Shown: in pieces, positions 1 through 64,000 of the stretch
Numbering within the stretch: position 1 is the stretch's first letter
Layout of the letters: the number at the start of each line of letters is the position of its first letter
DNA from: a virus
Taxonomy: Duplodnaviria > Heunggongvirae > Uroviricota > Caudoviricetes
Direction: 5' to 3' (one strand)
DNA: 64,000 bases
IMG/VR virus record: IMGVR_UViG_2627854282_000001
Location: 49,354-113,353 of that record
The notes under the pieces: model-generated
Told to the model about the DNA's origin: nothing
The model's database searches: none
What the model saw: the letters and a program-made list of their open reading frames with translations, nothing else
Program-made: the position numbers and the translations under genes

Positions 1-351
1 CACCCAGAGATCATCGCCGAGCTGCTCGTAGGGCGCGTAGACTGGTGTTTGGCTCCAGCCCGGCTTGCTCGAGCGGTGCTTCTGCGCGCTCGCGGACTCC
101 ACGAACTGATTGCACTTGAAGTCCTTCATGCTGGGGCCGCGCGAGTAGCCATTGACGTTGCGTTCCTTCGGGCACTCGCGGCTTTTCATCCACTTGTCGC
201 AGGCTCCGCAGTAGCGGCCGCACTCGGCAAGCTGAACGCGGAGACGCCTGATCTTGTCGATATGCTGCTCGTAAGCAGATAGCTTCGCAGCCCAATCCCA
301 AATCTCGCTGCCGCTGCTTAATATGTGCTTCGGAAATTCTGGTTCGTTCAT
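1..351 (-). CDS. Cys-rich hypothetical protein, 5-prime part only (gene continues beyond window start)
   Basis: Open minus-strand frame from ATG at 349-351 (GGAGGG SD upstream) to position 1 with no stop. It translates as MNEPEFPKHILSSGSEIWDWAAKLSAYEQHIDKIRRLRVQLAECGRYCGACDKWMKSRECPKERNV... and is absent from the ORF track because it is truncated. Confidence 0.35.
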   Translation of the reverse strand, partial: MNEPEFPKHILSSGSEIWDWAAKLSAYEQHIDKIRRLRVQLAECGRYCGACDKWMKSRECPKERNVNGYSRGPSMKDFKCNQFVESASAQKHRSSKPGWSQTPVYAPYEQLGDDLWV

Positions 352-391
352 CTCTCCCTCCAGCACTGTTGGATGCGGTTGTGGGGTGGGG

Positions 392-619
392 TCAGGCAGC
401 GGCGAGAAACACATGCTCTGTGGCCTTGCCGCCAGACGCATACATGCATTTGGCGAAATCTTCGGCGTCGATCTGGCGGGCGAAGCGGAGCGCCTTGTTG
501 GCGTCCCATACCCAGCCCTCTTTCGGGTGCCACCAGCGAGCAGTTGGCGCATCGTTGTTGGTCATCTCGATCAGCCAACAGACTTCGCGGCGGCTTTGCT
601 TGGCGTCCTCCTCGCTCAT
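392..619 (-). CDS. small hypothetical protein (75 aa)
   Basis: Internal ATG of ORF 392..676 with a GGAGAG SD, starting 4 nt after the stop of the upstream gene (MSEEDAKQSRREVCWLIEM...). Confidence 0.4.
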   Translation of the reverse strand: MSEEDAKQSRREVCWLIEMTNNDAPTARWWHPKEGWVWDANKALRFARQIDAEDFAKCMYASGGKATEHVFLAAA

Positions 620-1161
620 TCGGTCTCTCCGAAAATGGTCCGGCTGTTTTCGCGGTCTTGGGATGCCCCAAGCCAAACTCTGGCCAGGTTAACGGCGGTG
701 ACGAGATCGTCGGAATTCGGCGCCCACGCATCCGGCTTCATAAGAAGACGCGACCAACCTCGTCCAAGGGGAGCGTGTGACAGTTCTTTCGAACTCAAGG
801 TGTTTGGGATGTATCCGCCGTGCGATAGATGGAAGTCATCTCGAACGAAGAACGAGCCTGGAGCCGCCTGTGGGTATCCAAGCGGGATGACGATCGCTAT
901 TGCGGTTGTGCGGCGGTCAAATTGCTCAGGTTTCAGAGGCTCCACGTCAGGCACTAAGAGATGATGCGAGCCGTCCCTTTGCTGAGTAATTATAGCGCCA
1001 GGCCATTTCTCGCATAGGACTGCAAACTGTCGTTCGAGAACTCCGCCAGGTGCCGCCCGGTCGGCGGGAGCGGCGAACAGTTCGAAGCCGGCGCCGATCT
1101 CACCTTCCTCGCCATCTTCTGCGATTTTGCGCTTCAGCCATTCCCGGTCGAGAGTTGGCAT
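616..1161 (-). CDS. hypothetical protein, tentative UBC/E2-like (UEV-like, no catalytic Cys) fold
   Basis: ORF 616..1215 trimmed to the ATG at 1159-1161 (GGAGGG SD, 4-nt gap to upstream stop). The segment TAIAIVIPLGYPQAAPGSFFVRDDFHLSHGGYIPN resembles the E2 core F-x-I-x-FP-x-YP-x-PP-x-V-x-F...HPN, but no Cys follows. Confidence 0.45.
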   Translation of the reverse strand: MPTLDREWLKRKIAEDGEEGEIGAGFELFAAPADRAAPGGVLERQFAVLCEKWPGAIITQQRDGSHHLLVPDVEPLKPEQFDRRTTAIAIVIPLGYPQAAPGSFFVRDDFHLSHGGYIPNTLSSKELSHAPLGRGWSRLLMKPDAWAPNSDDLVTAVNLARVWLGASQDRENSRTIFGETE

Positions 1162-1165
1162 CGGG

Positions 1166-2332
1166 TCAGCCCTCCGACTTTGCGAGGGCCGCGCGCCCAG
1201 CGTCGGTGATTTCATACGGTTTCATGCTTGGCGGTCCGGGCGGCAACTTGTCTTCCGTGGTTCGAACAAGGCCGGCGCGCTCAAGCTCGCCCAAGGCACA
1301 AACCTCGCCGTCATGGATGCCGGCATTGTCTGATAGGCCGATCCACTTCGACGTGCTGCCGCGCTTGAGAAGGCGGATATGGATTTCGGTAAGCTCAAGC
1401 GGGGGAGCGACGCCCGTAGAAGCCGCTTCGTTCAAGGAAGAGAGAGCGGCACGAGCAAGTTCGATGATGCTGTCGTAGCCTTCTTCGAAGCTAACGTACT
1501 CACGGCCATCCATCTCGGATGACAGCTTTTGATCCGCGATGGTGAGCAAGGCGGTCTGCAGTTTTTCGATAACGTCTGCAGCTCGCTCGGTGGTTACGGC
1601 TCGCTCGGTGGCGGGTGTGCCAAATATTGGACCACGCAACCGCACCAGAAGCTCGGTGATTTCCTGATAAAGAAGCGCTTCATCCTCTGTCAGAGAGCGT
1701 GACTTGACTGGCTCGATCTTCATAACGTCGCAGGAAGCGAGAGCCGCTTTTCGCCGTTCCTCGAGCTTCGAGATGTGCTTGGACATATCAGACTGATTGC
1801 CAAGGCGAATATGAACACTGTCCGGCTCATGCACCGAAAGGTAGCAGTCGTTGTAGAAGCTATCTGTCACGGTGAAGTGGAATGACTCGGCAAAGCTGCG
1901 AAGCTCGTTGGTCGCCGCGGCTTTGATGTGCATGACGTCGCGGGCGTAATCACTGTCCATTAGATCGACGCGGGTGAGGAGTGATGCCTCCGCGTCGTCA
2001 CCGAGTGAACCCAACGCGGCTTTGACCGCCGAGCGATATGCATCCTCGCCGTGGATAATGTGGCGAGCGAGCTCCTCATGAAAGGCGCTCATCATGCTTT
2101 CAGTCGGCGTCATGGGCTCTTTCTCCTTTGTCTCTTTCCGCCGCAGCATGTAGCCGATGCCGGCTTCCGACATGATGGGATAGCCTGCGGCGCGCAGCTC
2201 CCGGATGTAGCGATAGATGGTGCGCGCACAGATGCCGAACTTGGCGGCGAGCTCGTCGGCAGTAATGACCTTGTCCCCGAGTTCGGTGAGCAGCTGCTCC
2301 GCCCTGGCGACGCGCAGACTGGCAATGGTCAT
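1166..2332 (-). CDS. HTH-domain regulator-like protein (388 aa)
   Basis: N-terminal ITADELAAKFGICARTIYRYIRELRAAGYPI is a DeoR/HTH_11-type helix-turn-helix. The gene is coupled to the downstream gene and its ATGA start overlaps the upstream stop. Confidence 0.55.
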   Translation of the reverse strand: MTIASLRVARAEQLLTELGDKVITADELAAKFGICARTIYRYIRELRAAGYPIMSEAGIGYMLRRKETKEKEPMTPTESMMSAFHEELARHIIHGEDAYRSAVKAALGSLGDDAEASLLTRVDLMDSDYARDVMHIKAAATNELRSFAESFHFTVTDSFYNDCYLSVHEPDSVHIRLGNQSDMSKHISKLEERRKAALASCDVMKIEPVKSRSLTEDEALLYQEITELLVRLRGPIFGTPATERAVTTERAADVIEKLQTALLTIADQKLSSEMDGREYVSFEEGYDSIIELARAALSSLNEAASTGVAPPLELTEIHIRLLKRGSTSKWIGLSDNAGIHDGEVCALGELERAGLVRTTEDKLPPGPPSMKPYEITDAGRAALAKSEG

Positions 2333-2571
2333 GGGCGAAGCCCTATCGAATTGAGAGCGGAAAGCGCTTCTTCATTGGCGCCGTGCGATTTCGCCTCGAC
2401 CGACGTAAGAATGACCTCGGCGCAGGCGTAGATCTTCCCCTTGCCGAGCCCAAGCCGCTGGAACAGATACGAGGCCTGCTCGACTCCAGTGCGATCGCTA
2501 TGTGGGCCGTCGGTCAGCTTCGCATTGCCGTGCTGATCGATCTCCGCCAGCCAGAACTGTGTTGTGCTCAT
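2329..2571 (-). CDS. hypothetical protein (80 aa)
   Basis: ORF in a chain of four genes with 4-nt ATGA overlaps (2329-3561), typical of translationally coupled phage genes. Confidence 0.4.
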   Translation of the reverse strand: MSTTQFWLAEIDQHGNAKLTDGPHSDRTGVEQASYLFQRLGLGKGKIYACAEVILTSVEAKSHGANEEALSALNSIGLRP

Positions 2572-2768
2572 GATTTCGCAACTCCTAGAGCGTGGCAGAT
2601 GCGGCGAACCTCGTCCGCCGCCTTCAGAGTGTCGTTCGAGATCAGTCCGCCGTGTCCGCCAGTCAGTTTCCCGCCGATGATCTCGCCGTTCATGTCGAAC
2701 GAGACCGAGTTGGCGAGCTTTTCAGCCGCGGTCAGAAGCTCGGCGAAGGCGGGCGGCAGTTTGCTCAT
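2568..2768 (-). CDS. hypothetical Gly-rich protein (66 aa)
   Basis: Member of the overlapping gene chain; protein-like composition. Confidence 0.35.
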   Translation of the reverse strand: MSKLPPAFAELLTAAEKLANSVSFDMNGEIIGGKLTGGHGGLISNDTLKAADEVRRICHALGVAKS

Positions 2769-3370
2769 GAAGCCACCTTCGACGACGGCAGATTGAGCGC
2801 CGCTTCGAGCGCGCTCACCATGTCGTCATGATCGCAGCCTGGCACATGCGCCATGGCGCGGACGACCGCGGCGTCATCGAAATCGAGCGGCGCCGCCCTC
2901 CTCGCGATCGCTGCGCGAACCTCGAGCTGGATCTTTGCGATCGTCTGTGCGGTATCGACCGCAGTCAGTCTTACGATCTTCCGTGCGCACTCCAGCGCGA
3001 TCCTGTCGATATCGATCGACGCGAGCAGATCGATCAAGGTGTCGCCACTACCGATGCCGCGCATGTCGAGGACATCCGGCTCGAGCGGCTCCCTCGCCTC
3101 GATCGTCACAGGGCCCGAGCCATAGGCATTGAAGCCGTCCGCCGCCGCATCGGGCGTTGCTCGCGGAAATTCCGCAGCGCGGCCGCGCCAGAACACGTAG
3201 AAATCCTCGCCCATGCCCTGGGCACCGACGTCGTAGAAGTTCTGCGCTTCGGAGTTGTAGAACACCCCCACCGGAATAGGCCGCAGCGCGTTGCAATACC
3301 GGCAGCGCATGCGGAGCTCGGAATTGTTCGTGGCGCAGTCGCAGCGCCAGATGCCGGTCACGGTTTTCAT
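2765..3370 (-). CDS. Cys-rich hypothetical protein (201 aa)
   Basis: N-terminal WRCDCATNNSELRMRCRYCNALRP is zinc-ribbon-like; the gene is coupled to its neighbours. Confidence 0.45.
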   Translation of the reverse strand: MKTVTGIWRCDCATNNSELRMRCRYCNALRPIPVGVFYNSEAQNFYDVGAQGMGEDFYVFWRGRAAEFPRATPDAAADGFNAYGSGPVTIEAREPLEPDVLDMRGIGSGDTLIDLLASIDIDRIALECARKIVRLTAVDTAQTIAKIQLEVRAAIARRAAPLDFDDAAVVRAMAHVPGCDHDDMVSALEAALNLPSSKVAS

Positions 3371-3561
3371 CGCGTGTAGAAATCCATTATGGGAGCGCCG
3401 AGACCGTCGAAGCGGTCCGCCGCGGCCTCGGCCAGCACCAGTTCGAAGCGCGAGCGCGAGATCGGCCGCGTCCGGCCGTCTGGATAGCGGATATGGGCTA
3501 CGGTCAGATCGGTCGTTCCGAGGTCAACGCCGACCACCATCGGTTGCTGCTGCGTGCTCAT
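3367..3561 (-). CDS. small protein with actin/Hsp70-like phosphate-1-like N-terminus (64 aa)
   Basis: MVVGVDLGTTDLTVAHI resembles the DnaK/actin-fold N-terminal motif IGIDLGTTNS, but the protein is only 64 aa. Confidence 0.35.
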   Translation of the reverse strand: MSTQQQPMVVGVDLGTTDLTVAHIRYPDGRTRPISRSRFELVLAEAAADRFDGLGAPIMDFYTR

Positions 3562-3630
3562 CAGTCGAACCTCACCGTGATGTTTTTGAAAGACGGCGGC
3601 ACGGCGGCCGCCGCCAGTTGCCGGCCTGAC

Positions 3631-4059
3631 TTAGGCCGCCGCCTTGTCCATTTCTTCGAGCTGCTTGAGCAGTTCTTCCTTCGACGCCTTAGACAGCGCC
3701 TCGTCTTCCTTCGACGCGATTGCGTCGACCAGCTTGCGGCGCTTCTCCGCGCGCGCCGCCGCGGCCTGGGCGTCGGCCGCTTCCTTCTGCTTCACGGCGA
3801 TGATGTGCTTGATGATGTCGAGCTTCGCCTCGAGCTCGCCCTTCCGCGGGTCGGGATTGACGTTGACCAGCGAGTCCTCGGTGACGCCCTTGAGCTCGGT
3901 GAGGATGCCGCGGCCGACGGTCTCGAGATCGAACTTCACGTCGCGGGTGATGCCGGAGCCGGCGACGAGCGGAAGATCCCACAGCTGCTCGACGGTGAGA
4001 TCGCCCTTGATGGACGGGAAGCGGAACTTCTTGCGCGCCGCTCTTTCGAAAATATCCAT
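3631..4059 (-). CDS. hypothetical protein with C-terminal coiled coil (142 aa)
   Basis: Clean ORF with a protein-like sequence and a K/E/A-rich C-terminus. Confidence 0.5.
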   Translation of the reverse strand: MDIFERAARKKFRFPSIKGDLTVEQLWDLPLVAGSGITRDVKFDLETVGRGILTELKGVTEDSLVNVNPDPRKGELEAKLDIIKHIIAVKQKEAADAQAAAARAEKRRKLVDAIASKEDEALSKASKEELLKQLEEMDKAAA

Positions 4060-4071
4060 GACTGCCTCCTT

Positions 4072-6066
4072 TCAGAAGTTGATGTGAAACGCCTTGTTGA
4101 TGCGGTCGCCCTTGACGACCACGACTGCCTCGTCCTTGCGGGTGGACGAGTACCCGACGCCGGAGAGCTGTTCCTCGCTCACCGGGCATTTCGTTTTGGC
4201 TCCGAGCACCTCGAACACCTTGCGGTGCGGCTCCAGCGCGCCTTTCAGGAATTCGTTGTAGATGCCGCGCGCGGGCTCCGGATTGCGGCAGCCCTTCAGG
4301 ATGAAGAACCAGTGCTTGTTGCCGATCTCCTGGCCGTCCCAGTGGTTCGGCGACGCCATGAGGGTATCGACCGGAACCAGTGTCTCGGTCTTTATGCCCC
4401 ACTTCTCCTGGGGGACTGAGCCGCCGACGAGACCGGGATGAACGGCGGCCCGGATCAGCTCGCCGCTCCTCACCGTCATCAGCATGACTTCGGCGTTCTG
4501 GCCACCTGGAAGCGCCTTGGCGTAACTGAATTGCTGGATACTGCCGGCGTATTCGAGCTCGATCGTAAAGCCGACGTCGATGGTTTCGCGCTTAGCGTAA
4601 TTGTTGACCCAGACCCGATATTCGCCATCGCGCAGTCGTCCGGCCCAGCAGATGTTCTCGACCGGCTCGCGCGACACCCTGCCGCCGGCGTTCATATCGA
4701 CGTCGAGCTTGCCGCTCTTGTTGCCGAAGAAAACGTGGTTGCCGTCGGGCTCGAGAACATGAAGATCGAGATCGTCGAAGTTCGACCACGCCAGCGAGAC
4801 GCGCAGCGTGGCATCGACGTTGCCGCCGGCGCGCTTCACCCGCTGCTTGATCGAGTCGGTGGCGTCGCCGTCGTATGACCAGGCGAAACCGTTATCCCAT
4901 TTGAAGAGTCGACCGGCGTCGTCGTGCACCGGCGCTGTCACGCTCACGAAATTGGCGAGGTGCTTGTTCTGGACGAGGAGATTGATCGACGAAGCCTGCG
5001 GCACGATCTGCGTCAGGAAATCCTCCATCGAGATCGGCGTGGGATTGGTGATGATCGGCGGCGCCGCCCTTACCTCCTCCATGAGCAGGCCGGCGATGCC
5101 GTCCTTCATGGTGCCGCGAACCGAATTGTCGACGAACAGCACATTGTTCACCGAGACGTCGGCCAGCTTGGCGAAACGGCGCTCGATCGCGGACTCGAGG
5201 CCCATGTCCCTCAGCTTGGCGACGGCATCCTCGATCATCTTCGGCGTGATCAATGCCGTCGGCCGCTTGTAGTTCTCCGGCGCCACCTTCTTCTCAAAGG
5301 ACCGCACCGCGGCGTCCTCGTCCATGCCGTCCGACAAGTCGACGACAAGCGTGCCGATGACGGTGTTGCGGAAAAGCGCCGCAGGATTGCGGACGTTCGA
5401 CCACACGAAAACATCTTTCTCCGCCTGCGTTCCCGCCCTCGGATATTCCATGTGAAGAGTCATGAAGGTCTGCACCGCGGGCCTGAACTCGGCACCGCGG
5501 TAGAGATTGTTCTCGTTGATCAGATCGATCACGAGGTTCAAGGCATCGAGAGTGATCTCCTCGAGGCCGCGCCTGAAGACTCCGACATTGGTGGTTACGG
5601 CGCCGCGATCCGCATCTGGCCGGTTCGACCGATGGCGGCCGACGATATCGCAATGGAAATGCGTCCAGCGGATCGGCGACGTCTCGCCCTCGCGCAGCTC
5701 ATTCGAGAAGGGCTGGCCGAACCTGCCTTCCTTGGTGCGGAAGATCGAGACGATCGGCAGCGAACGGACATACTCCGACATCCGCGCCGCAACCTTGTCA
5801 TACGGGTGTGGGAGATCGAAGACGTCCCACATCGTCGTGATCTCGCCGCCCTGCAATGAAACAAGGTGACCGACATTGCGGATAAAGTGCTTGCAGCATG
5901 AGCAGTCGTGTTCGGTCCGCACGCGGAATACCGGATTGCTGCCTTCAGGAAACGCGGCAAGATATTTCTCGAAAAGATCTTCGGCTTGGACAGCGTAGAG
6001 CTCGCCATCCGCCAGGCGCCTAAACTGCGCGGCAACCGCACTGCCGAAAATATGGAATTCGCTCAA
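4072..6066 (-). CDS. large conserved hypothetical protein (664 aa)
   Basis: Long ORF with non-repetitive protein-like composition, an N-terminal EHDCSCCKHF Cys cluster and HFHCD. No recognisable catalytic motif. Confidence 0.6.
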   Translation of the reverse strand: MSEFHIFGSAVAAQFRRLADGELYAVQAEDLFEKYLAAFPEGSNPVFRVRTEHDCSCCKHFIRNVGHLVSLQGGEITTMWDVFDLPHPYDKVAARMSEYVRSLPIVSIFRTKEGRFGQPFSNELREGETSPIRWTHFHCDIVGRHRSNRPDADRGAVTTNVGVFRRGLEEITLDALNLVIDLINENNLYRGAEFRPAVQTFMTLHMEYPRAGTQAEKDVFVWSNVRNPAALFRNTVIGTLVVDLSDGMDEDAAVRSFEKKVAPENYKRPTALITPKMIEDAVAKLRDMGLESAIERRFAKLADVSVNNVLFVDNSVRGTMKDGIAGLLMEEVRAAPPIITNPTPISMEDFLTQIVPQASSINLLVQNKHLANFVSVTAPVHDDAGRLFKWDNGFAWSYDGDATDSIKQRVKRAGGNVDATLRVSLAWSNFDDLDLHVLEPDGNHVFFGNKSGKLDVDMNAGGRVSREPVENICWAGRLRDGEYRVWVNNYAKRETIDVGFTIELEYAGSIQQFSYAKALPGGQNAEVMLMTVRSGELIRAAVHPGLVGGSVPQEKWGIKTETLVPVDTLMASPNHWDGQEIGNKHWFFILKGCRNPEPARGIYNEFLKGALEPHRKVFEVLGAKTKCPVSEEQLSGVGYSSTRKDEAVVVVKGDRINKAFHINF

Positions 6067-6111
6067 AGGTTTCTCCTCTATTTGGCAGCCAATGCTGCAT
6101 GTGCGTGTGGG

Positions 6112-6297
6112 CTAGGAGGCTTGGGGCGTTTGCCGATAATTGAGCGGCGGCGAGAAGCAATTCGGTGTATCGAAAACCTGATCGTCGATGTTCGCGTCAG
6201 CCCACTTCCACGCCTCGCCCTCGGTAGCGAAGGAGAAGTCGACGTCTCTGCCGGCATGGACGATCACGAAATGGTCTCCTCTGCGCTCGACCGTCAT
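6112..6297 (-). CDS. hypothetical protein (61 aa)
   Basis: ORF coupled (4-nt overlap) to the upstream gene. Confidence 0.35.
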   Translation of the reverse strand: MTVERRGDHFVIVHAGRDVDFSFATEGEAWKWADANIDDQVFDTPNCFSPPLNYRQTPQAS

Positions 6298-6494
6298 GCC
6301 TTGCGCCTCCGATATTTGTGTCGGTTCGCCGCGATATTTTCCTCGAGCCGCGCGTCATAGCAGGGCCCGCAATAGGTCTTGCGCCGGTCTATTTTGCACT
6401 GGCACCTGCGGCACGCCTTCGCGAACGCGTCGCCCTTGCGAGCCGACGTCTCTATCCGGTAGCCAGCCTCGGGAGCGACGGGGCGCGTCATCAA
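6294..6494 (-). CDS. small zinc-ribbon protein (66 aa)
   Basis: CRRCQCK...CGPCYD four-Cys pattern with a basic tail. Confidence 0.4.
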   Translation of the reverse strand: MMTRPVAPEAGYRIETSARKGDAFAKACRRCQCKIDRRKTYCGPCYDARLEENIAANRHKYRRRKA

Positions 6495-6781
6495 GCCGCC
6501 TCAACAACTGCGCGGACAGCGGCATCGAAATCGGCTTGAGCCGCAGCCTTGGCATCGTCGATCGTCAGATGCTCGGTGAACGTGAACTCGTCGCCGTCCT
6601 TGGCGCCCCAGAGCAAAAAGCCCATGCCGTCCTGGCTTGGCATGCGAACACGCTGCCGGGCGCTGATATGGTAGCGACCGCCGATACCGTGCGCGACGAG
6701 GACCGAGCTATCCTCCATGTCCTGCGGATGGTCAGTCGGCTCGTACCAGGTCAGCGACTTGACTTTGATCGCTTCGCTCAT
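6491..6781 (-). CDS. hypothetical protein (96 aa)
   Basis: Internal ATG (MSEAIKVKSLTWYE) lies 1 codon after the upstream stop at 6778; the ORF track's longer N-terminus would overlap. Confidence 0.45.
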   Translation of the reverse strand: MSEAIKVKSLTWYEPTDHPQDMEDSSVLVAHGIGGRYHISARQRVRMPSQDGMGFLLWGAKDGDEFTFTEHLTIDDAKAAAQADFDAAVRAVVEAA

Positions 6782-6969
6782 GCCACTCGAGCCTTGATCA
6801 TCTCGTCCGCCGCTCGATATGCGGCCTTCGACATATCGGCCCAACCCATGACCATATCGCCGTCTTCAAGCGTGACGGATGCCATGCCCGCCAGCGCCTG
6901 GCCGGCGAACCAATCGCGGAGCGCCTTCAGGAAACTATCGCCGTCAGGAAATTGATCGCGTACCGGCAT
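6778..6969 (-). CDS. hypothetical protein (63 aa)
   Basis: Small ORF (MPVRDQFPDGDSFLKALRDWFAGQALAG...) with protein-like composition, in an operon position. Confidence 0.4.
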   Translation of the reverse strand: MPVRDQFPDGDSFLKALRDWFAGQALAGMASVTLEDGDMVMGWADMSKAAYRAADEMIKARVA

Positions 6970-6976
6970 CTCGTCC

Positions 6977-7219
6977 TCACTTCTGCTTCCAGGGCGGAAG
7001 CTTCATTGCGATTGCAGTGCAGGCGAGACCGACGATAAGCGCCTCGCTTTCAGGAACGCCGAACCGCCGATATCTGGAAATAGTGTCCGCGGACTTCCCG
7101 AGCTGGCGCGCAGCCTCGGCGCTTGTGAACCGCATGTGCGATTGCCAAGCGATGAACGTTCCGCTGTCCATATTTCTCCACCGGTACGGCATGGTGCGGA
7201 TACCAACGGCCGTTTTCAC
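6977..7219 (-). CDS. XRE/Cro-like HTH DNA-binding protein
   Basis: FTSAEAARQLGKSADTISRYRRFG helix-turn-helix. Start is uncertain (Met at 7219, 7192 or 7171). Confidence 0.45.
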   Translation of the reverse strand: MKTAVGIRTMPYRWRNMDSGTFIAWQSHMRFTSAEAARQLGKSADTISRYRRFGVPESEALIVGLACTAIAMKLPPWKQK

Positions 7220-7287
7220 GGCATAAAGCGGATATCCGGCATCAATGATGCAGACGTAACATGTGAAAGAAATGCTTTCAAGAGTGA

Positions 7288-7704
7288 TTATTTCGGAATC
7301 GGCCTGAGGTGAACTGGACGGCTATCCGGATCGGCCGACCACTCCGCCAGCTTATCCAGCAAGCCATTCTTGCGCGCGTAGTGCTCGAGCTTCTGTTTCA
7401 GGTTGTCGTGGTGGAATGAGCATAGGCTCTGAAAGTTGCTCCACACGTATCTGAGATCCGGATATTCGTGCGCCGGCAATATGTGATCCGTCACATCGGC
7501 GAGACCGTCCCGCCCCTCCTGCTCGCAAAACCGGCAGTATGGATTCGCCCTTCTGAAAGCCATTGCCAGGCGATCCCACCGCGCATCGTACCCGCGCTTT
7601 CTGGGTGAAATCCTGTGGCGCCCGGTGTTCGTCTTAACCTCGATGGCCTTGAACCGAGGAGCCGAACTGAATTTGAACCGCGGCGGCAAAGTGCTTTTCA
7701 CCAT
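7288..7704 (-). CDS. HNH endonuclease (138 aa)
   Basis: CRFCEQ...DHILPAHEYP...LCSFHHDNLK is the HNH motif. The ATG at 7702-7704 overlaps the upstream stop (TGATG). Confidence 0.75.
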   Translation of the reverse strand: MVKSTLPPRFKFSSAPRFKAIEVKTNTGRHRISPRKRGYDARWDRLAMAFRRANPYCRFCEQEGRDGLADVTDHILPAHEYPDLRYVWSNFQSLCSFHHDNLKQKLEHYARKNGLLDKLAEWSADPDSRPVHLRPIPK

Positions 7705-8456
7705 CAGGCCGCCGCCAGCCATTCTTCGTCGGTCTTATCGCCCTTGTCAGCGTTGCATGACCGGCATAGGCAACGGCAATTGTCTGGCGAATGGAAGCCC
7801 CCGCGGGACAGTGGGATGATATGATCGAGCTCCGGCGAATTCGGCTCAAATGACCCCTTCAACTCGACCGGTGTCTCAACACCGCAGGCCTGGCATGTCC
7901 ATTGATCCCGCTGAAATATCGCGATCGGATCGAAGGCGAAGACCACCAGCGTGCGTGTCGCCGCTCGTCGGGCTCGAGTTCGAAGTCGATCGGAATTTCG
8001 CTTCCGGCACTCCGGCCCGCAAAACTTGCGTGGAAGGTTCTTGGTATATGTGGTCGCCGAGAATGTTGAACCGCATTCGGCGCAAGCAAACGATCCGTTG
8101 GCGGCGCCAGATCTTGCCGCCTTGGCCAAGGTAACTGCGACCTGGTTGCAGGCAAGGCTGCAGAATTTCCGACGAAGGCCAGTCAGTTCGACATTGCATT
8201 GACGGCAGTGTCTTGGCGACCTGGCCGCCCGTTCCGCTGCTCTCCGTTTTGCGTCCCTAGCTCGATTGGCGGCAGCCGACCTAGCCTTTGACGCAGGCGA
8301 TACCTTCCACCGCTTATAGCCCTGAGACCGAGCGCACCGGTCGCAATATGTTCGCGGTCGCCCTTTCCCTCGCTCGCGTCGAAAGAACTGAATATCGCAT
8401 TGGCGACAGTTGAAGGGGTGAAGATCGACTTCGCCAGCAATCACTGATTTTTCCAT
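7704..8456 (-). CDS. HNH endonuclease with three N-terminal zinc-ribbon repeats (250 aa)
   Basis: Only the C-terminal 250 aa of ORF 7704..9683 is protein-like. It starts at the ATG at 8454-8456 (MEKSVIAGEV) with CRQC..CDRC, CRQC..AC and CAEC..CGPEC repeats, then DHIIPLSRGG...NCRCLCRSCNADKGDK (HNH). Confidence 0.7.
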   Translation of the reverse strand: MEKSVIAGEVDLHPFNCRQCDIQFFRRERGKGRPRTYCDRCARSQGYKRWKVSPASKARSAAANRARDAKRRAAERAARSPRHCRQCNVELTGLRRKFCSLACNQVAVTLAKAARSGAANGSFACAECGSTFSATTYTKNLPRKFCGPECRKRNSDRLRTRARRAATRTLVVFAFDPIAIFQRDQWTCQACGVETPVELKGSFEPNSPELDHIIPLSRGGFHSPDNCRCLCRSCNADKGDKTDEEWLAAA

Positions 8457-9455
8457 CTTCCCATGAACTGAAATCCAAAATGGCCTCGGGCGGGAAAATA
8501 GAAAAGCCCCCGCCGGGTCAAAAAGTGTTTTGGTCACAGCCGCGGAATTTACCCGCCCAGCCGGTCCGACCGTGCCCGCGCGCGAAATTTTAAGCGGGGC
8601 CCCCATAACCCCGTGCGGGGCCTGGCGCCGGCGCGCGGGCGGCGGGCGATTGAACCCACGCGGCGGGCGGCCACGGCGGCGGGCGGGCGGCGCGCTGGTG
8701 CGGCGCATGAAGATCGGAAGGCGCGACGCGTGCGCCTTCGAATGCAGGGCAAGCCATTGGCAAGCGTGCGATGCATGGCGACGGCAGGCATCGCCGAGCA
8801 AGGCGCGGCTGGTGCCTGTCATGCGTGGCGATGATTGGCCGCCCGTGGCGGGCGCGACCCTGCCCGGGCGCTGGCGCGCTATGGTGTAGGTGTGTGCAAG
8901 GTAGGTGCGGCATGCGGTGCGGTCACGCACGGCGGCGGCGCGCACGCCAGCGCATGGCGTCGCCTGGACCGGATGCCGATACGGACTAGACGCCAGCGCC
9001 GCCCTGCCCGGGCGGCGGGCGCATGGTGCGCATGTGGGCGCACACGCCAAGCGACTGCAGCGCATGCGGCCGGCCGGGCGCGCCGAGCTGGCGCGCGTCG
9101 GTCTGGCGACGAGCGCGGGCGCGGTCGACCACGATCCGCAAACGGTCGCCGGGCGCGGCGACCAGCGTTCGAAAACAGTGAACGCGCGCCGTCTATTGTG
9201 TACGTGAACAAATAGTGAAAATGGCGCGGACCGATTGGAAATCAGAAAGTAGCGGCGGCGCGCCGTGCCTCTGTACGGGCTTCTGTGTGGCGAATAGAGG
9301 CATATGGATTTTCGACCATGAAACCAGAATGAAAGCGCGTCCGATTTCCTGAAATATGAGCAGCGCGACATGCGCGGCTGTTGATTTCCACGCGTGAAAG
9401 GCCTATATTTTTCTTGCGGGCGAACTGCGTCCGCGCCGGGCTCTTGCCCTAACCC
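8457..9455. repeat. GC-rich (~75%) non-coding region with degenerate GCGCATG-cored and GGCGGGCGG repeats
   Basis: No credible ORF; the six-frame ORFs are R/A/G-rich junk. Repeats include GCGCATGAAG, GCGATGCATGGCG, CATGCGTGGCG, GGCATGCGGTGCGG, GCGCATGGCG, GGCGCATGGTGCGCATGTGGGCGCACA and GCGCATGCGGCC, with GGCGGGCGG runs at 8641-8700. Confidence 0.4.
9438..9455 (+). promoter_or_regulatory. leader motif copy 1 (GGGCTCTTGCCC-TAACC)
   Basis: Small GC hairpin plus TAACC immediately before the ATG at 9456; see findings. Confidence 0.5.
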
Positions 9456-9911
9456 ATGAGGATGAAAATGACCCACGTTTCCAAGCTCACCATTGACGAT
9501 GAATTCGACGCGCTGATTGCGGCGATGCGTGCCAACATCGCGCCGGCCAAGCGCCCGGCGGCGCCCGTGGTCGCCGCGCCTGTACAGCGCGCCCCGCGCT
9601 TTTGGTCCTGGCGCAAGGTCGGCGGCTTGACGTTCGTTCGCGTCGGGCAGCTTTCCATGTCGTTCTGCCTCACACGCAAGCACGGGCGGGCGCCAGCTGG
9701 CGGCAAGCGTGTGTTCGCCGCTCTCATGCTGGCGGCGGCGGTTGCCGTCGCTGGCCAGCTGGCGACGCGTGCGCCGGCTTGTCGTCTCGTCGCGACCGAC
9801 GCGGCGGGCAATGTCTATATTGCGGGTGCTGGCGACACGCCTGCGGACGCGCTGCAGGGCGCGGTCTATCCCGCCGACATGATCGAAGTGAAAATGATTT
9901 GCAGGAAGTGA
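9456..9911 (+). CDS. hypothetical protein (151 aa; start may be the ATG at 9468)
   Basis: First gene after the non-coding region, preceded by the GGGCTCTTGCCC-TAACC leader motif. Confidence 0.4.
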   Translation: MRMKMTHVSKLTIDDEFDALIAAMRANIAPAKRPAAPVVAAPVQRAPRFWSWRKVGGLTFVRVGQLSMSFCLTRKHGRAPAGGKRVFAALMLAAAVAVAGQLATRAPACRLVATDAAGNVYIAGAGDTPADALQGAVYPADMIEVKMICRK

Positions 9912-9944
9912 TTTCTTGCGGGCGCGCCGTGGCGGGCGCGCTAG

Positions 9945-9987
9945 TTGGCAATCACGCCAAGACGGGCGCTCGCCCTAACCGGAAAGG
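9945..9987 (+). promoter_or_regulatory. TTGGCAATCACGCCAA palindrome plus leader motif copy 2 (GGGCGCTCGCCC-TAACC-GGAAAGG)
   Basis: Palindrome at 9945-9960, motif at 9964-9987, ATG at 9995. Confidence 0.5.
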
Positions 9988-9994
9988 TCTACCA

Positions 9995-10456
9995 ATGTCG
10001 AGCAATCAAGCCACCATCGAAGCGGTAAACGCCCGCGTCGGCGCGAACATATTCGGCCGCGCCGAGACATTCTTGCGCAAGGCGACGGCCGGCGATGACG
10101 CGGCCGCACGCGCCGAACTGGTTTCGCTGCTTTCGTTCTTTCCGCCTTCTGCAACGCTCAATGATGGCGTGCTTTTCAATTGTTGCACGGCGCACGCGGA
10201 ACCCGTTTGGACTGAGTTCGCCGGGCTGGAAATCGCCGGTTGCATCGCCGACGACGACGGCGCGACAAGCGGCTTGCAATCGGCCTATGAGGCTCAATTC
10301 TTCACGGTCTACGCGCGTCGCTCGGAAGCCGATGGCGGTGACTGTGAAGCGATCACTGATATTTATGATGCCACGTTGATGCTTGCCGTTGCTGGCGAAC
10401 TGGCCTTGCGCTCCGGCTTGCCTTGCATCGTTCATCCGTCGCTTTCTGCCCGTTGA
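9995..10456 (+). CDS. hypothetical protein (153 aa)
   Basis: ATG at 9995 lies 8 nt after the GGAAAGG SD and leader motif (MSSNQATIEAVNARVGANIF...). It replaces the N-terminally extended ORF 9602..10456. Confidence 0.5.
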   Translation: MSSNQATIEAVNARVGANIFGRAETFLRKATAGDDAAARAELVSLLSFFPPSATLNDGVLFNCCTAHAEPVWTEFAGLEIAGCIADDDGATSGLQSAYEAQFFTVYARRSEADGGDCEAITDIYDATLMLAVAGELALRSGLPCIVHPSLSAR

Positions 10457-10489
10457 TTGCTTTCCCTGCCGCCGTGACGGGCGGCAGTA

Positions 10490-10534
10490 TTGGCAATCAC
10501 GCCAAACCGGGCTCTAGCCCTAACCTTGAAAGGA
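10490..10534 (+). promoter_or_regulatory. TTGGCAATCACGCCAA palindrome plus leader motif copy 3 (GGGCTCTAGCCC-TAACC-TTGAAAGGA)
   Basis: Palindrome at 10490-10505, motif at 10509-10534, ATG at 10542. Confidence 0.5.
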
Positions 10535-10541
10535 TGAGACC

Positions 10542-10649
10542 ATGAGTAAGCATGAAAAGCGCGAATTCGCCGAATCGCCGCGCGGGCGCATCCGCCGCGA
10601 TGAACGGCGCGCCGTCCGCGCCGCCAAGCGCGCTTTCGTCAACATGTGA
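10542..10649 (+). CDS. small basic peptide (35 aa), speculative
   Basis: ATG directly downstream of the leader motif and GAAAGGA SD; MSKHEKREFAESPRGRIRRDERRAVRAAKRAFVNM. Confidence 0.25.
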   Translation: MSKHEKREFAESPRGRIRRDERRAVRAAKRAFVNM

Positions 10650-10671
10650 GAACGGGAAAGGATCACGCATC

Positions 10672-11595
10672 ATGAACGCTCTTCCCTCATTCACCAGCGC
10701 GGCGCCGACGGGCGCGCCGTCCGCCATTGGCCAGAAAGCAATGCTTGCCGGTCTCTCAATCACCATGTGGGCCGGCCGCAAGCTGGACAAGAAAGTAACT
10801 GCCGAAGTGAACCACGCGCACGGCGCGGCGGCCGATGCCGCCCGCGTCACCAAATCGCTGGTCTCGAAACAGGCGCTGGCGGACATTCTGCGGATATCGA
10901 ACGCGGCGCGCGCCGTGCACTATGCGCGGACGCTTCCTTGGGCGGACTCGGGCGCGCGCATTCTCTGCAATGCCGGCTTTGCCGCCTATGCCGACGAGTT
11001 GCGGAAGCTGGAATATGAATTCCGCGACGCGGTCGACGCGTTCGTTTCCGGCTATGCCGATTATGTCGAGGCGGCGCGCATTGAGCTGAACGGCATGTTC
11101 CGCGACGACGACTATCCGCCGGCATCTTCGATCCGCGCGCGCTTCCGCTTTGAGCGGTCGATTTGGCCGATGCCGTCGGCGGCTGATTTCCGCGTCGACA
11201 TGATCGAAGGCGAGGCGGACCGAATCCGCGCCGACATTCAACGGCAATTCGATGCCGCCATGCGCACGGCAACCCGCGATGTGTTCGAACGCATCCAAGA
11301 GACCGTCGGCCACATGGTCGAAAAGTTGCGCGCCTTCGTGCCGCACTCGGGCAAGAAAGGCGACCGCGCGGAAGGCATCTTCCGCGACTCGCTTGTCGAA
11401 AACGTGCGCGATTTGGTCAAGCTGATGCCGTCGCTGAACGTGACCGGCGACGCCATGCTTGACGCGCTGGCCAAGCGCATGGAAACGCTTTGCCGCTTCG
11501 ACGCGGAAGACTTGCGGACCGACAAACAAGCCCGCCAGGACACGGCGGACGCGGCGGCCGGCATCCTTGCCGATATCTCTGACTTTCTCGCCTGA
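10672..11595 (+). CDS. DUF3150-like protein (307 aa)
   Basis: Internal ATG with GGAAAGGA SD. Size and sequence are typical of the DUF3150 family that accompanies MoxR/vWA pairs on mobile elements (recalled, not searched). Confidence 0.65.
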   Translation: MNALPSFTSAAPTGAPSAIGQKAMLAGLSITMWAGRKLDKKVTAEVNHAHGAAADAARVTKSLVSKQALADILRISNAARAVHYARTLPWADSGARILCNAGFAAYADELRKLEYEFRDAVDAFVSGYADYVEAARIELNGMFRDDDYPPASSIRARFRFERSIWPMPSAADFRVDMIEGEADRIRADIQRQFDAAMRTATRDVFERIQETVGHMVEKLRAFVPHSGKKGDRAEGIFRDSLVENVRDLVKLMPSLNVTGDAMLDALAKRMETLCRFDAEDLRTDKQARQDTADAAAGILADISDFLA

Positions 11596-11632
11596 TTGCT
11601 TGTTCTGGAGCGCGCGCGGCGCGCTCCAGCGC

Positions 11633-11677
11633 TGGCAATCATGCCAACTCGGGCACAAGCCCTAACCCTAGAGGAAA
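11633..11677 (+). promoter_or_regulatory. TGGCAATCATGCCAA palindrome plus leader motif copy 4 (GGGCACAAGCCC-TAACCC-TAGAGGA)
   Basis: Palindrome at 11633-11647, motif at 11651-11677, ATG at 11683. Confidence 0.5.
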
Positions 11678-11682
11678 CGACA

Positions 11683-12738
11683 ATGCAGCATGTCCTACCT
11701 AGCGCCGCCGGTTCATCCATCGCGGAAATCAGCGACGACTTGAACGCGCTTTTTGACTTGAATGCGCCCGCCTGGATTTGGGGCGCGCCCGGCATCGGCA
11801 AATCGGAATCGGTCTATCAAGTTGCCGCCGCCCGCGCCGCCGCCGCCGGGCATGATGCACATGTGACGGATATCCGCCTTTCGACTTTCGATCCGGTCGA
11901 CTTGCGCGGCTTGCCTGCCATTGTCGACGGTCTGACCAAATGGTTGCGGCCGGCGATTTGGCCGGCGCTGGACGCCACGGAAGAAACCATTTTGTTCTTT
12001 GACGAAATGGATCGCGCCGCGCCCGCCGTCGCCAATGCGGCGCTGCAAATCGTTCTGGAGCGGCGGATTGGCGAACACGTGTTGCCGCAATGCGTGCGCA
12101 TCGTTGCCGCCGGCAATGGTGAGACCGACCGGACGGGCACGCAGAAGATTTCCAGCGCGCAAGCAAACCGGTTCACGCATCTTTATGCCGTCGCCGACGC
12201 GGAAGCCACGGCGGCGCATCTGGCCAGGAAAGGCACGCATCCGGCCATGCCGGCTTTCTTGCGCTTCCGTGGCCATGCCACTGCGGACGGCAAGCCCGGC
12301 TTGATCCATGGCGCGCCAGCGGCCGGCGAAAAGGCTTTCCCGTCGCCGCGCGCCTGGGAACGCGTCGCCGGCATGATCCATCTTCCCGCGCCGCAACGGT
12401 CGCGGCTTGCTCGTGGCACGGTCGGAAGCGCCGCCGCCATCGAATGGGAAGCTTTCTTGCGGACCTATGCCGGAATCGCCGGCTTGATGGCCGATATCAT
12501 GGCGCGCCCGGAAAGCGCGGACGTTCCCGATGAACCGTCGCTGCAGTATGCGATTTCATCCGCGATCGCGCGCAAGGCCGATTTCGGCACGTGGCGCGCC
12601 ATTATGACTTATGCCGCCAGGATGCCGCGCGAATTCTGTATCTGGACCGTGCTTGATGCTGTCCGCCGCGATCCGGGCCTAAAGGCTACCGGCGAATATG
12701 GCGCATGGGCGGTTGCAAATCAGGATGTCGCGCTATGA
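11683..12738 (+). CDS. MoxR-like AAA+ ATPase (CbbQ/NorQ/CobS-like, 351 aa)
   Basis: Walker A IWGAPGIGKSE, Walker B ILFFDEMDRA and sensor VAAGNGETDR. The ATG at 11683 follows the leader motif and SD. Confidence 0.8.
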   Translation: MQHVLPSAAGSSIAEISDDLNALFDLNAPAWIWGAPGIGKSESVYQVAAARAAAAGHDAHVTDIRLSTFDPVDLRGLPAIVDGLTKWLRPAIWPALDATEETILFFDEMDRAAPAVANAALQIVLERRIGEHVLPQCVRIVAAGNGETDRTGTQKISSAQANRFTHLYAVADAEATAAHLARKGTHPAMPAFLRFRGHATADGKPGLIHGAPAAGEKAFPSPRAWERVAGMIHLPAPQRSRLARGTVGSAAAIEWEAFLRTYAGIAGLMADIMARPESADVPDEPSLQYAISSAIARKADFGTWRAIMTYAARMPREFCIWTVLDAVRRDPGLKATGEYGAWAVANQDVAL

Positions 12739-14168
12739 ATGCGGAAGCCGAAAAGCGGATTGTCCGCGCCCGTTCCATCCTACTTCAGACCGCGCCTTTT
12801 TACGGCGCTTTGGCGCTGTATCTGAAGCTTCAGGAAGCGCCCGAGCTGACCGACACAATGGCGACCGACGGCGCGCGGCTTGTCTATAACTCCAAATTCG
12901 TTTTGGAGTTGTCGGAACCCGAGTTGCTTTTCGTCGTCGCGCATGAGGTTTCGCACCTTTCGCACGGTCACCATGGCCGAATCGGGCGGCGCGATTTGTC
13001 AGACTTCAACCGGGCGGCGGACTACGCCATGAATGCCGGCTTGATCGCGGCGAAGATTGGCAAGATGCCGGACGGCATGCTTTACGATCCGCAATATGAC
13101 GGTATGGGCGCGGAAGAAATCTATTCGATACTCCAGCGCAAGGCACGGCAAGCGAAGCAACAGCAACAGGCGCAATCCGGCAAGCCGGGCGCGGACGGCG
13201 CTGGCCAGAACGGCAAGCCGGAAGTTGGCGCGGCCGGTCAGCCGGGCAAGCCGGATCACGCAAGCCAGGCACAAGCCACGGGCGGCGCGCCCGCCAGCGG
13301 TCAGCCGGCAAGCGCTGGCCAATCGGCCACCGACGCCACGCAAGGCCCGCCCACGGGCGCGCCAGCGCCCGGCAACGGGCAATCGGGCGCGGACGCCACG
13401 GCGGGCGCTGGCGCGCCTTCTGGCGGCGCTGGAGGCGGCAAGCCGTGGCACGGGATTGGCGGCATCATCGCGCCCGGCGACGGTAGCGACGCGGCGGCGG
13501 CGGAAAGCGCGGACGAATGGCAGATTCGGACCGCGCAAGCGGTTGCCGTGGCGAAAGCCGCCAACGCGGGAATCCTGCCCGGTCACCTTGCCCGCATGCT
13601 GGATGAAACCGCCGCGCCCGTGGTCGACGTGCGCGCCGTGCTGGCGGATTTGATCGATAGCCGCGTGTCGTCGGATTACTCGTTTCTGAAGCCGAACCGG
13701 CGCTTGATCGGTCACGGCTACTATCTGCCCGGGCAAATCGTTGACGGACTCGAGCATTTGGTTTGCGCGGTCGACACGTCGGGCAGCATGGATGACCATA
13801 TGCTTGCCAATTGCATGGCGGAACCGATTGCCGCGCTCGAGTCCGGCAAGGTCCAGCGCCTTACCGTCGTGTTTGCTGATACGCATGTTCGCCACGTTCA
13901 AGAGTTTGAAGCCGGCGACGACATCAAAGGCAAACTCCAGGCGAAAGGCGGCGGCGGCACGCGCTTCGATGACGCCATGCGCTGGATTGCCGACAATGCG
14001 GCGGACGCCACGGCGGCAATCTACCTCACCGACATGGAATGCAGCGTGTTCGGCGATGATCCGGGCTTGCCGGTGTATTGGGCGATCCACGGCGATTCCC
14101 GCCGCTTCAATGAACTGGCGGCGCGCCCGCCGTTTGGTGATTGCCTCTATATCGGGCGCTTGGAATGA
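12735..14168 (+). CDS. vWA-domain protein with N-terminal metallopeptidase-like domain (DUF2201-type, 477 aa)
   Basis: HExxH in VVAHEVSHLSHGHHG, a Q/G/P/A-rich linker, then a vWA MIDAS-like CAVDTSGSMDD...TRFD. Start overlaps the stop of the ATPase gene (ATGA). Confidence 0.75.
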   Translation: MNAEAEKRIVRARSILLQTAPFYGALALYLKLQEAPELTDTMATDGARLVYNSKFVLELSEPELLFVVAHEVSHLSHGHHGRIGRRDLSDFNRAADYAMNAGLIAAKIGKMPDGMLYDPQYDGMGAEEIYSILQRKARQAKQQQQAQSGKPGADGAGQNGKPEVGAAGQPGKPDHASQAQATGGAPASGQPASAGQSATDATQGPPTGAPAPGNGQSGADATAGAGAPSGGAGGGKPWHGIGGIIAPGDGSDAAAAESADEWQIRTAQAVAVAKAANAGILPGHLARMLDETAAPVVDVRAVLADLIDSRVSSDYSFLKPNRRLIGHGYYLPGQIVDGLEHLVCAVDTSGSMDDHMLANCMAEPIAALESGKVQRLTVVFADTHVRHVQEFEAGDDIKGKLQAKGGGGTRFDDAMRWIADNAADATAAIYLTDMECSVFGDDPGLPVYWAIHGDSRRFNELAARPPFGDCLYIGRLE

Positions 14169-14389
14169 AGCGCCACGGTCTAACGGAAGCCGAACGGCGC
14201 AAGATTTTGAAGCTTGGGCACTTGCTTGTGCCCACGCACATTTCGTGGCGGCGGGCTACGCAATTCATGCGGCTTGGCTATGGCGCTATCGATCCATTTC
14301 ATCAGCGCTGGCAGGGGCGATTGGATTTGACCGAAGCCGGGCGCGCAGCTCTCAACGCGCTGGATCCCGCAACCGCCCGCTTGGGCTAA
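14165..14389 (+). CDS. hypothetical protein (74 aa)
   Basis: ATG overlaps the upstream stop (MKRHGLTEAERRKILKLGHL...). Confidence 0.4.
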   Translation: MKRHGLTEAERRKILKLGHLLVPTHISWRRATQFMRLGYGAIDPFHQRWQGRLDLTEAGRAALNALDPATARLG

Positions 14390-14399
14390 CCGGAAAGGA
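14375..14399 (+). promoter_or_regulatory. leader motif copy 5 (GCCCGCTTGGGC-TAACC-GGAAAGGA)
   Basis: Stem polarity swapped (GCCC...GGGC), same TAACC and SD; ATG at 14408. Confidence 0.5.
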
Positions 14400-14407
14400 C
14401 TTTGGCT

Positions 14408-14868
14408 ATGACGTTCGATTTCGATCTGGCAACACAAATAAAGGCAATTGCCGAAAAGGTGAAAGACTCCAACCCATATTGGATTTCTACGCCAAATGGC
14501 GAATACGAAACCAATTCAGGGAACGATTGGTGTCGGACATGCGGCCTGTTCATGTTCAAACACTTGCGCCGCAAGGATCGCAGACGACGCGGCGATTATT
14601 TTTTCGACGGTGGCGACCGCGCGGAATCTGACAGTCACCGCTTTTGCGCCCATTGCGGATGCTGGTTGAGAATAAGCCTGACGGACCATGGCATCGAGGA
14701 GGAACTGTACGTTGGCCTGAATTCGATACCGGATGAGGCCTACAGCTTGGACATCATGATGAACTATGCATCGTGGGAGACCACGAAACTGAGATTCAGG
14801 ACTTCGCCCGACAATTCATGGCGCTGCCTGCGGTTCAGGCCTTCGTCGCGAAAGCCAAAGGCGGCTGA
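14408..14868 (+). CDS. Cys-rich (zinc-binding-like) hypothetical protein with frame discontinuity (possible frameshift/pseudogene)
   Basis: Lower-GC, clearly coding N-terminal part (CRTCGLFMF...CAHCGCW) in frame A. That frame has no stop until 15553, while the -1 frame reads protein-like ...DHETEIQDFARQFMALPAVQAFVAKAKGG and stops at 14866-14868. Confidence 0.35.
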
Positions 14869-14871
14869 GCC

Positions 14872-15123
14872 TTGCCGCGCCTTCCCGTCGAAATCCGCGT
14901 CACGCCATGGCGCAACGTCGATGGTCAACCCGAATGGGCTGACTCCCGCATTGCTGCCTATCGTATCTGGCAGGAATTCGACGGGCGGCACTGGTACCAG
15001 GCGCACGAATGGGAGTATCGCGGCGGCAATCGCGAGCGCTGCCAAGAGCAATGGATTCATGGCGTGCGCGGCTGGAGCAAAGATGCCGCGCCGCCCGAGG
15101 CCGGCGACGATCCGCCGCCATAA
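14872..15123 (+). CDS. Trp-rich hypothetical protein (83 aa, TTG start)
   Basis: Protein-like frame (EWADSRIAAYRIWQEFDGRHWYQAHEWEYRGG) ending in TAA 19 nt before the next gene's SD and ATG. Confidence 0.35.
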   Translation: MPRLPVEIRVTPWRNVDGQPEWADSRIAAYRIWQEFDGRHWYQAHEWEYRGGNRERCQEQWIHGVRGWSKDAAPPEAGDDPPP

Positions 15124-15142
15124 CAGAGAAAGGATTTGCTAC

Positions 15143-15553
15143 ATGACCTATGACGAATTCGTGGCCAGCAAGCGCCGCACGGAAACGGTTTGCCACGACA
15201 TCGGATTCGATGATGGCGAACCGGAGCGCGGCGGCTTCATCTATGCGGACTGCTGCTATATCGAGGATGCACCGCCCGAGCTGGCGGCGCGCGGCAAATA
15301 TTTCCTTCTTATCGAGCGGTTCGACTGGGTTTCGGACGACCTGGAGGAAATGCAGAAAATCCTTTGGGCGTGTCACTACGTGCGCGATGCCGGCATCGAG
15401 CGCCTTTCCGGTCGCGATCTGGTCGCTTTCATGGAAGGCATTTGCGCGTCACGGAATACCGGATTTGATCCCGAACTCTTCAAGGCGCTCGGGCAGGCAT
15501 CTTTCTCGCCTTCCGAGGCGGAAGCGATTGCCTGTGGATCGAGAAACCAATAG
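15143..15553 (+). CDS. hypothetical protein (136 aa)
   Basis: ATG with GAGAAAGGA SD; protein-like (MTYDEFVASKRRTETVCHDIGFDDGEPERGGFIYADCCYIEDAPPELAARGKYFLLIERFDW...). Confidence 0.5.
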   Translation: MTYDEFVASKRRTETVCHDIGFDDGEPERGGFIYADCCYIEDAPPELAARGKYFLLIERFDWVSDDLEEMQKILWACHYVRDAGIERLSGRDLVAFMEGICASRNTGFDPELFKALGQASFSPSEAEAIACGSRNQ

Positions 15554-15562
15554 GCTTTTGGG

Positions 15563-15868
15563 ATGATGGTCAAATTCGCGCGCCCTATCCATCCCGGTGA
15601 AATGCTCAAGGAGGAATACCTTGTGCCACTCAACATGAGCGCTGGCGCCCTGGCAAAGCGTTTACTGGTTCCGCGCACCAGGATCGAAAGGATCATTGCC
15701 GGTCGTACCGGCATCACTGCCGATACCGCTTTGCGGCTGGCGCGATTCTTCAACACGACGCCGCAATTTTGGATGAACATGCAAATCGCCTTCGATCTGG
15801 AAACCGAGGCGACTCACCTGAAAACCACCTTGGACGTGATCACGCCAAGGCAACCGGAAACTATCTGA
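15563..15868 (+). CDS. HigA-family HTH antitoxin-like protein (101 aa)
   Basis: IHPGEMLKEEYLVPLNMSAGALAKRLLVPRTRIERIIAGRTGITADTALRLARFFNTTPQFWMNMQ is the HigA/VapI XRE-HTH signature; no RelE/HigB-like partner recognised. Confidence 0.7.
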   Translation: MMVKFARPIHPGEMLKEEYLVPLNMSAGALAKRLLVPRTRIERIIAGRTGITADTALRLARFFNTTPQFWMNMQIAFDLETEATHLKTTLDVITPRQPETI

Positions 15869-15940
15869 AATCAGGAATATCTATTCGGATGCGATCATTA
15901 TTTATGTTGACGCTTTCGGATAAATAGGCGATAACTCCAC

Positions 15941-15984
15941 TGCCGATTGGCATTTCGGGCTCTTGCCCTAACCCATAGAGGAGA
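15941..15984 (+). promoter_or_regulatory. TGCCGATTGGCA palindrome plus leader motif copy 6 (GGGCTCTTGCCC-TAACCC-ATAGAGGAGAAAG)
   Basis: Palindrome at 15941-15952, motif at 15957-15984, ATG of dnaN homolog at 15996. Confidence 0.5.
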
Positions 15985-15995
15985 AAGTCAGCGTC

Positions 15996-17351
15996 ATGAA
16001 CGCATTCAATCACGACATCGCAAGACTTTCGGCCGGCGTCGCCGCATGCGCGCTTGCCGATATCGACGTTTCGAACGTCATCCCCTTCGCACCGCGCCCG
16101 GTCGATCCGGTCGCCGACATGCCCGAACCGATTGCGGCCGAACCGGTCGCGGAAGCCGCGGCCGCGGCGGAAGCGCCGGCCGCCTCCCTCGCACCGGCAA
16201 CCGCCGTTGTCGACCGCGCCGCTCTCACGCGCGCCCTGGATTTCATCGCCAATGTAGTTGAACGGCGCAACACGATTCCGATCCTCTCCAATGTCATGCT
16301 GGCCGCTTCCGACAACGGCCTGGTCGTTACCGGAACCGATCTGGATATCGAGATTTCAGTCGCTGTCTCCGGTGCTATCGACTCGCATTTCGCGCTCACA
16401 TTGCCGGCGCACACGCTGAGGGATTTGCTGAAGCGCGCATCCGCCAGCGAATTCGTCGGCTTCACGTCGCCGAACCTGAGCGACGACGATGCCTGGGCCG
16501 CCACGGTCGATCTGGAAAAGGTCAAATATCAGCTCCAGATGCTTCCGGTCGCCGACTTCCCGTCGCTTCACTATGGCGCATCCAGCCATTGCTTTTCCGT
16601 TCCGGGCGCCGATCTGGTCGACGGCTTCGGCGGCGTCGCCATGGCGATCTCGACCGAGGAGACCCGCTACTACCTGAATGGCGTCTACCTTCACCATGTC
16701 GAACCGCGCGCCATCGACCGCTATCATGGCGATCTCGGGGCCTTGCGCATGGTGGCAACCGACGGGCACCGCATGTGCCGCCAGGATTTGACCGCCAGCG
16801 AAGGCATGGCCGGCATGCCTGGTGTGATCCTGCCGCGCAAGACGGTCGCGCTGCTCCAGAAGCTTCTCAAGGGCAAGGCATGCCCGGCGACGGTCGACAT
16901 CGGCGTCAACGAAACCAAGATGCGCTTCAGCTTCGACGGCGTCACCATCACGTCAAAGCTGATTGATGGTTCCTATCCCGACTATCAGCGCGTCATCCCG
17001 ACCAATAACGACAAGCCGGCGACGTTCAAGTCGGCTGAGCTCGCCGAAGGCATTCGCTCGGTATCGCTGATTTCCAGCGCGCGCAATCGCGGCGTCAAGC
17101 TGGATGTCAGCGCCGACGCTTGCCGCCTGACGGCCCACGACGTCGACAACGGCACCGCCGTCGCTGAAATCGCGGCCACCTATGCCGGCGACAGTTTGGA
17201 AATTGGCTTCAACCCGAGCTATCTGCAGGCATTCATCGACACGGCGGAATCCGAGACCATCACGCTCACCCTCGCCGATGCCGGCTCGCCGACGCTGATC
17301 ACCGGCGACCGCAAGGGCTGGCTTGGCGTGCTGATGCCGATGCGCGTCTGA
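15996..17351 (+). CDS. dnaN: DNA polymerase III beta sliding-clamp homolog with ~90-aa Ala/Pro-rich N-terminal extension (451 aa)
   Basis: RRNTIPILSNVMLAASDNGLVVTGTDLDIEISV, ISTEETRYYLNGVYL, MVATDGHRM, SKLIDGSYPDYQRVIP and C-terminal LGVLMPMRV are DnaN signatures. Confidence 0.8.
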   Translation: MNAFNHDIARLSAGVAACALADIDVSNVIPFAPRPVDPVADMPEPIAAEPVAEAAAAAEAPAASLAPATAVVDRAALTRALDFIANVVERRNTIPILSNVMLAASDNGLVVTGTDLDIEISVAVSGAIDSHFALTLPAHTLRDLLKRASASEFVGFTSPNLSDDDAWAATVDLEKVKYQLQMLPVADFPSLHYGASSHCFSVPGADLVDGFGGVAMAISTEETRYYLNGVYLHHVEPRAIDRYHGDLGALRMVATDGHRMCRQDLTASEGMAGMPGVILPRKTVALLQKLLKGKACPATVDIGVNETKMRFSFDGVTITSKLIDGSYPDYQRVIPTNNDKPATFKSAELAEGIRSVSLISSARNRGVKLDVSADACRLTAHDVDNGTAVAEIAATYAGDSLEIGFNPSYLQAFIDTAESETITLTLADAGSPTLITGDRKGWLGVLMPMRV

Positions 17352-17377
17352 CATTGCACTAGCAATGCAAGAACATT

Positions 17378-17409
17378 GCGGGCGGCGGGTTTCGCCGCCT
17401 GCTTTCTCC
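17378..17409 (+). terminator. putative intrinsic terminator after dnaN homolog
   Basis: GCGGGCGGCGGG-TTTC-GCCGCCTGC hairpin followed by TTTCTCC, preceded by the CATTGC-ACTAG-CAATG inverted repeat at 17352-17376. Confidence 0.35.
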
Positions 17410-17412
17410 CCC

Positions 17413-17444
17413 GGCTCTTGCCCTAACCGATAAGGATTTTGCAA
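17413..17444 (+). promoter_or_regulatory. leader motif copy 7 (GGCTCTTGCCC-TAACC-GATAAGGA)
   Basis: ATG at 17445. Confidence 0.45.
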
Positions 17445-17705
17445 ATGCTGAAGCTTCTCGCTCGCATTGAACCGGACCGCGAATATGCCCGCCATGGCTA
17501 CGAGCAAGTCGCGGTCTATCGCTCGCTCTCTGAGCTGCCGGTCGCGGTCTATCCCTTCTTCTTCGAATCCATGCCCATACGCGGTCAGAAGCTCATCCAC
17601 CGCGACGGATTCACCTACGAGCTGGAATGGCTGCCCGATCTGATCGGCCCGCCCGTTCCCGTCGCCGCGCTTCGCTTGCGCGCGCTTCACCGCCGCGCCG
17701 CCTGA
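17445..17705 (+). CDS. hypothetical protein (86 aa)
   Basis: ATG 8 nt after the AAGGA SD and leader motif. Confidence 0.45.
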   Translation: MLKLLARIEPDREYARHGYEQVAVYRSLSELPVAVYPFFFESMPIRGQKLIHRDGFTYELEWLPDLIGPPVPVAALRLRALHRRAA

Positions 17706-17713
17706 TCAACCTG

Positions 17714-17748
17714 GGGCGCTCGCCCTAACCGGAAAGGAATTTTCCATC
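17714..17748 (+). promoter_or_regulatory. leader motif copy 8 (GGGCGCTCGCCC-TAACC-GGAAAGGA)
   Basis: ATG at 17749. Confidence 0.5.
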
Positions 17749-19104
17749 ATGCGTCACAATCCGAAGATCAATGCCTTTCTCGACAAGCTGGCATCGGCCG
17801 GCGTGACCTACCGCACCAACTGGGAGACGCGGCGCGACGGCAAGCCGCTTTCCAATGGCCGCCCATTCGGCGACGTGATCCATCTGACTTTCGTCGGCAA
17901 CGGCTTCAGCCCGAGCGTGGGAACCGCCATCGTCGTCGACTACGGCGACCGCGACGGTTTCGGCATCTACTACGAAGCCGAGACCAACAGCATTGACGAT
18001 GATATCGCCCGGATCGCGAAGCCGCGCGCGAAGGACGTCGCCGAGAGCGCCGTGCCAGACATGCTGGCGGCACTGCATGCCGTTATGCAGTGCGCGCGCG
18101 GCGAACTGGAGCGCCCGGTAACACAGCGCCAGCCATGGGGCGAGGTGCAGCAGCTTGTTGAGACCGCCATCGCCAAGGCGGAAGCGACCGGGATCAAGGA
18201 GCGGGCGCCTGTCACCGGTCCCCACCATGGGCCATCATTGGCTGACCAGCTCCGGCTGATCGCCGCGCTTGCCGGTACGACGGACCGGCGCGGCCACCAG
18301 GACCAGCGCGACGCGGCAGCCTTTGCCGAGACCGTCACCGCCGACATGCTGGCCGCACTGAAGGCGCTTTTGCCCGAAGTCGACAACGAAATCGAGCAGC
18401 GCCAACACGGCGGAAACGACGAGGATTGGGAGGAGCTCAAGGTCGCTGACATGCGGAAAATGCTTGTCCACATGGGCGTCAATCTTCGCTGCTACGGCAA
18501 CGTCGAGGTCGCGGCCAATACCGTCGAGGCCGCGTTGGCGCAAATCACAGCCGACTTCATCGCCGATAAGATCGTCATCAAGGAAACCACGACCGATAGC
18601 GGTCAGGATTTGGCCGTGATCGACGTGCGCGACGCCGAGACCGGCGAAGAACTGGCGAACTATGGTGGCCACCATCTTCCGAGCCCATACGATCCGCAAC
18701 CCGACGCCGAGCTGCTGGCGGCACTGAAGCGTCTTCGACGGGTCGCAGTTTGGGATGACGACACAGACATGGAGGAATACCGCACAGCGACGGCCGAAGC
18801 GGATGCCGCCATCGCCAAGGCGGAGCGGGATGTGACGGCTTGGCTGGAGACGGAAATGTGCCGACGCGTGTTGGCGGAATTCGTACGAGGTCAGAAGGCT
18901 GTCGCCCTCTATTCCGCGCCAGCAACCGAAACACCACGCGACAGCTTGCTGGCTCGCATCCTCCACCGGATCGAGAACGATGGCCCCAAGATCCAGCGCG
19001 AAGGCCATACCGAAGTCGGGGTCTGGGATGAGACGGCGTTGGCCGAAATGATCAAGGCAGAATTCGGTCGGGCCGCCAAGGCGGAGGACCGCGCCAATGG
19101 CTGA
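17749..19104 (+). CDS. acidic hypothetical protein (451 aa)
   Basis: Leader motif plus GGAAAGGA SD; long non-repetitive ORF. Confidence 0.55.
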   Translation: MRHNPKINAFLDKLASAGVTYRTNWETRRDGKPLSNGRPFGDVIHLTFVGNGFSPSVGTAIVVDYGDRDGFGIYYEAETNSIDDDIARIAKPRAKDVAESAVPDMLAALHAVMQCARGELERPVTQRQPWGEVQQLVETAIAKAEATGIKERAPVTGPHHGPSLADQLRLIAALAGTTDRRGHQDQRDAAAFAETVTADMLAALKALLPEVDNEIEQRQHGGNDEDWEELKVADMRKMLVHMGVNLRCYGNVEVAANTVEAALAQITADFIADKIVIKETTTDSGQDLAVIDVRDAETGEELANYGGHHLPSPYDPQPDAELLAALKRLRRVAVWDDDTDMEEYRTATAEADAAIAKAERDVTAWLETEMCRRVLAEFVRGQKAVALYSAPATETPRDSLLARILHRIENDGPKIQREGHTEVGVWDETALAEMIKAEFGRAAKAEDRANG

Positions 19105-19510
19105 AGCTCTCAAGGTCTATTCCGTCGTGATCGTCTGGAACGACGACAACGACGAAGGCACCTATGGCGATACGGTCCGCGCCCGCGATTCCGAGCATGC
19201 CGAGCGCATCGTGAGGGCGCGCATGATGCGAAGCATGTGGGCGGAATGGCGCCGCGACAAGACGATGACGAAAAGCGATATCGCCGAACTCTACGCCACG
19301 CCGACCTATGACGGCGTCCAATATTTCGGCGAATGCGTCGAATGCAGCGAAGGCGCGTCATGGAAGGCGGTGGATATGGAGAAGGCGCTGCGGGCGCTCG
19401 CTCTAGCCTGCCAAGGGCACATCAGAAAGCTTGAACCGCATGAGACCGACGAGATCGCAGCGCCATTACAAGAGGCGCTGAAAGTCATCGCCGAGATCGA
19501 CGCGATTTGA
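19097..19510 (+). CDS. hypothetical protein (137 aa)
   Basis: Start overlaps the upstream stop; protein-like. Confidence 0.5.
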   Translation: MAEALKVYSVVIVWNDDNDEGTYGDTVRARDSEHAERIVRARMMRSMWAEWRRDKTMTKSDIAELYATPTYDGVQYFGECVECSEGASWKAVDMEKALRALALACQGHIRKLEPHETDEIAAPLQEALKVIAEIDAI

Positions 19511-19514
19511 AACC

Positions 19515-19547
19515 GGGCACTGGCCCTAACCTGAAAGGATCTGACAC
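19515..19547 (+). promoter_or_regulatory. leader motif copy 9 (GGGCACTGGCCC-TAACC-TGAAAGGA)
   Basis: ATG at 19548. Confidence 0.5.
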
Positions 19548-20072
19548 ATGGGTGACCGCTGCTATCTGGAACTGCGCCTGCGCGGGCGCATCGAAACCGT
19601 CGAGGCCTTCGAAAAGATCGTCGCGCTGTTCGAGGAAAACAACTGGCAGGTGGCCGAATACGACGCGGCCGGGCGCACGCTCGAAATGACGGAAAGCCTT
19701 GTCGTCGGCGACGCGAACGGCGAGGCGCCGACGTTCTACCTGAACGAATGCAACTATGCCGATATCGGCGAGGAAGAGGCGGAGCTGCAGGAGATCGGCA
19801 TCGCTTACGAAGTCTCGCACGAGGAAGGCGGCGATTACGGGGCCGGCGCGTGGTCATGGTCGTCGGCGCGCGGCAAGGTCGAAGCTGGCCGCATCAAAAA
19901 TCAAGGCGCATCGGTCTCGATAGCCGCACTGGAAGCCGCGCTCAAGCAGCCCGACCCGCTCGCCGCCGTCAAGGCCATTGTGGACGCCGGCAACGCGGCG
20001 GAGGGCACAGATTTGCCTGGCTATTCGCTGTCAGATGAGGTCAAGGCTTGGCTGGCCAAGGAGGGCAACTGA
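19548..20072 (+). CDS. hypothetical protein (174 aa)
   Basis: Leader motif plus GAAAGGA SD. Confidence 0.5.
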   Translation: MGDRCYLELRLRGRIETVEAFEKIVALFEENNWQVAEYDAAGRTLEMTESLVVGDANGEAPTFYLNECNYADIGEEEAELQEIGIAYEVSHEEGGDYGAGAWSWSSARGKVEAGRIKNQGASVSIAALEAALKQPDPLAAVKAIVDAGNAAEGTDLPGYSLSDEVKAWLAKEGN

Positions 20073-20872
20073 TGAGCAACCGCAAAGGGATTGGCGGGCA
20101 TCAGTCCGCGCGTGCCAACACCGAGGTCTGGCTGACCCCGCCCGATCTGCTGGAAGCGCTTGGCGGTGCCGAGGCGTTCGATCTGGACCCATGCGCGGCG
20201 CTGGGGCAACCATGGCCGACGGCGCGCCAGCATTTCACCATCGAGGATGACGGTCTCGCCCTGCCCTGGCATGGCCGCGTCTGGATGAATCCGCCCTACA
20301 CGTCGGGCATCATCGGGAAATGGCTTGGCAAGCTCGCCAAGCACGGCGACGGCATCGCCTTGACCTTTGCCCGGACCGAGACCGAGGCATTCCACCGTAC
20401 CGTCTGGGAGCAATGCGACGCGCTGCTCTTTCTGGAGGGTCGCCTCTTCTTCCATGTCGCCGAGGAGACGACTTTCAAGCTGAAGAACGGCGAGGTCGTC
20501 CGGGAAATCGTCGTTCCCAAGGGAGGGAAGGCGCCGGCCAATGGCGGCGCCCCGTCGGTCCTGTGCGCATATGGGATGGACAGCGCCGACATCCTGGCGG
20601 AGTCCGGTCTGCAAGGCAGCTTTGTGCCGCTTCGCTGGCGCGTTCTGACCTTCGGTTTCGAGACGGTCGGGACGTGGATCGAGGAGGTCATGGCACTGAT
20701 CGCCGGCCGCAACGAGCCGGTCACGCTCGATTGGCTGTACCGGAAGCTCGCCGGATCGCCGAAGGCGAAGCGCAATCCCAACTGGAAGGCGAAGATTCGC
20801 CAAACCCTCCAGCGCGGACCGTTCGAGGCCTTGGGCGGCGGCGTCTGGCAGCAAGCCAGCTTGGAGGTATGA
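20072..20872 (+). CDS. phage Dam-type N6-adenine DNA methyltransferase (266 aa)
   Basis: VWMNPPYT (NPPY motif IV) and overall resemblance to the phage N-6-adenine-methyltransferase family. The ATG at 20072 overlaps the upstream stop. Confidence 0.75.
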   Translation: MSNRKGIGGHQSARANTEVWLTPPDLLEALGGAEAFDLDPCAALGQPWPTARQHFTIEDDGLALPWHGRVWMNPPYTSGIIGKWLGKLAKHGDGIALTFARTETEAFHRTVWEQCDALLFLEGRLFFHVAEETTFKLKNGEVVREIVVPKGGKAPANGGAPSVLCAYGMDSADILAESGLQGSFVPLRWRVLTFGFETVGTWIEEVMALIAGRNEPVTLDWLYRKLAGSPKAKRNPNWKAKIRQTLQRGPFEALGGGVWQQASLEV

Positions 20873-20875
20873 GCC

Positions 20876-21094
20876 ATGTCGATGAAGGTTCCCACGAAAC
20901 TCCAAGAGCAGGCGAGCGCCGTCGGCATGACGGTCGAGAATGACGCCTACGACATCGGCTATTTCAAGCGTTATTTCGGCTGGCCGCGCGAAGGCGGCGA
21001 CCGCCAGCGGCAAGGCTGGAGCGATTGCAACCAGCAGCTCGCCGACGAAGGGCGCGACGCGCACCCAAACGCCGTGCACGAGGCAGCGCCATGA
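20876..21094 (+). CDS. hypothetical protein (72 aa)
   Basis: ATG 4 nt after the upstream stop. Confidence 0.4.
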   Translation: MSMKVPTKLQEQASAVGMTVENDAYDIGYFKRYFGWPREGGDRQRQGWSDCNQQLADEGRDAHPNAVHEAAP

Positions 21095-21330
21095 AGCGCA
21101 CAGCCAAGCTCTACGACTTCGCCGCCGAGCGCGACCACCGCGCCCAGGATTTGGCGGCGCTGCTGGAGACATCAGACGCGCTCGAATGTCCCCACTGCCA
21201 GGCGGAAACCAAGCCGTTCGGGGTCGACGTCAACAAGACCGTCAGCTACCGCTGCAAGCGCGGCCACGGCTGGCGCGTCGACGCCAACGGCGACCTGATG
21301 CGCGGCCTGAAAGGAAAGAGGTATTGGTGA
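21091..21330 (+). CDS. zinc-finger hypothetical protein (79 aa)
   Basis: CPHCQ...YRCKRGH pattern; ATG overlaps the upstream stop. Confidence 0.45.
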   Translation: MKRTAKLYDFAAERDHRAQDLAALLETSDALECPHCQAETKPFGVDVNKTVSYRCKRGHGWRVDANGDLMRGLKGKRYW

Positions 21331-21752
21331 TGACGGACAAGCACCCTCCCCTGTGCCGCTACTGCGGTAAGCCGATCGCAAAGAAGACCAAGAGCGTGTT
21401 CTTCGGCGACCAATTCGCCAGCCAAGCCCGTCTTCATGACGACATGTTCACCTACAAGGCGGAGCGGCCGCGCTCGAAAGAGGAAGCGCAACGGCTGCTC
21501 AACCAGCAGATCGTTTCGGTGAGATGGGCACGGGGCGAGGAGTACGCAGCCAAGCAAGCCGGCTTCGACCACATCACCCACGCGACAACATGGGACGGCG
21601 AGTCCTATGTCGACCCCTATTTCTGCAATGGCGCGCACGCCAAGGATTTTGCCTATCTGCATGCCAAGGCCGGCGCCGCCACGACCACCTACACGGCGGC
21701 AAACGCCAAGCGATTTGCCGAACAACAGGCGAAGAAAGGGGGGCAACCATGA
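21330..21752 (+). CDS. zinc-ribbon hypothetical protein (140 aa)
   Basis: CRYCGKPI...FCNGAH; overlapping start and stop. Confidence 0.45.
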   Translation: MTDKHPPLCRYCGKPIAKKTKSVFFGDQFASQARLHDDMFTYKAERPRSKEEAQRLLNQQIVSVRWARGEEYAAKQAGFDHITHATTWDGESYVDPYFCNGAHAKDFAYLHAKAGAATTTYTAANAKRFAEQQAKKGGQP

Positions 21753-21979
21753 TCAATCAGCAGAAAATCGCTCGCTGCGCAAAAGCCACCGACATCATCA
21801 TCGACAAGGCCGGCGAAGCTTCCGACGCGCTGCGCATCATCTTCACCAACGGCTACGGCATCCTCTCCGATCCGAGCAACGTTCGGGGGAACCTCCGCAC
21901 AGCAAAGGAAGCGATCGACGCCGCCTTGACCACGATGAAGGATACCGACTGGCCCACCCTCGCCGACTATGGCGAGTGA
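21749..21979 (+). CDS. hypothetical protein (76 aa)
   Basis: Coupled ATG (MINQQKIARCAKATDIIID...). Confidence 0.4.
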   Translation: MINQQKIARCAKATDIIIDKAGEASDALRIIFTNGYGILSDPSNVRGNLRTAKEAIDAALTTMKDTDWPTLADYGE

Positions 21980-22036
21980 GAAGACCGCAATCAAAATCCC
22001 CCTCGCCGCTTGGCATAGCCGAAAAGGAGTTGTTCG

Positions 22037-22576
22037 ATGAAGATCCACCTCGTCAAAGGCCGTGAATTCCAGTCCGACGCGCCGCGCGTCGAAGCGCATG
22101 CCATGCTGGCGACCGCGAACATGGAGGCCGCGTCAATGGTGAATACCATGCGCGCCGAGCGTGGCATGCCCGCAACAGCATCGGCCGACACATGGCAGCA
22201 AGGCCTTGCCGAGATGAACGCCGCAGGAGGTGGCGCGATCCCTGCCTCCGTGAAGATCGGCGAGACCGAGCTGAAGGGTCTCGCCATGCGCGACTGGCGC
22301 ATCTCGGACGGCCAGCACGACGGCATCACCTTCTTGCCCTGGCCGATGGAGATCGAGGCGAACCTGCCCGAGGCATTCACTATGCGCTTTTGGCATCCCG
22401 ACGACATCAACAAGACGCCGGGCAAGCAGCGCGAGGTCTGGATCGAGATCGACGGCGCCGCGGTGGTGATCCACTGCTACGATTCCGACCACGATGAGCC
22501 GGTGAACGTTCGCATCGAGCGCGACGGCATCAGCGTCGATTCCGACCGCATGACGGGCAAGATCACCATCGATTGA
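22037..22576 (+). CDS. hypothetical protein (179 aa)
   Basis: GAAAAGGAG SD 7 nt upstream. Confidence 0.5.
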   Translation: MKIHLVKGREFQSDAPRVEAHAMLATANMEAASMVNTMRAERGMPATASADTWQQGLAEMNAAGGGAIPASVKIGETELKGLAMRDWRISDGQHDGITFLPWPMEIEANLPEAFTMRFWHPDDINKTPGKQREVWIEIDGAAVVIHCYDSDHDEPVNVRIERDGISVDSDRMTGKITID

Positions 22577-22622
22577 GGCTTGCGCGGCGGCGCAAACACG
22601 CCCAGAACGGACCAGCATCCAC

Positions 22623-22654
22623 GGGCTCTTGCCCTCACCTAGAAGGAGTTTTTC
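22623..22654 (+). promoter_or_regulatory. leader motif copy 10 (GGGCTCTTGCCC-TCACC-TAGAAGGAG)
   Basis: ATG at 22655. A weaker variant (GCCGCTTGGCATAGCC-GAAAAGGAG) at 22005-22028 precedes the ATG at 22037. Confidence 0.45.
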
Positions 22655-23695
22655 ATGCCATCGAGCTTTGGCACAAATCACTTTGTAAACCTGGATGCCG
22701 CCTCTCGGTACTACGAGGCATATGGCGAAGGCGGACCAACGTCCATCAAGCAAATGATCGCGGAAGGCCGCATTGCCATCGGCCCACCTCCCTGCAAGCC
22801 AGATGAACGCGCCATCCTGAACCGTGAGGAGGGCCGATACTTTCGTGAGATCGTCGATGTCGCCCAACTGGCGCATCAGCCGGCCGCTGCCGCCGCCCCA
22901 AGCATGAAAAAGGAAGGAGCACGCATGAAGATTTCGAATGAGATCCTGGCCGTGCTGAGCACCGCCACCACGGACGGCCCGCGCCTGTTCCTGCATGGCG
23001 AACTCGATCGGAAGCTATATCAGGAGGTCAACAAAGTGCTGGAGGCCAACGGCGGCAAATGGAACCGCTCCGCTCGCGCCCATGTCTTCAGCGAACCGGC
23101 GGCCGAGGCGATCGAGCAGGTTCTGCTGACGGGCGAGTTTCAGAATATCAAGCAAGACCTTGGCCAGTTCGACACGCCCGATTTAGTCGCCGGTCGCGTG
23201 GCTGAACTTGCTGAGGTGCGCGAAAATATGACCGTCCTGGAGCCGAGCGCGGGGATTGGCAACCTCGTCGCCGCCATTCTCAAACGCCTGCCGGAGCCGG
23301 CGAGGATCATCATTCGCGCCAACGAGATCGATGAGAAACGCTGCCGCCAGCTTTCGGAACGCTTCGACATCGTGTCCGGCGTGCGCTGTGGCCGTGTCGA
23401 CTTCATGAAGGTCGACCCGGCTGCTGTCTCGCCCTACGATCGGGTGCTGATGAACCCGCCGTTCGCCAAACAGGCCGATATCGCCCACGTCATGCATGCC
23501 AGCCGCTTTGTGAAGCCGGGCGGCCGGCTTGTCTCGATCATGTCGGCGAGCGTCACCTTCCGCTCCGACGCCAGGACGAAGGCATTCCGCGAATTCGTTG
23601 ACGCCAACGAAGGCGTAATTGAGCGCCTGCCGGAAGGCGCCTTCAAGGAATCCGGCACCGCCGTGAACGCGGTGATCGTTTCGGTCAACCTCTGA
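22655..23695 (+). CDS. N6-adenine DNA methyltransferase (346 aa)
   Basis: FDTPDL...VLEPSAGIGNL (motif I) and LMNPPFAKQ (motif IV, NPPF). Leader motif plus GAAGGAG SD. Confidence 0.7.
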   Translation: MPSSFGTNHFVNLDAASRYYEAYGEGGPTSIKQMIAEGRIAIGPPPCKPDERAILNREEGRYFREIVDVAQLAHQPAAAAAPSMKKEGARMKISNEILAVLSTATTDGPRLFLHGELDRKLYQEVNKVLEANGGKWNRSARAHVFSEPAAEAIEQVLLTGEFQNIKQDLGQFDTPDLVAGRVAELAEVRENMTVLEPSAGIGNLVAAILKRLPEPARIIIRANEIDEKRCRQLSERFDIVSGVRCGRVDFMKVDPAAVSPYDRVLMNPPFAKQADIAHVMHASRFVKPGGRLVSIMSASVTFRSDARTKAFREFVDANEGVIERLPEGAFKESGTAVNAVIVSVNL

Positions 23696-23701
23696 ACTGC
23701 C

Positions 23702-23735
23702 GGGCTCTCGCCCTAACCTCGAAAGGAGAACCACC
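23702..23735 (+). promoter_or_regulatory. leader motif copy 11 (GGGCTCTCGCCC-TAACC-TCGAAAGGAG)
   Basis: ATG at 23736. Confidence 0.5.
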
Positions 23736-24182
23736 ATGACCACCATTGGGAAACTGCTGCTCGCCATCCGCGCCCTGATCCGCCGGCCAGCCGCCCACAA
23801 ATCTCTTGCGGAGTGGGCCGCCGAGATGGAAGCCGACAACGTCAAGCATACCGAGGAGCGCGCCGCCGCTCAGCGCGCTGGCCTGAACGAGGCGCAGGCC
23901 AATATATCGAAATTGCCGCCGATATGTGCGGCCTATCTGATCGCCGACATGTCGCCAATCATGATCAAGGCCGGCGAAATCGGCTACTATCCCGCGCCGC
24001 ACAAGCTGGACGTTCGCATCTGGAACGAACGGCGCGGCATCGAACCCTGGCACGTCAACGCCATGATGGCCGGCAGCGCCTTCGGCTGGGAGATTCCGGC
24101 CGCCGACTGCGACGAGCCGTCCAACCGGCGCTGCGACCCATACAAGGGCACACCTTGGGAGAAAGGGGCTGTTGCAGCATGA
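23736..24182 (+). CDS. hypothetical protein (148 aa)
   Basis: Leader motif plus GAAAGGAG SD. Confidence 0.45.
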   Translation: MTTIGKLLLAIRALIRRPAAHKSLAEWAAEMEADNVKHTEERAAAQRAGLNEAQANISKLPPICAAYLIADMSPIMIKAGEIGYYPAPHKLDVRIWNERRGIEPWHVNAMMAGSAFGWEIPAADCDEPSNRRCDPYKGTPWEKGAVAA

Positions 24183-24655
24183 TCGCTCTCGGTCCTCTCG
24201 TCGTTCTCATCATCATCGGCGCCGTCGTCGCGATCGGCTTGATCCCGGCGCGGCCGGAAGACCATCTCCTCGACTTCCGGGCCAAATGCCGCAAGGATGG
24301 CCTGACCTTCCAGGAGACCGAGGCAGCGCTCGGCGCCAGGATCGCCTTCGTCAGCCTCCGCCGGCGCGCCTCGAACCTATGCGTCGACGCCGGCGGCCAC
24401 GTCACTCGGGACCAGATCAACGAGATCGCCAGGCATCTGGCGATCGGTCTGGCGGCCTCGCACGGCCAGGATGCCGCGAAACGGTTCATCGCCTGGGTGG
24501 AATCCTGCCCCGACGAGGAGATCCTCTATGACGACGCCCGCGGCCGCCGTCACCACAGGATTTCGGGCGAGCTCGCCCGGAAGGGACTGCACGCCAACAA
24601 AAAGGCTGCTATGCACGAGGACTTCAAGCACGCTCTGAAGGTCATCAAGCGGTAG
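24179..24655 (+). CDS. membrane-anchored hypothetical protein (158 aa)
   Basis: N-terminal MIALGPLVVLIIIGAVVAIGLI transmembrane segment; coupled start. Confidence 0.45.
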   Translation: MIALGPLVVLIIIGAVVAIGLIPARPEDHLLDFRAKCRKDGLTFQETEAALGARIAFVSLRRRASNLCVDAGGHVTRDQINEIARHLAIGLAASHGQDAAKRFIAWVESCPDEEILYDDARGRRHHRISGELARKGLHANKKAAMHEDFKHALKVIKR

Positions 24656-24665
24656 AATTGCAATC

Positions 24666-24694
24666 GGGCTCTCGCCCTCACCCGTGGAGGTCAC
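24666..24694 (+). promoter_or_regulatory. leader motif copy 12 (GGGCTCTCGCCC-TCACCC-GTGGAGG)
   Basis: ATG at 24695. Confidence 0.45.
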
Positions 24695-24988
24695 ATGGAC
24701 GGAGTTACAAAGATGCCGGCACGATTCGTCTTCCGACGCTGGAACGCCGACGATTTCGCGGCAGCGCTGAAAGCGGCCGGCTTATCGAGAAACGACTTCA
24801 TGTTCATGACCGGCCGCCATTCGGATGGCGTCGCGAAGTACCTCGATCCGAACGACAGCAGCTCGCCGACGCTGGCGGAGATGATCCTGGTCGAGCTGGC
24901 CGGCCGGAGCCCAGAGCGGCGCGCCGAGATCATGCAACTGGCCGACGAGAAGATGATCGACATGGGCAACCGGAAGGATCGCCGATGA
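24695..24988 (+). CDS. hypothetical protein (97 aa)
   Basis: Leader motif (CTCACC variant) plus GGAGG SD. Confidence 0.4.
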   Translation: MDGVTKMPARFVFRRWNADDFAAALKAAGLSRNDFMFMTGRHSDGVAKYLDPNDSSSPTLAEMILVELAGRSPERRAEIMQLADEKMIDMGNRKDRR

Positions 24989-25236
24989 GCGACTTCAAGG
25001 ACTGGATGGCGCGCACCGGGCTGACCCCGAAGACCGTGCAGGAGCATTTCGGGGTCTCCCACAACGTGACTTGGACGCTCGGCAAGGAAGACGCCGAGCT
25101 CGATCTGCGGACACGGCTGGCTATGTCGGCCGTCGCCGCCGGCCTCCAACCCTGGGCGCCGGAGAATGCCCACGAGCCGGAAGCGGTCCGCCCTGTGCTC
25201 GATGCTGTCCGGAAGGCGCTGGCGCCGCCGGAATAA
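24985..25236 (+). CDS. hypothetical protein (83 aa)
   Basis: ATG overlapping the upstream stop (MSDFKDWMARTGLTPKTVQEHF...). Confidence 0.4.
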   Translation: MSDFKDWMARTGLTPKTVQEHFGVSHNVTWTLGKEDAELDLRTRLAMSAVAAGLQPWAPENAHEPEAVRPVLDAVRKALAPPE

Positions 25237-25265
25237 AAACGGCGATGTTACCGGATAATTACCCC

Positions 25266-25298
25266 GCCCCCTTGGGCTAACCGAAAGGAGATTTTCAG
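25266..25298 (+). promoter_or_regulatory. leader motif copy 13 (GCCCCCTTGGGC-TAACC-GAAAGGAG)
   Basis: Swapped stem polarity; ATG at 25299. Confidence 0.5.
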
Positions 25299-25487
25299 AT
25301 GACGACGAAGCCATCCCTCGAGTCTATCGCCGCCGCCGACTTGGCGCAGCTGCAATATCTGATTGACCATACCCCTGGTCTCTACCGTCACGTCTTCAGC
25401 TATCCCTGCCCCGTCGGCGAGGAGAGCCTTGACGAGCTGCGGCAAGTCGTGGCGGAGTTCTTTTACCATCAGCAGCAGGCGGCGTGA
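25299..25487 (+). CDS. hypothetical protein (62 aa)
   Basis: Leader motif plus GAAAGGAG SD. Confidence 0.4.
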   Translation: MTTKPSLESIAAADLAQLQYLIDHTPGLYRHVFSYPCPVGEESLDELRQVVAEFFYHQQQAA

Positions 25488-25699
25488 TGAAAGAAATATC
25501 GTTGATTTACAAGAACGCTATCGGGCCGGGCCTTGATCAGTTCATCGGGCTTGAAACCACCGACGCGCAAGCGCTCGAAATAGCGAGACACGAGTTCGTA
25601 AGACGCGGCGACATCGTTTACCGCAAGGTGCGCGAGACGGACAAGAGTATCCTCTATGAGAGCGTCGACGCGGTCGATGTCACCCTGATCCAGGCCTAG
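25487..25699 (+). CDS. hypothetical protein (70 aa)
   Basis: Last gene of the plus module; start overlaps the upstream stop. Confidence 0.4.
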   Translation: MKEISLIYKNAIGPGLDQFIGLETTDAQALEIARHEFVRRGDIVYRKVRETDKSILYESVDAVDVTLIQA

Positions 25700-25821
25700 A
25701 TCAGCCACTTCCTCACGGACGGATAGATCTCCTCCCCCAGTCGACGGCCGATCGCTGCGAAGAAGCCCCACAGGAAGGCTAAGCAGCAGATCATAACTAC
25801 AGCGGAAAAGAAAACCCCCAT
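25696..25821 (-). CDS. small hydrophobic membrane peptide (41 aa), speculative
   Basis: Not in the ORF track (<60 aa). ATG overlaps the upstream stop (TGATG) with a GGGAGG SD; MGVFFSAVVMICCLAFLWGFFAAIGRRLGEEIYPSVRKWLI. Confidence 0.3.
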   Translation of the reverse strand: MGVFFSAVVMICCLAFLWGFFAAIGRRLGEEIYPSVRKWLI

Positions 25822-26873
25822 CACCGCGCCTCCCTTTGTGCCTTGCCAAACATCTGCCTGGCTTGCCTCGACACCGACAGCGCGTCGTCGAAGTCCATCG
25901 CGTCGACATCCTTGAGATTGTAGCCCCAGCGGTCCGCGAAGGTGTCCTTGGCCATCAGGCCCTGGAAGACCGCGACGACGTCGAGCGCCCGCCGGATCGC
26001 TTCATACAGAAACGCCTTGCCGGTCCTGCTCGGGATATCCCGCCACGGGAATTCGTCGCGATCGACGACCCCCTCGATCAGCAGGTAATCGCGCTCCGGC
26101 ATCATCTTCTTGATGGCGCCGAGCGCTGAAATGCACTCCAGCCTGTGCGCCGGAATCGCCAGCCCGACGCCGCCGCCGGCGACTTCCCTTTCGAAGTCCA
26201 CCGAGCTCATGCCGCCGACGCGGCAGCCGTCGATATAGCTGCGCAGCGCAAGCCCCGCCTCCTTGCGACGGTCCTTGCTGGCCAGGCTCTTCGCCTGCTT
26301 CGCGTCGACGGATTTCTCCTCGCCGTCGGACAGGAGAAGCATCTGGTAGAGGTGCTCCAGCGCGGATCCGTCGACCCCGCGCTTCCAGGCCCCGCCGAGT
26401 TCCTTGTCGCGCTGCTTCTGCGCCTCGATAGCCGCTTGGCGAGCCGCTTCCTTGCGGCGCCGGATCGCTTCCTTGCGACCGGCGCGCGTCCTGAGATTGG
26501 GCTCCGGCGGCGGCGCGGCCGGCTGCGCCCGGTTCGCCAGTGGCGACATCGGAATCTCGACCGCGGCAAAATGGTAGTCCTTCAACACGTAGCCGCCATC
26601 TGGTCGATGATCCTGGCGGATCGCAGCGAGCTCATCGAGAATGTTCTGCCGCTCCTCGAGCATCAGGAAATCGCGCGGCTTCACCATGCACCGGTTGACG
26701 ATGCCGCGGATCGACCCGCCGGTGCGGCCGCTGGCCGCCGCGATGCGTGCCGTCGTCCAGCCCGCCACCCAGAGCACGCATACCACGAACGTCTTCGGTC
26801 CGAGCTCCTGCTGGAAATAATTGTCCAGCCGCACCCTGGGATGATCGCGCCGCTCTTCGATTTCGACTTGCAT
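25821..26873 (-). CDS. hypothetical protein with GcrA-N-terminal-like HTH segment (350 aa)
   Basis: ATG at 26871-26873 with AGGGGG SD right after the dnaB stop. VLWVAGWTTARIAAASGRTGGSIRGIVNR resembles the GcrA N-terminal HTH (LW..G.SA.QIA..LGG.TRNAVIGKV.R). Confidence 0.5.
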   Translation of the reverse strand: MQVEIEERRDHPRVRLDNYFQQELGPKTFVVCVLWVAGWTTARIAAASGRTGGSIRGIVNRCMVKPRDFLMLEERQNILDELAAIRQDHRPDGGYVLKDYHFAAVEIPMSPLANRAQPAAPPPEPNLRTRAGRKEAIRRRKEAARQAAIEAQKQRDKELGGAWKRGVDGSALEHLYQMLLLSDGEEKSVDAKQAKSLASKDRRKEAGLALRSYIDGCRVGGMSSVDFEREVAGGGVGLAIPAHRLECISALGAIKKMMPERDYLLIEGVVDRDEFPWRDIPSRTGKAFLYEAIRRALDVVAVFQGLMAKDTFADRWGYNLKDVDAMDFDDALSVSRQARQMFGKAQREAR

Positions 26874-26884
26874 TGTTGCCCCCT

Positions 26885-28252
26885 TCACCGCTCAATTTCT
26901 TTCAGGATTCCGCGGCGTCCCTCGAACCAGAAATCCCGCATCTCGCCGTCATCGCCGCGCCGGCGTTTGCGGCAGTAGACCTCGATCCGACCCTTGTGCT
27001 TGGTCATCTCCTCGGCCCACTCCTTGCCCTCGCTGGTATCCATGTTCTGTGGCTTCTGGCTCTTCAGCCATCGGTCACGCCGAAACAGCGCCAGCGCCCA
27101 ATCGGCATCCTGTTCGATGCTGGAGCCGCCGTCGAAGTCGTTGAGCTGCGGCGGCGGATCATCCCGGCGTTGCGATGCCCTGGTGACCTGGCTCAGCGCG
27201 ATCACCGCGGCGTCCAATTCCTTTGCCAGCCACTTCATCCCACCGGTGACCACCTCCACGCGTTCGAACCGATCGCGCGTCTTCTGGAAGGTGCGGACCA
27301 GGCGGATGTGGTCGGCCACAATGCAGATAAGGCCCTTGGACCGCTTCATCTGGATGGCGCGATCCCGCATCTGCTCGACGGCGAGCTGCGGACGATCGTC
27401 GATGTAGACGCGGGACGTTTGCAAACGCTCCGTCGCGGCCCGGAGCTCCTCCATGGCATCAAAATCGTAGGCGCCGGCCTCGATGTCGGCGACGGAAACA
27501 TTGGTCTGCGCGGCGAGCGCGCGCCGCGCCATGTCCTCATCCTTCATCTCAAGCTGGAAATAGAGGACCGGCCCATATTGCGACGCGCGCTCGGCCAGCT
27601 GGGCACCGAGGACCGTCTTGCCGTCGCCCGGCCGGGCGCCGATGAAACCGAGATCGCCGCCATGGATGCGCCCCAGGATTTCGTCCAGCGACGGCAACCC
27701 GGTGTCGAAGCCAGGGATGATCCCGGAGGATTTCGCCTTGCTCGACATCGACATCGTCTTCTTGGCGATCTCGCCAAGCGACTTCAGCGGCTCCGACTGG
27801 CTGTTGACGCTGATATCCTTCATGCGGATTTCCATGTCGGCCAGCAGGTCGGTCGAGATCGTGCCAGGCTTCTTCGCCTCCTTCAGCCCGTGCTCGAGCG
27901 TGGCAATCAGTTTCCGGTGCCGCCACAGATCGACGACGACTTCGACCTGGTCGAGCGCGGATTCATTGTTTTCCGCGTCGCGCAGCAGCGCGGTCAGCAG
28001 CGACGATGTCGACTTGCCGTCGTCGTCATATTCCGGCCCGATGCGCGATTCGATCAGCGCCAGCGACATGCGCTTGCCTTCGGTGAAGATGTCGCGGATC
28101 GCCTGGTAGACCTTCTGGTGGATCGGCCGGACGAAATGCTGCGCCTGCAGGACATCAGCGACGCTCCAGAAGCTGCTTTCGCTTTGCAGCACCTTGCCGA
28201 GGATCATCTGCTCCGCCGCGATGTTTTCGAGCTGGTTATTGTTTCGCGACAT
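26885..28252 (-). CDS. dnaB: replicative DNA helicase DnaB (455 aa)
   Basis: GFDTGLPSLDEILGRIHGGDLGFIGARPGDGKT (Walker A), ICIVADHIRL, and N-terminal ILGKVLQSESSFWSV. Confidence 0.85.
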   Translation of the reverse strand: MSRNNNQLENIAAEQMILGKVLQSESSFWSVADVLQAQHFVRPIHQKVYQAIRDIFTEGKRMSLALIESRIGPEYDDDGKSTSSLLTALLRDAENNESALDQVEVVVDLWRHRKLIATLEHGLKEAKKPGTISTDLLADMEIRMKDISVNSQSEPLKSLGEIAKKTMSMSSKAKSSGIIPGFDTGLPSLDEILGRIHGGDLGFIGARPGDGKTVLGAQLAERASQYGPVLYFQLEMKDEDMARRALAAQTNVSVADIEAGAYDFDAMEELRAATERLQTSRVYIDDRPQLAVEQMRDRAIQMKRSKGLICIVADHIRLVRTFQKTRDRFERVEVVTGGMKWLAKELDAAVIALSQVTRASQRRDDPPPQLNDFDGGSSIEQDADWALALFRRDRWLKSQKPQNMDTSEGKEWAEEMTKHKGRIEVYCRKRRRGDDGEMRDFWFEGRRGILKEIER

Positions 28253-29426
28253 CGAATTCCTTTCCTGCCATGCGGGCTTCGAACCTCTTCTTGGTGATCA
28301 GCAGATCGAGCGAGTCGCCGTCACGGGTCATTTCGTTGATGGTCATTGCGATGCCGGCGCTCGCCATTCGCTCTTGAAGCGCACGCTGGTGCGAGATGCC
28401 CGGCGGCTCCATGATCTTGCCGGATGGGGTCAGGACAGCCTTGTCGCCGTCCGGCCAGCCGGTGATCCGCTCCACCTCCAGCGGCGGCTCGAAGGAAGAG
28501 ACCCCGCCGGTGGAGAGCATCGACCAAACCGGATAGCGGTAGGATTCGAGCTCCCAGGCGCCAAGGGCGCTCTCCAGGCCTTCGGCGGCACCGATATGCG
28601 CGTTGATGCCGCCGATGCGCACGGCGCCGCCGCCGGCCGGCCCGAGGCCCACTTTGGCCTCATCCACCAGGTCGTTTTTGCGCGGCTCCGTCGGATGGAG
28701 AAAAATTTGCCAGACCGCGATGGTCTCGCCAAAGGCGTCCTGGACCCGAGCGATCAGGCAGGGAAAGCGGCGGCCTTCCTTGATCTTGACCCCATTTTCC
28801 CATTCGGCTTCACGCTCGTATTCGTGATCCGGAATGAAACCGAGTATGCCGTCAGGATCCCACGGCCATTCCGAAACCGGCGCGATGCCGCGCCCCTCGA
28901 CGAGATAGCGCTCCGCCAGCGTTCCCTTGATGGACACCATCTGCTCGCAGATCGCCTTGGCGGTCTGTGCGCGGTATTGGCGCTTGCGCTCCTTCTTCTC
29001 TTCCTCCTTGCGCTGGCGCTCCTCGCGCTCGCGCCGTTCCTTCTCCTGGCGCTGCTCGCGCGCCGCCTTCTCAGCCGGCGTCTCTTGCCGTTGCTCCTGG
29101 ATGCCGAGATGCTCGCGGGCGTAGCGGAATGCTTCGCGATTGTCGTCCTTCCCGTTTGGGATGCGATCTTTCTCCCCGAAGTAAAGCAGCTGTAGCCCCC
29201 AACCACCTACATTCTGAGAATGTCGATACCATTGACCGCGATTGGGCCCTTCGAGTTGAACCTGGAAAGAACTGGTGACCCTCTTGTTTTTTCCCTTTAG
29301 GCGTGGGGTCAAAAGCGCCTTATCACCTTGCACGACATAGTTCGGCCAGAACCGCTTGATGATCGATTCGACGTCGGCGTTGAGCCGATCGCAGATTTCC
29401 TGGGTATCGTCGTGGTAGCGGGGCAT
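28236..29426 (-). CDS. Toprim-domain primase-like protein (396 aa)
   Basis: C-terminal GGAVRIGGINAHIGAAEGLESAL is Toprim-like, and it sits just upstream of dnaB as phage primases do. Only a weak N-terminal zinc-binding signature; the call is tentative. Confidence 0.5.
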   Translation of the reverse strand: MPRYHDDTQEICDRLNADVESIIKRFWPNYVVQGDKALLTPRLKGKNKRVTSSFQVQLEGPNRGQWYRHSQNVGGWGLQLLYFGEKDRIPNGKDDNREAFRYAREHLGIQEQRQETPAEKAAREQRQEKERREREERQRKEEEKKERKRQYRAQTAKAICEQMVSIKGTLAERYLVEGRGIAPVSEWPWDPDGILGFIPDHEYEREAEWENGVKIKEGRRFPCLIARVQDAFGETIAVWQIFLHPTEPRKNDLVDEAKVGLGPAGGGAVRIGGINAHIGAAEGLESALGAWELESYRYPVWSMLSTGGVSSFEPPLEVERITGWPDGDKAVLTPSGKIMEPPGISHQRALQERMASAGIAMTINEMTRDGDSLDLLITKKRFEARMAGKEFDVAKQ

Positions 29427-30263
29427 CTAAGCCGGCACGCCCAGCTGCTTGTCGAGGAAATCGAACAGAACGTTCCCGAGCACGGTATAGGTCTCGTTGC
29501 GCTGCTGTTTCGCCGTGATCGTGGCCTTCTCCAGCTGCTTGGCGAAGTCGAACTTTTTCATCGCCTTGTGTAGGTTCTCCTCCGACTCCTTCCAGGACGG
29601 CTCCACCTCGAGGACGTGGCAGAGAGCCTTGATGGTGGGCTCGCGCAAGTGGCCGACCTCGCCGCGGCGCGTCTGCGTGATGCACCGTAAGGCCGCTGTC
29701 AGGTGTTGGGCTCCATAGACCCTGAGGCACCGCTGCAGCGCGCCGATCGCCAGCGTTTCGTTCGGCTTCATGTTGATCGCGGCGACGGGGTATTTGCAGA
29801 TGGTCACTTCGGCCGCCGCGCACGCATCGCGCAGCGCAACCGCTTCCGGCGTGCCGGCGGCGACTTCCGCTGCGAAGATGGCGAGCCCATGGATCTTGGT
29901 GACGGCGCCGTTGATGGCGGCGAAGGCCTTGGCCTGTTTGCTGAGGTCGGCCTGGATGATGAGACATGGCACCGCCTCGATGCCGCGCAGCGCGGCGCCG
30001 AGCGTCCGATGCTGGCCGTCGACGATGGCGTAGAGATCGCCCTCAATCTCGGCGACAACGACGATGCCGAACAGCGACCAGTCGAATTCGCGGGCGATCT
30101 TGCCGATGTTCCTGGCACCGTTGCGCAGCACCTCACGCTGATAAGCGGGGTCGATGCGGAGCTTGCTGATGGGAATCCAGTCCAGACGTGGCGCGACCCC
30201 GAGATTTTCGCTGATCGGCGTTCCCATGAAGGCAAGGTATTCTGCGGGATCGATGTGCTTCAT
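29427..30263 (-). CDS. ParB/Srx-fold protein with DGQHR motif (DndB-like, 278 aa)
   Basis: ISKLRIDPAYQREV and IVDGQHRTLGA (DGQHR). ATG at 30261-30263 with AAGGAAG SD, one codon after the upstream stop. Confidence 0.7.
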   Translation of the reverse strand: MKHIDPAEYLAFMGTPISENLGVAPRLDWIPISKLRIDPAYQREVLRNGARNIGKIAREFDWSLFGIVVVAEIEGDLYAIVDGQHRTLGAALRGIEAVPCLIIQADLSKQAKAFAAINGAVTKIHGLAIFAAEVAAGTPEAVALRDACAAAEVTICKYPVAAINMKPNETLAIGALQRCLRVYGAQHLTAALRCITQTRRGEVGHLREPTIKALCHVLEVEPSWKESEENLHKAMKKFDFAKQLEKATITAKQQRNETYTVLGNVLFDFLDKQLGVPA

Positions 30264-30646
30264 CTGATCTTCCTTGGTTTGGGTCGTCTCTTGGGGTTGG
30301 CGCAACTGACAAGCGCGTAGCGGGTCAGCGACGGCCGGCCGGTGATCTCGGCGTGCCGGGCAAGAGCGAAGAAAACGCTGGTGTGGTCGCGGCCGAACCA
30401 TTCGCCGATCTTCTTCGCGCTGGCGCGGCGGCGGATGTGCTTGACGCGGTAGATCGCGGCATAGCGGGCGAGGCAGACCTCGGCGCGGCGACAGGCGCCG
30501 AGCACGCGGACCATGGGGACGCCGTACTCAATGCAGGTCTCCCGCACGATCTGGCGCACCCATTCCGGGATGCCGCGCTGCTTGATCATCGCGTGCAAGG
30601 TGGTGGCGACGCGCTTCGGCCTGCTCTTCTCGGCGACGCGCTTCAT
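30260..30646 (-). CDS. DnaA domain-IV-like HTH protein (128 aa)
   Basis: RYAAIYRVKHIRRRASAKKIGEWFGRDHTSVFFA matches the DnaA C-terminal DNA-binding signature (GRDHTTV). ATGA overlaps the SNF2 gene stop. Confidence 0.55.
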   Translation of the reverse strand: MKRVAEKSRPKRVATTLHAMIKQRGIPEWVRQIVRETCIEYGVPMVRVLGACRRAEVCLARYAAIYRVKHIRRRASAKKIGEWFGRDHTSVFFALARHAEITGRPSLTRYALVSCANPKRRPKPRKIR

Positions 30647-32295
30647 GGCACCTTCTCCAGGAACTGCATCGCCAGCTGCTTGATGCGGGATTCGTCGGTG
30701 TGGGCTTTGGCCGGAGCCGACCCGGGATCCTTGATGCCGCGCGCCTGGTCCTTCTTGATCGCGTTCACCGCCATGATCGTGGGATCGGACCCGTAGAGCA
30801 CATAGGGGATGTAGGCGGTGATTTCGGGCTGCGTCTGCCCCGGGCGATCGACGCGGCCGTAGAGCTGTTCGAGCACCTCGGGCGCCCAGTCGAGCTCGCC
30901 CGCGACGACCGTCCAGCAAACGTTTTGCAAACCGTCGAGCCCGGTGCCGGAACGCACCGAGATGATCAGCGGGTTGCAGTCGCCATCGACGAAGGCACGC
31001 TCGGCTTTCTCCTTCTGCTTGGCGTTCTCGCTGCCGGTGTACAGCATCGGCTTGTAGGCCTTGAACTCCTCGAGCCAGACGGAATAGACCTCGCGATGCC
31101 AGCCGCCGAGGATCACCTTCAGGCCAGAATCCATCAGCATCTTTACCAGCGCCGCAACGCCCTTGGCCTTGGCAAGACCGGTCTGGAGTCGGGCGAAAGC
31201 GTCGAGCTCGCGCGCCGCCTGGCCGGCCTCAACGAAGCTGCCGCTGACCACCTTCATCGCAAGCGCTCGGGCGAGCTGCTCGGCGTCCGCAGCGACCTCC
31301 TCATCGAAGTCGACCTCGATCGGGATGCGGTTGATCGGCCGGCCTTGGCGTAGGCGACGCAGGAAGACTCGAGCTTCCCGAAGGTAGGAGCCGAGAGCGT
31401 CCGGATCATTGACGACCCACTTCCCGCGCTGGATCGAGCACCACTCGCAGGTGAACTCTTCCCAGCTGCCCAGAACGTCGGGGTCGATGTACAGCATGAT
31501 GTTCCAGATTTCGGAGCCGTAGCCAAAGATCGGCGTCGCCGAAAGCCCGAGCCTCAGCTCGGCGTTGTCGGAAAAGACCTTCGCCGCGGCGCCCTTGCGC
31601 GTGTGAGCGCCGGTTCGAAGATCCTGGATTTCGTCGAAGACGACCGCCTTGAAAAGACCGGTCGCCGCGATATCCGTCCATCCGTGGATGTTGGTGTAGC
31701 GGAAGATGTAGAGGTTCGCCGGCGGCAGATCATAGGGTCTGGTGCCGTCGATGATGTGCGCGCCCATGAAGGTCAGCTTGGCGATGAACTTCTTCACCCA
31801 CTGGTCTGCCAGGTGCGCCGGCACGACGATGGCGGCTGGCAGGTACGGCGTGCCCATGAGCGAACCCAGCGCCGTGACCGTCTTGCCCAAGCCGACGTCA
31901 TCGCCCAGCAGCAGCCGCTTGACGGCGTGCAGAAGATCGCGGGCCTGCTTCTGCATGTCGTAGAGATCGTATCCTGACCGGAAACCGAACAGCTGCGTGG
32001 TCGACTTGAAGGTCGGCAGCATGATCTCCTCGGCGCGCGCCCGCGCTTGTTCGAAGAGGCTGCGCTTGCCTTCCAGGAGCGCGCGATCCTTCTCCTCCAT
32101 CGCGAGCGGATAGCGGTTCATGAACCAGGACAGGTCCGCGCTCATCTCGTCGGTGAACGGCAGATCGAACACCTTGGTCTGGTGCTTGGGGATCTTCCTG
32201 AAAACGTCTTTCAGGCGAATGGCGACATGCGGCGGCAGATCGCTGAGTATCCAACGATTGCCTTGCAGCTCGAGGCGCCCGTACGCAGCCGTCAT
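30643..32295 (-). CDS. SNF2-family DEAD/DEAH helicase (550 aa)
   Basis: LLLGDDVGLGKT (motif I), VVFDEIQDL (II), LSATP (III) and C-terminal helicase motifs. Confidence 0.8.
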   Translation of the reverse strand: MTAAYGRLELQGNRWILSDLPPHVAIRLKDVFRKIPKHQTKVFDLPFTDEMSADLSWFMNRYPLAMEEKDRALLEGKRSLFEQARARAEEIMLPTFKSTTQLFGFRSGYDLYDMQKQARDLLHAVKRLLLGDDVGLGKTVTALGSLMGTPYLPAAIVVPAHLADQWVKKFIAKLTFMGAHIIDGTRPYDLPPANLYIFRYTNIHGWTDIAATGLFKAVVFDEIQDLRTGAHTRKGAAAKVFSDNAELRLGLSATPIFGYGSEIWNIMLYIDPDVLGSWEEFTCEWCSIQRGKWVVNDPDALGSYLREARVFLRRLRQGRPINRIPIEVDFDEEVAADAEQLARALAMKVVSGSFVEAGQAARELDAFARLQTGLAKAKGVAALVKMLMDSGLKVILGGWHREVYSVWLEEFKAYKPMLYTGSENAKQKEKAERAFVDGDCNPLIISVRSGTGLDGLQNVCWTVVAGELDWAPEVLEQLYGRVDRPGQTQPEITAYIPYVLYGSDPTIMAVNAIKKDQARGIKDPGSAPAKAHTDESRIKQLAMQFLEKVP

Positions 32296-33513
32296 CTACA
32301 TCAACAACGGCTGGATAGAGCCGTCCCCGAAAATCTGATCCATCGGCGTATCGGCTGTTGGCTCGTCACCATCCCAGCCGTTGGGCCATGTCTTGAGCGC
32401 GATCAGTTCGCGGATGCGCGCTTCTTCCTCGGCGTTGAGGATGTCAATTTCCGGTCTGCCGAGTGTCCGCGCCGCCTCATTGACCTCCGCCTGGATCGAC
32501 AGCACGCGATCGAGAGCCATCAGGCGGGCGTCGAACGTCAATGGCCCCATCCGCTGCTTGTTCTTTGCGGTCGCAATGTCACCATTGCTGTCGAGACCTG
32601 TCTTCTTCAGGCGATGGCGCGGTTCCCGGAGTTCGCGATAGAGCGGTTTCAAGCCGAGCAGCGGCGAGATATAGGACCAGGAAGGGACACGGATGACGGT
32701 CGAGAGACCGAGATCTTTCGCTGCCAGCGGGCACCCGTTGCAGCCGGTGCGGGCGTTGATCTCCTGAGCCTCATCACCGCCATAGGCATCGACCACTGCC
32801 GAGGTTTCCCACGCACCGTATTCCTTCATGCGCGCATAGACCTTCAGCCAGTCGAAGACATTGCAGACGCGCCAGTGAAGGATCGGTGCAAGCGTGGCGA
32901 TCCGGCCGCGGATGCCCTTGGCCTCTGGGACGACTTGCTGATACCAACCCTGCCCGCATTCGGCTCCGTCCTTGCCGCATGACATGGCAATACGGCCGTC
33001 GCGGATGGCGCTCTCGCCTTGGCGGACTCCGGTGATCATCAGGACCGAGCCGTCGAGTTCGTCGATGCGACGCTGCAGCGCCGCGGTCATCGGATCGACC
33101 TTGATTTGCCGTGTGCACCAGCGGAACGTGTTGTTGTTCGGCGGCGGAACACCGCGTCCGATCATGTAGACCAAGAATCGCTGGTCCATCGGGGCGCAGA
33201 CGACTTCGCAGTAGATGCCGCGGGCCCGAAGCCGATCTAGAAGTCGCGCCGCGGCGATCGCCAACGGCGGCAACTCCATGCGCGTATCGGCATAGAGCAC
33301 GGTGATTGTCTTCGGCGCCTGAAGCCGGCCCGCATCGATCAAGTGGATGATCACGGTCAACGTGGCGGTGCTGTCTTTCCCGCCGGAGAAAGCGAAAACC
33401 CAATGATCGTGCTGCGACCCATAGGCTTGCATGGACTGTAGAGTCAGCTGGACCGCCTCGTCGTAGACGAGCCGCTTCGATCCATCGAACAGTGTCGGCT
33501 GCCTCATAGCCAA
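32296..33513 (-). CDS. PAPS-reductase-family (DndC-like) adenine-nucleotide alpha-hydrolase protein (405 aa)
   Basis: VFAFSGGKDST PP-loop, plus conserved Cys (CGKDGAECGQGW; CNGCP) as in DndC-like proteins. Confidence 0.75.
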   Translation of the reverse strand: MAMRQPTLFDGSKRLVYDEAVQLTLQSMQAYGSQHDHWVFAFSGGKDSTATLTVIIHLIDAGRLQAPKTITVLYADTRMELPPLAIAAARLLDRLRARGIYCEVVCAPMDQRFLVYMIGRGVPPPNNNTFRWCTRQIKVDPMTAALQRRIDELDGSVLMITGVRQGESAIRDGRIAMSCGKDGAECGQGWYQQVVPEAKGIRGRIATLAPILHWRVCNVFDWLKVYARMKEYGAWETSAVVDAYGGDEAQEINARTGCNGCPLAAKDLGLSTVIRVPSWSYISPLLGLKPLYRELREPRHRLKKTGLDSNGDIATAKNKQRMGPLTFDARLMALDRVLSIQAEVNEAARTLGRPEIDILNAEEEARIRELIALKTWPNGWDGDEPTADTPMDQIFGDGSIQPLLM

Positions 33514-33851
33514 GCCTTCGCCAGATTGAGGAAATAGACCGGCTTCCCATTGAGCGCCGGCGGGAAGCCCATGGGCACATTGCTGATCAGCACAAGCTCT
33601 TTCAGAACCTCATGTTCGGCGTAGCGCTCCATCTGGTGATAGATCGACCTCTTGCTTCCCTTTATCTTCACTTCGACGCCGACGTCGCCGAGCCTAAAGT
33701 CAATGACGTCCCGTTCACTCAGCCGATGCTCTCGGCCATAGTCCATGCCGGCATCGTTGAACTCCCGGGCGATCGCCGCCTGCAGTTCCTTCTCATCTGT
33801 CAGTGGAAACCGACAGCGGCAAAGCACAGTCATGATGTCGAGAGCGCTCAA
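33504..33851 (-). CDS. VRR-NUC-like nuclease (115 aa), tentative
   Basis: DVIDFRLGDVGVEVKIKGSKRSIYHQ resembles the VRR-NUC PD-(D/E)xK core (D...E-V-K...Q). Confidence 0.45.
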   Translation of the reverse strand: MSALDIMTVLCRCRFPLTDEKELQAAIAREFNDAGMDYGREHRLSERDVIDFRLGDVGVEVKIKGSKRSIYHQMERYAEHEVLKELVLISNVPMGFPPALNGKPVYFLNLAKAWL

Positions 33852-33867
33852 CCAGCCAAGCTCCAGT

Positions 33868-34611
33868 TCAGTGCCTGAGAAACGCGATGGACTTGTTCGA
33901 ACTCCAGCACAAGCCGCACGTCGCGCAAGCCAGTGTGCGCCCGGTCTGCTGTGGACAAACTATGAACCCTGGCGTCGCCTGCTCCGGCAGTTCGACGACT
34001 TCAGAAGCCATCTTCTCCATGAGCGCGCCGGAAAATCTCATCCACCACCTGGTGGGAAAGTCGCGGCGGAGCTTGGCCACCGCCCGCGTGATCGGCTCCT
34101 CCGGGTCGATGCGCGCGGTGAAGCCGAAGACGTGCAGCGCGGGGCAAGTCTCCATCAGCGCGCGCCAGGTCAGCACGTAATCGACGCTGTAGAAATCGCC
34201 GAGGATATGCAGGCGGACCGCGAATCCTGATGGATAGCGGTTTTGCAAGGCAACGACTTCGTGAACGAGGAAGTGCTCGAGCTCGGGGCCATGCTGCCAG
34301 CGCTCGCCCAAGTGGACGTTGTTCCCATAGCAGGAGCGCCAGGAGCCACAGGAGCGCGGGCATGTCTTCCTCTCCTCCAGGGTCAGCATGAAGATCGGGA
34401 AACCCTTCCACCGTCCCTTCGTCACCACCTTGCCGATCTTCGGGTTGTGGTGGCCCGATTTCAGAATCCCGCCGGCCGCCGCTGGATCCTTCACGGTCGA
34501 CGTGTATACGGTCCGTCCCTCGATGATCGCGGGATGGTCGACCGCCGGCAGATAGCCGCGGCCGCCCTTCCCTCCCCGATGCGGATGGCGAACGATCGTG
34601 CCGTCAGTCAT
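33868..34611 (-). CDS. Cys-rich conserved hypothetical protein (247 aa)
   Basis: Protein-like with CPRSCGSWRSCYG, CPALH and CATCGLC clusters; function not recognised. Confidence 0.5.
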   Translation of the reverse strand: MTDGTIVRHPHRGGKGGRGYLPAVDHPAIIEGRTVYTSTVKDPAAAGGILKSGHHNPKIGKVVTKGRWKGFPIFMLTLEERKTCPRSCGSWRSCYGNNVHLGERWQHGPELEHFLVHEVVALQNRYPSGFAVRLHILGDFYSVDYVLTWRALMETCPALHVFGFTARIDPEEPITRAVAKLRRDFPTRWWMRFSGALMEKMASEVVELPEQATPGFIVCPQQTGRTLACATCGLCWSSNKSIAFLRH

Positions 34612-34936
34612 CGTAACCGCCGATCAGCTTGAGGTGCGGCGCGCTCTTCGGATGGTGGACATCAGGGACGCGCTCGGTGGCGCCTGGATGCATGTCGACG
34701 AGGAAGTCGGCGGCGCGCCAATCACCCAGGGCGAGATGATAGGCGTGCAGGTTCCGGAATTCGTCGGAGAGCATCCGGCGGAGCGCCGACCATGCCCCAG
34801 TCTCTTTCAGCTTGCGGACGCGCTTGTCCGCGGCGCCTTCCGGACGTTTGAGATCGAAGACGCCGACGTGATCGCCGACGCCGGGATAGTATTTGGCGAG
34901 GATGATATCCTCATCGAGCGTCCAGCGCTTACTCAT
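34604..34936 (-). CDS. hypothetical protein (110 aa)
   Basis: ORF between the methyltransferase and Cys-rich genes with overlapping ends. Confidence 0.45.
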   Translation of the reverse strand: MSKRWTLDEDIILAKYYPGVGDHVGVFDLKRPEGAADKRVRKLKETGAWSALRRMLSDEFRNLHAYHLALGDWRAADFLVDMHPGATERVPDVHHPKSAPHLKLIGGYDD

Positions 34937-37271
34937 GGGGGATGTTTCCCCTGTCGTCGACAGAGAGGGCGATGGCGACCTGCCTCACCCAGATCGGTTG
35001 GCTGGAAAGCATAAAAGTCTGCCCGGTCATCGCCAGCAGCAGCGTCGTTGCCATGACGCTGGCGATCTCGGCCGCGGCATCCGGAGGAACCGCGTTGCCG
35101 ATCCGCTCGCGCCAGGCTGAATCGGAGTTGCCGTCCAGCTTGAAGTCCGCGACCTCGTCCGGGTCGACCAGACTTTGCAGCGCGGCCAGTTCGAGGGTTG
35201 TGAACGGCCGATGCCAAGTGTTGTCGAGCGCGCGGATCACCGCCACGAGACGGTCTTCCGGCTTCGGGAGTTGGATCAGCGGCTCGGCCGTTGTTTCGCG
35301 CGGGTCGGCGACTGACCAGTGGCCGCGATCGTACTTGGCATAGCCGGGCACGGCGTAGCCGGTTCCCTCCCACGGCACGACGCCGTAGTGACCGCCGGTC
35401 TGGTAGTGATCACGCTTCGCGTTGAGCCCGACCGGACGAGGATCGGCGACTGAGAAGGCGCCGTTCGATGGCATTGTCTCGCCTTGAACGGTTCCGGTCG
35501 TATCATCGTACCCGTTGACGCCGTATGCGCCATTGCGCAGGTCTTCGATTGGGCGAGGGTCGGCTACGCTCAGAGCGCCGCCGGCGACATGCTTCGCGCC
35601 GGAGATGACCTTGGCAGAATCCTCCCAATCGGTGACGGCGAGGATGTTCTGGTGTGCGTTCTCACCGTAACCGGGCCTCGGATCAGCGACGGCGCCGCCG
35701 CCCGACAGGATCCTGGCACCCGAGACGACATTCGCCGGCTCCTCCCAGCCCTTGACGTGAAGCTTGCTGCCGTGAGCATTCTCGCCCCAATTCAACGACG
35801 GGTCGGCGACAGCATACGCGCCGTTGCCCGTGGTCGATGCGGCTATGACAGCGCCCGACGATTCCTGCATCTCGGTGACGCGATATTTCGTCTGCTTGTA
35901 GTCGTCGCGCTGCGAGGGACGCGGATCGGCGACGGCCAGACCGCCGGCCGGGCCGCCAGGACCGGCAACCGCCGGCGCCGAGCCAGCCCATGGCACAATC
36001 CGAAACGTGTTGTTGAAACGTGGCTTTCCCTGCATGCGCGGATCGGAGACCGCATACGGTCCCGTGCCCACCGAGACATCGCCTTTCACACAGGCCGCGG
36101 TCTGCTCCCATTTGCGAACGCCCAGCTGTACCGACTTCTCGTGGCCGTCGATTCGAGGGTCAGCGACGGAGAAGCGCCCCTGCTGTGGCGACCGCTGGCC
36201 GCGAACGAGCGATGCCGGCTCCTCCCATTTGCCGACGCCGAGAAGTCCCGTCCGATCGTCGGGGAAATTCTCTGGGTTCGGGTCGGCAACAGCAAAGGCG
36301 CCGTTCGTCGGCGTGGATCGACCGGCGACGACGCCGCTCGGATCCTCCCAGCGGTTGACCCCAAGCACGCCATGGTGCCAGTCGACATCCGGCAAGATGC
36401 CGAAATCCCGCAGCATGCCGTTTTCGACCGCCAGTTTGTTGAGCGATCGCCAGTCGGAACCGGCTTCGACGAAGGCGAGGCGCACCCAGGTCTTCCATTG
36501 CAGCGCTGGCATCCGGTGCATCGGGCCGCCGGCTGGATCGCCCGGCCGCGGCAGCTTGCCTATGACCTCGCCGACGCCGCGCAGCCGGCGCTGTTCCGGC
36601 TCATATAGGAACGGCGGCACCTTCGCTTCATGCCGCGCGACCATCAGGAAGCGCTTGCGGCTTTGGCCGAGGCCACCGATGACGCCGCAGTCGTGCGCGG
36701 TTTCACGGACCGCATATCCGTAGGAGCGAAGGAGCGCGATGATCTGGTCGAGCAGCTTGCGGCCGCGCTTCATGATCCGCGGCACATTCTCGAAGATGAT
36801 GAGCTCGGGCGGGTCGTCCTTCCAGGTTTCGAGCATCAGCCAGACGCCACGCAGCGTGAGCGCATTCAGCGCCTGGTATTTGTCGGTGATGCTGGATGCT
36901 TCGGGCAGAAGGCCGGAGAAGCCCTTGCATGGCGCCGAGAGGAAGACCGCATTCGGCCGTTCGCCATGTGCGGCCCGACGGATGTCGTCGATCGTGCATT
37001 CCCGCCAGCCCGCCGGCGGCTCGCGACCCCAGAAGGCTCGATACTGTTCGCGGCTGAAGAGATCGATGACGGTGCCCGGCACGCCGACGGCGCGCGTGAA
37101 ATCCCGGATGCCGGCCGGATCGCTGTCGACCCCGCCGATGCAGCGCCACTTGCCTTTCAGATTGCCGACGCGGGCAGTGCCCTTGTTGAAGCCCTTGCCG
37201 CCGCCGCCGAGGCCGCAGAAGAAATGGAAATGCGTGAACTCGACCTCGGCCGCCGCCCCGGATGCAATCAT
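34929..37271 (-). CDS. C5-cytosine DNA methyltransferase with ~480-aa tandem-repeat target-recognition region (780 aa)
   Basis: Motif I FHFFCGLGGGGKGF, IV SAPCKGFSG, VI IIFENVP, VIII SRKRFLMVA and X RERIGNAVPP. Between VIII and IX lie about 8 degenerate repeats: W-E-x-P-x-x-V-x-G-x6-8-G-x-[FY]-[AS]-V-[AS]-D-P-R. Confidence 0.8.
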   Translation of the reverse strand: MIASGAAAEVEFTHFHFFCGLGGGGKGFNKGTARVGNLKGKWRCIGGVDSDPAGIRDFTRAVGVPGTVIDLFSREQYRAFWGREPPAGWRECTIDDIRRAAHGERPNAVFLSAPCKGFSGLLPEASSITDKYQALNALTLRGVWLMLETWKDDPPELIIFENVPRIMKRGRKLLDQIIALLRSYGYAVRETAHDCGVIGGLGQSRKRFLMVARHEAKVPPFLYEPEQRRLRGVGEVIGKLPRPGDPAGGPMHRMPALQWKTWVRLAFVEAGSDWRSLNKLAVENGMLRDFGILPDVDWHHGVLGVNRWEDPSGVVAGRSTPTNGAFAVADPNPENFPDDRTGLLGVGKWEEPASLVRGQRSPQQGRFSVADPRIDGHEKSVQLGVRKWEQTAACVKGDVSVGTGPYAVSDPRMQGKPRFNNTFRIVPWAGSAPAVAGPGGPAGGLAVADPRPSQRDDYKQTKYRVTEMQESSGAVIAASTTGNGAYAVADPSLNWGENAHGSKLHVKGWEEPANVVSGARILSGGGAVADPRPGYGENAHQNILAVTDWEDSAKVISGAKHVAGGALSVADPRPIEDLRNGAYGVNGYDDTTGTVQGETMPSNGAFSVADPRPVGLNAKRDHYQTGGHYGVVPWEGTGYAVPGYAKYDRGHWSVADPRETTAEPLIQLPKPEDRLVAVIRALDNTWHRPFTTLELAALQSLVDPDEVADFKLDGNSDSAWRERIGNAVPPDAAAEIASVMATTLLLAMTGQTFMLSSQPIWVRQVAIALSVDDRGNIPHE
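35350..36400 (-). repeat. about 8 degenerate ~120-nt tandem repeats inside the methyltransferase gene
   Basis: Plus-strand units such as CGGGTCGGCGAC-N8-10-GCGCCGTT (reverse complement of the VADPR core) recur about every 120 nt, near 35433, 35550, 35680, 35800, 35920, 36040, 36160 and 36280. Confidence 0.6.
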
Positions 37272-37666
37272 TTTCGCTTCGGCCCTCCGCTCTTGTTCAT
37301 CGAAAACCCCGGCGAGTTGATGATGCAGTAGTGGTCGAGATGCCGCTCCGCGTCCGTCAGAAGACGCATCTCACGCGGATTCAGAACCATCACCCTCTCA
37401 TCGTCCGGCAGCGTCTTTGCTTGCGCGATGACGCCGTTCAGAAATTCCAGAATGCGGGTGATCGAGAATTCAGTTACCTCGACGCCCACACCGCGATTCT
37501 TGTGCGTCTCCAGATATCGAGTAACCGCCCAGAGCGTTCGGGCGCCCTCGATGCCGAGATGCACTTCCACTTTCCAGGCCGCGACGTGTCCGCGCGGCTT
37601 ATTCCGATCGAGAATTCCTCTCAGAAAATCTCGTGCCGACGTCGCGTCGATGTCGGCCAGTCTCAT
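37268..37666 (-). CDS. hypothetical protein (132 aa)
   Basis: ORF whose stop overlaps the methyltransferase start. Confidence 0.45.
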   Translation of the reverse strand: MRLADIDATSARDFLRGILDRNKPRGHVAAWKVEVHLGIEGARTLWAVTRYLETHKNRGVGVEVTEFSITRILEFLNGVIAQAKTLPDDERVMVLNPREMRLLTDAERHLDHYCIINSPGFSMNKSGGPKRK

Positions 37667-37675
37667 TCCAGTTCC

Positions 37676-38212
37676 TCATCGCCTGCGCCGCGGCAGCCCT
37701 AGATGCGCCTTGCGCGCGTGGTACTTGCAATATGGCGGAATCCCGCCCGTGGCGGCGCCGCAGAAATAGAAATCGCTGTGCTGCGGATCGCCGATCGGCC
37801 AGCGGCATGTCTTATCCGTCAACTCTGGCATCGAAAGCTTCAGTGGCTCCGGCTCAGGCAGATCGACCACCGTTTCGGGTCGATCATCCTTCTCGAAGAG
37901 CGGGTCGTCATCATCCTCGATGACGGCCTTCCTTCTTGCCTTTGGCGGTTCCGGCTGTTTCGCCGGCAGCCGCGGATTGATCGGCTTCTCCTTTGCCTTC
38001 TTGGCGGGCCGCGGTGCGGGCTCGGCGTTGCCGATGAGGCGAGGCAACGTGATCTTGCTCCGCAGCGGCACCTTTGCGCGCTCGGCGAGCCCGATGATGG
38101 CATTCCTGGTGCAGCCGCCAATCTCGGCGGCGATCTGGCTGGCGCTGAGCCCATCCTTGACCCCTTGCTGGATGCGCTTGATCCGCTCCTCTCGCGAAAT
38201 CTTATCCCACAT
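37676..38212 (-). CDS. gcrA: GcrA cell-cycle regulator homolog (178 aa)
   Basis: N-terminal GLSASQIAAEIGGCTRNAIIGLAERAKV, a Pro/Lys-rich linker and C-terminal CRWPIGDP...FCG...YCKYH match GcrA family architecture. Confidence 0.75.
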   Translation of the reverse strand: MWDKISREERIKRIQQGVKDGLSASQIAAEIGGCTRNAIIGLAERAKVPLRSKITLPRLIGNAEPAPRPAKKAKEKPINPRLPAKQPEPPKARRKAVIEDDDDPLFEKDDRPETVVDLPEPEPLKLSMPELTDKTCRWPIGDPQHSDFYFCGAATGGIPPYCKYHARKAHLGLPRRRR

Positions 38213-38810
38213 TGTCGCGCACCGTGGGCGGCAGCTTGAAGAGACCGTTGGCCGCCGGCGTATAGGGGTTGATCTGCTTGTTGAGTGTCCAGACGATCCC
38301 CGCGGCCTCAGCGGCGTCGGCGCTGGAAATGCTGATGCCGAGACGCGCGCACATCGCCTTCGATTCCTTCTTGGCGTCGCTTGGCCTGCCGTTGCCGAGA
38401 AAGTCCTTTCTCCACGTCGCCTGGTGGATGAAACGGACCGGGATGTTGAAGCGTGCGCACATCGCGCATGCGATCATCGACATGCCGTAGATGCGGTAAA
38501 CCGCGGAAAGACTGGCGCCCTTTTCGGTAGTCTTGATCAGCGATTTGCCTGCCCACGTTGAGGAAGTGTTCGACGGCAGCGGCGCCTCGATGGCGACCAT
38601 CTCCACTCGGCTGTCCATCAACCAAACGCGGACGAAATCTTCAAAGAGCCGTCCGATCTTTGCCTCATGCTCGGCGTCGAGCGCCTTCTCGTCCTCCAGG
38701 ATGTTTCTCTTCCTGGTCGGCCCTTTGAAGGTCTGCGTGGTGATGACGCCGTCATCGTCCATTACCGCAGCCCCGGTCGTCGTCGCGATGTCTAGGGCGC
38801 CAATCTTCAT
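38202..38810 (-). CDS. RuvC-like Holliday-junction resolvase (202 aa)
   Basis: ATG at 38808-38810. MKIGALDIATTTGAAV...VAIEAPLP...ADAAEAAGI fits the RuvC/RNase-H-fold catalytic D-E-D-D layout. Confidence 0.6.
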   Translation of the reverse strand: MKIGALDIATTTGAAVMDDDGVITTQTFKGPTRKRNILEDEKALDAEHEAKIGRLFEDFVRVWLMDSRVEMVAIEAPLPSNTSSTWAGKSLIKTTEKGASLSAVYRIYGMSMIACAMCARFNIPVRFIHQATWRKDFLGNGRPSDAKKESKAMCARLGISISSADAAEAAGIVWTLNKQINPYTPAANGLFKLPPTVRDNVG

Positions 38811-39106
38811 GCAGGTGCCCCCGGCCCGAAGATGGCGCGCAGCCGCGCATAGCGGGTCACGTCCTCGGCAATCCAACCGGTTCGCCGGTGGTAATTGATC
38901 TCGCCACTGAGCACGCTGATGCGCTGCTCGTCGGTCATCTCTTCGCCAGGACAATCCGTGGGAAGCTCGCCCTCGATGCCGGCGCAGCGCGTACAGATCG
39001 CGGCGCCCCAACTGCAGATCGCGCAGCGCTCCATGCTGCAGTTGCAGCGTCGATAGAGATGTTTTGGAAAGATGATCATGCGTTCCTCGAAACCGGAGCG
39101 GTTCAC
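38807..39106 (-). CDS. Cys-rich small protein (99 aa; alternative start 39079)
   Basis: CNCSMERCAICSWGAAICTRC cluster; GAGGA SD before the internal ATG at 39079. Confidence 0.4.
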   Translation of the reverse strand: MNRSGFEERMIIFPKHLYRRCNCSMERCAICSWGAAICTRCAGIEGELPTDCPGEEMTDEQRISVLSGEINYHRRTGWIAEDVTRYARLRAIFGPGAPA

Positions 39107-39142
39107 ATCGGACCCGCTCCGGCAGTTCCTGGTCTCAGCATC

Positions 39143-39865
39143 TCAGGCGGTGGCTGCTTCTGCGGTCTTTTGTGCCTCGATGTCGGTGTCGTCCGGCCAC
39201 TTCTCGTCGCCAGCCACATCGGCGGCCCCAGCGCCAGCAGTCTGGCCGGAAGCGGCCTCGTCGAAGACGTCCGGTTTATCGGACTGGTCCTTGCCCTCCT
39301 CGCGGAGCAACTCCGGCGCGCCCGGATCGGCCGGCTTCTGCTTGAAGCCGGCGGCAAGGATTGCCTGGCCTTCGTGCCAACCTTCGATCCATTTATCGAA
39401 GGCTTCGGTTCCAGGGGCATGCGGAGGCTTGCAATCCTCGCCCTTCATGCCGGCGCGCTTGCCGTCTTCAAAGGCCTTCTCGGCAATCGGCCGGCGATCG
39501 AGATCGAACTCGCCCTGCGAACCGACGGGAAGCCCCGCCCAGCGCGCGACGCGAAGCTCGCGCTCGCGACGGGCCTTGAATTCCTTCTCGCCTTCGGGTG
39601 TTTCGAGCTCCTCGAGCAGCTTGATCTCCTTCAGGCCGTGCTCGCCGAGCTCGGTCTTGATAAGGCGATCATGGTTCATGCGGTTGGCCTTCGCCGTCTT
39701 CTCCTCGGCGACGAGCTTGGCGCGCTTCTGTGCAAGTTGCCTGGTCAGCGCCTGCAGCTGGTCGTCGCTGATGGCTTCCACCGTCCGGTTGTCGCCGGGC
39801 CGGCCGCCAGGCGGCGCCACCGGCGCCAGCTTAGGCTTATTCTTCGAGCCTTTCGGGCGTGCCAA
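39143..39865 (-). CDS. hypothetical protein with AT-hook-like N-terminus (240 aa)
   Basis: MARPKGSKNKPK... then a charged coiled-coil region; function not recognised. Confidence 0.5.
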   Translation of the reverse strand: MARPKGSKNKPKLAPVAPPGGRPGDNRTVEAISDDQLQALTRQLAQKRAKLVAEEKTAKANRMNHDRLIKTELGEHGLKEIKLLEELETPEGEKEFKARRERELRVARWAGLPVGSQGEFDLDRRPIAEKAFEDGKRAGMKGEDCKPPHAPGTEAFDKWIEGWHEGQAILAAGFKQKPADPGAPELLREEGKDQSDKPDVFDEAASGQTAGAGAADVAGDEKWPDDTDIEAQKTAEAATA

Positions 39866-39867
39866 AG

Positions 39868-40140
39868 TCAGATCCTCCCCTTGAGCTCGGCGGCCGGCTT
39901 GAACTTCAGCGCGCGGCCGGCGGGGATGTCGACCGGCGCGCCCGTCGCGGGATTGCGGCCCTTGCGCGCCGCCGTCGCCTTGACGCTGAAGATGCCGAAG
40001 CCGCCGAGGTGGACGCGATCGCCGCCGGCAAGCTTCTCGCCGATGATGTCGAGGGCTGCGTCCACCGCGCGCAATGCGTCGGACTTGGGCATCTGGATCT
40101 TCTCGGCGACGGCCGCCGCGATATCCGATTTCGTTGTCAT
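39868..40140 (-). CDS. HU/IHF-family DNA-binding protein (90 aa)
   Basis: GGFGIFSVKATAARKGRNPATGAPVDIPAGRALKFKPAAELK is the HU beta-arm signature. Confidence 0.8.
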   Translation of the reverse strand: MTTKSDIAAAVAEKIQMPKSDALRAVDAALDIIGEKLAGGDRVHLGGFGIFSVKATAARKGRNPATGAPVDIPAGRALKFKPAAELKGRI

Positions 40141-40165
40141 TTCACCTTTCCTTCCGTTTTGCCGC

Positions 40166-40846
40166 TCATGCGGCGGTTGACGCCGGTTTGGCGTTCAGGA
40201 GTCCCGTCTGGTTTCCCCATGAAACCCAGCCGGGCCGATCCGCTCTCGAGAAAAGCTCGACATAAGGACCGTCAAAGAGTGTCTCGATGCGCTCGTATTG
40301 TTCATCCGGTTTCTGGCTGTGGACGCGCCGCGGCTGCCGGATCGCGTCGAGAGGCATTGCCTCGATAAAATCTCGGACGCTGCGCACGCCGACGGGAACA
40401 ACGGCCGGCCCGAGCATGTCGCTCTCGATGGGCTGACGCAGCTGCGGATCGCCCTTCATGCAAAGGACGCAGGGTTCCAGATTCTTGCGAGTGCCGTACC
40501 CGCCTCCGAAGGCGTACTTGCCGGTCTTGGGATTGTATTTCAGCCACTCCCAGCCGAGCCCGCCATAATCCAGGCCAAGAGCTCTGATCACCCGGGCCCA
40601 TTCCATCATCAGCGGCCATGTGAACCAGATGAACACTGCACAGTCGTCTGCCATCAGTGCATCGATCGGGACCGAGCAAATCTCCTCGATCGAGAGACAG
40701 TCGTAATGCCGCTGCGGAGCCTTTCCCTGCCCTTTGTCGGACCAGTGCTCGAACTCCCACGGGAAGTCGATCAGCATGGTCTTGAAGCCGCCGGTGGGAC
40801 GAATTTCGGCGAACTGCTTGGTAACGAGGGCGACGTCCAGGCTCAT
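40166..40846 (-). CDS. MT-A70-family N6-adenine DNA methyltransferase (226 aa)
   Basis: LIDFPWEF (DPPW-type motif) and C-terminal HSQKPDEQYERIETLFDGPYVELFSRADRPGWVSWGNQ. Confidence 0.8.
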   Translation of the reverse strand: MSLDVALVTKQFAEIRPTGGFKTMLIDFPWEFEHWSDKGQGKAPQRHYDCLSIEEICSVPIDALMADDCAVFIWFTWPLMMEWARVIRALGLDYGGLGWEWLKYNPKTGKYAFGGGYGTRKNLEPCVLCMKGDPQLRQPIESDMLGPAVVPVGVRSVRDFIEAMPLDAIRQPRRVHSQKPDEQYERIETLFDGPYVELFSRADRPGWVSWGNQTGLLNAKPASTAA

Positions 40847-41100
40847 GCCGGCGTCTTTCGGATCATGACGACGTTGCCGCGTTGCCGCGCGATCCGGTAA
40901 CCGTTTGAGGGACCGGCGTCCTCAATCTGACACAGGTTGAAGTAGAAGGAGGTGTAGGCGATGAGCCGGTTCAACCCCTTCGGGATGAATCCTGCTTCTG
41001 CCATTAGATTCTCAATGGTTTCCCATTGCCCCGCATGAGCTTCAAGCGCAAGAAAGAGGCGGTCCTTCGGGCTCAGCAGGCGATCTGGTATCGACATCAT
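40843..41100 (-). CDS. hypothetical protein (85 aa)
   Basis: ATG at 41098-41100 overlaps the sigma-factor stop (ATGA); MMSIPDRLLSPKDRLFLALEAHAG... Confidence 0.45.
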   Translation of the reverse strand: MMSIPDRLLSPKDRLFLALEAHAGQWETIENLMAEAGFIPKGLNRLIAYTSFYFNLCQIEDAGPSNGYRIARQRGNVVMIRKTPA

Positions 41101-41996
41101 GCCGCGCACCGCTTCTTGTCCCGGCCCCGGCGATCGGGCAGCCGGCTTCGCTTGCCGGTGAGACGCGCCTGGAGATAACCGAAGGCATCCTTCTCGACTT
41201 GGCGGATGCGTTCCTTCGAAACGGCGAAATGGTCGCCGAGCTCCTCCAGCGTCGCCATGTCGTCGGAGAGCCATCGCGCTTGGATGATCACCTTCTGCCG
41301 ATCGGAGAGATCGCGTATCGCGGCGCGCAACTTCTTCGACATCCGTTCGCCATCGATGGTTTGCTCGACAAACTCATCGGGGAGAGGATCTGTCGACGGC
41401 ATCGCGTCGCCGAAGGTAATCCCACCGGCATCGTTCGTGTCGGCGATGGCGGCCACCGGCATGTCCAGAGAATAGGTCGGGTGGGCCAGCCGCTCCGCCA
41501 TGCTCGCCACCTGCTGAGCGGTGACGCCGATGAGCTCGGCCACTCTTGCCGTGATCTGGTCGCGGTGCCACGCCGGATATTGAGCCTCGACGCGCCGGTA
41601 GACGCTGCGGCATTGGAAGAAGAGCCGTTTGCCCGCCACTGTCGAACTCGAACCGACGACGGAGAAGTTCCGGAAAATGAATTCCTGGATCGCGGAACGC
41701 ACCCACCAGCTTGCGTATGTCCCGAAACGGATGCCCAACTCCGGATCGAATCTCCGGGCCGCCTGGAGCAGCCCGAGCTGACCTTCCTGTTTCAGGTCAT
41801 CATCGGGGAGGCCGTAGTTGCGGTATCGGCGTGCCATGCCGCCGACAAGCGGGGTGTAAGCAAGGATCAGCTTATGGAGCGCTTTCTCATCATGATGGTC
41901 CCGCCAGCGCCGGGCGAGATCCATCTCGGCGTCGCGACCGAGCATCGGATGACGGCGACGGCCGTCGAACGGCACGTAGGGTGATGATGATTGCAT
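41097..41996 (-). CDS. sigma-70-family RNA polymerase sigma factor (299 aa)
   Basis: Region 2 LILAYTPLVGGMARRY...DLKQEGQLGLLQAARRFDPELGIRFGTYASWWVRSAIQEFI and region 4 LSDRQKVIIQARW...ATLEELGDHFAVSKERIRQVEKDA. ATG at 41994-41996. Confidence 0.8.
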   Translation of the reverse strand: MQSSSPYVPFDGRRRHPMLGRDAEMDLARRWRDHHDEKALHKLILAYTPLVGGMARRYRNYGLPDDDLKQEGQLGLLQAARRFDPELGIRFGTYASWWVRSAIQEFIFRNFSVVGSSSTVAGKRLFFQCRSVYRRVEAQYPAWHRDQITARVAELIGVTAQQVASMAERLAHPTYSLDMPVAAIADTNDAGGITFGDAMPSTDPLPDEFVEQTIDGERMSKKLRAAIRDLSDRQKVIIQARWLSDDMATLEELGDHFAVSKERIRQVEKDAFGYLQARLTGKRSRLPDRRGRDKKRCAA

Positions 41997-42048
41997 TCCC
42001 CGTGCCTCTCCCAAAGCCACGGTGCGCGCCGCCGCCCGGCGCCGGCGA

Positions 42049-42417
42049 TCAGATGTGGGATGCGAGCTGGGTACGGGCGCCGTCGAGCGCGCGGATCGTC
42101 TCGTTGACCTGGAAAAGTTCCGCCTTGTATTCGGCGAGACGGTCGTCTCGCAGCGTCTTCGCTGCAGAGACCGCCTTCTCAAAATCGGCGTTCGCCGACG
42201 CCATGTTCTGCTCGAGCCGTGAACCCTGACGGCGAAGACGGTCGATAGAATTGACCAATCCGTTCTTCGCGGCGGCGATAAGGGTCCTGGCCGTTGAAGC
42301 CGGCGCTGCCTTGTCCAATTCCTGGTCGGCCAGTGCCAACGAGATATCGTCAGCCACCTGGTCATGAGTTTCATCGGCTTCCTTCACGACGCGAATCTTG
42401 GCCTGCTGTGTAGCCAT
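42049..42417 (-). CDS. hypothetical coiled-coil protein (122 aa)
   Basis: ORF upstream of the sigma gene; alanine-rich helical composition. Confidence 0.45.
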   Translation of the reverse strand: MATQQAKIRVVKEADETHDQVADDISLALADQELDKAAPASTARTLIAAAKNGLVNSIDRLRRQGSRLEQNMASANADFEKAVSAAKTLRDDRLAEYKAELFQVNETIRALDGARTQLASHI

Positions 42418-42497
42418 GGATTGGCCCTCCTGCTTTTGTGGGTTTGGGGTCGCCGGGATTGAGGCTCCCGGCCGGCCTACTCAGGCACGCCGCACTG

Positions 42498-43103
42498 CTA
42501 CTGAACGGAGAGGAACGGCACCGAGGAACCGGGAATCATGCTGGTCGGCAGTGTGCCGTTCCACTTCTCCGCCTTGGTGAGTTCTACGAGCAAAGGATTG
42601 TTGGATAGCGCGGCGGCGCGCGCCTTGATGGCGTCGGCTTCGGCGGTGCCCTGCACCTGCGTCGCATAGGCTTTTGCGTCGGCCTCGGCCTTGACGGATT
42701 TCGCGCGGCCTTCCGCCTGAGTGACGGCGATGTCGGCCTTGATCTTCTCCTGCTGGAGCGTCTGCTCCTGCTTCTGGACCTCGACCTGGGCCGTCATCCG
42801 CGCCTCCACGGCCAGCATCTCGCCTCTTTCGTCGGACCGGCAGGTTCGCTTGGCAGAGCCGTCGGGGTTGGTCTCGCAGGTCCAGTAGACCACCTGCTGC
42901 TGGGTGCTTATTTTGACCACTGACTGGAACCACGGCGCTTTGAAATGGAGCCCCGGCCCCACCGTCTCGGTATAGGCGCCATTGGTGAGGAGGACGCCGC
43001 GCTGACCCTGGTCGATCGTAAACCACGATCCGAATGCGATGATGACGGCCACGAGGACGAGCAGCGCGGCGAATGCAACGGAAATGATCTGTCGGGAGCC
43101 CAT
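42498..43103 (-). CDS. SPFH/band-7 (stomatin/prohibitin-like) membrane protein (201 aa)
   Basis: N-terminal transmembrane segment, then QRGVLLTNGAYTETVGPGLHFKAPWFQSVVKISTQ (SPFH core). Confidence 0.75.
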   Translation of the reverse strand: MGSRQIISVAFAALLVLVAVIIAFGSWFTIDQGQRGVLLTNGAYTETVGPGLHFKAPWFQSVVKISTQQQVVYWTCETNPDGSAKRTCRSDERGEMLAVEARMTAQVEVQKQEQTLQQEKIKADIAVTQAEGRAKSVKAEADAKAYATQVQGTAEADAIKARAAALSNNPLLVELTKAEKWNGTLPTSMIPGSSVPFLSVQ

Positions 43104-43113
43104 GGGATGCCTT

Positions 43114-43377
43114 TCAGCTGGAGGGATAGCTTGAGTTTTCCGCGGTCAGTTTGCTGATAAGCTGCGCGACGTCGCCGACCGTGACGAGCTGGAACATCTG
43201 ATCGTCGTTGATCTCGATAGAGAACTCTTCCTCGATCGCCATCACCACCCGGACGATATCGAGGCTGTCGGCGAGGAGGTCGTCTTCGAGTTTGGTCTCA
43301 CCCGTGATCGTCACTTCCTGGTCGCCGAGCGTGTCGACCAGGATGCTTTTCAGCCTGGGATCGACTTCAGTTGCCAT
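43114..43377 (-). CDS. acyl-carrier-protein-like protein (87 aa)
   Basis: LEDDLLADSLDIVRVVMAIEEEFSIEI contains the ACP phosphopantetheine-attachment motif (D-S-L). ATG at 43375-43377 with AAGGA SD. Confidence 0.6.
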   Translation of the reverse strand: MATEVDPRLKSILVDTLGDQEVTITGETKLEDDLLADSLDIVRVVMAIEEEFSIEINDDQMFQLVTVGDVAQLISKLTAENSSYPSS

Positions 43378-43822
43378 GGATTCCTTGAACCTTCGACGAT
43401 CGATCGCGAGCATGACGCGCTCGTAGACCATTGACGCTACGCCCTTCATGAGCCGCCGCATGTTTCCCCCTAAGCCGAAGCCTTTCGGCGCGATATTTCG
43501 CGGCCGCGGCTTCCGGTTTTTCGCAAAACTCTTCGTATTTCATCATCAAGTTTACGAGGGTTTCCCCATCCACAAACTTCATGTCCTTCGACCGGTGCCA
43601 GATCCTCGCAGCCATTGACGGACGGATTCCGGCGCAATCGGCAGCATCATCTCTCGCCGACGCCCACGTATCGACACGCGGGCCCCGATGGAGCCACTTC
43701 GCCAATGATTCCAGCCAGAAGGATGCCTTCTCGGGGTAGGACATCCCTTCGGTGTCAGCCATGGCCCTCAATTTTGGCCCAGCAGAAACTGTGTCGGATT
43801 CGACAAAACTCGTGTCGGACAT
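43367..43822 (-). CDS. hypothetical protein (151 aa)
   Basis: ATG at 43820-43822 with GAAGGAG SD (MSDTSFVESDTVSAGPK...). Confidence 0.45.
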   Translation of the reverse strand: MSDTSFVESDTVSAGPKLRAMADTEGMSYPEKASFWLESLAKWLHRGPRVDTWASARDDAADCAGIRPSMAARIWHRSKDMKFVDGETLVNLMMKYEEFCEKPEAAAAKYRAERLRLRGKHAAAHEGRSVNGLRARHARDRSSKVQGIHGN

Positions 43823-43879
43823 ACTCAACTCCTTCGACTACAACTGGCCACATCGAAGAAGACAGAAAGGAAATCAGAT

Positions 43880-44117
43880 GCTCTCGAGAAACGGACAAGC
43901 GAACGCCTGGCAGCAGCAGCCTGACCATTCCAGTGAGAGGATCCTTCATGTGTGTTCAAGGGCGGACACCCGCCCTGCCTGGCTGATCAAGGCGCAGAGC
44001 GGCCGCGTCGACGACCGCAACGTCCCGGTTCACCAGATTGCAGTTCATGCGATAGCCAACGCACGCATCGCAGGCAGCCAGATCGGCGCCACGACCCATG
44101 CCCGTCGCATGGAATAG
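43880..44117 (+). CDS. hypothetical protein (79 aa), uncertain
   Basis: ATG with a perfect GAAAGGA SD. It overlaps an alternative minus-strand ORF (43956..44192, TTG start) that has an HTH-like VSAELFHATGMGRGADLAA; only one of the two is likely real. Confidence 0.25.
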
Positions 44118-44205
44118 TTCGGCGCTCACGAAGCGCCTCCAACGAGAAAGCGCGCGGCGGCCTGACGGCCCAAGCGCGTTTTTCGTCTCCAAGCCCAGAG
44201 CACGC

Positions 44206-44436
44206 TCATGCGCCGACCTCGGCGTCCGGTTCCTTGCCGTAGATATCCGGCCGCAGGAGATGGCGGGAGATGCCGGTGATCTGCTCGAGCACCAGCACGC
44301 GATCGGGCGGTGCCTTCTTCCACTGCGAAATGGCCTGGGATGTGATTTCGATGCCCTTATCGGCGAATGCTTTCGAGAGGTCGGTCGCTCCGCCGGCCTT
44401 CTGTTTCGCTGCGTCGAGGGCTTCTTGCATTGTCAT
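44206..44436 (-). CDS. Cro/YdaS-like HTH regulator (76 aa)
   Basis: ITSQAISQWKKAPPDRVLVLEQITGISRHLLRPDIYG is the YdaS/Cro-type HTH. Divergent from the CI-like gene, with operators between. Confidence 0.65.
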   Translation of the reverse strand: MTMQEALDAAKQKAGGATDLSKAFADKGIEITSQAISQWKKAPPDRVLVLEQITGISRHLLRPDIYGKEPDAEVGA

Positions 44437-44443
44437 GCCGGAT

Positions 44444-44501
44444 TGAAAGCATATCTTTCATCCGTTTGCAAGCACCTCTGTCGAAGAAAGAATCGCTTTC
44501 A
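44444..44501. promoter_or_regulatory. two TGAAAG-N5-CTTTCA operator palindromes in the cro/cI intergenic region
   Basis: TGAAAGCATATCTTTCA (44444-44460) and AGAAAGAATCGCTTTCA (44485-44501) lie between the divergent starts at 44436 and 44508. Confidence 0.5.
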
Positions 44502-44507
44502 AATGTT

Positions 44508-44882
44508 ATGAGTGAGGCGATGACAAAACAGCCACGAAAGCCAACCGCCGCTGCCATCGAGCTCGGCAAGCGGATCCGCCAGCTGCGGGTCGAGATCCTT
44601 GAGATGGAAAGTCAGCAGGCGTTCGCCGATCTTCTCGGGGTGACGCGCGGCGCCGTCGGCAATTGGGAACTAGGACAGGGAATAAAGTTCGAAAACGTCC
44701 AGCTTATCGCGCTGAAAACCGACTGCTCGCTGGAATGGTTGACGCTCAACCGCGGCGTGCCATATCCGGTCCGAGGCATCGACCATGACATCAGCCAGCT
44801 GCCGCAAGAGGACCAGGACGACCTCATTCCAGACATCAAGGCCATGGTGAACCGGCGGCTCGAGAAATACAAAAACCGATAA
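44508..44882 (+). CDS. XRE-family HTH repressor (CI-like; alternative start 44520)
   Basis: IRQLRVEILEMESQQAFADLLGVTRGAVGNWELGQG is an XRE HTH; C-terminal domain about 60 aa. Confidence 0.65.
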   Translation: MSEAMTKQPRKPTAAAIELGKRIRQLRVEILEMESQQAFADLLGVTRGAVGNWELGQGIKFENVQLIALKTDCSLEWLTLNRGVPYPVRGIDHDISQLPQEDQDDLIPDIKAMVNRRLEKYKNR

Positions 44883-44891
44883 TCTCGCTCG

Positions 44892-45155
44892 TCAGGAACG
44901 CTTTCGCCGCCCCTTCACCAGCACTGCCACCACATCGGCCATCGCCGTTACCAGGATCTTCTGATCTTCATGGCTCAGCGTCCTCATAAGCGGCCGCAAC
45001 GTCTTTGCGATCTCAAAAGCTGAATCAGGATCGGCGAAGGTGAATTCCAGCCTGTCGATGATCTCGCGATTCAAACTGTTATCGCCGCGCGCCGATTGAA
45101 GCTGATCCTTCAGGCGCGCCGGCAGTCGCAGATGAAAACTTGGCGGTTCGGACAT
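44892..45155 (-). CDS. Arc/MetJ-type ribbon-helix-helix repressor (87 aa)
   Basis: FHLRLPARLKDQLQSARGDNSLNREIIDRLE matches the Arc/Mnt RHH family. Confidence 0.6.
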   Translation of the reverse strand: MSEPPSFHLRLPARLKDQLQSARGDNSLNREIIDRLEFTFADPDSAFEIAKTLRPLMRTLSHEDQKILVTAMADVVAVLVKGRRKRS

Positions 45156-45303
45156 TGTCCGACTTATGGCCGAAACAGGCTGGTCCTGAAATGGTTCCAG
45201 TTTCTGCAGAACAGCCGCTTTCCGGTACTATGTATCCCCGTTATCCACAGGCATATGTTACATGTTGAAATATTCTGTTAATCGAACCCCAATAGTTGTA
45301 ACC

Positions 45304-45318
45304 GTACCAAAACGGTAC
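45304..45318. promoter_or_regulatory. GTACC-AAAAC-GGTAC palindrome in an AT-rich promoter region
   Basis: Perfect 5+5 inverted repeat upstream of the 45365 gene and divergent from the Arc-like gene; a further GGTAC at 45224-45228. Confidence 0.3.
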
Positions 45319-45364
45319 ATCGGAAGTTACGCGATGTGACCAGGGGTGTGGGAGGAAATAACAA

Positions 45365-45817
45365 ATGCATGAATGGGAACTGCCCATTTGGGCAGCCTGG
45401 GCGGGGGAAAAAACTTTTCGCGAAACAAGCCGACGCGAGCACATTGAATTCCAGAACATGAATATTAGCCGAGATGGATATAGCGCGAGGTTCGATGTCA
45501 TGTTTGCCAACGAGAGAAATTCGGTCGCCGTTCCTTTGCACGAGATCGATGCCTTGATCAGCCAATTGCAGCAGGCCGCCAAGGAGATGCGGAGCAAGCA
45601 GAGAATTCATCGGCGAGGAGGGATCGACCCGTTGCGGGAGCTTTTCGATACTGCCCTCGACCCCGTGAAGAACGAGGTGTTTGTGCACCCGAGAGGCGAT
45701 GTCGTCTTTCTGCACCGGTTTGACGGGCATGCCCCCGTCGCCATCAAGATGAAGCCGACCGACATCAAGATCCTCCGAGCAAAGACCAATGCGGTCCTGG
45801 CGAGGCTGGCGAACTGA
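45365..45817 (+). CDS. hypothetical protein in low-GC island (150 aa)
   Basis: Lower-GC coding region with AGGAAATAACAAATG start context. Confidence 0.5.
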   Translation: MHEWELPIWAAWAGEKTFRETSRREHIEFQNMNISRDGYSARFDVMFANERNSVAVPLHEIDALISQLQQAAKEMRSKQRIHRRGGIDPLRELFDTALDPVKNEVFVHPRGDVVFLHRFDGHAPVAIKMKPTDIKILRAKTNAVLARLAN

Positions 45818-46264
45818 GCACCAGGCATGGCTAGGTCATTTAGATGGTCCTGCACACACGACAGCGGGACCATCCACTCCTGCGGCCTTGGCGCCGCCAA
45901 GCATGCGTAGAACCGATATACCCCAAGCTAGTTTTGCTATCGCAGACCCTACTGCGCTGCACCTGGCATCCAAGTGATTCGGTCGAATCGGAACGCGCCA
46001 GAGAACTAGGTGTGATTGGTGCTTGGGTTATTCCTCGAGTTGCCAGCTCATTGATGAGGACGGGCCATCAACCCCGTCTGGTTCTGTCCCGTACTATGGG
46101 CCCGGGCGGCCGTTTGGGCATTCATCAACCGAGGTGATCGGCGCCGCGGGTCAATGCTCAAACAAGACCGCTGCTTTTGGGTGCCAGATCGCAAGATGTT
46201 GGCGGGAGCCTCCGAGTCAGACCCAATATCTTGCGATTTTCTTCCCGAAAGCGTCGCCAGCAGA

Positions 46265-46293
46265 TTGCGTTCCAGCATGGTTATGGCTATATA
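46265..46293 (+). promoter_or_regulatory. sigma70-like promoter (TTGCGT-N17-TATATA)
   Basis: -35 TTGCGT at 46265-46270, a 17-nt spacer and -10 TATATA at 46288-46293. No ORF downstream before a strong terminator. Confidence 0.35.
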
Positions 46294-46298
46294 AAGGG

Positions 46299-46379
46299 CT
46301 GGAGCTTTCACGAGCTTTTTCTTTTGCATAGCGCGCTGCTTTCACCCCGGCCGGATCACCCCGCCGGGGTTTCTTTTTG
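46299..46379 (+). ncRNA. candidate ~80-nt sRNA (promoter-to-terminator unit)
   Basis: Predicted start about 7 nt after the -10, ending at an intrinsic terminator; no credible ORF. Located 200 nt upstream of the ProQ/FinO-family gene. Confidence 0.35.
46345..46379 (+). terminator. rho-independent terminator
   Basis: CCCCGGC-CGGATCACCCC-GCCGGGG hairpin followed by TTTCTTTTTGT. Confidence 0.55.
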
Positions 46380-46413
46380 TCCCCCATGAATCAGCCGCGG
46401 TCAATATTTTTGT

Positions 46414-46461
46414 GAAAGGAATGCTTTCCGACGCTTGCGCATGTGTGAAAGATATGCTTTC
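46414..46461. promoter_or_regulatory. two more GAAAG-N5-CTTTC operator copies upstream of the ProQ-like gene
   Basis: GAAAGGAATGCTTTC (46414-46428) and GAAAGATATGCTTTC (46447-46461), each preceded by TGT. Same palindrome as in the cro/cI intergenic region. Confidence 0.45.
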
Positions 46462-46583
46462 AATGTCCGTGTTCATCGGATGGAAGTCCCTCAGTCTGTA
46501 GGAGGCGCCGCCCGTGAAGGTGTGAAACGGAACGCGACAAGGACGGGCGCAAATGCCCGTCCGGCTCGCCCCGGGGGAAAGAC

Positions 46584-46976
46584 ATGCCGATAAGCCTTTA
46601 TCTCTCTAAGGTCGCCGAAACCCGCGAGGTTCTGGCCGAGAGATTCCCGTCCACATTTATGCGGAAGGGCGAGAAGAACAAGCTGCCGCTGATGATCGGC
46701 ATCACCGACAATGTCATCGCCGCTCTTCCGGAACTTGATCCCGAGCTCATCCAGGCAGCGATACGCGACTATTGCTCCGGCCCGAAATACGCCCGAGCGA
46801 TGAAGGTCGGAGCGCAGCGCGTCGATCTCGAGGGGCGGCCGGCCGGGACGGTAAGCGCCGATGCCCACGAGCGTGCTCTGCGGCTTGAAGAGAAGCGGCG
46901 CAGGGCAGCGAGAGAATTGCAGGCGAGACGCGTCGCCACCAAGGCGCAGCGCAGAGCTGAGGGGGCTTTTCCATGA
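46584..46976 (+). CDS. ProQ/FinO-family RNA-binding protein (130 aa)
   Basis: LAERFPSTFMRKGEKNKLPLMIGITDNVIAALPELDPELIQAAIRDYCSGPKYARAMKVGAQRVDLEGRPAGTVSADAHERA aligns closely by eye with the ProQ N-terminal FinO domain. Confidence 0.8.
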   Translation: MPISLYLSKVAETREVLAERFPSTFMRKGEKNKLPLMIGITDNVIAALPELDPELIQAAIRDYCSGPKYARAMKVGAQRVDLEGRPAGTVSADAHERALRLEEKRRRAARELQARRVATKAQRRAEGAFP

Positions 46977-47152
46977 GCAATCCCCTTGCCAGCCATTCGT
47001 TGAGGGTGCTTGCCCTTTGGGCCGATATGCGCGTGATCTCCAGCGCGCGATATGTCGAAGAGCGCGACCGCCGCTTGGCGGAAGAGGTCGAGCATTCGCT
47101 GGAGACGATTTTCCCGCTTGAGCCGCAGCCGGCGGCGCCGGTGTCGCCATGA
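46973..47152 (+). CDS. small hypothetical protein (59 aa), speculative
   Basis: ATG overlapping the ProQ-like gene stop (ATGA). Below the ORF-track size cut-off. Confidence 0.25.
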   Translation: MSNPLASHSLRVLALWADMRVISSARYVEERDRRLAEEVEHSLETIFPLEPQPAAPVSP

Positions 47153-47301
47153 TACCGCAGGTGATTGTGATAATCGGCGGCGTCTACCTTGTGTCCTCCG
47201 GTATCACCGACCGCAGCGTCCTCTGGGGTGCCGGTCCGACGGTGGTCGGGATCGGCTGCCTATATGTCGGGGTTGCCTCGATCATGGGATGGCTGGCATG
47301 A
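47149..47301 (+). CDS. small membrane peptide (50 aa), speculative
   Basis: MIPQVIVIIGGVYLVSSGITDRSVLWGAGPTVVGIGCLYVGVASIMGWLA has two hydrophobic segments and coupled overlaps on both sides. Confidence 0.3.
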   Translation: MIPQVIVIIGGVYLVSSGITDRSVLWGAGPTVVGIGCLYVGVASIMGWLA

Positions 47302-47495
47302 GAAGATCGGAACAGCAGGCCGCGCGCGACCGCGTGCTCGACGCGCTCACCACCATCCAGATGTTCGATACGGATCCCGCTTTCAGGGAGATCGCGAAAC
47401 GCCGCTACCTGGAGATGATGGCGGCGGCGGCCAGCCGCCGCTCCGACGGCGGTGCCGACATCGTCATGACGCACACTGCGATCGCGGGGCAATGA
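47298..47495 (+). CDS. hypothetical protein (65 aa)
   Basis: ATG overlapping the upstream stop (MRRSEQQAARDRVLDALTTIQMFDTDPAFREIAKRRYLEMM...). Confidence 0.35.
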   Translation: MRRSEQQAARDRVLDALTTIQMFDTDPAFREIAKRRYLEMMAAAASRRSDGGADIVMTHTAIAGQ

Positions 47496-47629
47496 TGTTC
47501 GCGACCGCAATCTACGACGCCGTCAATCGGGAATGGACTATCGAGATGTACGGCCGACGCATCTGCTGCGCCGCCGATGAAGCCACAGCGCGCGCCACGG
47601 CGCGCGCATTGAGCGAGCTGCGGGCATGA
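47492..47629 (+). CDS. hypothetical protein (45 aa), speculative
   Basis: Coupled ATG; MMFATAIYDAVNREWTIEMYGRRICCAADEATARATARALSELRA. Confidence 0.25.
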   Translation: MMFATAIYDAVNREWTIEMYGRRICCAADEATARATARALSELRA

Positions 47630-47826
47630 GCACGTTGTTCCTTTTCGCCGGTGCGGTCTTGATGTTCGGTTGCGTCGGCCGCCGATTGTACCTCGAAATG
47701 ACCGGCAGCTGGTCACCATTTGAATCGCATGTGATTGCATCATGGATCGCCTTCATCGGCGCGATCCTCTTCGTAATCGGCATCCTCCTGGGCGCTGCGC
47801 CGGTGACGACTTTCACCCACAACTGA
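47626..47826 (+). CDS. small membrane protein (66 aa)
   Basis: Two predicted transmembrane helices (LFLFAGAVLMFGCVG; IASWIAFIGAILFVIGILLGAAPV). Confidence 0.4.
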   Translation: MSTLFLFAGAVLMFGCVGRRLYLEMTGSWSPFESHVIASWIAFIGAILFVIGILLGAAPVTTFTHN

Positions 47827-47850
47827 AACGCCATCCTCAAGGCCACCAAC

Positions 47851-49173
47851 ATGTCCGACAAGGTCTACCGCATCGTCCGAATGGAATCGGAGAACATCAA
47901 GAAACTGAAGGCGGTTGCGATCGAGCCGGAAGGCAATGTGATTGAGATCACTGGCGACAACGACCAGGGCAAGACCAGCTTGCTCGATTCCATCTACTGG
48001 GCGCTTGGCGGCGTCGGTGCCATCCAGGATGACCCCATACGGGAAGGTGCCGACAAGGCGCGCATTTATCTCGACATCGGTCCGTACAAGATCACGCGCC
48101 GTATGACGCGGACTGAGGATGGCTTCAACCCGACCCTGATTGTCGAGAATGAGGAGGGCGCAAAATACTCATCGCCGCAAAAGATGCTCGACGCCATCCT
48201 CGGCGAGCTCACTTTTGACCCGCTGGAGTTCGTCCGCAAGAAGCCGAAGGAGCAGTTCGACACGCTGAAGGCGTTTGTCACCGGCTTCGACTTCGAGGAA
48301 TCCGCGGCGCAGCGCAAGAAGATCTTCGAAGAGCGCACCGTCGTCGGCCGCCGCGCCGCCGAGCTCGAGGCCCAGGCGAAGGGGATCGAGGTTCCGGCCG
48401 ACACTCCGGACGAACTCGTCGACGAGAAAGCACTTGTGGCTGAAATGCAGGCCGCCGCCGAGCACAATTCCACAGTCGAGCGGCACAAAGCAGCTCGCGA
48501 GGCGGTCCGGCAGAACATCGCCGCGATGGAGCAGGCGAACAGGGACCGCGAGAGCCAGAAGATCGAATTGCTGAGGCAGATCGATTTTCTGGAGGAACGA
48601 AGCAAGGAGACCTTCAGGAACATCCAAGCCGAGCAGGTCAAACTCATCAACGCTGAGCCCCTCCCCGAACCGATCGATCCGTCGACCATCAGTGCGAAGA
48701 TCGATGCCGCGCGCCAGACCAACGCGTTCGTCGCCAGGAAGCATCAGCGCGCCGAGCTCGATCGTCTGGCAAAGGAGCGCCAAGCCGAGGTGAAGAAACT
48801 CACTGACGCCATTGAAGTGATCGACAAGGCGAAAGCCGATGCCATCGCAGCGGCGAAGATGCCGGTTGAAGGCATCGGCTTTGGCGATGACGTCGTGTTG
48901 CTCAACGGTCATCCGCTCGAACAAGCCAGCGGCGCTCAGCAGCTGCGCGCATCGATCGCGCTGACCATGGCGGCAAATCCGAAGCTTCGCATCATGCTGG
49001 TGCGCGACGGCGCCCTGCTCGGGACCGCCGCGATGAAGATGATTGCCGAAATGGCCGACGAACACGATTTCCAGGTCTGGATCGAGACTGTCGAGTCGTC
49101 GCGGCCCGGTGCCATCGTTATCGAAGACGGGCGCATCCGCGGCGCGCAGCCGGCGGCGGAGGCCGCGGAATGA
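47851..49173 (+). CDS. SMC/SbcC/RecN-like recombination ATPase (440 aa)
   Basis: N-terminal Walker A ITGDNDQGKTSLLDSI, a long coiled coil, and C-terminal signature/D-loop LRASIALTMA...IMLVRDG. Confidence 0.7.
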   Translation: MSDKVYRIVRMESENIKKLKAVAIEPEGNVIEITGDNDQGKTSLLDSIYWALGGVGAIQDDPIREGADKARIYLDIGPYKITRRMTRTEDGFNPTLIVENEEGAKYSSPQKMLDAILGELTFDPLEFVRKKPKEQFDTLKAFVTGFDFEESAAQRKKIFEERTVVGRRAAELEAQAKGIEVPADTPDELVDEKALVAEMQAAAEHNSTVERHKAAREAVRQNIAAMEQANRDRESQKIELLRQIDFLEERSKETFRNIQAEQVKLINAEPLPEPIDPSTISAKIDAARQTNAFVARKHQRAELDRLAKERQAEVKKLTDAIEVIDKAKADAIAAAKMPVEGIGFGDDVVLLNGHPLEQASGAQQLRASIALTMAANPKLRIMLVRDGALLGTAAMKMIAEMADEHDFQVWIETVESSRPGAIVIEDGRIRGAQPAAEAAE

Positions 49174-50225
49174 CTGAAGCTGTCCGCCACGACCCTGGAA
49201 TCTATTTCGGTATGAGCGATACCGAGTATCACGCCGATGACGCGCTCGGTTCCTCGCGCATCAAGGCGATCGCCGTCGACCCCTATGAGGCGCAGTTCGA
49301 TCACCTCTACGGCGAGGACAAGGACACCGACGCTATGATCTTCGGCAGCGCGCTCCATGCCCGCATGCTCGAGGGCCGCGCCGCCTTGGAGGCGAAGTTC
49401 TGCAAGGAATTCGACAAATCGTCGATCCCGGAGGGCGCCCTCGACACCGTGGCCGACATCCGGGCGTGGCTCGACAAATACGATCAGCGCGGCATCAGCG
49501 CGAAGAACAAGGCCGACCTCATCAAGATCGTACAGCAGATCGATCCCGACCAGCCGATCGTCGAGGTGATCAAGGCGAAGTGGGAGAAGGACAACGAGGG
49601 GAAGATTGCGCTGAAGCCTAAGCGCTGGGCCCAGATCGATATCGCCGCCCGCTGGGTGCAGCGCGATCCCCTGCTCTCCGCCGTCATGACCGACGGCACC
49701 TTCAACGCCGGCGCTCCAGAAGTCTCGATCTTCTACGAGGACCGCGGTGTCCGCCTCAAGGCACGGTTCGACCGGCTGCTCCGGCACGCCATCGTCGACG
49801 TGAAGAGCTTCGCGCCAATGTTCCCGGGGCCGATCGAGACCACGGCGGTCAAGACGATTGACCGCATGCGCTACGACATCCAGGCGGCCGACTACTTCCG
49901 AGCGTGGGGGCACGCGAAGGAACTGCACAAAGCCGGCCTGGTATTCGGCGAGGAGCCGCACCCGGGGTTCCTCGCCGAAGCCTTCGACCGCGATGAGCCG
50001 AAATGGATCTGGATCATGGTCAAGACCAAGGGGGCGCCGCAGCCGCTCGTCATCGACTGGCAGGCGAAGTTTGCCAAGGCTGCAGCCGCCGAGCGGGTGG
50101 AACGCGCCATCGACGAATACATCCGCCTTCGCGACGAGCATGGCGAAGACCAAGAATGGCCGCCGATGCGGCCGGCCATGACCCTGGAAGACCAAGACCT
50201 CCCCTCATTCTTTGGGCGCAGCTGA
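49170..50225 (+). CDS. PD-(D/E)xK-superfamily phage exonuclease (351 aa)
   Basis: FGSALHARMLEG, then D...IVDVKS (D/E-x-K core), typical of YqaJ/RecE-like phage exonucleases; adjacent to an SSAP-like gene. Confidence 0.7.
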   Translation: MTEAVRHDPGIYFGMSDTEYHADDALGSSRIKAIAVDPYEAQFDHLYGEDKDTDAMIFGSALHARMLEGRAALEAKFCKEFDKSSIPEGALDTVADIRAWLDKYDQRGISAKNKADLIKIVQQIDPDQPIVEVIKAKWEKDNEGKIALKPKRWAQIDIAARWVQRDPLLSAVMTDGTFNAGAPEVSIFYEDRGVRLKARFDRLLRHAIVDVKSFAPMFPGPIETTAVKTIDRMRYDIQAADYFRAWGHAKELHKAGLVFGEEPHPGFLAEAFDRDEPKWIWIMVKTKGAPQPLVIDWQAKFAKAAAAERVERAIDEYIRLRDEHGEDQEWPPMRPAMTLEDQDLPSFFGRS

Positions 50226-50227
50226 CA

Positions 50228-51337
50228 ATGGCGAATGAACTGACCACCACCTCTCCCGGCGCCACCGACTTGGTCGACGTCGAGCTTTTCTCGCAGGCAA
50301 ACGTCTTCGATACGGAGCGGTTTGAGCAAATCATGCGGGTGGCCGACGTGATGGCACGCGCCACGACGATCCCGGAAGCGTTGAAGAGCAAGAATAGCAA
50401 TCCTCAGGAGAAGTTCGAAGAGACGCGCGGCAACTGCTTCATGGTTTGCAATCTCTCTGCGACATGGGGAGCTGACCCGTTCGCCGTGGCGCAGTCAATT
50501 TCATTCGTCTTCGGGAAGCTCTGTGTCGAGGGCAAGCTGATCCGCGCAGTCATCAAGAAGAAGCTCGGATTCGATCTTCATTATCGGTTCGACGGCGCGC
50601 CTGGGAACATGGAGCGCAAGGTGCTCGTCAGCGATCTTCCTTTCGTCGACGAGAAGGGGCAGCCGGTGCCAGACGATGCCCCCGGCGCCGTGCTGAGCCC
50701 GAAGGCCAGGTCGGTCGAGGGGACACTCAAGAAGTGGCATTCGAAGAACAAGGAAGGTGGTGTCAACGACAATTGGCTGAAGGACGAGGAAAAGATGTTC
50801 CGCGAGCGCGGCGCGCGGGAATGGTGCCGCGCGTGGACTCCCGGTCTTCTGCTCGGCGTCTACAGCCCCGACGAGTTCGACGAGGTCGAATACACCATGC
50901 GCTCGAACAGGGCGCGCGACATAACCATCAATCCGCTGGTGGATGACGGCGGCCGTCAGTCCCAGGAGCCGGCGAGCAAGAGCAGCGATCAGCATCAGGA
51001 ACAGAGATCATCGGGCGCTTCCCAATCCCAAGCCCCCCGCACCGAGGTGCCCGATGAGAAGGCCGGCAGCCAAGAGAGCCACCCTCAGCGGCTGCCGGCC
51101 GAAATTTTTGGCAAGTATGCCAGCGCGCTCGGCCGCATGGCGACGGCGAACAATGTCCGCAAGGCGCATGAGAGCTTCTGGTCCGATTACGGGAAGCCCG
51201 CCGAGGGAACCGCGGATCACGCGCTCGCCGGCAAGATCCTGAACCTTCACAACCTTCGTGTCGAAGGCAAAGCCGAGGGCAACATCGTCGACGAGATCGA
51301 CGGGCTGATCGCGGAAAGCTTCGGAGAGAAAGCCTGA
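50228..51337 (+). CDS. RecT-like single-strand annealing protein (369 aa), tentative
   Basis: Position between the exonuclease and the replication genes, plus RecT-like core NCFMVCNLSATWGADPFAVAQSISFVFGKLCVEGKLIRAVI. Disordered Q/S-rich C-terminal region. Confidence 0.5.
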   Translation: MANELTTTSPGATDLVDVELFSQANVFDTERFEQIMRVADVMARATTIPEALKSKNSNPQEKFEETRGNCFMVCNLSATWGADPFAVAQSISFVFGKLCVEGKLIRAVIKKKLGFDLHYRFDGAPGNMERKVLVSDLPFVDEKGQPVPDDAPGAVLSPKARSVEGTLKKWHSKNKEGGVNDNWLKDEEKMFRERGAREWCRAWTPGLLLGVYSPDEFDEVEYTMRSNRARDITINPLVDDGGRQSQEPASKSSDQHQEQRSSGASQSQAPRTEVPDEKAGSQESHPQRLPAEIFGKYASALGRMATANNVRKAHESFWSDYGKPAEGTADHALAGKILNLHNLRVEGKAEGNIVDEIDGLIAESFGEKA

Positions 51338-52191
51338 TGCCAAGAATCCGCGTCATCGACCTGGAGACCGACGACGATGCCATCGTCGAGATCGGATACA
51401 CCGACCTCGTCGCCACTGGCACCGATCTGCTCGGCGATCCCACGCTTTGGGAAGTCGAGGAAGGTCTCAGCTTCCTGGTCAATCCAGGCCGGCCGATTTC
51501 GCCGGACAGCTCCGGCGTCCACAACATCACCGATGACGACGTCGCCGGCGCCGGCTCCTGGACGGAGGCCGCCGAGCTCGTCTTCCACGACAACCTTGCG
51601 CCGGACATCGTCGCCTTCGCCGCACACTCCGTCGAGCACGAGCAGAATATGATCGACCCGGTATGGACCGAGGGGAAGCCGTGGGTCTGCACGTTCAAGG
51701 GCGCCGTCAGGCTCTGGCCCGAGGCACCATCGCACAGCAACAACGCGCTGCGCTACTTCCGGCGGCCGGCCGGGCTCGACCGGCGGCTCGCCCAGCCGAT
51801 CCACCGCGCGAAGCCGGACTCCTACATCACCGCGTTCACGCTTCGCGATCTCCTCGATGAGGCATCGCTGGCCGACCTCGTCAAATGGACCGGCGAACCA
51901 GCGCTGCTGCCGCGCTGCAAGATCGGCGACTACCGCAATGGCGGCAAGGGCACGCCCTGGGCGGACGTCGAAACCAGCATGCTGGAATGGATCATCCGCA
52001 AGATGTCGGGCGATCCGTCGCGCGAGAACGACGTCCACACCGCCCGCCATCACCTCGAGCAGCGCGAGATCGACCAGCGGCTCGAATACGAGCGGATCGA
52101 ACACGAGCGGCAGCTCAGGGAAAACGGCATGGCCGAACCCGCCGGCAATCCCCTCGTCGACCACGCCAACCAGGAGTCGCTTTCTCTATGA
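51337..52191 (+). CDS. DnaQ-like DEDDh 3-prime-5-prime exonuclease (284 aa)
   Basis: Exo I IRVIDLETDD, Exo II AHSVEHEQNMI, Exo III HRAKPDSYITA. Confidence 0.75.
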   Translation: MPRIRVIDLETDDDAIVEIGYTDLVATGTDLLGDPTLWEVEEGLSFLVNPGRPISPDSSGVHNITDDDVAGAGSWTEAAELVFHDNLAPDIVAFAAHSVEHEQNMIDPVWTEGKPWVCTFKGAVRLWPEAPSHSNNALRYFRRPAGLDRRLAQPIHRAKPDSYITAFTLRDLLDEASLADLVKWTGEPALLPRCKIGDYRNGGKGTPWADVETSMLEWIIRKMSGDPSRENDVHTARHHLEQREIDQRLEYERIEHERQLRENGMAEPAGNPLVDHANQESLSL

Positions 52192-53303
52192 AGTTCACCG
52201 TCGAAGCATCCGCGATTTCCGGGGCCCTGGCCGTCGCCAGCAAGATAGTCGAACGGCGCAACACGATACCTATCCTTTCCAACGCATTCTTCGATGCGAC
52301 CGCCGATCGGCTGCTGATCCGCTGCACGGACCTTGATCTCGAGTTGTCTCTGACGGTGCCCGCGAAGGTCAGCGATGCTGGCCAGACGACCGTGCCGGCC
52401 CATCTTCTCTCCGACATGATGCGCAAGATCCCGGCCGGCGCCGAGGCGAGCTTCGAGATCGACCAGCAGATGGTGGTCAAGGCCGGTCGGTCCAACTTCA
52501 AGATGCATGTGCTGCCGGCGGAAGACTTCCCGGTCATGGGCGGCGCCGACTATAGCCATACCATCGAGATGTCGGGCGAGCAGCTCTACAAGCTCTTTTC
52601 CAGTGTCCAGTTCGCGATCTCGACCGAGGAGACCCGCTACTACCTCAACGGGATATTCTTCCATGCTCGCGCCGGTGATCGCCCGACGCTTCGCGCCGTC
52701 GCCACGGATGGTCATCGCCTCGCCAAGATGGAGATGCCAATGCCCGCGGAGGCTGACGGCATGCCGGCGGTCATCGTTCCGCGCAAAACGGTGGCCGAGA
52801 TCGTCCGCCTCAGCCAGACCTTCGCCGATCAGAAGGTCATCCTGGATGTATCGGATACCAAAATCCGTTTCACGGCTGGACGGAACGTCATCGTCTCGAA
52901 GTTGATCGACGGCACCTATCCCGAATACGATCGGGTCATCCCGGCCGTTGGCAACAAGATTGCCAAGGTTGACGCCAAGACGCTGGCCGTTGCCGCCGAT
53001 CGCGTCGCTACCATCTCGTCGGAGCGCGGCCGCGCCGTTCGATTCCAAGTCACGGCCGGCGATCTGACCTTGTCCGTCATCAACCCGGATGCCGGCGACG
53101 CCCAGGATTCCATCGACATCGACTATGACGCCGAACCGCTCGAGATCGGTTTCAACTCGAAATATCTCCTCGACGCCCTCAATGCGCTGCCTGGCAAGAC
53201 GGCGCGCATCTCCCTGACCGACGCCGGCAGCCCCGCCCGCTTCACCGAAGACTCCGACATGGACGAAACCTTCCTCGTCGTCCTGATGCCGATGAGGATC
53301 TGA
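52188..53303 (+). CDS. dnaN: DNA polymerase III beta sliding-clamp homolog (371 aa)
   Basis: ATG at 52188 overlapping the upstream stop. RRNTIPILSNAFFDA, ISTEETRYYLNGIFF, VATDGHRL, SKLIDGTYPEYDRVIP and C-terminal LVVLMPMRI. Confidence 0.8.
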   Translation: MKFTVEASAISGALAVASKIVERRNTIPILSNAFFDATADRLLIRCTDLDLELSLTVPAKVSDAGQTTVPAHLLSDMMRKIPAGAEASFEIDQQMVVKAGRSNFKMHVLPAEDFPVMGGADYSHTIEMSGEQLYKLFSSVQFAISTEETRYYLNGIFFHARAGDRPTLRAVATDGHRLAKMEMPMPAEADGMPAVIVPRKTVAEIVRLSQTFADQKVILDVSDTKIRFTAGRNVIVSKLIDGTYPEYDRVIPAVGNKIAKVDAKTLAVAADRVATISSERGRAVRFQVTAGDLTLSVINPDAGDAQDSIDIDYDAEPLEIGFNSKYLLDALNALPGKTARISLTDAGSPARFTEDSDMDETFLVVLMPMRI

Positions 53304-53497
53304 TGGAGCGCGACCCGATGCCGGAGGCGGTCAGGGATTGGCTTCGAGCTAACGGCATTGCCTCGCCGGCAATGCTGGGTGCTGGCTGGCAGAAGCTGAA
53401 GCGCGCCCATCTCCCGCGCCTCGGGCCGGGCCCCGCATTGAGCGAAGCCTTCGCCGCCATGATCGAGACAATGATCAAGGAGCGGTCGGATGGATAA
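53303..53497 (+). CDS. hypothetical protein (64 aa)
   Basis: Coupled to the clamp gene stop. Confidence 0.35.
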   Translation: MERDPMPEAVRDWLRANGIASPAMLGAGWQKLKRAHLPRLGPGPALSEAFAAMIETMIKERSDG

Positions 53498-53726
53498 CGC
53501 GCACGCCAAGCTGAAGGATCTCGGCGACCGCATCCAGGCCGCCATGGATCGGCACGGCATCACCATGGCGGAGATCACGGTGCGGCGCTTCCGCAGACGC
53601 GCAAGTGATCTGTTCGACCGCACCGCCAGAAGTCACCGCGACCTCGCGCGCGCCATTGATGAGGCCTGCATCTCGGCGCGCGAGATGTCCGAAGGACTCC
53701 TGAGAATCCAGCGGAGGCGGAAATGA
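53490..53726 (+). CDS. hypothetical protein (78 aa)
   Basis: Overlapping start and stop. Confidence 0.4.
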   Translation: MDNAHAKLKDLGDRIQAAMDRHGITMAEITVRRFRRRASDLFDRTARSHRDLARAIDEACISAREMSEGLLRIQRRRK

Positions 53727-54394
53727 ACCCTAAGCTGATTTTCGCCGATCTAGCTGAGCTTCTACGCCGGCACGGTTTCCAGGCAGGCGAACTGGAAATG
53801 CGCGATGGAAAGGCTGGGCATGTCACCTGGTTCGGTGGCCCCGCCGACGAAGTTCAAATCAAGGTAACGATCACGCCATTGGCTGATGCGGAGAAAATCG
53901 GCCTCACATTGCCCTGCGACGTCCGCCTACCGACCGGCACCACCTTCTCTAAGGGTGTTTCCCTCTCATCGTTCCTGGATGCCGCGCAGCGCCAAGTCGA
54001 TGAAAAATTCCACGATCCGGCGCCGGAAGAGGTGAGGCTCAAACGCGTACGGTGGAACAGCTTCCTGCGTCGGATGAGCCGCGCCGCCGAGCGCGCCGCC
54101 GTGGAAGCGCAGATGATCATGGACGCGTTGCAGCGGGCCGATTTCAGCATGGTGGTGCGGCAGACGATCGCCAAGCTCCCTCATGAGGCCCAGCTCGAGA
54201 TGGCGCAGGATCTGCTTATTCCTTTGGGCATGGTCGCGGTCCGGGATGAATTCGCCTATCCGGATCATGGCGACGAGCCGGCGCCGCAGATCGAGGCTCT
54301 GAGATCGTACGCCACCAGCCTCGGGTACGTTTTGATCCCGAGCGCTCGTGCGGCCGAGATCGACCCAGCCTTGCGGGAGGCCGCCGGTGGTTGA
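53723..54394 (+). CDS. hypothetical protein (223 aa)
   Basis: Protein-like ORF with overlapping ends. Confidence 0.5.
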   Translation: MNPKLIFADLAELLRRHGFQAGELEMRDGKAGHVTWFGGPADEVQIKVTITPLADAEKIGLTLPCDVRLPTGTTFSKGVSLSSFLDAAQRQVDEKFHDPAPEEVRLKRVRWNSFLRRMSRAAERAAVEAQMIMDALQRADFSMVVRQTIAKLPHEAQLEMAQDLLIPLGMVAVRDEFAYPDHGDEPAPQIEALRSYATSLGYVLIPSARAAEIDPALREAAGG

Positions 54395-54743
54395 CCTGGT
54401 TGGAACCTGCCCGAAAAGCTTCTGGCACGAGTGGATCGCCGAAGGTGATCCGGCTGGATCGAAGTGGTCCGGCGAGACGTGGGGATGGTTTACCGGCCAT
54501 TCCCTGATTCAGTCGATTCAGCGCGGCGACCGCTTTTATGTCGTCGCATTTGGGCGCCTTCGCGGATACGCGCCGGTGACGAGCGTCCATCTCAGCCCGA
54601 CCGGGAAGGGCGGCGCGATTCTCCGCCAGGGCGACGCCGTCGCGGTCACGATCAACATGCCAACCCCTGGCTTCCGCGGATTGCGGGAACGCTGGTGGCC
54701 GCGCGAGATCGAAATCCCGTTCCCAAATTGGAGGGTGCCATGA
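54387..54743 (+). CDS. hypothetical protein, possibly PUA-like (EVE/ASCH-like), start uncertain
   Basis: WHEWIAEGDPAGSKWSGETWGWF...GDRFYVVAFGRLRGYAP loosely resembles EVE/PUA-like domains. GTG start overlaps the upstream stop. Confidence 0.35.
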   Translation: MVDLVGTCPKSFWHEWIAEGDPAGSKWSGETWGWFTGHSLIQSIQRGDRFYVVAFGRLRGYAPVTSVHLSPTGKGGAILRQGDAVAVTINMPTPGFRGLRERWWPREIEIPFPNWRVP

Positions 54744-54910
54744 AGCTGCCCTTGCGCGTCTCCGCGACAGAGATTGGCAGCATCGTCGATGCCGACGGCA
54801 TCGAGGTGTGCGTCGTCGACGTCCATCGCGACAGGTCGGACGAAGAGGTCTCCGCGATCGCCAGCATGATCGTCGATGCCGTGAACGCCAAGCAGGAGCA
54901 GCCACGATGA
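54740..54910 (+). CDS. hypothetical protein (56 aa)
   Basis: ATG with GGAGGG SD. Confidence 0.3.
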   Translation: MKLPLRVSATEIGSIVDADGIEVCVVDVHRDRSDEEVSAIASMIVDAVNAKQEQPR

Positions 54911-55200
54911 CGAGTCCATTCGGCCGCTTCACCGACGCAGAGGTCAAGGAGATGCTCCGCGGCGCCGGCAAGCCCGACATCCTGACGGAGGACAACGTCG
55001 CGAGCCTCGGCTTGGAGCGCATTCAGACCCAGCGCGAGAAGGTCATCGCTGCCTACAAGATTGATCCAGACGTCGACGCGATCTTCACCATGCTGCGCGG
55101 AACCGTCCCTAAATCCAGCATCCGGTCCTACCTCTGCCGGGCCTATCCGACAGGCGAATGGCGGGTGCGTAACCGCCGCGGAAGTGGACGAGCCGCATGA
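54907..55200 (+). CDS. hypothetical protein (97 aa)
   Basis: ATG overlapping the upstream stop (ATGA). Confidence 0.4.
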   Translation: MTSPFGRFTDAEVKEMLRGAGKPDILTEDNVASLGLERIQTQREKVIAAYKIDPDVDAIFTMLRGTVPKSSIRSYLCRAYPTGEWRVRNRRGSGRAA

Positions 55201-55871
55201 CGGACAGGCCAATTTTATTTTCCGGACCGATGGTCCGCGCGATGCTCGCCAGCACGAAAACGCAAACCAGGCGCGTCCTCAATCCGCAGCCCGAACACCT
55301 TCAGGTCTACGACTGGAAGGGAAAGCGGCTGCACGACAGCGAATATCGTCACTGGTGCTGGAAGGGGCACGTCGGCGCCGACAACTGGGACGACATCACG
55401 AAGCAGCTGGCGCCGTTCCTGCCCTTCGCCGCCGGTGATCGGCTTTACGTCCGCGAGGAGTTCAGCGGCGACTGGCAATTCACGGGATTACCGCCAAGCG
55501 AATGGGGCAAAGATTCCCCAATCTGGTACTGGGCCGACGGCAATCCGACCGATGGCGACTGGACGAAGCCGAAGCCCGGCATGCACATGCCACGCTGGGC
55601 ATCTCGCCTCACGCTGACCGTCACCGATGTTCGGGTGCAGCGCCTTCAAGACATCAACGAGGTCGATGCATGGGCTGAAGGCGTCCAAGACTGCGGTGAG
55701 ATAGACGGCGGCAGACAAATCTCAGGCTACGGCAAGGCCCTCTACGCGAGTCTTTGGAACAGTCTCAACGCCGACCGCGCCGGCGGCGCCTACGCCTGGA
55801 AGGCGAATCCTTGGGTAGTCGCGGTGAGCTTCTCCGTCATCCACCAGAACATCGACCAGGTGGCGGCGTGA
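55197..55871 (+). CDS. ASCH-domain protein (224 aa)
   Basis: ILFSGPMVRAMLASTKTQTRRV matches the ASCH/PUA-like signature (ILxGxKTxxxR). Confidence 0.55.
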   Translation: MTDRPILFSGPMVRAMLASTKTQTRRVLNPQPEHLQVYDWKGKRLHDSEYRHWCWKGHVGADNWDDITKQLAPFLPFAAGDRLYVREEFSGDWQFTGLPPSEWGKDSPIWYWADGNPTDGDWTKPKPGMHMPRWASRLTLTVTDVRVQRLQDINEVDAWAEGVQDCGEIDGGRQISGYGKALYASLWNSLNADRAGGAYAWKANPWVVAVSFSVIHQNIDQVAA

Positions 55872-56203
55872 TGTCCAAGCATCCCGAGATCGATTTGCAG
55901 GTTGCCGAGAAAATGTGGGGCCGGCACCCCTACACCTGGCCGCGCCCGCCGCAGCGGCGACCGCGCTGGTGGCAGTTCCGTGAACGTCGAAACCTCGCCC
56001 GCCTCGAGGCGATGTTCGACCATCTGAGCGATGAAGCGCTCGGCCGATACTACCAGCAAGTCCGCCTCGGTCAGTCCGTCTATGAGGACGCCGGCGGCTA
56101 TCTTCTTCGCTGCTATCGAGCGATGCTTGGTCTGCCGGTTGAGCTCCCCACATCTGAGGCCGACGTCATAGAAGGGCTGCTTCGGCAGGCTGGGCAGCGC
56201 TGA
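55871..56203 (+). CDS. hypothetical protein (110 aa)
   Basis: ATG overlapping the upstream stop (MSKHPEIDLQVAEKMWGRHPYTWPRPP...). Confidence 0.4.
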   Translation: MSKHPEIDLQVAEKMWGRHPYTWPRPPQRRPRWWQFRERRNLARLEAMFDHLSDEALGRYYQQVRLGQSVYEDAGGYLLRCYRAMLGLPVELPTSEADVIEGLLRQAGQR

Positions 56204-56535
56204 TGAGCGATCGCATCCCCTGCATCAACCCACGTTGCCGGCGCACCGCTGCCCGGGACAAGTTTCCTGACAGCAAGGAGATCATCTGCGGGAAATGCTT
56301 CCGGGCGCTGCCATTGGCCTTTCGCCAGGAGCATCGCCATTGCTGGCGGGAGATCAACAAATGGGAGAAGCGGATCCTGAGGGCGGCTGATCCGCTGAAG
56401 GCGCAGCGGATGCGCGCGATCTGCAACCGGTGGGACGAGCGTCTCAACGCCGGCTGGGTCGAGATGCGCAAGGCGATCATGCAGCCGGAGAAGCCGGTAG
56501 GCCTCGATAGCTTCCTCGAGGAGATGCGGCTTTGA
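56203..56535 (+). CDS. zinc-finger hypothetical protein (110 aa)
   Basis: CINPRCRR...CGKCF...HRHC pattern. Confidence 0.45.
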   Translation: MSDRIPCINPRCRRTAARDKFPDSKEIICGKCFRALPLAFRQEHRHCWREINKWEKRILRAADPLKAQRMRAICNRWDERLNAGWVEMRKAIMQPEKPVGLDSFLEEMRL

Positions 56536-56753
56536 GAACGCTCCCGGAATGGGTCAAGCCGGGAACGGCTTTCATTTATCAGTTCGGGCCTGACAATCAC
56601 AACAACGGCCGCAAATTTCATATCCGTGGCATCGTCGACGACAGGGCGGTGATCCGTGAATGGTGGCGGCATAAGCGCCGCTGGAACTACACGGTCGAAG
56701 ACTGGATTTATTTCAATGCCTTCGCCCCTCACATCAAGGTGGTGCGCCGATGA
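56532..56753 (+). CDS. hypothetical protein (73 aa)
   Basis: Coupled small ORF. Confidence 0.4.
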   Translation: MRTLPEWVKPGTAFIYQFGPDNHNNGRKFHIRGIVDDRAVIREWWRHKRRWNYTVEDWIYFNAFAPHIKVVRR

Positions 56754-57427
56754 GGAATCTCAGTGCGCCCACCGTATTGTTCCTCGATGTCGAGACCAGC
56801 GGGCTCTATCGCAAGGATCTCTCGATCGACGATCCCGCTCAGCCTTGGGCGCAGGAGATCGCCGCGGCGCTCTGCAACGACGCCGGCGCCATGATCAACT
56901 TCTTCCGCTTCATCATCAAAGCGGAAGGGCGCACCGCGAAGGAAGGCGCCGTGAAGGTGCACGGCATCACCGCCCTCGCCTCGTCGCAGATCGGCATACC
57001 GGAGCCCCGAGTCCTGGGCGCGCTGACCGACATGCTCAAGACGGCACCGATGGATGTCGCGCTGCGTGTCGTCACCTTCGGCGACTTCGATGGCAAAATC
57101 CTTTCAAGTCTCTTTGCCCGGTTCGCGCTCAGCCAGAACAAGCCATCGAACGCGTTCGACCGGCTGTTCCTGCGGCGTCCCTATATCGAGTTCGTCAACC
57201 TGCAGCATCCCCATTGCCAGCAGGCCTGCAAGCTGCCGAGCGAATTCGAGGATGGCGGGGATTTCAAATGGCCGTCGCTCGACGAGGCCTGCGCGATCAT
57301 GCTCGGCATGCCGCCGCGCGAAGGCCTGCATGACGCTTGGGACGACACGCTGCGGCTGAAGGCACTCTACTTTGAGTGCGTCAGGCGCGGCTATTTCGCT
57401 GACGGAGCAGTTCCGGCAGCCAGGTGA
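56750..57427 (+). CDS. DEDD-family 3-prime-5-prime exonuclease (225 aa)
   Basis: VLFLDVETSGL (Exo I), VHGITA, and a C-terminal H/D motif; DnaQ/RNase T-like. Confidence 0.65.
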   Translation: MRNLSAPTVLFLDVETSGLYRKDLSIDDPAQPWAQEIAAALCNDAGAMINFFRFIIKAEGRTAKEGAVKVHGITALASSQIGIPEPRVLGALTDMLKTAPMDVALRVVTFGDFDGKILSSLFARFALSQNKPSNAFDRLFLRRPYIEFVNLQHPHCQQACKLPSEFEDGGDFKWPSLDEACAIMLGMPPREGLHDAWDDTLRLKALYFECVRRGYFADGAVPAAR

Positions 57428-57560
57428 AATCTGAAAGTCTCGGCGCTGAGTATAGGCAGCGACCGAGCAAGCCATGGGTTTGAGCGCTGGGCTCACACGG
57501 AGCGCTCCCCATGGCCGTCTTTGCAGCGCCGATGATCGGCAAGGAGAAAGGAGACTGAAC

Positions 57561-58013
57561 ATGGAAAAGGCTACACATTCGCCAGAACTGACAGCATCGC
57601 TTCTTGATGCGACGGCCAAGATCGCATGCGCTTCGGCCGACGGACTGCGCATCCATACCAAGATCGAGGAAGCGATGCCGACGTTTATCAAGACGGTCTA
57701 TGCCGCGCTATCTGAAGCCGTCGGTGGCGCCATCGCGGCCGCCAAGGAAGAACCCAAGGCACCGGCGGTCAATCCGAAGCGATCGGTCTTCCCGGAGCAC
57801 ATCATCTGCCTGGAGGACGGCAAGAAGTTCAAGTCTCTGAAGCGGCATCTCAGCACCGAGTATGGGCTCACGCCGGACGAATATCGCGCCAAATGGGGCT
57901 TGCCGGCGAACTACCCGATGGTGGCACCGAACTATGCTGCCACGCGATCGCAGTTGGCGAAGGCATCCGGCCTCGGCAGGAAGCCGGCAGCCGCAGGAAA
58001 GCGGGAGGCCTGA
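57561..58013 (+). CDS. MucR/Ros-family transcriptional regulator (150 aa)
   Basis: FPEHIICLEDGKKFKSLKRHLSTEYGLTPDEYRAKWGLPANYPMVAPNYAATRSQLAKASGLGRK closely parallels the Ros/MucR DNA-binding domain. Confidence 0.8.
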   Translation: MEKATHSPELTASLLDATAKIACASADGLRIHTKIEEAMPTFIKTVYAALSEAVGGAIAAAKEEPKAPAVNPKRSVFPEHIICLEDGKKFKSLKRHLSTEYGLTPDEYRAKWGLPANYPMVAPNYAATRSQLAKASGLGRKPAAAGKREA

Positions 58014-58080
58014 GCAAACCGAAACTGCTTCGCCCGGCGCCAAGCGCGCCGGGCCGCCACTCGAACTGAAAGGCAGATGC

Positions 58081-59832
58081 ATGGCCGAACTGATCCCGAG
58101 CAGCGCACTGGAAAGCCATGTCGGCATCCTCGGCAAGACCGGTTCCGGCAAGTCGAACGCGGCCAAGACGCTTGCGGAGCGGCTGATGTCCGCCGGCGCG
58201 CGCGTCTGCATGATCGATCCGACTGGCACATGGTGGGGTATCCGCCTCAGCGCCGACGGCAAGCGCCGCTCCGGCTTCGAGCCAGTGATTTTCGGCGGCG
58301 AGCGCGCCGACGTCCAGATCATGCCGGAACACGGCGCCGCCATCGGAGAAGCGATTGCTACATCTTCCGGCTCCGCCATCATTGACCTTCGCAGCATGGG
58401 CTCTGGCGGCAAGGCGAAATTCTTCATCGGATTCGCGGAAAAGCTTATGGCGACCAACCAGGGGCCGCTGCATCTGATTCTCGATGAGGCGCATATTTTC
58501 GCGCCCAAGGGCAAGGTGTCGACGCCGCAGGCCGGCGAGATGCTGGCGCGCACCAACGATCTCGTCAGCCTCGGCCGCGGGCTCGGGCTACGCATCATCA
58601 TGATCACCCAGCGGCCGGCAAAATTGCACAACGATTCGTTGAGCCAAATCGAGACCATGATCGCGATGCGGCTGATCGCGCCGCACGATCGCCGCGCCAT
58701 CGAGGACTGGATCAAGGAGACCGCCGACCTCGAAAAGGGGAAACAGATCACGGCGTCGCTTTCCAGTCTTCCGGTCGGCGATGCCTGGGTCTGGGCGCCC
58801 GAACTCGACATCCTTGAGCGCATCCACTTCCCGCTGGCTTCGACCTATGACAGCGGTTCGCTGAAGGCCGGAGCGGCGCCGGCACTCACCGCGATCGACA
58901 CCGCTGCCATTGCGGCGCGACTCGAGCAAATCCGGGCCGATGTCTTCGCCAACGATCCCGCCAAGCTGAAGGCCAAGATCGCCGAGCTGCAACGGGAACT
59001 CGCCTCAAAATCGACGGCAAAAATTATCGCGGCGCCTACCGCCGACATCGAGGCCGCCGAGAAGCGTGGCTATCTGCGCGGGCACGACGACGGCTTCAAG
59101 GCCGGTCGACTGCTCGGCTATAGCCAGGCTTCGCGAACGCAACTGCTGCGCATCGCAGAAGGGCTCAGAGGCGCCGCCATGCTCACGCAAGCAGCAGATG
59201 CCTTTGAGGTGGCTGCCGAAACCATCAAAGCTATTCAGATCGAGGAAGAGCCGGCGTCGGCCGCCATCGTCGCGATGCGGCCGCTTTCGGAAGAAGCGAA
59301 GGAGGCCCTCCGGGATAGGTCAAGAGCGCTCGCAGTAAACCCGATTCCCGAAAAGCCAGTCTCGGGTCAAGCGGGTTACGATTTCTCGCGCTCCGAAATG
59401 AAGGTCCTGCGCGCCATCGCCATGTGGCGCAGTCTCGGCCACGACACCCCGACCAAGATCATGGTCGCCGGCGCCGCCGGATACAGCGCGGGGTCTGGCA
59501 ACTTTGCCAATCTCCTCAGCAAACTGAAGACCGCCGGCGCCATCGAATATCCGAGCCCCGGTGCCGTCCGGCTCCTCGCCGACATCATCCCGATGAGCTT
59601 CGACGAGGCGCGCGATTCGATGCTATCGCTGATGAACGCACCACAGCGCAAGCTCTTCGATGCGCTGGTCCCGGGCGAGCTCTCCAAGGTCGAACTTGCG
59701 GCACGCACCGACTACTCGGCCGGCAGCGGCAACTTCGCGAACCTCCTGAGCAAGCTGCGGTCGCTGCAGATCGTCGATTACCCGCAGCGCGGCCAGGTCG
59801 TCTTGCAGCCTTGGGTCCACCAAATCCTGTGA
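58081..59832 (+). CDS. HerA/FtsK-superfamily P-loop ATPase with two C-terminal wHTH-like repeats (583 aa)
   Basis: GILGKTGSGKSNAAKTL...VCMIDPTGTWWG (Walker A, DUF87/HerA-like) and LILDEAH (Walker B). C-terminal tandem repeats each contain YSAGSGNFANLLSKL. Confidence 0.65.
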   Translation: MAELIPSSALESHVGILGKTGSGKSNAAKTLAERLMSAGARVCMIDPTGTWWGIRLSADGKRRSGFEPVIFGGERADVQIMPEHGAAIGEAIATSSGSAIIDLRSMGSGGKAKFFIGFAEKLMATNQGPLHLILDEAHIFAPKGKVSTPQAGEMLARTNDLVSLGRGLGLRIIMITQRPAKLHNDSLSQIETMIAMRLIAPHDRRAIEDWIKETADLEKGKQITASLSSLPVGDAWVWAPELDILERIHFPLASTYDSGSLKAGAAPALTAIDTAAIAARLEQIRADVFANDPAKLKAKIAELQRELASKSTAKIIAAPTADIEAAEKRGYLRGHDDGFKAGRLLGYSQASRTQLLRIAEGLRGAAMLTQAADAFEVAAETIKAIQIEEEPASAAIVAMRPLSEEAKEALRDRSRALAVNPIPEKPVSGQAGYDFSRSEMKVLRAIAMWRSLGHDTPTKIMVAGAAGYSAGSGNFANLLSKLKTAGAIEYPSPGAVRLLADIIPMSFDEARDSMLSLMNAPQRKLFDALVPGELSKVELAARTDYSAGSGNFANLLSKLRSLQIVDYPQRGQVVLQPWVHQIL

Positions 59833-59840
59833 GGAGCGGC

Positions 59841-60041
59841 ATGAGCCAACATCGAGACGAACCGACGAAGGAGGACATCGTGAACGCGGTCCTGCAGGAC
59901 GACGCCTTTCGAAAAGCGATCGGCGACAGCGACCGCGCCGCGCTGATCGCTGATGCCGCGGTCACCGCCGCCCTCGCTTACGTCGGCCTCTTCGCTCTGG
60001 TCGAGGAGATCCAGCAGCACGAGGTCGCCGGCCATGGGTGA
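59841..60041 (+). CDS. hypothetical protein (66 aa)
   Basis: ATG 9 nt after the ATPase stop. Confidence 0.35.
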   Translation: MSQHRDEPTKEDIVNAVLQDDAFRKAIGDSDRAALIADAAVTAALAYVGLFALVEEIQQHEVAGHG

Positions 60042-60360
60042 CAAGCTCAACACCATCTGGAAATTCAAGCTGTCCCACGAGGCGGCGCAAAGCATCAAGG
60101 TGCCGCGCGAGTACAGCTTCCTCTCCATCGGCTTGGACCGAGACGATCACCGCTGCATCTGGCTGATGGTGAACGCCGACGCGCCGCCCGTGCAGCTGGA
60201 AATCATCAAGGTAGCGACCGGTGACAGGCCGGTGCCCCATCTCGGCGACTATCTCGGGACAATCAGCCAAGACGGCAACATCTGGCACTACTTCACTGGG
60301 CCTGGCCACGCCGGCAACACCCGCACGAGCTTCCACTACCATACGAGGAGCAACGGATGA
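60034..60360 (+). CDS. hypothetical protein (108 aa)
   Basis: ATG overlapping the upstream stop; protein-like. Confidence 0.45.
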   Translation: MGDKLNTIWKFKLSHEAAQSIKVPREYSFLSIGLDRDDHRCIWLMVNADAPPVQLEIIKVATGDRPVPHLGDYLGTISQDGNIWHYFTGPGHAGNTRTSFHYHTRSNG

Positions 60361-61169
60361 CGCTCAATCCCGACGGTGTCAGCGTAAAGGGCTGCTCCAT
60401 CATCTATGCGCCAGCGGGTCAGGCCGGCGAGTATGCGCCCCTCGCCACCAATCCCTATCGCGGTTGCGGTCACGGCTGCGCCTATTGCTATGTGCCGCTG
60501 GTGACGAAGCAGCCGCGGCCGGAGTTCGATGCTGGCGCGGTGCCGCGCGCCGACTTCATCAAGCGCCTGATGGCGGATTGCCGCAAATACAACGAAGCCG
60601 GGATCACCGAGCAGGTGATGCTCTCCTTCACAACCGATCCGTATCACACAGGCGATTGCAGTTTGACGGGGCATACCCTTGAACTTCTGGCCTGCTATGG
60701 CCTTGCATTCTGCACTCTCACCAAGGGTGGAACGCGGGCGCTCCAGCATATCCAGATGTTCCGGCCGGAACGCGATGCCTTCGCCTCGACGCTCACGAGC
60801 CTAGACGAGCGGTTTTCCAGGAAATGGGAGCGCAATGCGGCCGACCCAGCCGATCGGATCCTGGCGCTGCGCAAGTTCCATGAGGCCGGCATCTTCACCT
60901 GGATCAGCCTCGAACCGACGCTGGACGTCGATGCCTCGCTCGGCATCATCGATGCGACCTATGAGTTCGTCGATCTCTACAAGGTCGGCCGCGCCAACTA
61001 CCTCAAGGAGATCACGCGCACCACGGACTGGAACGACTATACCCAGCGCGTGATCGAGAAGCTCCATCGGCACGGCAAGCGGCATTATATAAAGCGCGAC
61101 CTCCAGCCCTATCTCCCGCACGGCTATCCGAACCCGCTGCGCGTCGCCCAGAACCACGGAGATCGCTGA
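60357..61169 (+). CDS. radical-SAM protein, SPL/COG1533 (DNA-repair photolyase-like) family (270 aa)
   Basis: NPYRGCGHGCAYCYV is the CxxxCxxC radical-SAM cluster motif in SplB-like context. Confidence 0.6.
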   Translation: MTLNPDGVSVKGCSIIYAPAGQAGEYAPLATNPYRGCGHGCAYCYVPLVTKQPRPEFDAGAVPRADFIKRLMADCRKYNEAGITEQVMLSFTTDPYHTGDCSLTGHTLELLACYGLAFCTLTKGGTRALQHIQMFRPERDAFASTLTSLDERFSRKWERNAADPADRILALRKFHEAGIFTWISLEPTLDVDASLGIIDATYEFVDLYKVGRANYLKEITRTTDWNDYTQRVIEKLHRHGKRHYIKRDLQPYLPHGYPNPLRVAQNHGDR

Positions 61170-61567
61170 TGCCCATCACCAACCAGCAGCGGCGTGTCCT
61201 GAAACAGATGCTCGAGAAGGAACGCGAGGGCATCGAGCGCGGTCACCGCCAGCATGGCGTCGAGGTGCCAGAACAGATCGTCAAGGCGATCATCGCTGAG
61301 AATTTCGTCCGCGCCTCGCTTGAAGTGGTGGTCGAGGAACTGATCCCGTTCAACCTGCGCTTCATCGGGGAACTTGCGATTAGGATATCGTCGCTGGTCA
61401 TCAGCGCGGCGCCGATCGAAAAGCAGGAAGAGCTGATTGCGATAGTGGGGCAGAGCCTCAAGGCCGCGCACTTCCCGCGCGTCGCCGATGGTCAGGTCAT
61501 CAGGACCAAATGGGAAACCGCCGGCCGCATGCAGCCTAACGTCGCCACCGGCAACGAGGTGAACTGA
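61169..61567 (+). CDS. hypothetical protein (132 aa)
   Basis: Coupled ORF. Confidence 0.45.
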   Translation: MPITNQQRRVLKQMLEKEREGIERGHRQHGVEVPEQIVKAIIAENFVRASLEVVVEELIPFNLRFIGELAIRISSLVISAAPIEKQEELIAIVGQSLKAAHFPRVADGQVIRTKWETAGRMQPNVATGNEVN

Positions 61568-62004
61568 TGGCGTCACGCGTCGCGCCATCAAAAACCGCGT
61601 TCCGGACATCGGCGCGCGCCCGCGAAGTCGAGCCGGTCAAGAATGCGCGACATCTCGCTTGGATCCGGACGCTGCCGTCGGCGGTCTCCGGTCACGAAGG
61701 CTGCGTCGCCGCGCACCTCAACTTCGCCGATCGCCGATACGGGAAACCGGAGCGCGGCAAGGGCAAGAAGGCAGACGACCGGTGGGTGTTGCCGCTAACG
61801 CCATACGAGCATACCGACGGACCCGACGCGCAGCACAGGACCGGCAAGGAGAAAGCCTGGTGGGACGCCCGCGGCATCGACGCCACGACGCTTGCCAACG
61901 ACCTGTGGCGCGTCAGTGGCGACACCGAGACCGCCCTGGTCATCCTCCAGGAGGCGCTGCGCGGCCGCGCCAAACATCAGCGAGCGACTCAGCCAAGGGC
62001 ATAA
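61567..62004 (+). CDS. hypothetical phage protein with H/C-rich putative metal-binding segment (145 aa)
   Basis: HLAWIRTLPSAVSGHEGCVAAH...YEHTDGPDAQH; family not confidently recognised. Confidence 0.45.
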   Translation: MASRVAPSKTAFRTSARAREVEPVKNARHLAWIRTLPSAVSGHEGCVAAHLNFADRRYGKPERGKGKKADDRWVLPLTPYEHTDGPDAQHRTGKEKAWWDARGIDATTLANDLWRVSGDTETALVILQEALRGRAKHQRATQPRA

Positions 62005-62006
62005 CG

Positions 62007-62264
62007 ATGATCCACGCAGAACTCCACGATAAGACCGGCAAGAAGATCGTAGAGCTTTGGATGGCCGAGGCTCCAGCCGTGGGGTCTCTAATTTGGATCA
62101 CCGGCGCTCAACGCGTGCCGGTCTTCGACCAATACGGCAGCGGCAGTTTTATAGTCGAGGCCGTCGCTCATTGGGTTAACCCGGACTGGTCTCCGTCGAC
62201 CCATGCTGGCGAGCCGATCCATAGGCTCTGCATCTATGTCAAGCCGTTAGCGGAGGCCGCATGA
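62007..62264 (+). CDS. hypothetical protein (85 aa)
   Basis: ATG 2 nt after the upstream TAA. Confidence 0.4.
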   Translation: MIHAELHDKTGKKIVELWMAEAPAVGSLIWITGAQRVPVFDQYGSGSFIVEAVAHWVNPDWSPSTHAGEPIHRLCIYVKPLAEAA

Positions 62265-62503
62265 CCGTCGATCGCACCCCTGGCCAGCTCATCGGCGAGG
62301 CCATCGACGCCGCTGAGCGCGTCTTTCCAGGCGCGGACTGGCTGTTCGGCAAAGGCAAGGTGAACCCAGACGAGCCGCTCTACGGCTTCCGGGTCTTCGC
62401 GCCTGGCACAGAAGACGTCATCGCCGAGGGCGAGCATGACGATCCGGTGGAGTGCGTCATGATGGCGGTCGACCCCAGCCGCCGCGGAAGAGCGCCGTCA
62501 TGA
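62261..62503 (+). CDS. hypothetical protein (80 aa)
   Basis: Coupled ORF. Confidence 0.4.
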   Translation: MTVDRTPGQLIGEAIDAAERVFPGADWLFGKGKVNPDEPLYGFRVFAPGTEDVIAEGEHDDPVECVMMAVDPSRRGRAPS

Positions 62504-62516
62504 GGCTTCCTCCGCC

Positions 62517-62807
62517 ATGACGAAGCTGGACGACTTGCCTTTGTTCGCCGGCGATCGAGAGATCGCGGAGGCGATTGTAGGCAAACGTGATGCAGAAAAA
62601 TGGATGAAGGAGCGCCTTCCGACCCTTGCGCAGAAGGCTGGTTTCCCTGCTATTGATGCCTTTCACGGCGGGCGGGCGGTGCCGCTCGTCAAGCGCTTCT
62701 ATGAAAATTACCTCGGATTGCCCGTCGAATCCGCCAAGGGCAAGCCCGACGGCCAGGAGGACGACAGCGCATGGAACAAGCGAAAGCGCCGGGGCTCAAG
62801 TGGATGA
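62517..62807 (+). CDS. small protein upstream of integrase, possible excisionase/recombination directionality factor (96 aa)
   Basis: Position immediately 5-prime of int on the same strand with ATGA coupling; no strong HTH recognised, so the call is positional. Confidence 0.35.
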   Translation: MTKLDDLPLFAGDREIAEAIVGKRDAEKWMKERLPTLAQKAGFPAIDAFHGGRAVPLVKRFYENYLGLPVESAKGKPDGQEDDSAWNKRKRRGSSG

Positions 62808-64000
62808 AGCGCGCCAACGGCGCCGCACCAATCTGGGTCGCCGATGAGGCCGACGTGAAGAAGGGCTTTCTTCCCAAGACGGTCAATCTGTCGATGTTTG
62901 TCGACCAGCCCGACATCCTCAAGGCGAAGTGCGATGCCCTCCAGGCGGACATGCTTCTATGGCGCGCCGGCTATCGCAACGATCCCCTCGCCTTCGACGG
63001 CACCGTCAAATCGCTTCTCACGATGTATCAGTGCCATGACGAAAGCCCGTTCAAAAAGCTGAAACCGGCGTCCCGCCGGACCTATGTGGGCTTCCTCTCG
63101 AAGATCGAGGCGCATATCGGCGCCAGACGTGTTGACGCCATCAGCGGCGTCGACATCATCCGCTATCATAAGGTTTGGTCGAACGCCGGCCAGAACCTGG
63201 CGACAGCGGCGATGTGCCGGTCGATCCTCGAGTCCGCGCTCAGCTTCGGCGTCATGAACAAGCACAACGAATGCGCCGGGCTGCTCCTCATGCTGCGCGA
63301 GGCAAAGAAGAACCTCTCCCGGGCGTCGCCGCGCACCCAGGTCATCACCGCGGCCCAGGTCGCGGCCGCCCGGTCCGCCGCTCGTGCAGCGAACCGGCCG
63401 TCGTCGGCACTCGCGTACGCCTTCGCCTTCGAGACTACGCTCCGGCTCTGGGATGTCATCGGCCAGTGGTATCCGATGAACGAGGGTGGCCTCTCCGACG
63501 TCCTCGATCCCGCCAACGGGGAGAAATGGTTTGGTCTCCGTTGGGAGGACATCGACGAGCACATGGTGCTCCGGTTCACGCCTTCGAAGACGGAAGAGAC
63601 GACGGGGCGGAAAATTATCTATCCGCTGGCCAAGGCGCCGATGGTGATGGAAGAGATCAAGCTTGTCCCGCAGGAGCTGCGCGTCGGCCCGATCATCGTC
63701 TGCGAGGACACCGGCATCCCCTACCGGCCGAAGAACTTCGCCTATCGCTGGCGGCTGGACCGCAAGGCGGCGAACATCCCGTCGACGGTCTGGGCGCGTG
63801 ATCTGCGCGCCTCCGGTCTCACCGAAGGCCGCGCCGCCAATGCCTCGATCGAGGACGCCGCGAAGGTCGCCGGCCACACGGGGCCGACCACAACCGCCAG
63901 GGTGTATGACCGCGCTGTCTTCGAGGCTGCCGACCGATTCGCCGATGCGCGGCTGCGCGGGCGCGAACAGAGCGGTAACGGCAGCGGTAACGGGCGGTAA
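62804..64000 (+). CDS. int: tyrosine recombinase / phage integrase (398 aa; complete, TAA is the last 3 nt of the window)
   Basis: ATG at 62804 overlaps the upstream stop (the ORF track extends to 62771). C-terminal catalytic region WARDLRASGLTEGR...AKVAGHTGPTTTARVYDR (R, H-x-x-R-like, Y). Confidence 0.75.
   Translation: MKRANGAAPIWVADEADVKKGFLPKTVNLSMFVDQPDILKAKCDALQADMLLWRAGYRNDPLAFDGTVKSLLTMYQCHDESPFKKLKPASRRTYVGFLSKIEAHIGARRVDAISGVDIIRYHKVWSNAGQNLATAAMCRSILESALSFGVMNKHNECAGLLLMLREAKKNLSRASPRTQVITAAQVAAARSAARAANRPSSALAYAFAFETTLRLWDVIGQWYPMNEGGLSDVLDPANGEKWFGLRWEDIDEHMVLRFTPSKTEETTGRKIIYPLAKAPMVMEEIKLVPQELRVGPIIVCEDTGIPYRPKNFAYRWRLDRKAANIPSTVWARDLRASGLTEGRAANASIEDAAKVAGHTGPTTTARVYDRAVFEAADRFADARLRGREQSGNGSGNGR

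Follow-up and report, generated by a model that had tools for sequence, protein, structure and literature searches.

The 64-kb window (the whole stretch of phage DNA analysed here) contains an orphan, prophage-encoded C5-cytosine DNA methyltransferase (MTase) in which nine tandem units of ∼40 aa lie between motifs VIII and IX, in the slot that normally houses the target-recognising domain (TRD) of a C5-MTase. Judging from sequence comparisons, we give roughly even odds (probability ∼0.5) to the reading that the array consists of nine autonomous recognition cassettes, expanded from a single target-recognising region, of a multispecific MTase. Relatives gain, lose and exchange cassettes at such a pace that many different DNA sequences are probably methylated by this one enzyme, which would help the phage to escape bacterial restriction.

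Genomic setting and catalytic domain

The MTase gene lies in a phage replication/early module with genes for DnaB, a primase, an SNF2 helicase, RuvC and a second MTase, and a PAPS-reductase-like gene is found nearby. Its start codon overlaps the stop codon of the upstream gene as ATGA, and the downstream gene, from its own ATG, overlaps 8 nt of the MTase 3′ end; the MTase is thus translationally coupled with its neighbours in an operon. No inverted repeats, recombinase or silent cassettes adjoin the gene, and no other copies of the unit or silent cassettes were found elsewhere in the window.

The preliminary description had identified the product as a C5-MTase with all catalytic motifs present and collinear, and both points are confirmed. 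The 780-aa protein matches Pfam PF00145 (C-5 cytosine DNA methylase) with E = 1.5e-13, and a mini-construct with the array reduced to one unit aligns over Pfam positions 46–322 of 324 (E = 9e-15). Motifs I, IV, VI, VIII, IX and X are collinear and are invariant or nearly so across 94 homologues (Table 1); the C-terminal part consists of a conserved linker (LP.P.DRLVAVIRALD), motifs IX and X, and a C-terminal helix. The AF2 model of the catalytic domain has a pLDDT of about 90 (80–97 for aa 8–250 and 690–750), and Foldseek searches with it gave a probability of 1.00 to the solved C5-MTases DNMT1/MET1, DNMT2, the CP-933R prophage MTase (3g7u) and M.HhaI. Judged by motifs and fold, the protein is a bona fide C5-MTase.

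Table 1. Features of the C5-MTase gene and protein, with positions in the window.
Feature	Residues (aa)	Position	Strand	Basis or remark
Complete CDS, C5-cytosine DNA methyltransferase	780 aa	34929..37271	-	ORF call, Pfam match
N-terminal catalytic half	1-215	36627..37271	-	Pfam stretch aa 93-218, invariant columns, AF2 pLDDT 80-97, Foldseek
Motif I, F17-G24 (FFCGLGGG)	17-24	37200-37223	-	G20, G22 invariant in 94 homologues
Motif IV, S112-A-P114-C115-K-G-F-S119	112-119	36915-36938	-	P114, C115, K116, G117 invariant
Motif VI ENV, E161-N162-V163	within 160-166	36774-36794	-	Conserved in 94 homologues
Motif VIII QxRxR, Q203-S-R205-K-R207	203-207	36651-36665	-	Conserved in 94 homologues
Pre-array segment, conserved	216-291	36399..36626	-	Invariant columns, AF2
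Array, nine tandem ∼40-aa cassettes, types B-L-G-C-A-I-E-B-D	292-658	35298..36398	-	Anchors, autocorrelation, unit HMM
Unit 1, type B	292-332	36276..36398	-	
Unit 2, type L	333-373	36153..36275	-	
Unit 3, type G	374-412	36036..36152	-	
Unit 4, type C	413-451	35919..36035	-	In 121/121 close homologues
Unit 5, type A	452-492	35796..35918	-	In 121/121 close homologues; M replaces Trp
Unit 6, type I	493-532	35676..35795	-	
Unit 7, type E	533-573	35553..35675	-	
Unit 8, type B, GE..P.NG subtype	574-612	35436..35552	-	
Unit 9, type D	613-658	35298..35435	-	Invariably last in close homologues
C-terminal part	659-780	34932..35297	-	Pfam profile 271-322, invariants, AF2 pLDDT 73-93
Motif IX, R688..Q699	688-700	35172-35210	-	Conserved in 94 homologues
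Motif X GNAVPP, G725-N726-A-V-P729	725-730	35082-35099	-	Conserved in 94 homologues

Organization of the array

About eight repeats had been described in an insertion of ∼480 aa. We count nine, and although the gap between motifs VIII and IX is indeed about 475 aa, the array itself accounts for 367 aa of it. The nine units have [VS][AS]DP anchors at aa 328, 369, 408, 447, 488, 528, 569, 608 and 654, share 24–52% pairwise identity, and each score 36–58 bits with the unit HMM. Peaks in BLOSUM autocorrelation at lags of 39, 41, 80 and 120 reach −0.02 to −0.17, where the shuffle maximum averages −0.58 ± 0.06. The ∼120-nt DNA repeats said to mirror the protein units are present but merely degenerate: repeat searches recovered only patches of 15–46 nt with 60–88% identity at spacings of 117, 120 and 123 nt, autocorrelation at lags of 117–123, 240, 243 and 360 is barely above that of codon-shuffled controls, and TRF finds no ∼120-nt tandem array.

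Cassette types and their turnover

Comparison of 920 units from 121 close-relative proteins yields about 16 discrete types, and 1,875 units from 272 proteins yield about 70 recurrent types family-wide. The unit scaffold, V..W...V...G..[SA]VADPR (V14, W17, V24, G33), is near-invariant across types. Columns 7–11 and 22–35 are type-specific, with a mean entropy of <1.2 bits within types and >2 bits between them, and are rich in N/Q/R/K/S/T/G. Units of different type differ in two polar segments, located ahead of the first conserved Val and in the loop between 'T-V-T-G' and 'G-x-x-S-V'.

More than 60 architectures occur among the 121 proteins, and cassette content differs in 62% of the pairs whose catalytic domains are ≥95% identical. 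The homologues P0016 and P0078, for example, are identical over their first 285 aa and have the architectures BFGCAED and BFCAD. Unit-precise deletions, insertions, swaps and chimeras are found between proteins that are otherwise 94–100% identical; indels fall exactly at VADPR junctions and in frame, chimeric units are joined within the scaffold, and a terminal cassette has been exchanged where the sequences on either side are 100% identical. What these natural variants show, as sequences, is structural tolerance to cassette exchange only. The combination of discrete types, a constant scaffold and rapid unit-precise turnover fits the behaviour that would be expected of a multi-TRD enzyme under arms-race selection.

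The same comparisons bear on whether this could be a decaying or inactive MTase whose repeats are a neutral expansion of a low-complexity region, which we consider extremely improbable. Such decay would accord with the degeneracy of the DNA repeats, and a similarly conceived enzyme from a separate ∼700-aa phage lineage (see below), Phi2LM21_p23, is without activity in E. coli (PMC5537653). The ORF, however, is intact and coupled to its neighbours, the catalytic residues are invariant in 94 homologues, and unit types are conserved at specific positions across hundreds of proteins; moreover, the indels are all in frame and unit-precise, and the array region is not of low complexity.

Family and distribution

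The MTase family has >6,800 homologues in 551 clusters at 50% identity; both MTase halves are present in 108 of the 150 clusters listed, the remainder being fragments. Its members include phiCTX orf41 and a gene of phage PBC5, and there is also a homologue in phage H66. A tblastn search with the query matched only Pseudomonas, Sinorhizobium phage PBC5, Citexvirus, Marinobacter and Achromobacter. In phiCTX and PBC5, both long-known phages, the annotation reads 'hypothetical' or names a generic methylase. A comparison of repeat number across relatives, proposed in the preliminary description, gave a range of 4–12 units per protein.

By sequence search the repeat appears essentially confined to this MTase family. 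A single candidate was found outside MTases, the GcrA-repeat fusion P0124; its C-terminus is out of frame and it is probably a chimera of neighbouring genes, and it was rejected. In the literature we found no earlier account of the repeat array and neither methylomes nor protection results for these enzymes, and the VADPR-cassette family is apparently previously undescribed.

How the array may act

If the cassettes are autonomous, the constant scaffold would give all of them the same docking mode on the catalytic domain, and the two type-specific polar segments would read DNA bases. One cassette would be engaged per binding event, as in the multispecific enzymes of Bacillus phages, so that each would have its own specificity and direct methylation of a different short motif; replicating phage DNA would in consequence be protected from many host restriction systems by one gene. 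The repertoire could be reshuffled by unequal or homologous recombination, with conserved scaffold codons as the crossover points. The universal and mostly order-fixed types C, A and D may stand apart, in that a partly structural role is at least as good an explanation for them as three specificities that the enzyme cannot do without.

These universal units also suggest an obligatory core, as might be expected if the cassettes act jointly. Arranged as a solenoid or as beads on DNA, they would then make up a single extended repeat domain, open at its ends and able to track along the DNA. The outcome would be relaxed, short-motif or processive methylation, or use of a long composite site, with unit number tuning affinity or footprint. 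We regard joint action as unlikely. The regular 39–41-aa period and the conserved hydrophobic/Gly scaffold are typical of structural repeat proteins, and unit order is largely kept in close homologues (B/JH first, C-A central, D last), although even C and A can be separated by unit-precise insertions (CIA, CNA, CIKA) and there is therefore no strict neighbour packing. The inter-unit linkers are variable in length, gap-rich and P/G/D/E-rich, and the array carries a net negative charge (−6 over 367 aa, with single units at −4 to +3), unlike non-specific DNA-tracking domains. The analogous ∼700-aa lineage, for which its authors use the term "relaxed specificity" and describe no module array, gives partial protection at AGCT, GGCC, CCGG, CCWGG, CCSGG, GCGC, ACGT and CTCGAG, as joint action might, but spares CGCG, GATC, CATG and CCATGG (PMC3925955), so that methylation by that lineage is not context-free.

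Structure prediction also argues against joint action, in that the AF2 models are without any repeat packing. Both the query (94-sequence MSA) and a minimal 5-unit homologue modelled from a register-clean 57-sequence MSA have arrays with a pLDDT of 22–50 and without secondary structure; the confident inter-repeat packing expected of a closed repeat fold or a rigid solenoid is missing, although the array may yet form an open, flexible solenoid. According to these models the region could also be partly disordered, which counts against the autonomous-cassette reading as well. A closed beta-propeller was considered and rejected because copy number varies from 4 to 12, and differs even between proteins with identical catalytic domains. 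In PDB sequence searches, neither the protein itself nor the profiles of the family and of the unit gave a meaningful match. The earlier suggestion of a non-catalytic scanning or scaffold array is weakened by the net charge of the array, its variable copy number, and the polar loop residues conserved within types.

The array combines low AF2 confidence with a G/P/A/S-rich composition, in which 24.5% of residues are hydrophobic where the catalytic halves have 32%. Both features would suit a flexible region, and raise the question of whether the array determines specificity at all. Recognition might instead reside in the flanks (aa 216–291 and 659–687), perhaps with the universal units, and the cassettes might serve as a spacer or flexible tether, as a surface for protein–protein contacts (with the replisome, or for capsid targeting), or to lure away host defence proteins; such a role would likewise be under arms-race selection. 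The flanks are highly conserved with many invariant residues; those of the pre-array segment include H252, R253, Q258, W262 and D273-W274-R275, and this segment, predicted to be partly helical, is possibly a fixed part of the small domain. We nonetheless think it improbable that recognition lies there, as the invariance of the flanks across hosts leaves no room for a diversity of specificities and the array sits exactly in the TRD slot, with no other variable segment of TRD size. A surface that host factors target would be expected to diversify rapidly too, but the repeat is not seen outside this MTase family, unlike a general interaction module, and its type-specific residues are strongly conserved polar ones of the kind that contact bases. 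The units have no demonstrable homology to characterised TRDs, although they weakly resemble, in register, the recognition modules of C5-MTases at the P..T[IV]T[AG] core (see below).

Implications

Extending the autonomous-cassette reading to the whole family, we tentatively propose, with somewhat less than even confidence, that the ∼40-aa cassettes, about 70 or more in kind, form a natural combinatorial library for DNA recognition, each with its own target, and with nine or more motifs per enzyme. If this is true, natural variants would allow cassettes to be matched to motifs and so yield a modular recognition code for C5-methyltransferases, and the multispecific-MTase principle would be widespread, far more elaborate in proteobacterial phages, and represented by at least two independent lineages. 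Counter-defence by multispecific cytosine methyltransferases is a textbook phage strategy and, to our knowledge, the principle has for about 40 years been known only from Bacillus phages. Reviews of 2022 and 2025 name only Bacillus SPbeta-group phages, with a handful of recognition domains; with the present family, the principle would reach thousands of proteobacterial prophages, up to 12 modules per enzyme and a large, fast-recombining repertoire. Such prophages could shield their own DNA, as well as DNA that they transduce, from many restriction systems simultaneously, and the methylation could also sensitise DNA to methyl-dependent restriction systems. The enzymes could supply new 5mC specificities, and their regular scaffold an engineering platform for programmable multi-site methylation.

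Comparison with known systems

The ∼700-aa lineage of phage m5C MTases includes P. aminophilus JCM7686_0772 and _2655, Phi2LM21_p23, ARM81mr_p29 and ARM81ld_p31, and the enzymes of RR1-A, Pyei1 and RcapNL (partial protection at many unrelated sites in PMC3925955). Like the query, these are large C5-MTases in replication modules of proteobacterial (pro)phages, and in RR1-A a PAPS-reductase-like gene lies nearby, as in the window. Their variable region has 3–9 recurring modules in combinations that differ between phages; the modules differ from ours in their irregular spacing (32–53 aa) and in having no VADPR scaffold. We rejected the possibility that these enzymes (Dziewit, Decewicz, Radlinska) belong to the same family, since HMMs and tblastn lists show a different lineage, and their specificity results are therefore not used as direct evidence here. 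The comparison used a P. siganidrum homologue as proxy, a close relative recovered via a published primer, the reverse primer having no match in the proxy gene. On this protein the N-terminal and C-terminal HMMs of the VADPR-cassette family score ≤0.2 bits and the unit HMM has no match; tblastn with it matches RR1-A, phi2LM21, ARM81 and Pyei1, with no named phage in common with the query list. The unit core 'W..P..T-V-T-G' does align in register with '[ED]P..T[IV]T[AG]' modules (hhalign 12.8, P = 0.0033, probability 9.7%), a score reached in 1 of 300 column shuffles (null 5.6 ± 1.4), although hhalign of the unit profile with the single full-length P. siganidrum enzyme is not significant.

Temperate Bacillus phages array several TRDs in one C5-MTase (PMC12707154, PMC8936443). 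These enzymes (M.SPRI, M.phi3TI, M.rho11sI, M.H2I, M.SPbetaI and also M.phiBssHII) are orphan phage C5-MTases too, with modules of ∼40–50 aa in tandem between motifs VIII and IX on one common catalytic core, module content that varies among related phages as it does here, and a presumed role that would be shared, namely protection from several host R-M systems (PMC12707154, PMC8936443). Their modules do recognise targets, whereas for the units described here we infer it. The VADPR-cassette enzymes have 4–12 modules rather than the 2–4 identifiable in Bacillus enzymes, a strictly regular period with [SA]VADPR closing every unit, about 70 module types family-wide, proteobacterial hosts and a separate catalytic lineage.

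An SPR/phi3T-like architecture, as first proposed, is supported by the TRD slot and the cassette behaviour; sequence homology to the SPR and rho11s TRDs is not detectable. The unit HMM does not match the Bacillus-phage enzymes, and hhalign of the unit profile with the full-length rho11s and SPR enzymes gives a probability of 0.09–0.15%. Of the suggested checks of repeats against known TRDs, the HHpred-type one was negative (hhalign <0.2%), and the AlphaFold-type one gave an array of low confidence. A register common to both groups can be written as a pattern, V-x8-T-[ILV]-T ... G ... [AS]-V, but an anchored profile scores 10.0 against Bacillus TRDs, where the null is 6.4 ± 1.5 and the reversed-profile control reaches 11.7.

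Monospecific C5-MTases such as M.HaeIII and M.HhaI (PF00145) share the catalytic fold and motifs I–X, and have one TRD, not an array. For units D and A, the Pfam C5-MTase alignment continues beyond motif IX as far back as the Trp, with a gain of only 1.4–1.9 bits, and this extension fails for units 1 and 7. Many C5-MTases have a 'W..PS.T[IV]..' segment ahead of motif IX, and the extension is consistent with such a segment at the sequence level. Looser analogies, and analogies only, are TRD exchange in Type I HsdS and TALE arrays; their folds and enzymology are unrelated, and the cassette variation seen here is between genomes, not within one. They share with the VADPR-cassette enzymes a constant scaffold with a few variable, in the cassettes putative, specificity residues, a variable repeat number, and diversity that arises from recombination at conserved repeat flanks.

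A C5-methyltransferase interrupted by nine tandem units

The 780-aa product is assigned, from sequence and model, as a C5-cytosine DNA methyltransferase. It matches Pfam PF00145 (E = 1.5e-13), and when the repeat array is trimmed to a single unit the alignment covers profile positions 46–322 of 324 (E = 9e-15). Motifs I, IV, VI, VIII, IX and X are collinear, and their key residues do not vary among 94 aligned homologues. The confidently modelled AlphaFold2 (AF2) catalytic domain (pLDDT 80–97) matches the solved C5-methyltransferase structures of DNMT1/MET1, the CP-933R prophage methyltransferase 3g7u, DNMT2 and M.HhaI with a probability of 1.00. The complete, collinear motif set of the preliminary description is thus upheld. 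Decay of the gene is highly improbable given the invariant catalytic residues, together with indels among relatives that are in frame and unit-precise.

Between motifs VIII and IX are nine tandem units of 39–46 aa each, of cassette types B-L-G-C-A-I-E-B-D from N- to C-terminus. Each closes with the signature [SA]-V-[AS]-D-P-[RNS], and the units share 24–52% identity with each other; all nine score 36–58 bits with a unit HMM, and the BLOSUM autocorrelation signal at lags of 39, 41, 80 and 120 far exceeds that of 500 shuffles. Tandem repeats had been described at this position, although as about eight in a ~480-aa insertion; the array is 367 aa long. TRF reported no tandem DNA repeat over the array, and of the ~120-nt DNA repeats described earlier there are short patches of 60–88% identity at 117/120/123-nt spacing. 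The DNA-level repeat is old and degenerate, and no silent cassettes were found elsewhere in the 64-kb window.

Genomic context

The gene lies in a co-directional, translationally coupled operon, overlapping its upstream neighbor by ATGA and its downstream neighbor by 8 nt, and the operon is part of the phage replication/early module. A phage GcrA and a probable CcrM-like adenine methyltransferase are present in the same prophage module, and this pair suggests that the phage mimics the methylation-dependent circuit controlling the cell cycle of alphaproteobacteria. A PAPS-reductase-like gene is located 1.4 kb downstream of the methyltransferase; in Rhizobium phage RR1-A a PAPS-reductase gene directly follows a multi-module C5-methyltransferase of a second lineage (see below). 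The association of large phage C5-methyltransferases with PAPS reductase is a recurring one.

Features of the methyltransferase, its module and related loci (window coordinates unless marked aa or with a locus)
Feature	Position	Strand	Details
C5-methyltransferase ORF	34929-37271	-	780 aa
Motif I	aa 17-24		FFCGLGGG
Motif IV	aa 114-115		PC
Motif VI	aa 161-163		ENV
Motif VIII	aa 203-207		QSRKR
Repeat array	aa 292-658		nine units
Motif IX	aa 688-700		
Motif X	aa 725-730		GNAVPP
PAPS-reductase-like protein	32296-33513	-	phrog_12882, 2e-221
GcrA cell-cycle-regulator homologue	37676-38212	-	Pfam PF07750, 5.7e-30
Small MT-A70-type DNA methyltransferase	40166-40846	-	PF05063, 5.5e-18
Sigma-70-like factor	41097-42374	-	
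Module gene: DnaB-like helicase			
Module gene: primase			
Module gene: ParB-like protein			
Module gene: SNF2 helicase			
Module gene: GP88/DUF7227 protein			
Module gene: RuvC-like resolvase			
phiCTX orf41	L001 2920-4698		
RR1-A PAPS reductase	L008 2448-2739		
Second-lineage C5-methyltransferases	L005 (2064-4301), L007-L011	- (L005)	565-746 aa; P. siganidrum prophage, Pyei1, RR1-A, RcapNL, phi2LM21_p23, ARM81mr_p29

Distribution of the family

More than 6,800 proteins were recovered by homology search. Variation in repeat number among relatives, raised in the preliminary description, is evident in the best 120 of these, which are 50–94% identical to the query, derive mostly from Rhizobiales, and carry 5–11 units, with lengths rising in ~40-aa steps. 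Sinorhizobium phage PBC5 encodes a homologue with 63% identity, and others come from Pseudomonas: phages phiCTX (orf41, which carries the label 'hypothetical protein') and H66, plus ~30 further Pseudomonas phage records.

In a unit-profile search of 1.84 billion representative proteins, 551 clusters passed E≤1e-3 and 211 of these also passed E≤1e-30. Architectures were read from 150 of the 551, a set that does not extend to the 121 weaker clusters (E = 1e-10 to 1e-3); 108 of the 150 contain both catalytic halves and 4–11 units, and the remainder are fragments. The sole non-methyltransferase architecture among the 150 is a metagenomic protein of 614 aa (P0124) that joins a GcrA domain directly to nine units, lacks the catalytic N-terminus and runs out of frame at its C-terminus. 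We set it aside as a candidate new architecture, its probable origin being a deletion or frameshift that merged neighboring GcrA and methyltransferase genes. The census as a whole points to a repeat specific to this methyltransferase family.

In the longest family members a Hint/LAGLIDADG intein interrupts the catalytic domain. Five proteins (P0049, P0108, P0125, P0210 and P0257) have a ~270–290-aa Hint plus LAGLIDADG insertion just after motif IV, so that a phage DNA methyltransferase here hosts an intein equipped with a homing endonuclease.

Cassette types and turnover

The 920 units of 121 proteins fall into ~16 discrete types, and 1,875 units of 272 proteins into ~70 recurrent types. All members of the 121-protein set have types C and A, D is invariably the final unit, and the other cassettes are arranged in more than 60 combinations. 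It is quite possible that C, A and D play a structural part, with specificity coming from the variable cassettes only. In phiCTX orf41 the order is B-F-A-C'-D, with A preceding a divergent C that terminates in 'VEDPR', whereas the Rhizobiales homologues have C-A, so permutation extends even to the 'universal' cassettes.

Alignment columns fall cleanly into two classes. All types share the scaffold columns V14, W17, V24, G33 and [SA]VADPR. Columns 7–11 and 22–35 are type-specific, being conserved inside a type and different across types, and are polar and Gly-rich. Architecture differs in 62% of protein pairs with at least 95% identical catalytic domains, including one pair, P0016 (BFGCAED) and P0078 (BFCAD), in which the first 285 residues are identical. 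P0082 and P0092 are a further natural near-isogenic pair. Pair alignments show gain or loss of a 41-aa unit precisely at the VADPR junction, a chimeric unit with an F head and a G tail joined within the scaffold, and replacement of the terminal cassette between flanks that are 100% identical. Cassette turnover is thus very fast, and cassette gain, loss and swapping reflect recombination with crossovers in the conserved scaffold.

Relationship to target-recognising domains

The array occupies the slot expected for the target-recognising domain (TRD) of a C5-methyltransferase, and the units had been likened to the tandem TRDs of Bacillus phage enzymes. Direct evidence for this likeness is slight. 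The array was modelled at pLDDT 22–50 and without secondary structure in two AlphaFold2 runs, one of them on a minimal B-F-C-A-D homologue with a register-clean alignment, which left no fold to compare. With hhalign, the unit profile showed no significant match to the genuine SPR or rho11s sequences. PDB searches found no related sequence. Upstream of motif IX, the Pfam alignment can be carried on as far as the Trp in unit D or A with a gain of just 1.4–1.9 bits, and extension into units 1 and 7 fails. The V-to-T[ILV]T register is common to the unit core, V-x2-W-x3-[AS]-G-T-V-T-G, and the Bacillus pattern, V-Y-x3-G-L-S-P-T-[IL]-T-T. A profile test of the Bacillus comparison scored 10.0 (null, 6.4 ± 1.5), but the reversed-profile control was higher (11.7). 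A role for the array outside specificity, such as tethering, offering an interaction surface or acting as a decoy, sits with the low-confidence models and less easily with the TRD slot; we regard it as rather improbable.

Phage methyltransferases of ~700 aa form a second lineage. Dziewit et al. 2014 (PMC3925955) showed that two Paracoccus aminophilus enzymes of this lineage have 'relaxed' specificity, with partial protection of AGCT, GGCC, CCGG, CCWGG, CCSGG, GCGC, ACGT, CTCGAG, CAGCTG and other sites, and with CGCG, GATC, CATG and CCATGG left unprotected. A close relative from P. siganidrum was located via their published primer, and its homologues in phages coincide exactly with the ones that the papers name (RR1-A, phi2LM21_p23, ARM81mr/ld and Pyei1). 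HMMs of the query family do not match the P. siganidrum protein, and the tblastn matches of the two share zero named phages, which marks the second lineage as a different catalytic one; the P. aminophilus data are therefore not transferable, and we rejected them as direct evidence for the query family.

The second-lineage enzymes carry 3–9 irregularly spaced '[ED]P..T[IV]T[AG]' modules, with recognisable types recurring in differing combinations, a reading of the 'relaxed specificity' data absent from the available text of two papers on this lineage. Taken with the protection data, these arrays indicate that proteobacterial phages do possess multi-module C5-methyltransferases that protect broadly. 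The unit profile aligns with these modules in the expected register, with a score of 12.8 where column shuffles gave 5.6 ± 1.4 (1 of 300 shuffles reached 12.8), and the query-family unit is plausibly derived from the same ancestral TRD core.

Proposed function and comparison with known systems

On the best-supported reading, which we put at about even odds, the protein is a multispecific orphan methyltransferase with nine alternative recognition cassettes. A single catalytic core would be common to all cassettes, which would dock through the shared scaffold and contact DNA one at a time, the type-specific loops of each reading its own short motif and so conferring one specificity per cassette. 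Recombination would diversify the set under pressure from host restriction systems. Alternatively, the array might work collectively as an open repeat domain giving relaxed or long-site recognition; its net charge of -6, the flexible and variable linkers between units, and the tolerance of insertions even between 'core' units make this unlikely, if slightly less so than a role outside specificity.

Database labels for the family are 'DNA cytosine methyltransferase' or 'hypothetical protein', a full-text literature search found no published description of its array or specificity, and where recent reviews mention tandem TRD arrays, the examples are all from Bacillus phages. The multispecific methyltransferases of Bacillus phages embody the same principle as that proposed for nine alternative cassettes here, but they belong to an unrelated catalytic lineage, and the cassette system of the present family is far more regular, larger and faster-evolving.

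Follow-up and report, generated by a model that had tools for sequence, protein, structure and literature searches.

A candidate small-RNA gene with a strong terminator upstream of a ProQ/FinO-family gene in a Mesorhizobium prophage immunity region

Layout of the prophage locus

The window, by which we mean the whole 64,000-nucleotide stretch of DNA that was analysed, is a prophage of Mesorhizobium plurifarium ORS3356, and its immunity region is lambda-like. Phage-like signs of the element include CI-like and Cro-like regulators, operators, AAA_23, a DUF3799 exonuclease and RecT (syntenic loci). Relatives of the element were found in IMG/VR; the region has no blastn match among GenBank phages or PLSDB plasmids, and a tRNA/tmRNA search found none. 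From left to right, the locus contains a gene for a 150-aa protein, a ~430-nt structured RNA region, a unit composed of a predicted promoter, a predicted small RNA and a terminator, a pair of repressor operators, a leader hairpin, and a gene for a ProQ/FinO-domain protein (Table 1).

Table 1. Coordinates of features at the locus, numbered from the first letter of the window
Feature	Position	Strand	Details
150-aa protein gene	45365..45817	+	same strand as the ~430-nt RNA and terminator, both 3' of the gene
~430-nt structured RNA region	45836..46262	+	core multi-branch domain 45908-46086; long hairpin 46173-46252
Sigma-70-type promoter of small RNA (predicted)	46264..46292	+	-35 ATTGCG 46264-46269; 17-nt spacer; -10 CTATAT 46287-46292
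~81-nt non-coding RNA (predicted)	46299..46379	+	5' stem-loop, U-rich linker, terminator
Stem-loop 1	46302..46317	+	GAGCUU-UCAC-GAGCUU, 6 bp
Intrinsic terminator	46344..46379	+	8+2-bp GC hairpin, loop AUCAC, then UUUCUUUUU
Two repressor operators, TGAAAG-N2-ATGCTTTC	46413-46428, 46446-46461	.	flank early promoter of ProQ operon
Leader hairpin GGACGGGC-GCAAAU-GCCCGUCC, boxB-like	46541..46562	+	21 nt upstream of ProQ start codon
ProQ/FinO-domain protein	46584..46976	+	130 aa, basic C-terminal tail; PF04352 E=6.6e-22

The open reading frame downstream of the unit had been assigned to the ProQ/FinO family in an earlier note on this DNA, and profile searches agree: its product scores 78 bits against PF04352 (gathering cut-off 27) and matches the solved FinO-domain structures 5nb9 (ProQ), 3mw6 (NMB1681), 6s10, 7rgu (RocC) and 1dvo (FinO), as well as Lpp1663. 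The protein aligns to the E. coli ProQ NTD (29-125). A conserved Tyr/Arg pair of the FinO domain is required for RNA binding, and Y69 and R79 of the prophage protein are invariant in six clade members; judged by its sequence, the FinO domain of the homolog is intact. Searches by tblastn recovered only ~40% identical homologs from plasmids and no relative from 50,697 deposited phage genomes, and the module is therefore so far visible only in prophages and metagenomes.

The two operators that stand between the terminator and the ProQ gene match those of the CI/Cro switch. The same 16-mer, exact or with one mismatch, also lies between the CI-like and Cro-like genes, which are divergent, at 44444-44460 and 44485-44501, and has 14 matches versus 4.0 expected; both operators are conserved in the related loci L001, L002 and L039. 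Because the ProQ gene lies behind repressor operators, the protein is probably made on induction only, and the small-RNA promoter lies outside the operators; the two are probably expressed under different regimes. Downstream of the operators, the leader hairpin was compared across six variants (window, L002, L011, L022, L040 and L041). Double changes occur in four pairs of its 8-bp stem, 95.8% of cells are paired, and its covariation score is 0.45 versus 0.16 (0/500). The loop is GCRAAU in five of the six variants and GCCAAU in L002. A conserved stem-loop, a GNRA-like loop and a position in an early-operon leader are what make the hairpin boxB-like; two further marks of a nut/boxB system, a second copy of the hairpin in the window and an N homolog, were not found.

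Signals and body of the predicted small RNA

A promoter at TTGCGT (46265-46270) and TATATA (46288-46293), separated by 17 nt, had been proposed earlier, and we find it at exactly that position. Compared with the rhizobial sigma-70 consensus, CTTGAC-N17-CTATAT (PMC2873474), the site matches in all six bases of the -10 box, in three of six in the -35 box (TTG only), and exactly in its 17-nt spacing. The pattern TTG-N19-CTATAT occurs twice in the window versus 0.01 times expected; an E. coli-type promoter scan did not call the small-RNA promoter site. TTGC and CTATA recur at identical spacing in the window, L001, L002, L007 and L041, while the spacer between them has diverged (9 of 17 bases are different in L002, and that of L041 is unrelated).

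The GC hairpin and U-tract that the earlier note had read as a terminator are also where it placed them. The stem is formed by ACCCCGGC and GCCGGGGU (46344-46351 and 46363-46370) plus two inner pairs, giving nine GC pairs, and is followed by a U-tract extending to 46379; the hairpin has a predicted energy of -19.9 kcal/mol (z=-3.6). A stringent scan (perfect 8-bp stem, at least 6 GC, loop of 3-12, at least 7 T in 9) of both strands of the 64-kb window returned the terminator as its sole site, and returned none in 30 dinucleotide shuffles; by a generic terminator scan the region is not enriched (4 found versus 4.6 expected). The window, L001, L002 and L039 share an identical terminator; that of L041 is 88% identical, and its differences preserve the pairing. 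L041 is a hybrid in which RNA, promoter and terminator of the window type are joined to an operator/promoter block of the L011 type, and since the junction falls directly 3' of the terminator, the terminator belongs to the upstream RNA module. A kissing interaction between the terminator loop (GAUCACC) and 46130-46139 was considered and rejected, as it shows no covariation in L041 (alignment read by eye).

With 51 nt between the -10 box and the terminator stem, a transcript running from ~46299 to 46379 would be ~81 nt long. The lack of coding potential claimed for it is borne out, in that it contains no ATG or GTG and its sole frame, TTG-started and 21 codons long, has no Shine-Dalgarno sequence and an end that is not kept in relatives. 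No gene is encoded on the opposite strand. These observations support a promoter-terminator unit that is both beyond chance and non-coding.

Variation in the region peaks in the RNA body, a 100-nt stretch with 58% identity to L002 (versus 86-94% for the stretches beside it), and in L041 the body is reduced to ~25 nt. A three-part fold is common to the window, L001 and L002. Stem-loop 1 takes the form GAACUU-UGAC-AGGUUC in L002 and GAACUU-UCAC-GGGUUC in L039; all 24 cells are paired, and four of the six pairs vary, one by a double change and three by single compatible changes. With four sequences, this covariation is not significant (90 of 500 shuffles), and the stem-loop is absent from L041. 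Rfam 15 at the gathering threshold returned no match in the window, permissive settings gave sub-threshold, terminator-driven matches only (e.g., NsiR1, 25.8 versus a cut-off of 39), and Rfam on L011 returned nothing. Duplex and cofold energies calculated for the window, L001 and L002 revealed no shared small-RNA target within ~5 kb on each side, the best partners differing among the three. Pairing of CUUUCAC motifs with GUGAAAG in the operators and leader was rejected as too short and lacking covariation in L002 (by eye from alignments). When 20-28-mers from the RNA and terminator were used as exact patterns against viral, genome and metagenome collections, the only matches were chance ones. 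Two 1.1-kb Logan contigs, L009 and L010, associated with the runs ERR1200764/5, are identical to window positions 45218-46334 and 45276-46385, L010 ending at 46385; they may be transcripts, but their ends fall at sites polymorphic among relatives and assembly-graph breaks explain them equally well, and we set them aside as ambiguous.

Conservation of the unit and the structured RNA upstream

Conservation of the unit next to ProQ-like genes in related prophages, which the earlier note had named as a check on its proposal, was found in some loci and not in others. The unit is kept, in position and in signals, in five loci (window, L001, L002, L007+L039 and L041, four of them related Mesorhizobium prophages), always upstream of a ProQ homolog. 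It is missing from L011, L040, L022 and L003. L011 and L040 carry in the same slot an unrelated, three-hairpin sRNA-like cassette that itself ends in a terminator (z=-3.8); L022 has a ProQ gene and no canonical terminator in the slot; and in L003, the ProQ gene is abutted by an ORF. At the level of the larger module, the 150-aa gene, a long non-coding region and ProQ co-occur in seven loci, and none of the three is present in 23 other related recombination-module loci.

The 150-aa protein has no match in Pfam, PHROGs, PADLOC or NCBIfam, and its AlphaFold model (pLDDT 51.5) is unusable. Homologs lie upstream of ProQ in L001, L002, L011, L022, L040 and L041 and upstream of the ~430-nt RNA in L007, and the gene is absent from 23 other AAA_23 viral loci.

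Directly upstream of the small-RNA unit lies the ~430-nt structured RNA, which the earlier note had missed. Comparison of the loci indicates that it is the best-conserved element of the module: its core has nine variable sites in 186 nt among four loci, and the region is 69% identical to L041 over 435 nt, while the flanking proteins are just 31% and 47% identical. Folding gives z=-3.6 on the + strand and z=-0.3 on the - strand. The structure comprises 121 pairs, with 93.7% of cells paired, and double changes occur at 16 pairs, compared with 4.1+-1.7 in shuffles (0/500) and 2-7 in slid controls. We rejected the possibility that the region is coding, as its variable sites show no period-3 pattern (21/21/19), indels break the frame, and no ORF is kept. 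There was no match to an Rfam family. A covariance model of the RNA core (R1) and nhmmer, run against 31 sources, recovered the window and L041 only; no homology to it can be recognised in the non-coding regions of L011, L022 and L040.

Possible roles of the unit and comparison with known systems

The candidate small RNA is probably real, and we give roughly even chances to the following fuller reading of the signals, in which the unit is a genuine small-RNA gene within a lambda-like Mesorhizobium prophage immunity region, its terminator shields the ProQ operon, and ProQ, once induced, binds the RNAs that end there. The rhizobial sigma-70 promoter would start an ~81-nt RNA consisting of a short 5' hairpin, a single-stranded U-rich linker and the very strong terminator. 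The same terminator would also end transcription arriving on the same strand from the 150-aa gene and the ~430-nt structured RNA, and would therefore shield the repressor-controlled early promoter and the ProQ operon, much like lambda t_imm before OL/pL. All RNAs ending at this site would carry a GC hairpin and U-tail, the feature that FinO domains recognise, as these domains bind intrinsic terminators and 3' tails (PMC9674577; PMC12001967). Prophage induction would de-repress the early promoter and ProQ would be made, whereupon its most likely ligands would be the small RNA, the 3' end of the longer transcript or both, whose stability or pairing it would alter. What the sequence itself displays is the signals and their conservation, the fold, the layout of the operators and the FinO domain; the partnership with ProQ is, like transcription, termination, binding and any target, something we infer, and the comparison of relatives supports it only in part. 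A further point, which the earlier note did not raise, is the second role of the terminator: it likely insulates the early operon by stopping lysogenic-side transcription ahead of the early promoter.

Insulation could also be all that the terminator does. It would then mark the 3' end of a lysogenic-side transcript, with the structured RNA as a long 3' UTR of the 150-aa gene, and the promoter hexamers would be weak or non-functional, with no independent small RNA; we consider this possible, at a distinctly lower probability than the small-RNA gene. The structured RNA does reach the unit and lacks its own terminator (the long hairpin that carries UUUUCUU is nested within a larger stem), its 5' end has no convincing conserved promoter, the -35 box is poor, and the RNA body, just ~25 nt in L041, is the least constrained part of the region. 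Against this, TTGC and CTATA keep identical spacing in five loci, including L041, in which almost nothing else is kept between the large RNA and the terminator, and stem-loop 1 is preserved through compatible substitutions. Those same two observations are a poor fit to DNA mosaicism alone, an unlikely explanation in which the variable stretch is a recombination boundary flanked by sequence that owes its conservation to recent exchange or to protein-binding DNA sites. The hybrid L041 with its junction right after the terminator, the ~150-nt insertion that separates L011 from L022 in the slot, and the breaks of the L007 and L039 contigs inside the unit all point toward recombination here, and the operator half-site GCTTTC occurs twice in the RNA body; GCTTTCAC, however, is not enriched (2 found versus 2.1 expected), and the terminator bears a full RNA signature.

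The unit and the ProQ operon share an orientation and are 200 nt apart, and the covarying boxB-like hairpin hints at antitermination-type control, so suppression of termination might let transcripts from the small promoter continue into the ProQ operon, providing a second, repressor-independent entry into the early genes. We regard such a leader/attenuator as improbable: the terminator is very strong, a search of the RNA body revealed no alternative antiterminator pairing to the terminator 5' arm, and the operators, which are downstream of the terminator, would still be occupied in the lysogen. A micropeptide translated from the TTG-started frame through the terminator is extremely improbable. 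The frame is open from ~46327 to a TGA at 46388-46390, within a mechanical ORF at 46177-46389, but it has no ATG, GTG or Shine-Dalgarno sequence; L001, L002 and L039 carry one-nucleotide indels, and relatives do not keep the stop codon.

If the unit is a small-RNA gene, some of its closest parallels are on plasmids. As in the FinP/FinO system of F-like plasmids and the Inc/FopA system of pCol1B9, a FinO-domain protein of a mobile element is accompanied by a short RNA encoded by the same element, with a terminator hairpin and 3' tail as the binding site, here a candidate one (PMC9977716; PMC12001967). FinP and Inc are cis-antisense RNAs that overlap the leaders of their targets (traJ and repZ), whereas the predicted RNA has no opposite-strand gene and no conserved complementarity within ~5 kb; moreover, the element here is a prophage rather than a plasmid, and the protein gene lies behind phage repressor operators. 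In Legionella pneumophila, the FinO domain of RocC reads the intrinsic terminator stem-loop and 3' end of the trans-acting sRNA RocR (PMC9674577), and the window protein matches RocC structures. RocC/RocR is a chromosomal competence regulator with defined targets, while the locus described here is in a prophage and its partnership is a candidate one.

The lambda immunity region is arranged as cI-rexAB-t_imm, then OL/pL-nutL-N. Here too, a terminator closes the lysogeny-side gene(s) immediately ahead of a repressor-controlled early promoter, whose operators are duplicated from the CI/Cro switch; after the promoter come a leader hairpin, a first gene that encodes a small RNA-binding protein, and then recombination genes. 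Unlike in lambda, the proteins show no relation to Rex or N, the first of the early genes encodes a FinO-domain protein (preceded by Lar in L011, L022, L040 and L041), there is one boxB-like hairpin, and a 430-nt structured RNA and a small-RNA gene, as predicted, occupy the space before the terminator. Other small RNAs of phage immunity regions, namely lambda OOP, P22 Sar and P1/P7 c4, all have a defined neighbouring phage transcript to which they are antisense or with which they pair; no complementarity to a neighbouring transcript was found within ~5 kb here. The hypervariable body of the predicted RNA has a parallel in P1/P7 c4, whose specificity is set by sequence variation. DapZ and MicL are sRNAs embedded in 3' UTRs that have their own promoter and share the mRNA terminator; they are enterobacterial, chromosomal and Hfq-dependent. 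The short RNA predicted here would likewise arise from an internal promoter and use a terminator common to a longer upstream transcript, one that, unlike theirs, carries a large covarying structured domain. Typical ProQ ligands are 3' UTR ends (in part from PMC9977716).

FinO/ProQ proteins form one of the major classes of RNA chaperones in bacteria, and members from mobile elements are understood only for plasmids (FinO, FopA). The available portion of a 2023 review places alphaproteobacterial FinO/ProQ homologs among mobility genes and names no alphaproteobacterial example among the FinO/ProQ proteins studied (PMC9977716). We think it rather unlikely, though worth raising, that alphaproteobacterial prophages have an RNA-centred control or immunity module not described before, made up of the 150-aa gene, the ~430-nt RNA, the small RNA, the boxB-like hairpin and, in the position of lambda N, the FinO-domain protein. 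In such a module a phage ProQ would act on the phage's own RNAs (e.g., in lysis-lysogeny timing, superinfection specificity or termination read-through) and would not be a general chaperone borrowed from the host. The ~430-nt RNA, which is far better conserved than the neighbouring proteins, would be a new structured phage RNA. With a repressor-controlled prophage FinO-domain gene and two candidate RNA ligands within 750 bp, the locus offers a compact, testable system.

Setting of the ProQ gene in the prophage

The window is DNA of Mesorhizobium plurifarium ORS3356 (GCA_000824745.1), and the region around the ProQ/FinO-family gene is a prophage immunity and early region whose layout parallels that of the lambda immunity region, although the parts are unrelated. 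The palindrome TGAAAG-N2-ATGCTTTC has 14 matches against 4.0 expected. Its presence at both the CI/Cro switch and the ProQ promoter argues that the ProQ operon is a pL/OL-type early operon with ProQ as its first gene, which the lysogen presumably keeps repressed. Two more copies are found much farther upstream, at ~7.3 kb (7264-7279, exact) and ~10.7 kb (10733-10748, 2 mismatches). The candidate small-RNA unit sits just outside the operators, on the lysogenic side, which is also the position of t_imm in lambda.

Features of the immunity and early region, with their counterparts in related loci
Feature	Position	Strand	Remarks
YdaS/Cro-like gene	44206-44436	-	
Operator palindrome, 2 copies	44444-44460, 44485-44501		between CI-like and Cro-like genes
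CI-like repressor	44520-44882	+	
Arc-like gene		-	between CI-like repressor and 150-aa gene
150-aa gene	45365-45817	+	no assigned function
Gene-free stretch			767 bp, between 150-aa gene and ProQ
Large RNA, long-range helix	45915-45928 with 46021-46033	+	three consecutive compensatory pairs; among best-supported
Large RNA, 17-bp hairpin	46186-46202 with 46223-46239	+	five compensatory pairs; among best-supported
Predicted small-RNA promoter	46265-46270, 46288-46293	+	TTGCGT, 17-nt spacer, TATATA
Terminator hairpin	46344-46370	+	ACCCCGGC-C-GG-AUCAC-CC-C-GCCGGGGU, then UUUCUUUUU to 46379
Operator palindrome, 2 copies	46413-46428, 46446-46461		between terminator and ProQ
Leader hairpin	46541-46562		GGACGGGC-GCAAAU-GCCCGUCC; 21 bases 5' of ProQ start codon
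ProQ (FinO-domain) ORF	46584-46976	+	Pfam PF04352, E=6.6e-22
Small ORFs			3' of ProQ
AAA_23 ATPase, then DUF3799 exonuclease and RecT			after small ORFs; RecT seen in syntenic L001, L039, L040
Leader hairpin in relatives	L011 ~2706-2727; L022 ~3032-3053; L040 ~3715-3736; L041 ~3712-3733		
Unrelated small-RNA-like cassette	L011 2340-2452; L040 ~3320-3440		two hairpins + terminator, in slot upstream of early promoter; absent from L022

Related loci were gathered by homolog searches and contig look-ups. ProQ identity to the window is 85% in L001 and 60% in L002 (both syntenic), 58% in L007+L039 (two overlapping contigs of one sample), 49% in L040, 47% in L041 (=L042, L043; a Mesorhizobium MAG), and 44-45% and 43% in the IMG/VR prophages L011 and L022, respectively.

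Promoter, terminator and body of the candidate small-RNA unit

The promoter hexamers and spacing that an earlier note read upstream of ProQ are present. Shifted by one base, the promoter becomes ATTGCG-N17-CTATAT, in which the -10 box is perfect and the -35 box retains TTG only; the rhizobial sigma-70 consensus is CTTGAC-N17-CTATAT (PMC2873474). An E. coli-type promoter scanner did not call it, and TTG-N19-CTATAT occurs at 2 sites in the 64-kb window versus 0.01 expected. The sole other site (9381-9408, +, TTGATTTCCACGCGTGAAAGGCCTATAT) holds GTGAAAGG, an operator-like half-site. The GC hairpin and U-tract described in that note were recovered as well, beginning 51 bases 3' of the -10 box, with an energy of -19.9 kcal/mol (z=-3.6). 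A generic terminator scan showed no enrichment in the small-RNA region; in a stringent scan, 46344-46379 was the sole match on both strands of the whole window (0 in 30 dinucleotide shuffles). The predicted transcript, ~46299 to 46379, would be ~81 nt long, in keeping with the ~80 nt proposed, and contains neither ATG nor GTG, nor any reading frame that is conserved, as expected of the non-coding RNA that the note envisaged; that the unit encodes a micropeptide is scarcely credible.

In a three-way alignment of ~7 kb, the small-RNA body (46249-46348) is the locally worst conserved stretch, at 58% identity to L002. Within it, the hexamers with their exact spacing, the terminator, and the 7 nt directly 5' of the terminator (GCUUUCA) are kept in the window, L001, L002 and L007+L039. 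In L041, the segment from the large RNA to the terminator is nearly all different and also shorter, and TTGC and CTATA are retained at the same spacing (TTG-N19-CTATAA), together with a terminator 88% identical to the window's, the changes being C-G to U-G and A-U to G-U. This pattern is what a selected promoter and terminator around a body free to vary would leave. A 5' stem-loop exists as GAGCUU-UCAC-GAGCUU (window, L001), GAACUU-UGAC-AGGUUC (L002) and GAACUU-UCAC-GGGUUC (L039); its six pairs are kept in all three versions (24/24 cells paired), with one double and three one-sided changes, a covariation without statistical significance (90/500 shuffles, four sequences). The four versions of the terminator, from the window, L041, L011 and L040, share GGAU on the 5' side of their apical loop. 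Comparison of L041 2816-3752 with window 45818-46583 shows L041 to be a mosaic, in which the large RNA, small promoter and terminator are of window type and an operator-promoter-leader block of L011/L022 type follows directly.

We place about even confidence in a real small RNA gene, whose transcript would end at 46344-46379, where the same terminator would also stop lysogenic-side transcription and shield the early promoter; once the early operon is de-repressed and phage ProQ is made, RNAs ending there would be candidate ProQ ligands. A terminator serving alone beside a non-functional promoter is a less likely but serious contender, to be set beside both the reduced -35 box and the hexamers kept in a variable stretch. 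Reading the unit as a mosaic junction or DNA-level element is improbable. A shade less probable again is a read-through leader of the ProQ operon, which would share the unit's place upstream of ProQ and would have to cross the terminator.

Two 1.1-kb Logan contigs, L009 (run ERR1200765; 45218-46334) and L010 (run ERR1200764; 45276-46385), are exact substrings of the window that span just the 150-aa gene and then the RNA region as far as the terminator; no contig of either run carries the CI-like or the ProQ gene. They represent either assembled transcripts or breaks in the assembly graph of a mixed sample. They were discounted as transcript evidence because they end at positions that are variable among relatives; the break between the L007 and L039 contigs falls there too.

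A probable large structured RNA adjoining the unit

Within the module, conservation is highest in the ~430-nt region at 45836-46262, which exceeds every neighbouring gene in this respect; in the three-way alignment, 45852-46248 (86-94% to L002) is matched solely by the DUF3799 gene. A coding reading was rejected, as there is no codon periodicity (variable sites 21/21/19), 1-nt indels occur and no ORF is kept. Four loci together show 9 variable sites across 186 nt of the core (45908-46086), and folding depends on the strand (plus, -179.9 kcal/mol, z=-3.6; minus, z=-0.3). The L041 copy (~2906-3341) is 69% identical over 435 nt, the flanking 150-aa and ProQ proteins being 31% and 47% identical. 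RNAalifold applied to five sequences gave a structure of 121 pairs, in which 93.7% of cells are paired; 16 of the pairs changed on both sides, where shuffles gave 4.1+-1.7 (0/500) and slid controls 2-7. This count comes from the same alignment as the structure and is owed almost entirely to one divergent lineage. No Rfam family matches, and a covariance model of the core found just the window and L041 among 31 sources. The region probably encodes a structured phage RNA that is new. Its 5' end shows no conserved promoter, which makes it likely that the transcript of the 150-aa gene extends through the region to the 46344-46379 terminator, with the RNA as its 3' part and possibly as that gene's 3' UTR. 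Three of its motifs resemble motifs of the ProQ leader at 71-88% identity (46057-46084 and 46540-46567; 45985-46000 and 46524-46539; 46140-46154 and 46504-46518), which could be a matter of chance, the sequence being GC-rich, or of protein-binding motifs in common.

ProQ, its leader hairpin and the wider module

The ProQ/FinO-family gene expected downstream is borne out by its Pfam match, and a profile built from its clade hits the experimental structures of E. coli ProQ-NTD, NMB1681, Lpp1663, RocC and FinO; no relatives were found in 50,697 deposited phage genomes. Conservation of the promoter-terminator unit beside ProQ homologs holds for the window, L001, L002, L007+L039 and L041, but not further. 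In L011 and L040, the slot holds a different cassette of ~100-150 nt with hairpins and a terminator (z=-3.8), an insertion relative to L022, which has just a 10-bp hairpin without a U-tract; in L003, a further ProQ locus, an ORF abuts ProQ. Small-RNA-like units upstream of ProQ are therefore frequent without occurring in every locus, and no particular sequence of theirs goes with ProQ. What does go with ProQ is a wider module: every ProQ locus with enough flank carries, upstream of ProQ, a 148-150-aa gene together with 600-1400 bp of non-coding sequence, and neither ProQ nor that gene occurs in 23 other IMG/VR loci sharing the AAA_23 recombination module. Homologs of the 148-150-aa protein occur in L001, L002, L007, L011, L022, L040 and L041; the family has no database annotation, and the AlphaFold model of the 150-aa protein is too poor to interpret (pLDDT 51.5).

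The 8-bp leader hairpin belongs to the leader of whichever gene opens the early operon, ProQ or Lar; Lar precedes ProQ in L041. Among six variants from six loci, 4/8 pairs changed on both sides, with 95.8% of cells paired and a covariation score of 0.45 versus 0.16 (0/500); the loop is GCRAAU in five of the six and GCCAAU in L002. Its position is like that of boxB of nutL. It has one copy only in the window and, in contrast to a lambda-type boxB system, no N-like protein was recognised.

FinO domains recognise a hairpin base and 3' tail (PMC9674577), features that the terminator possesses, and their specificity is known to be set by flanking sequence (PMC12001967). The terminator hairpin and its flanks are unusually constant in sequence as well as structure. 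In FinP/FinO, Inc/FopA and RocR/RocC, too, a FinO-domain protein is paired with a small RNA that ends in a terminator and lies on or close to a mobile element; those systems have antisense or otherwise defined targets, whereas here no complementary target is conserved within ~5 kb and the RNA is only a candidate for ProQ binding. Mobile-element FinO/ProQ homologs in Phyllobacteriaceae are noted in passages of one paper, apparently without study there (PMC9977716). The main interest of the region is not the small RNA alone but a compact module of ProQ plus RNAs, together with a previously unreported, probable structured RNA.
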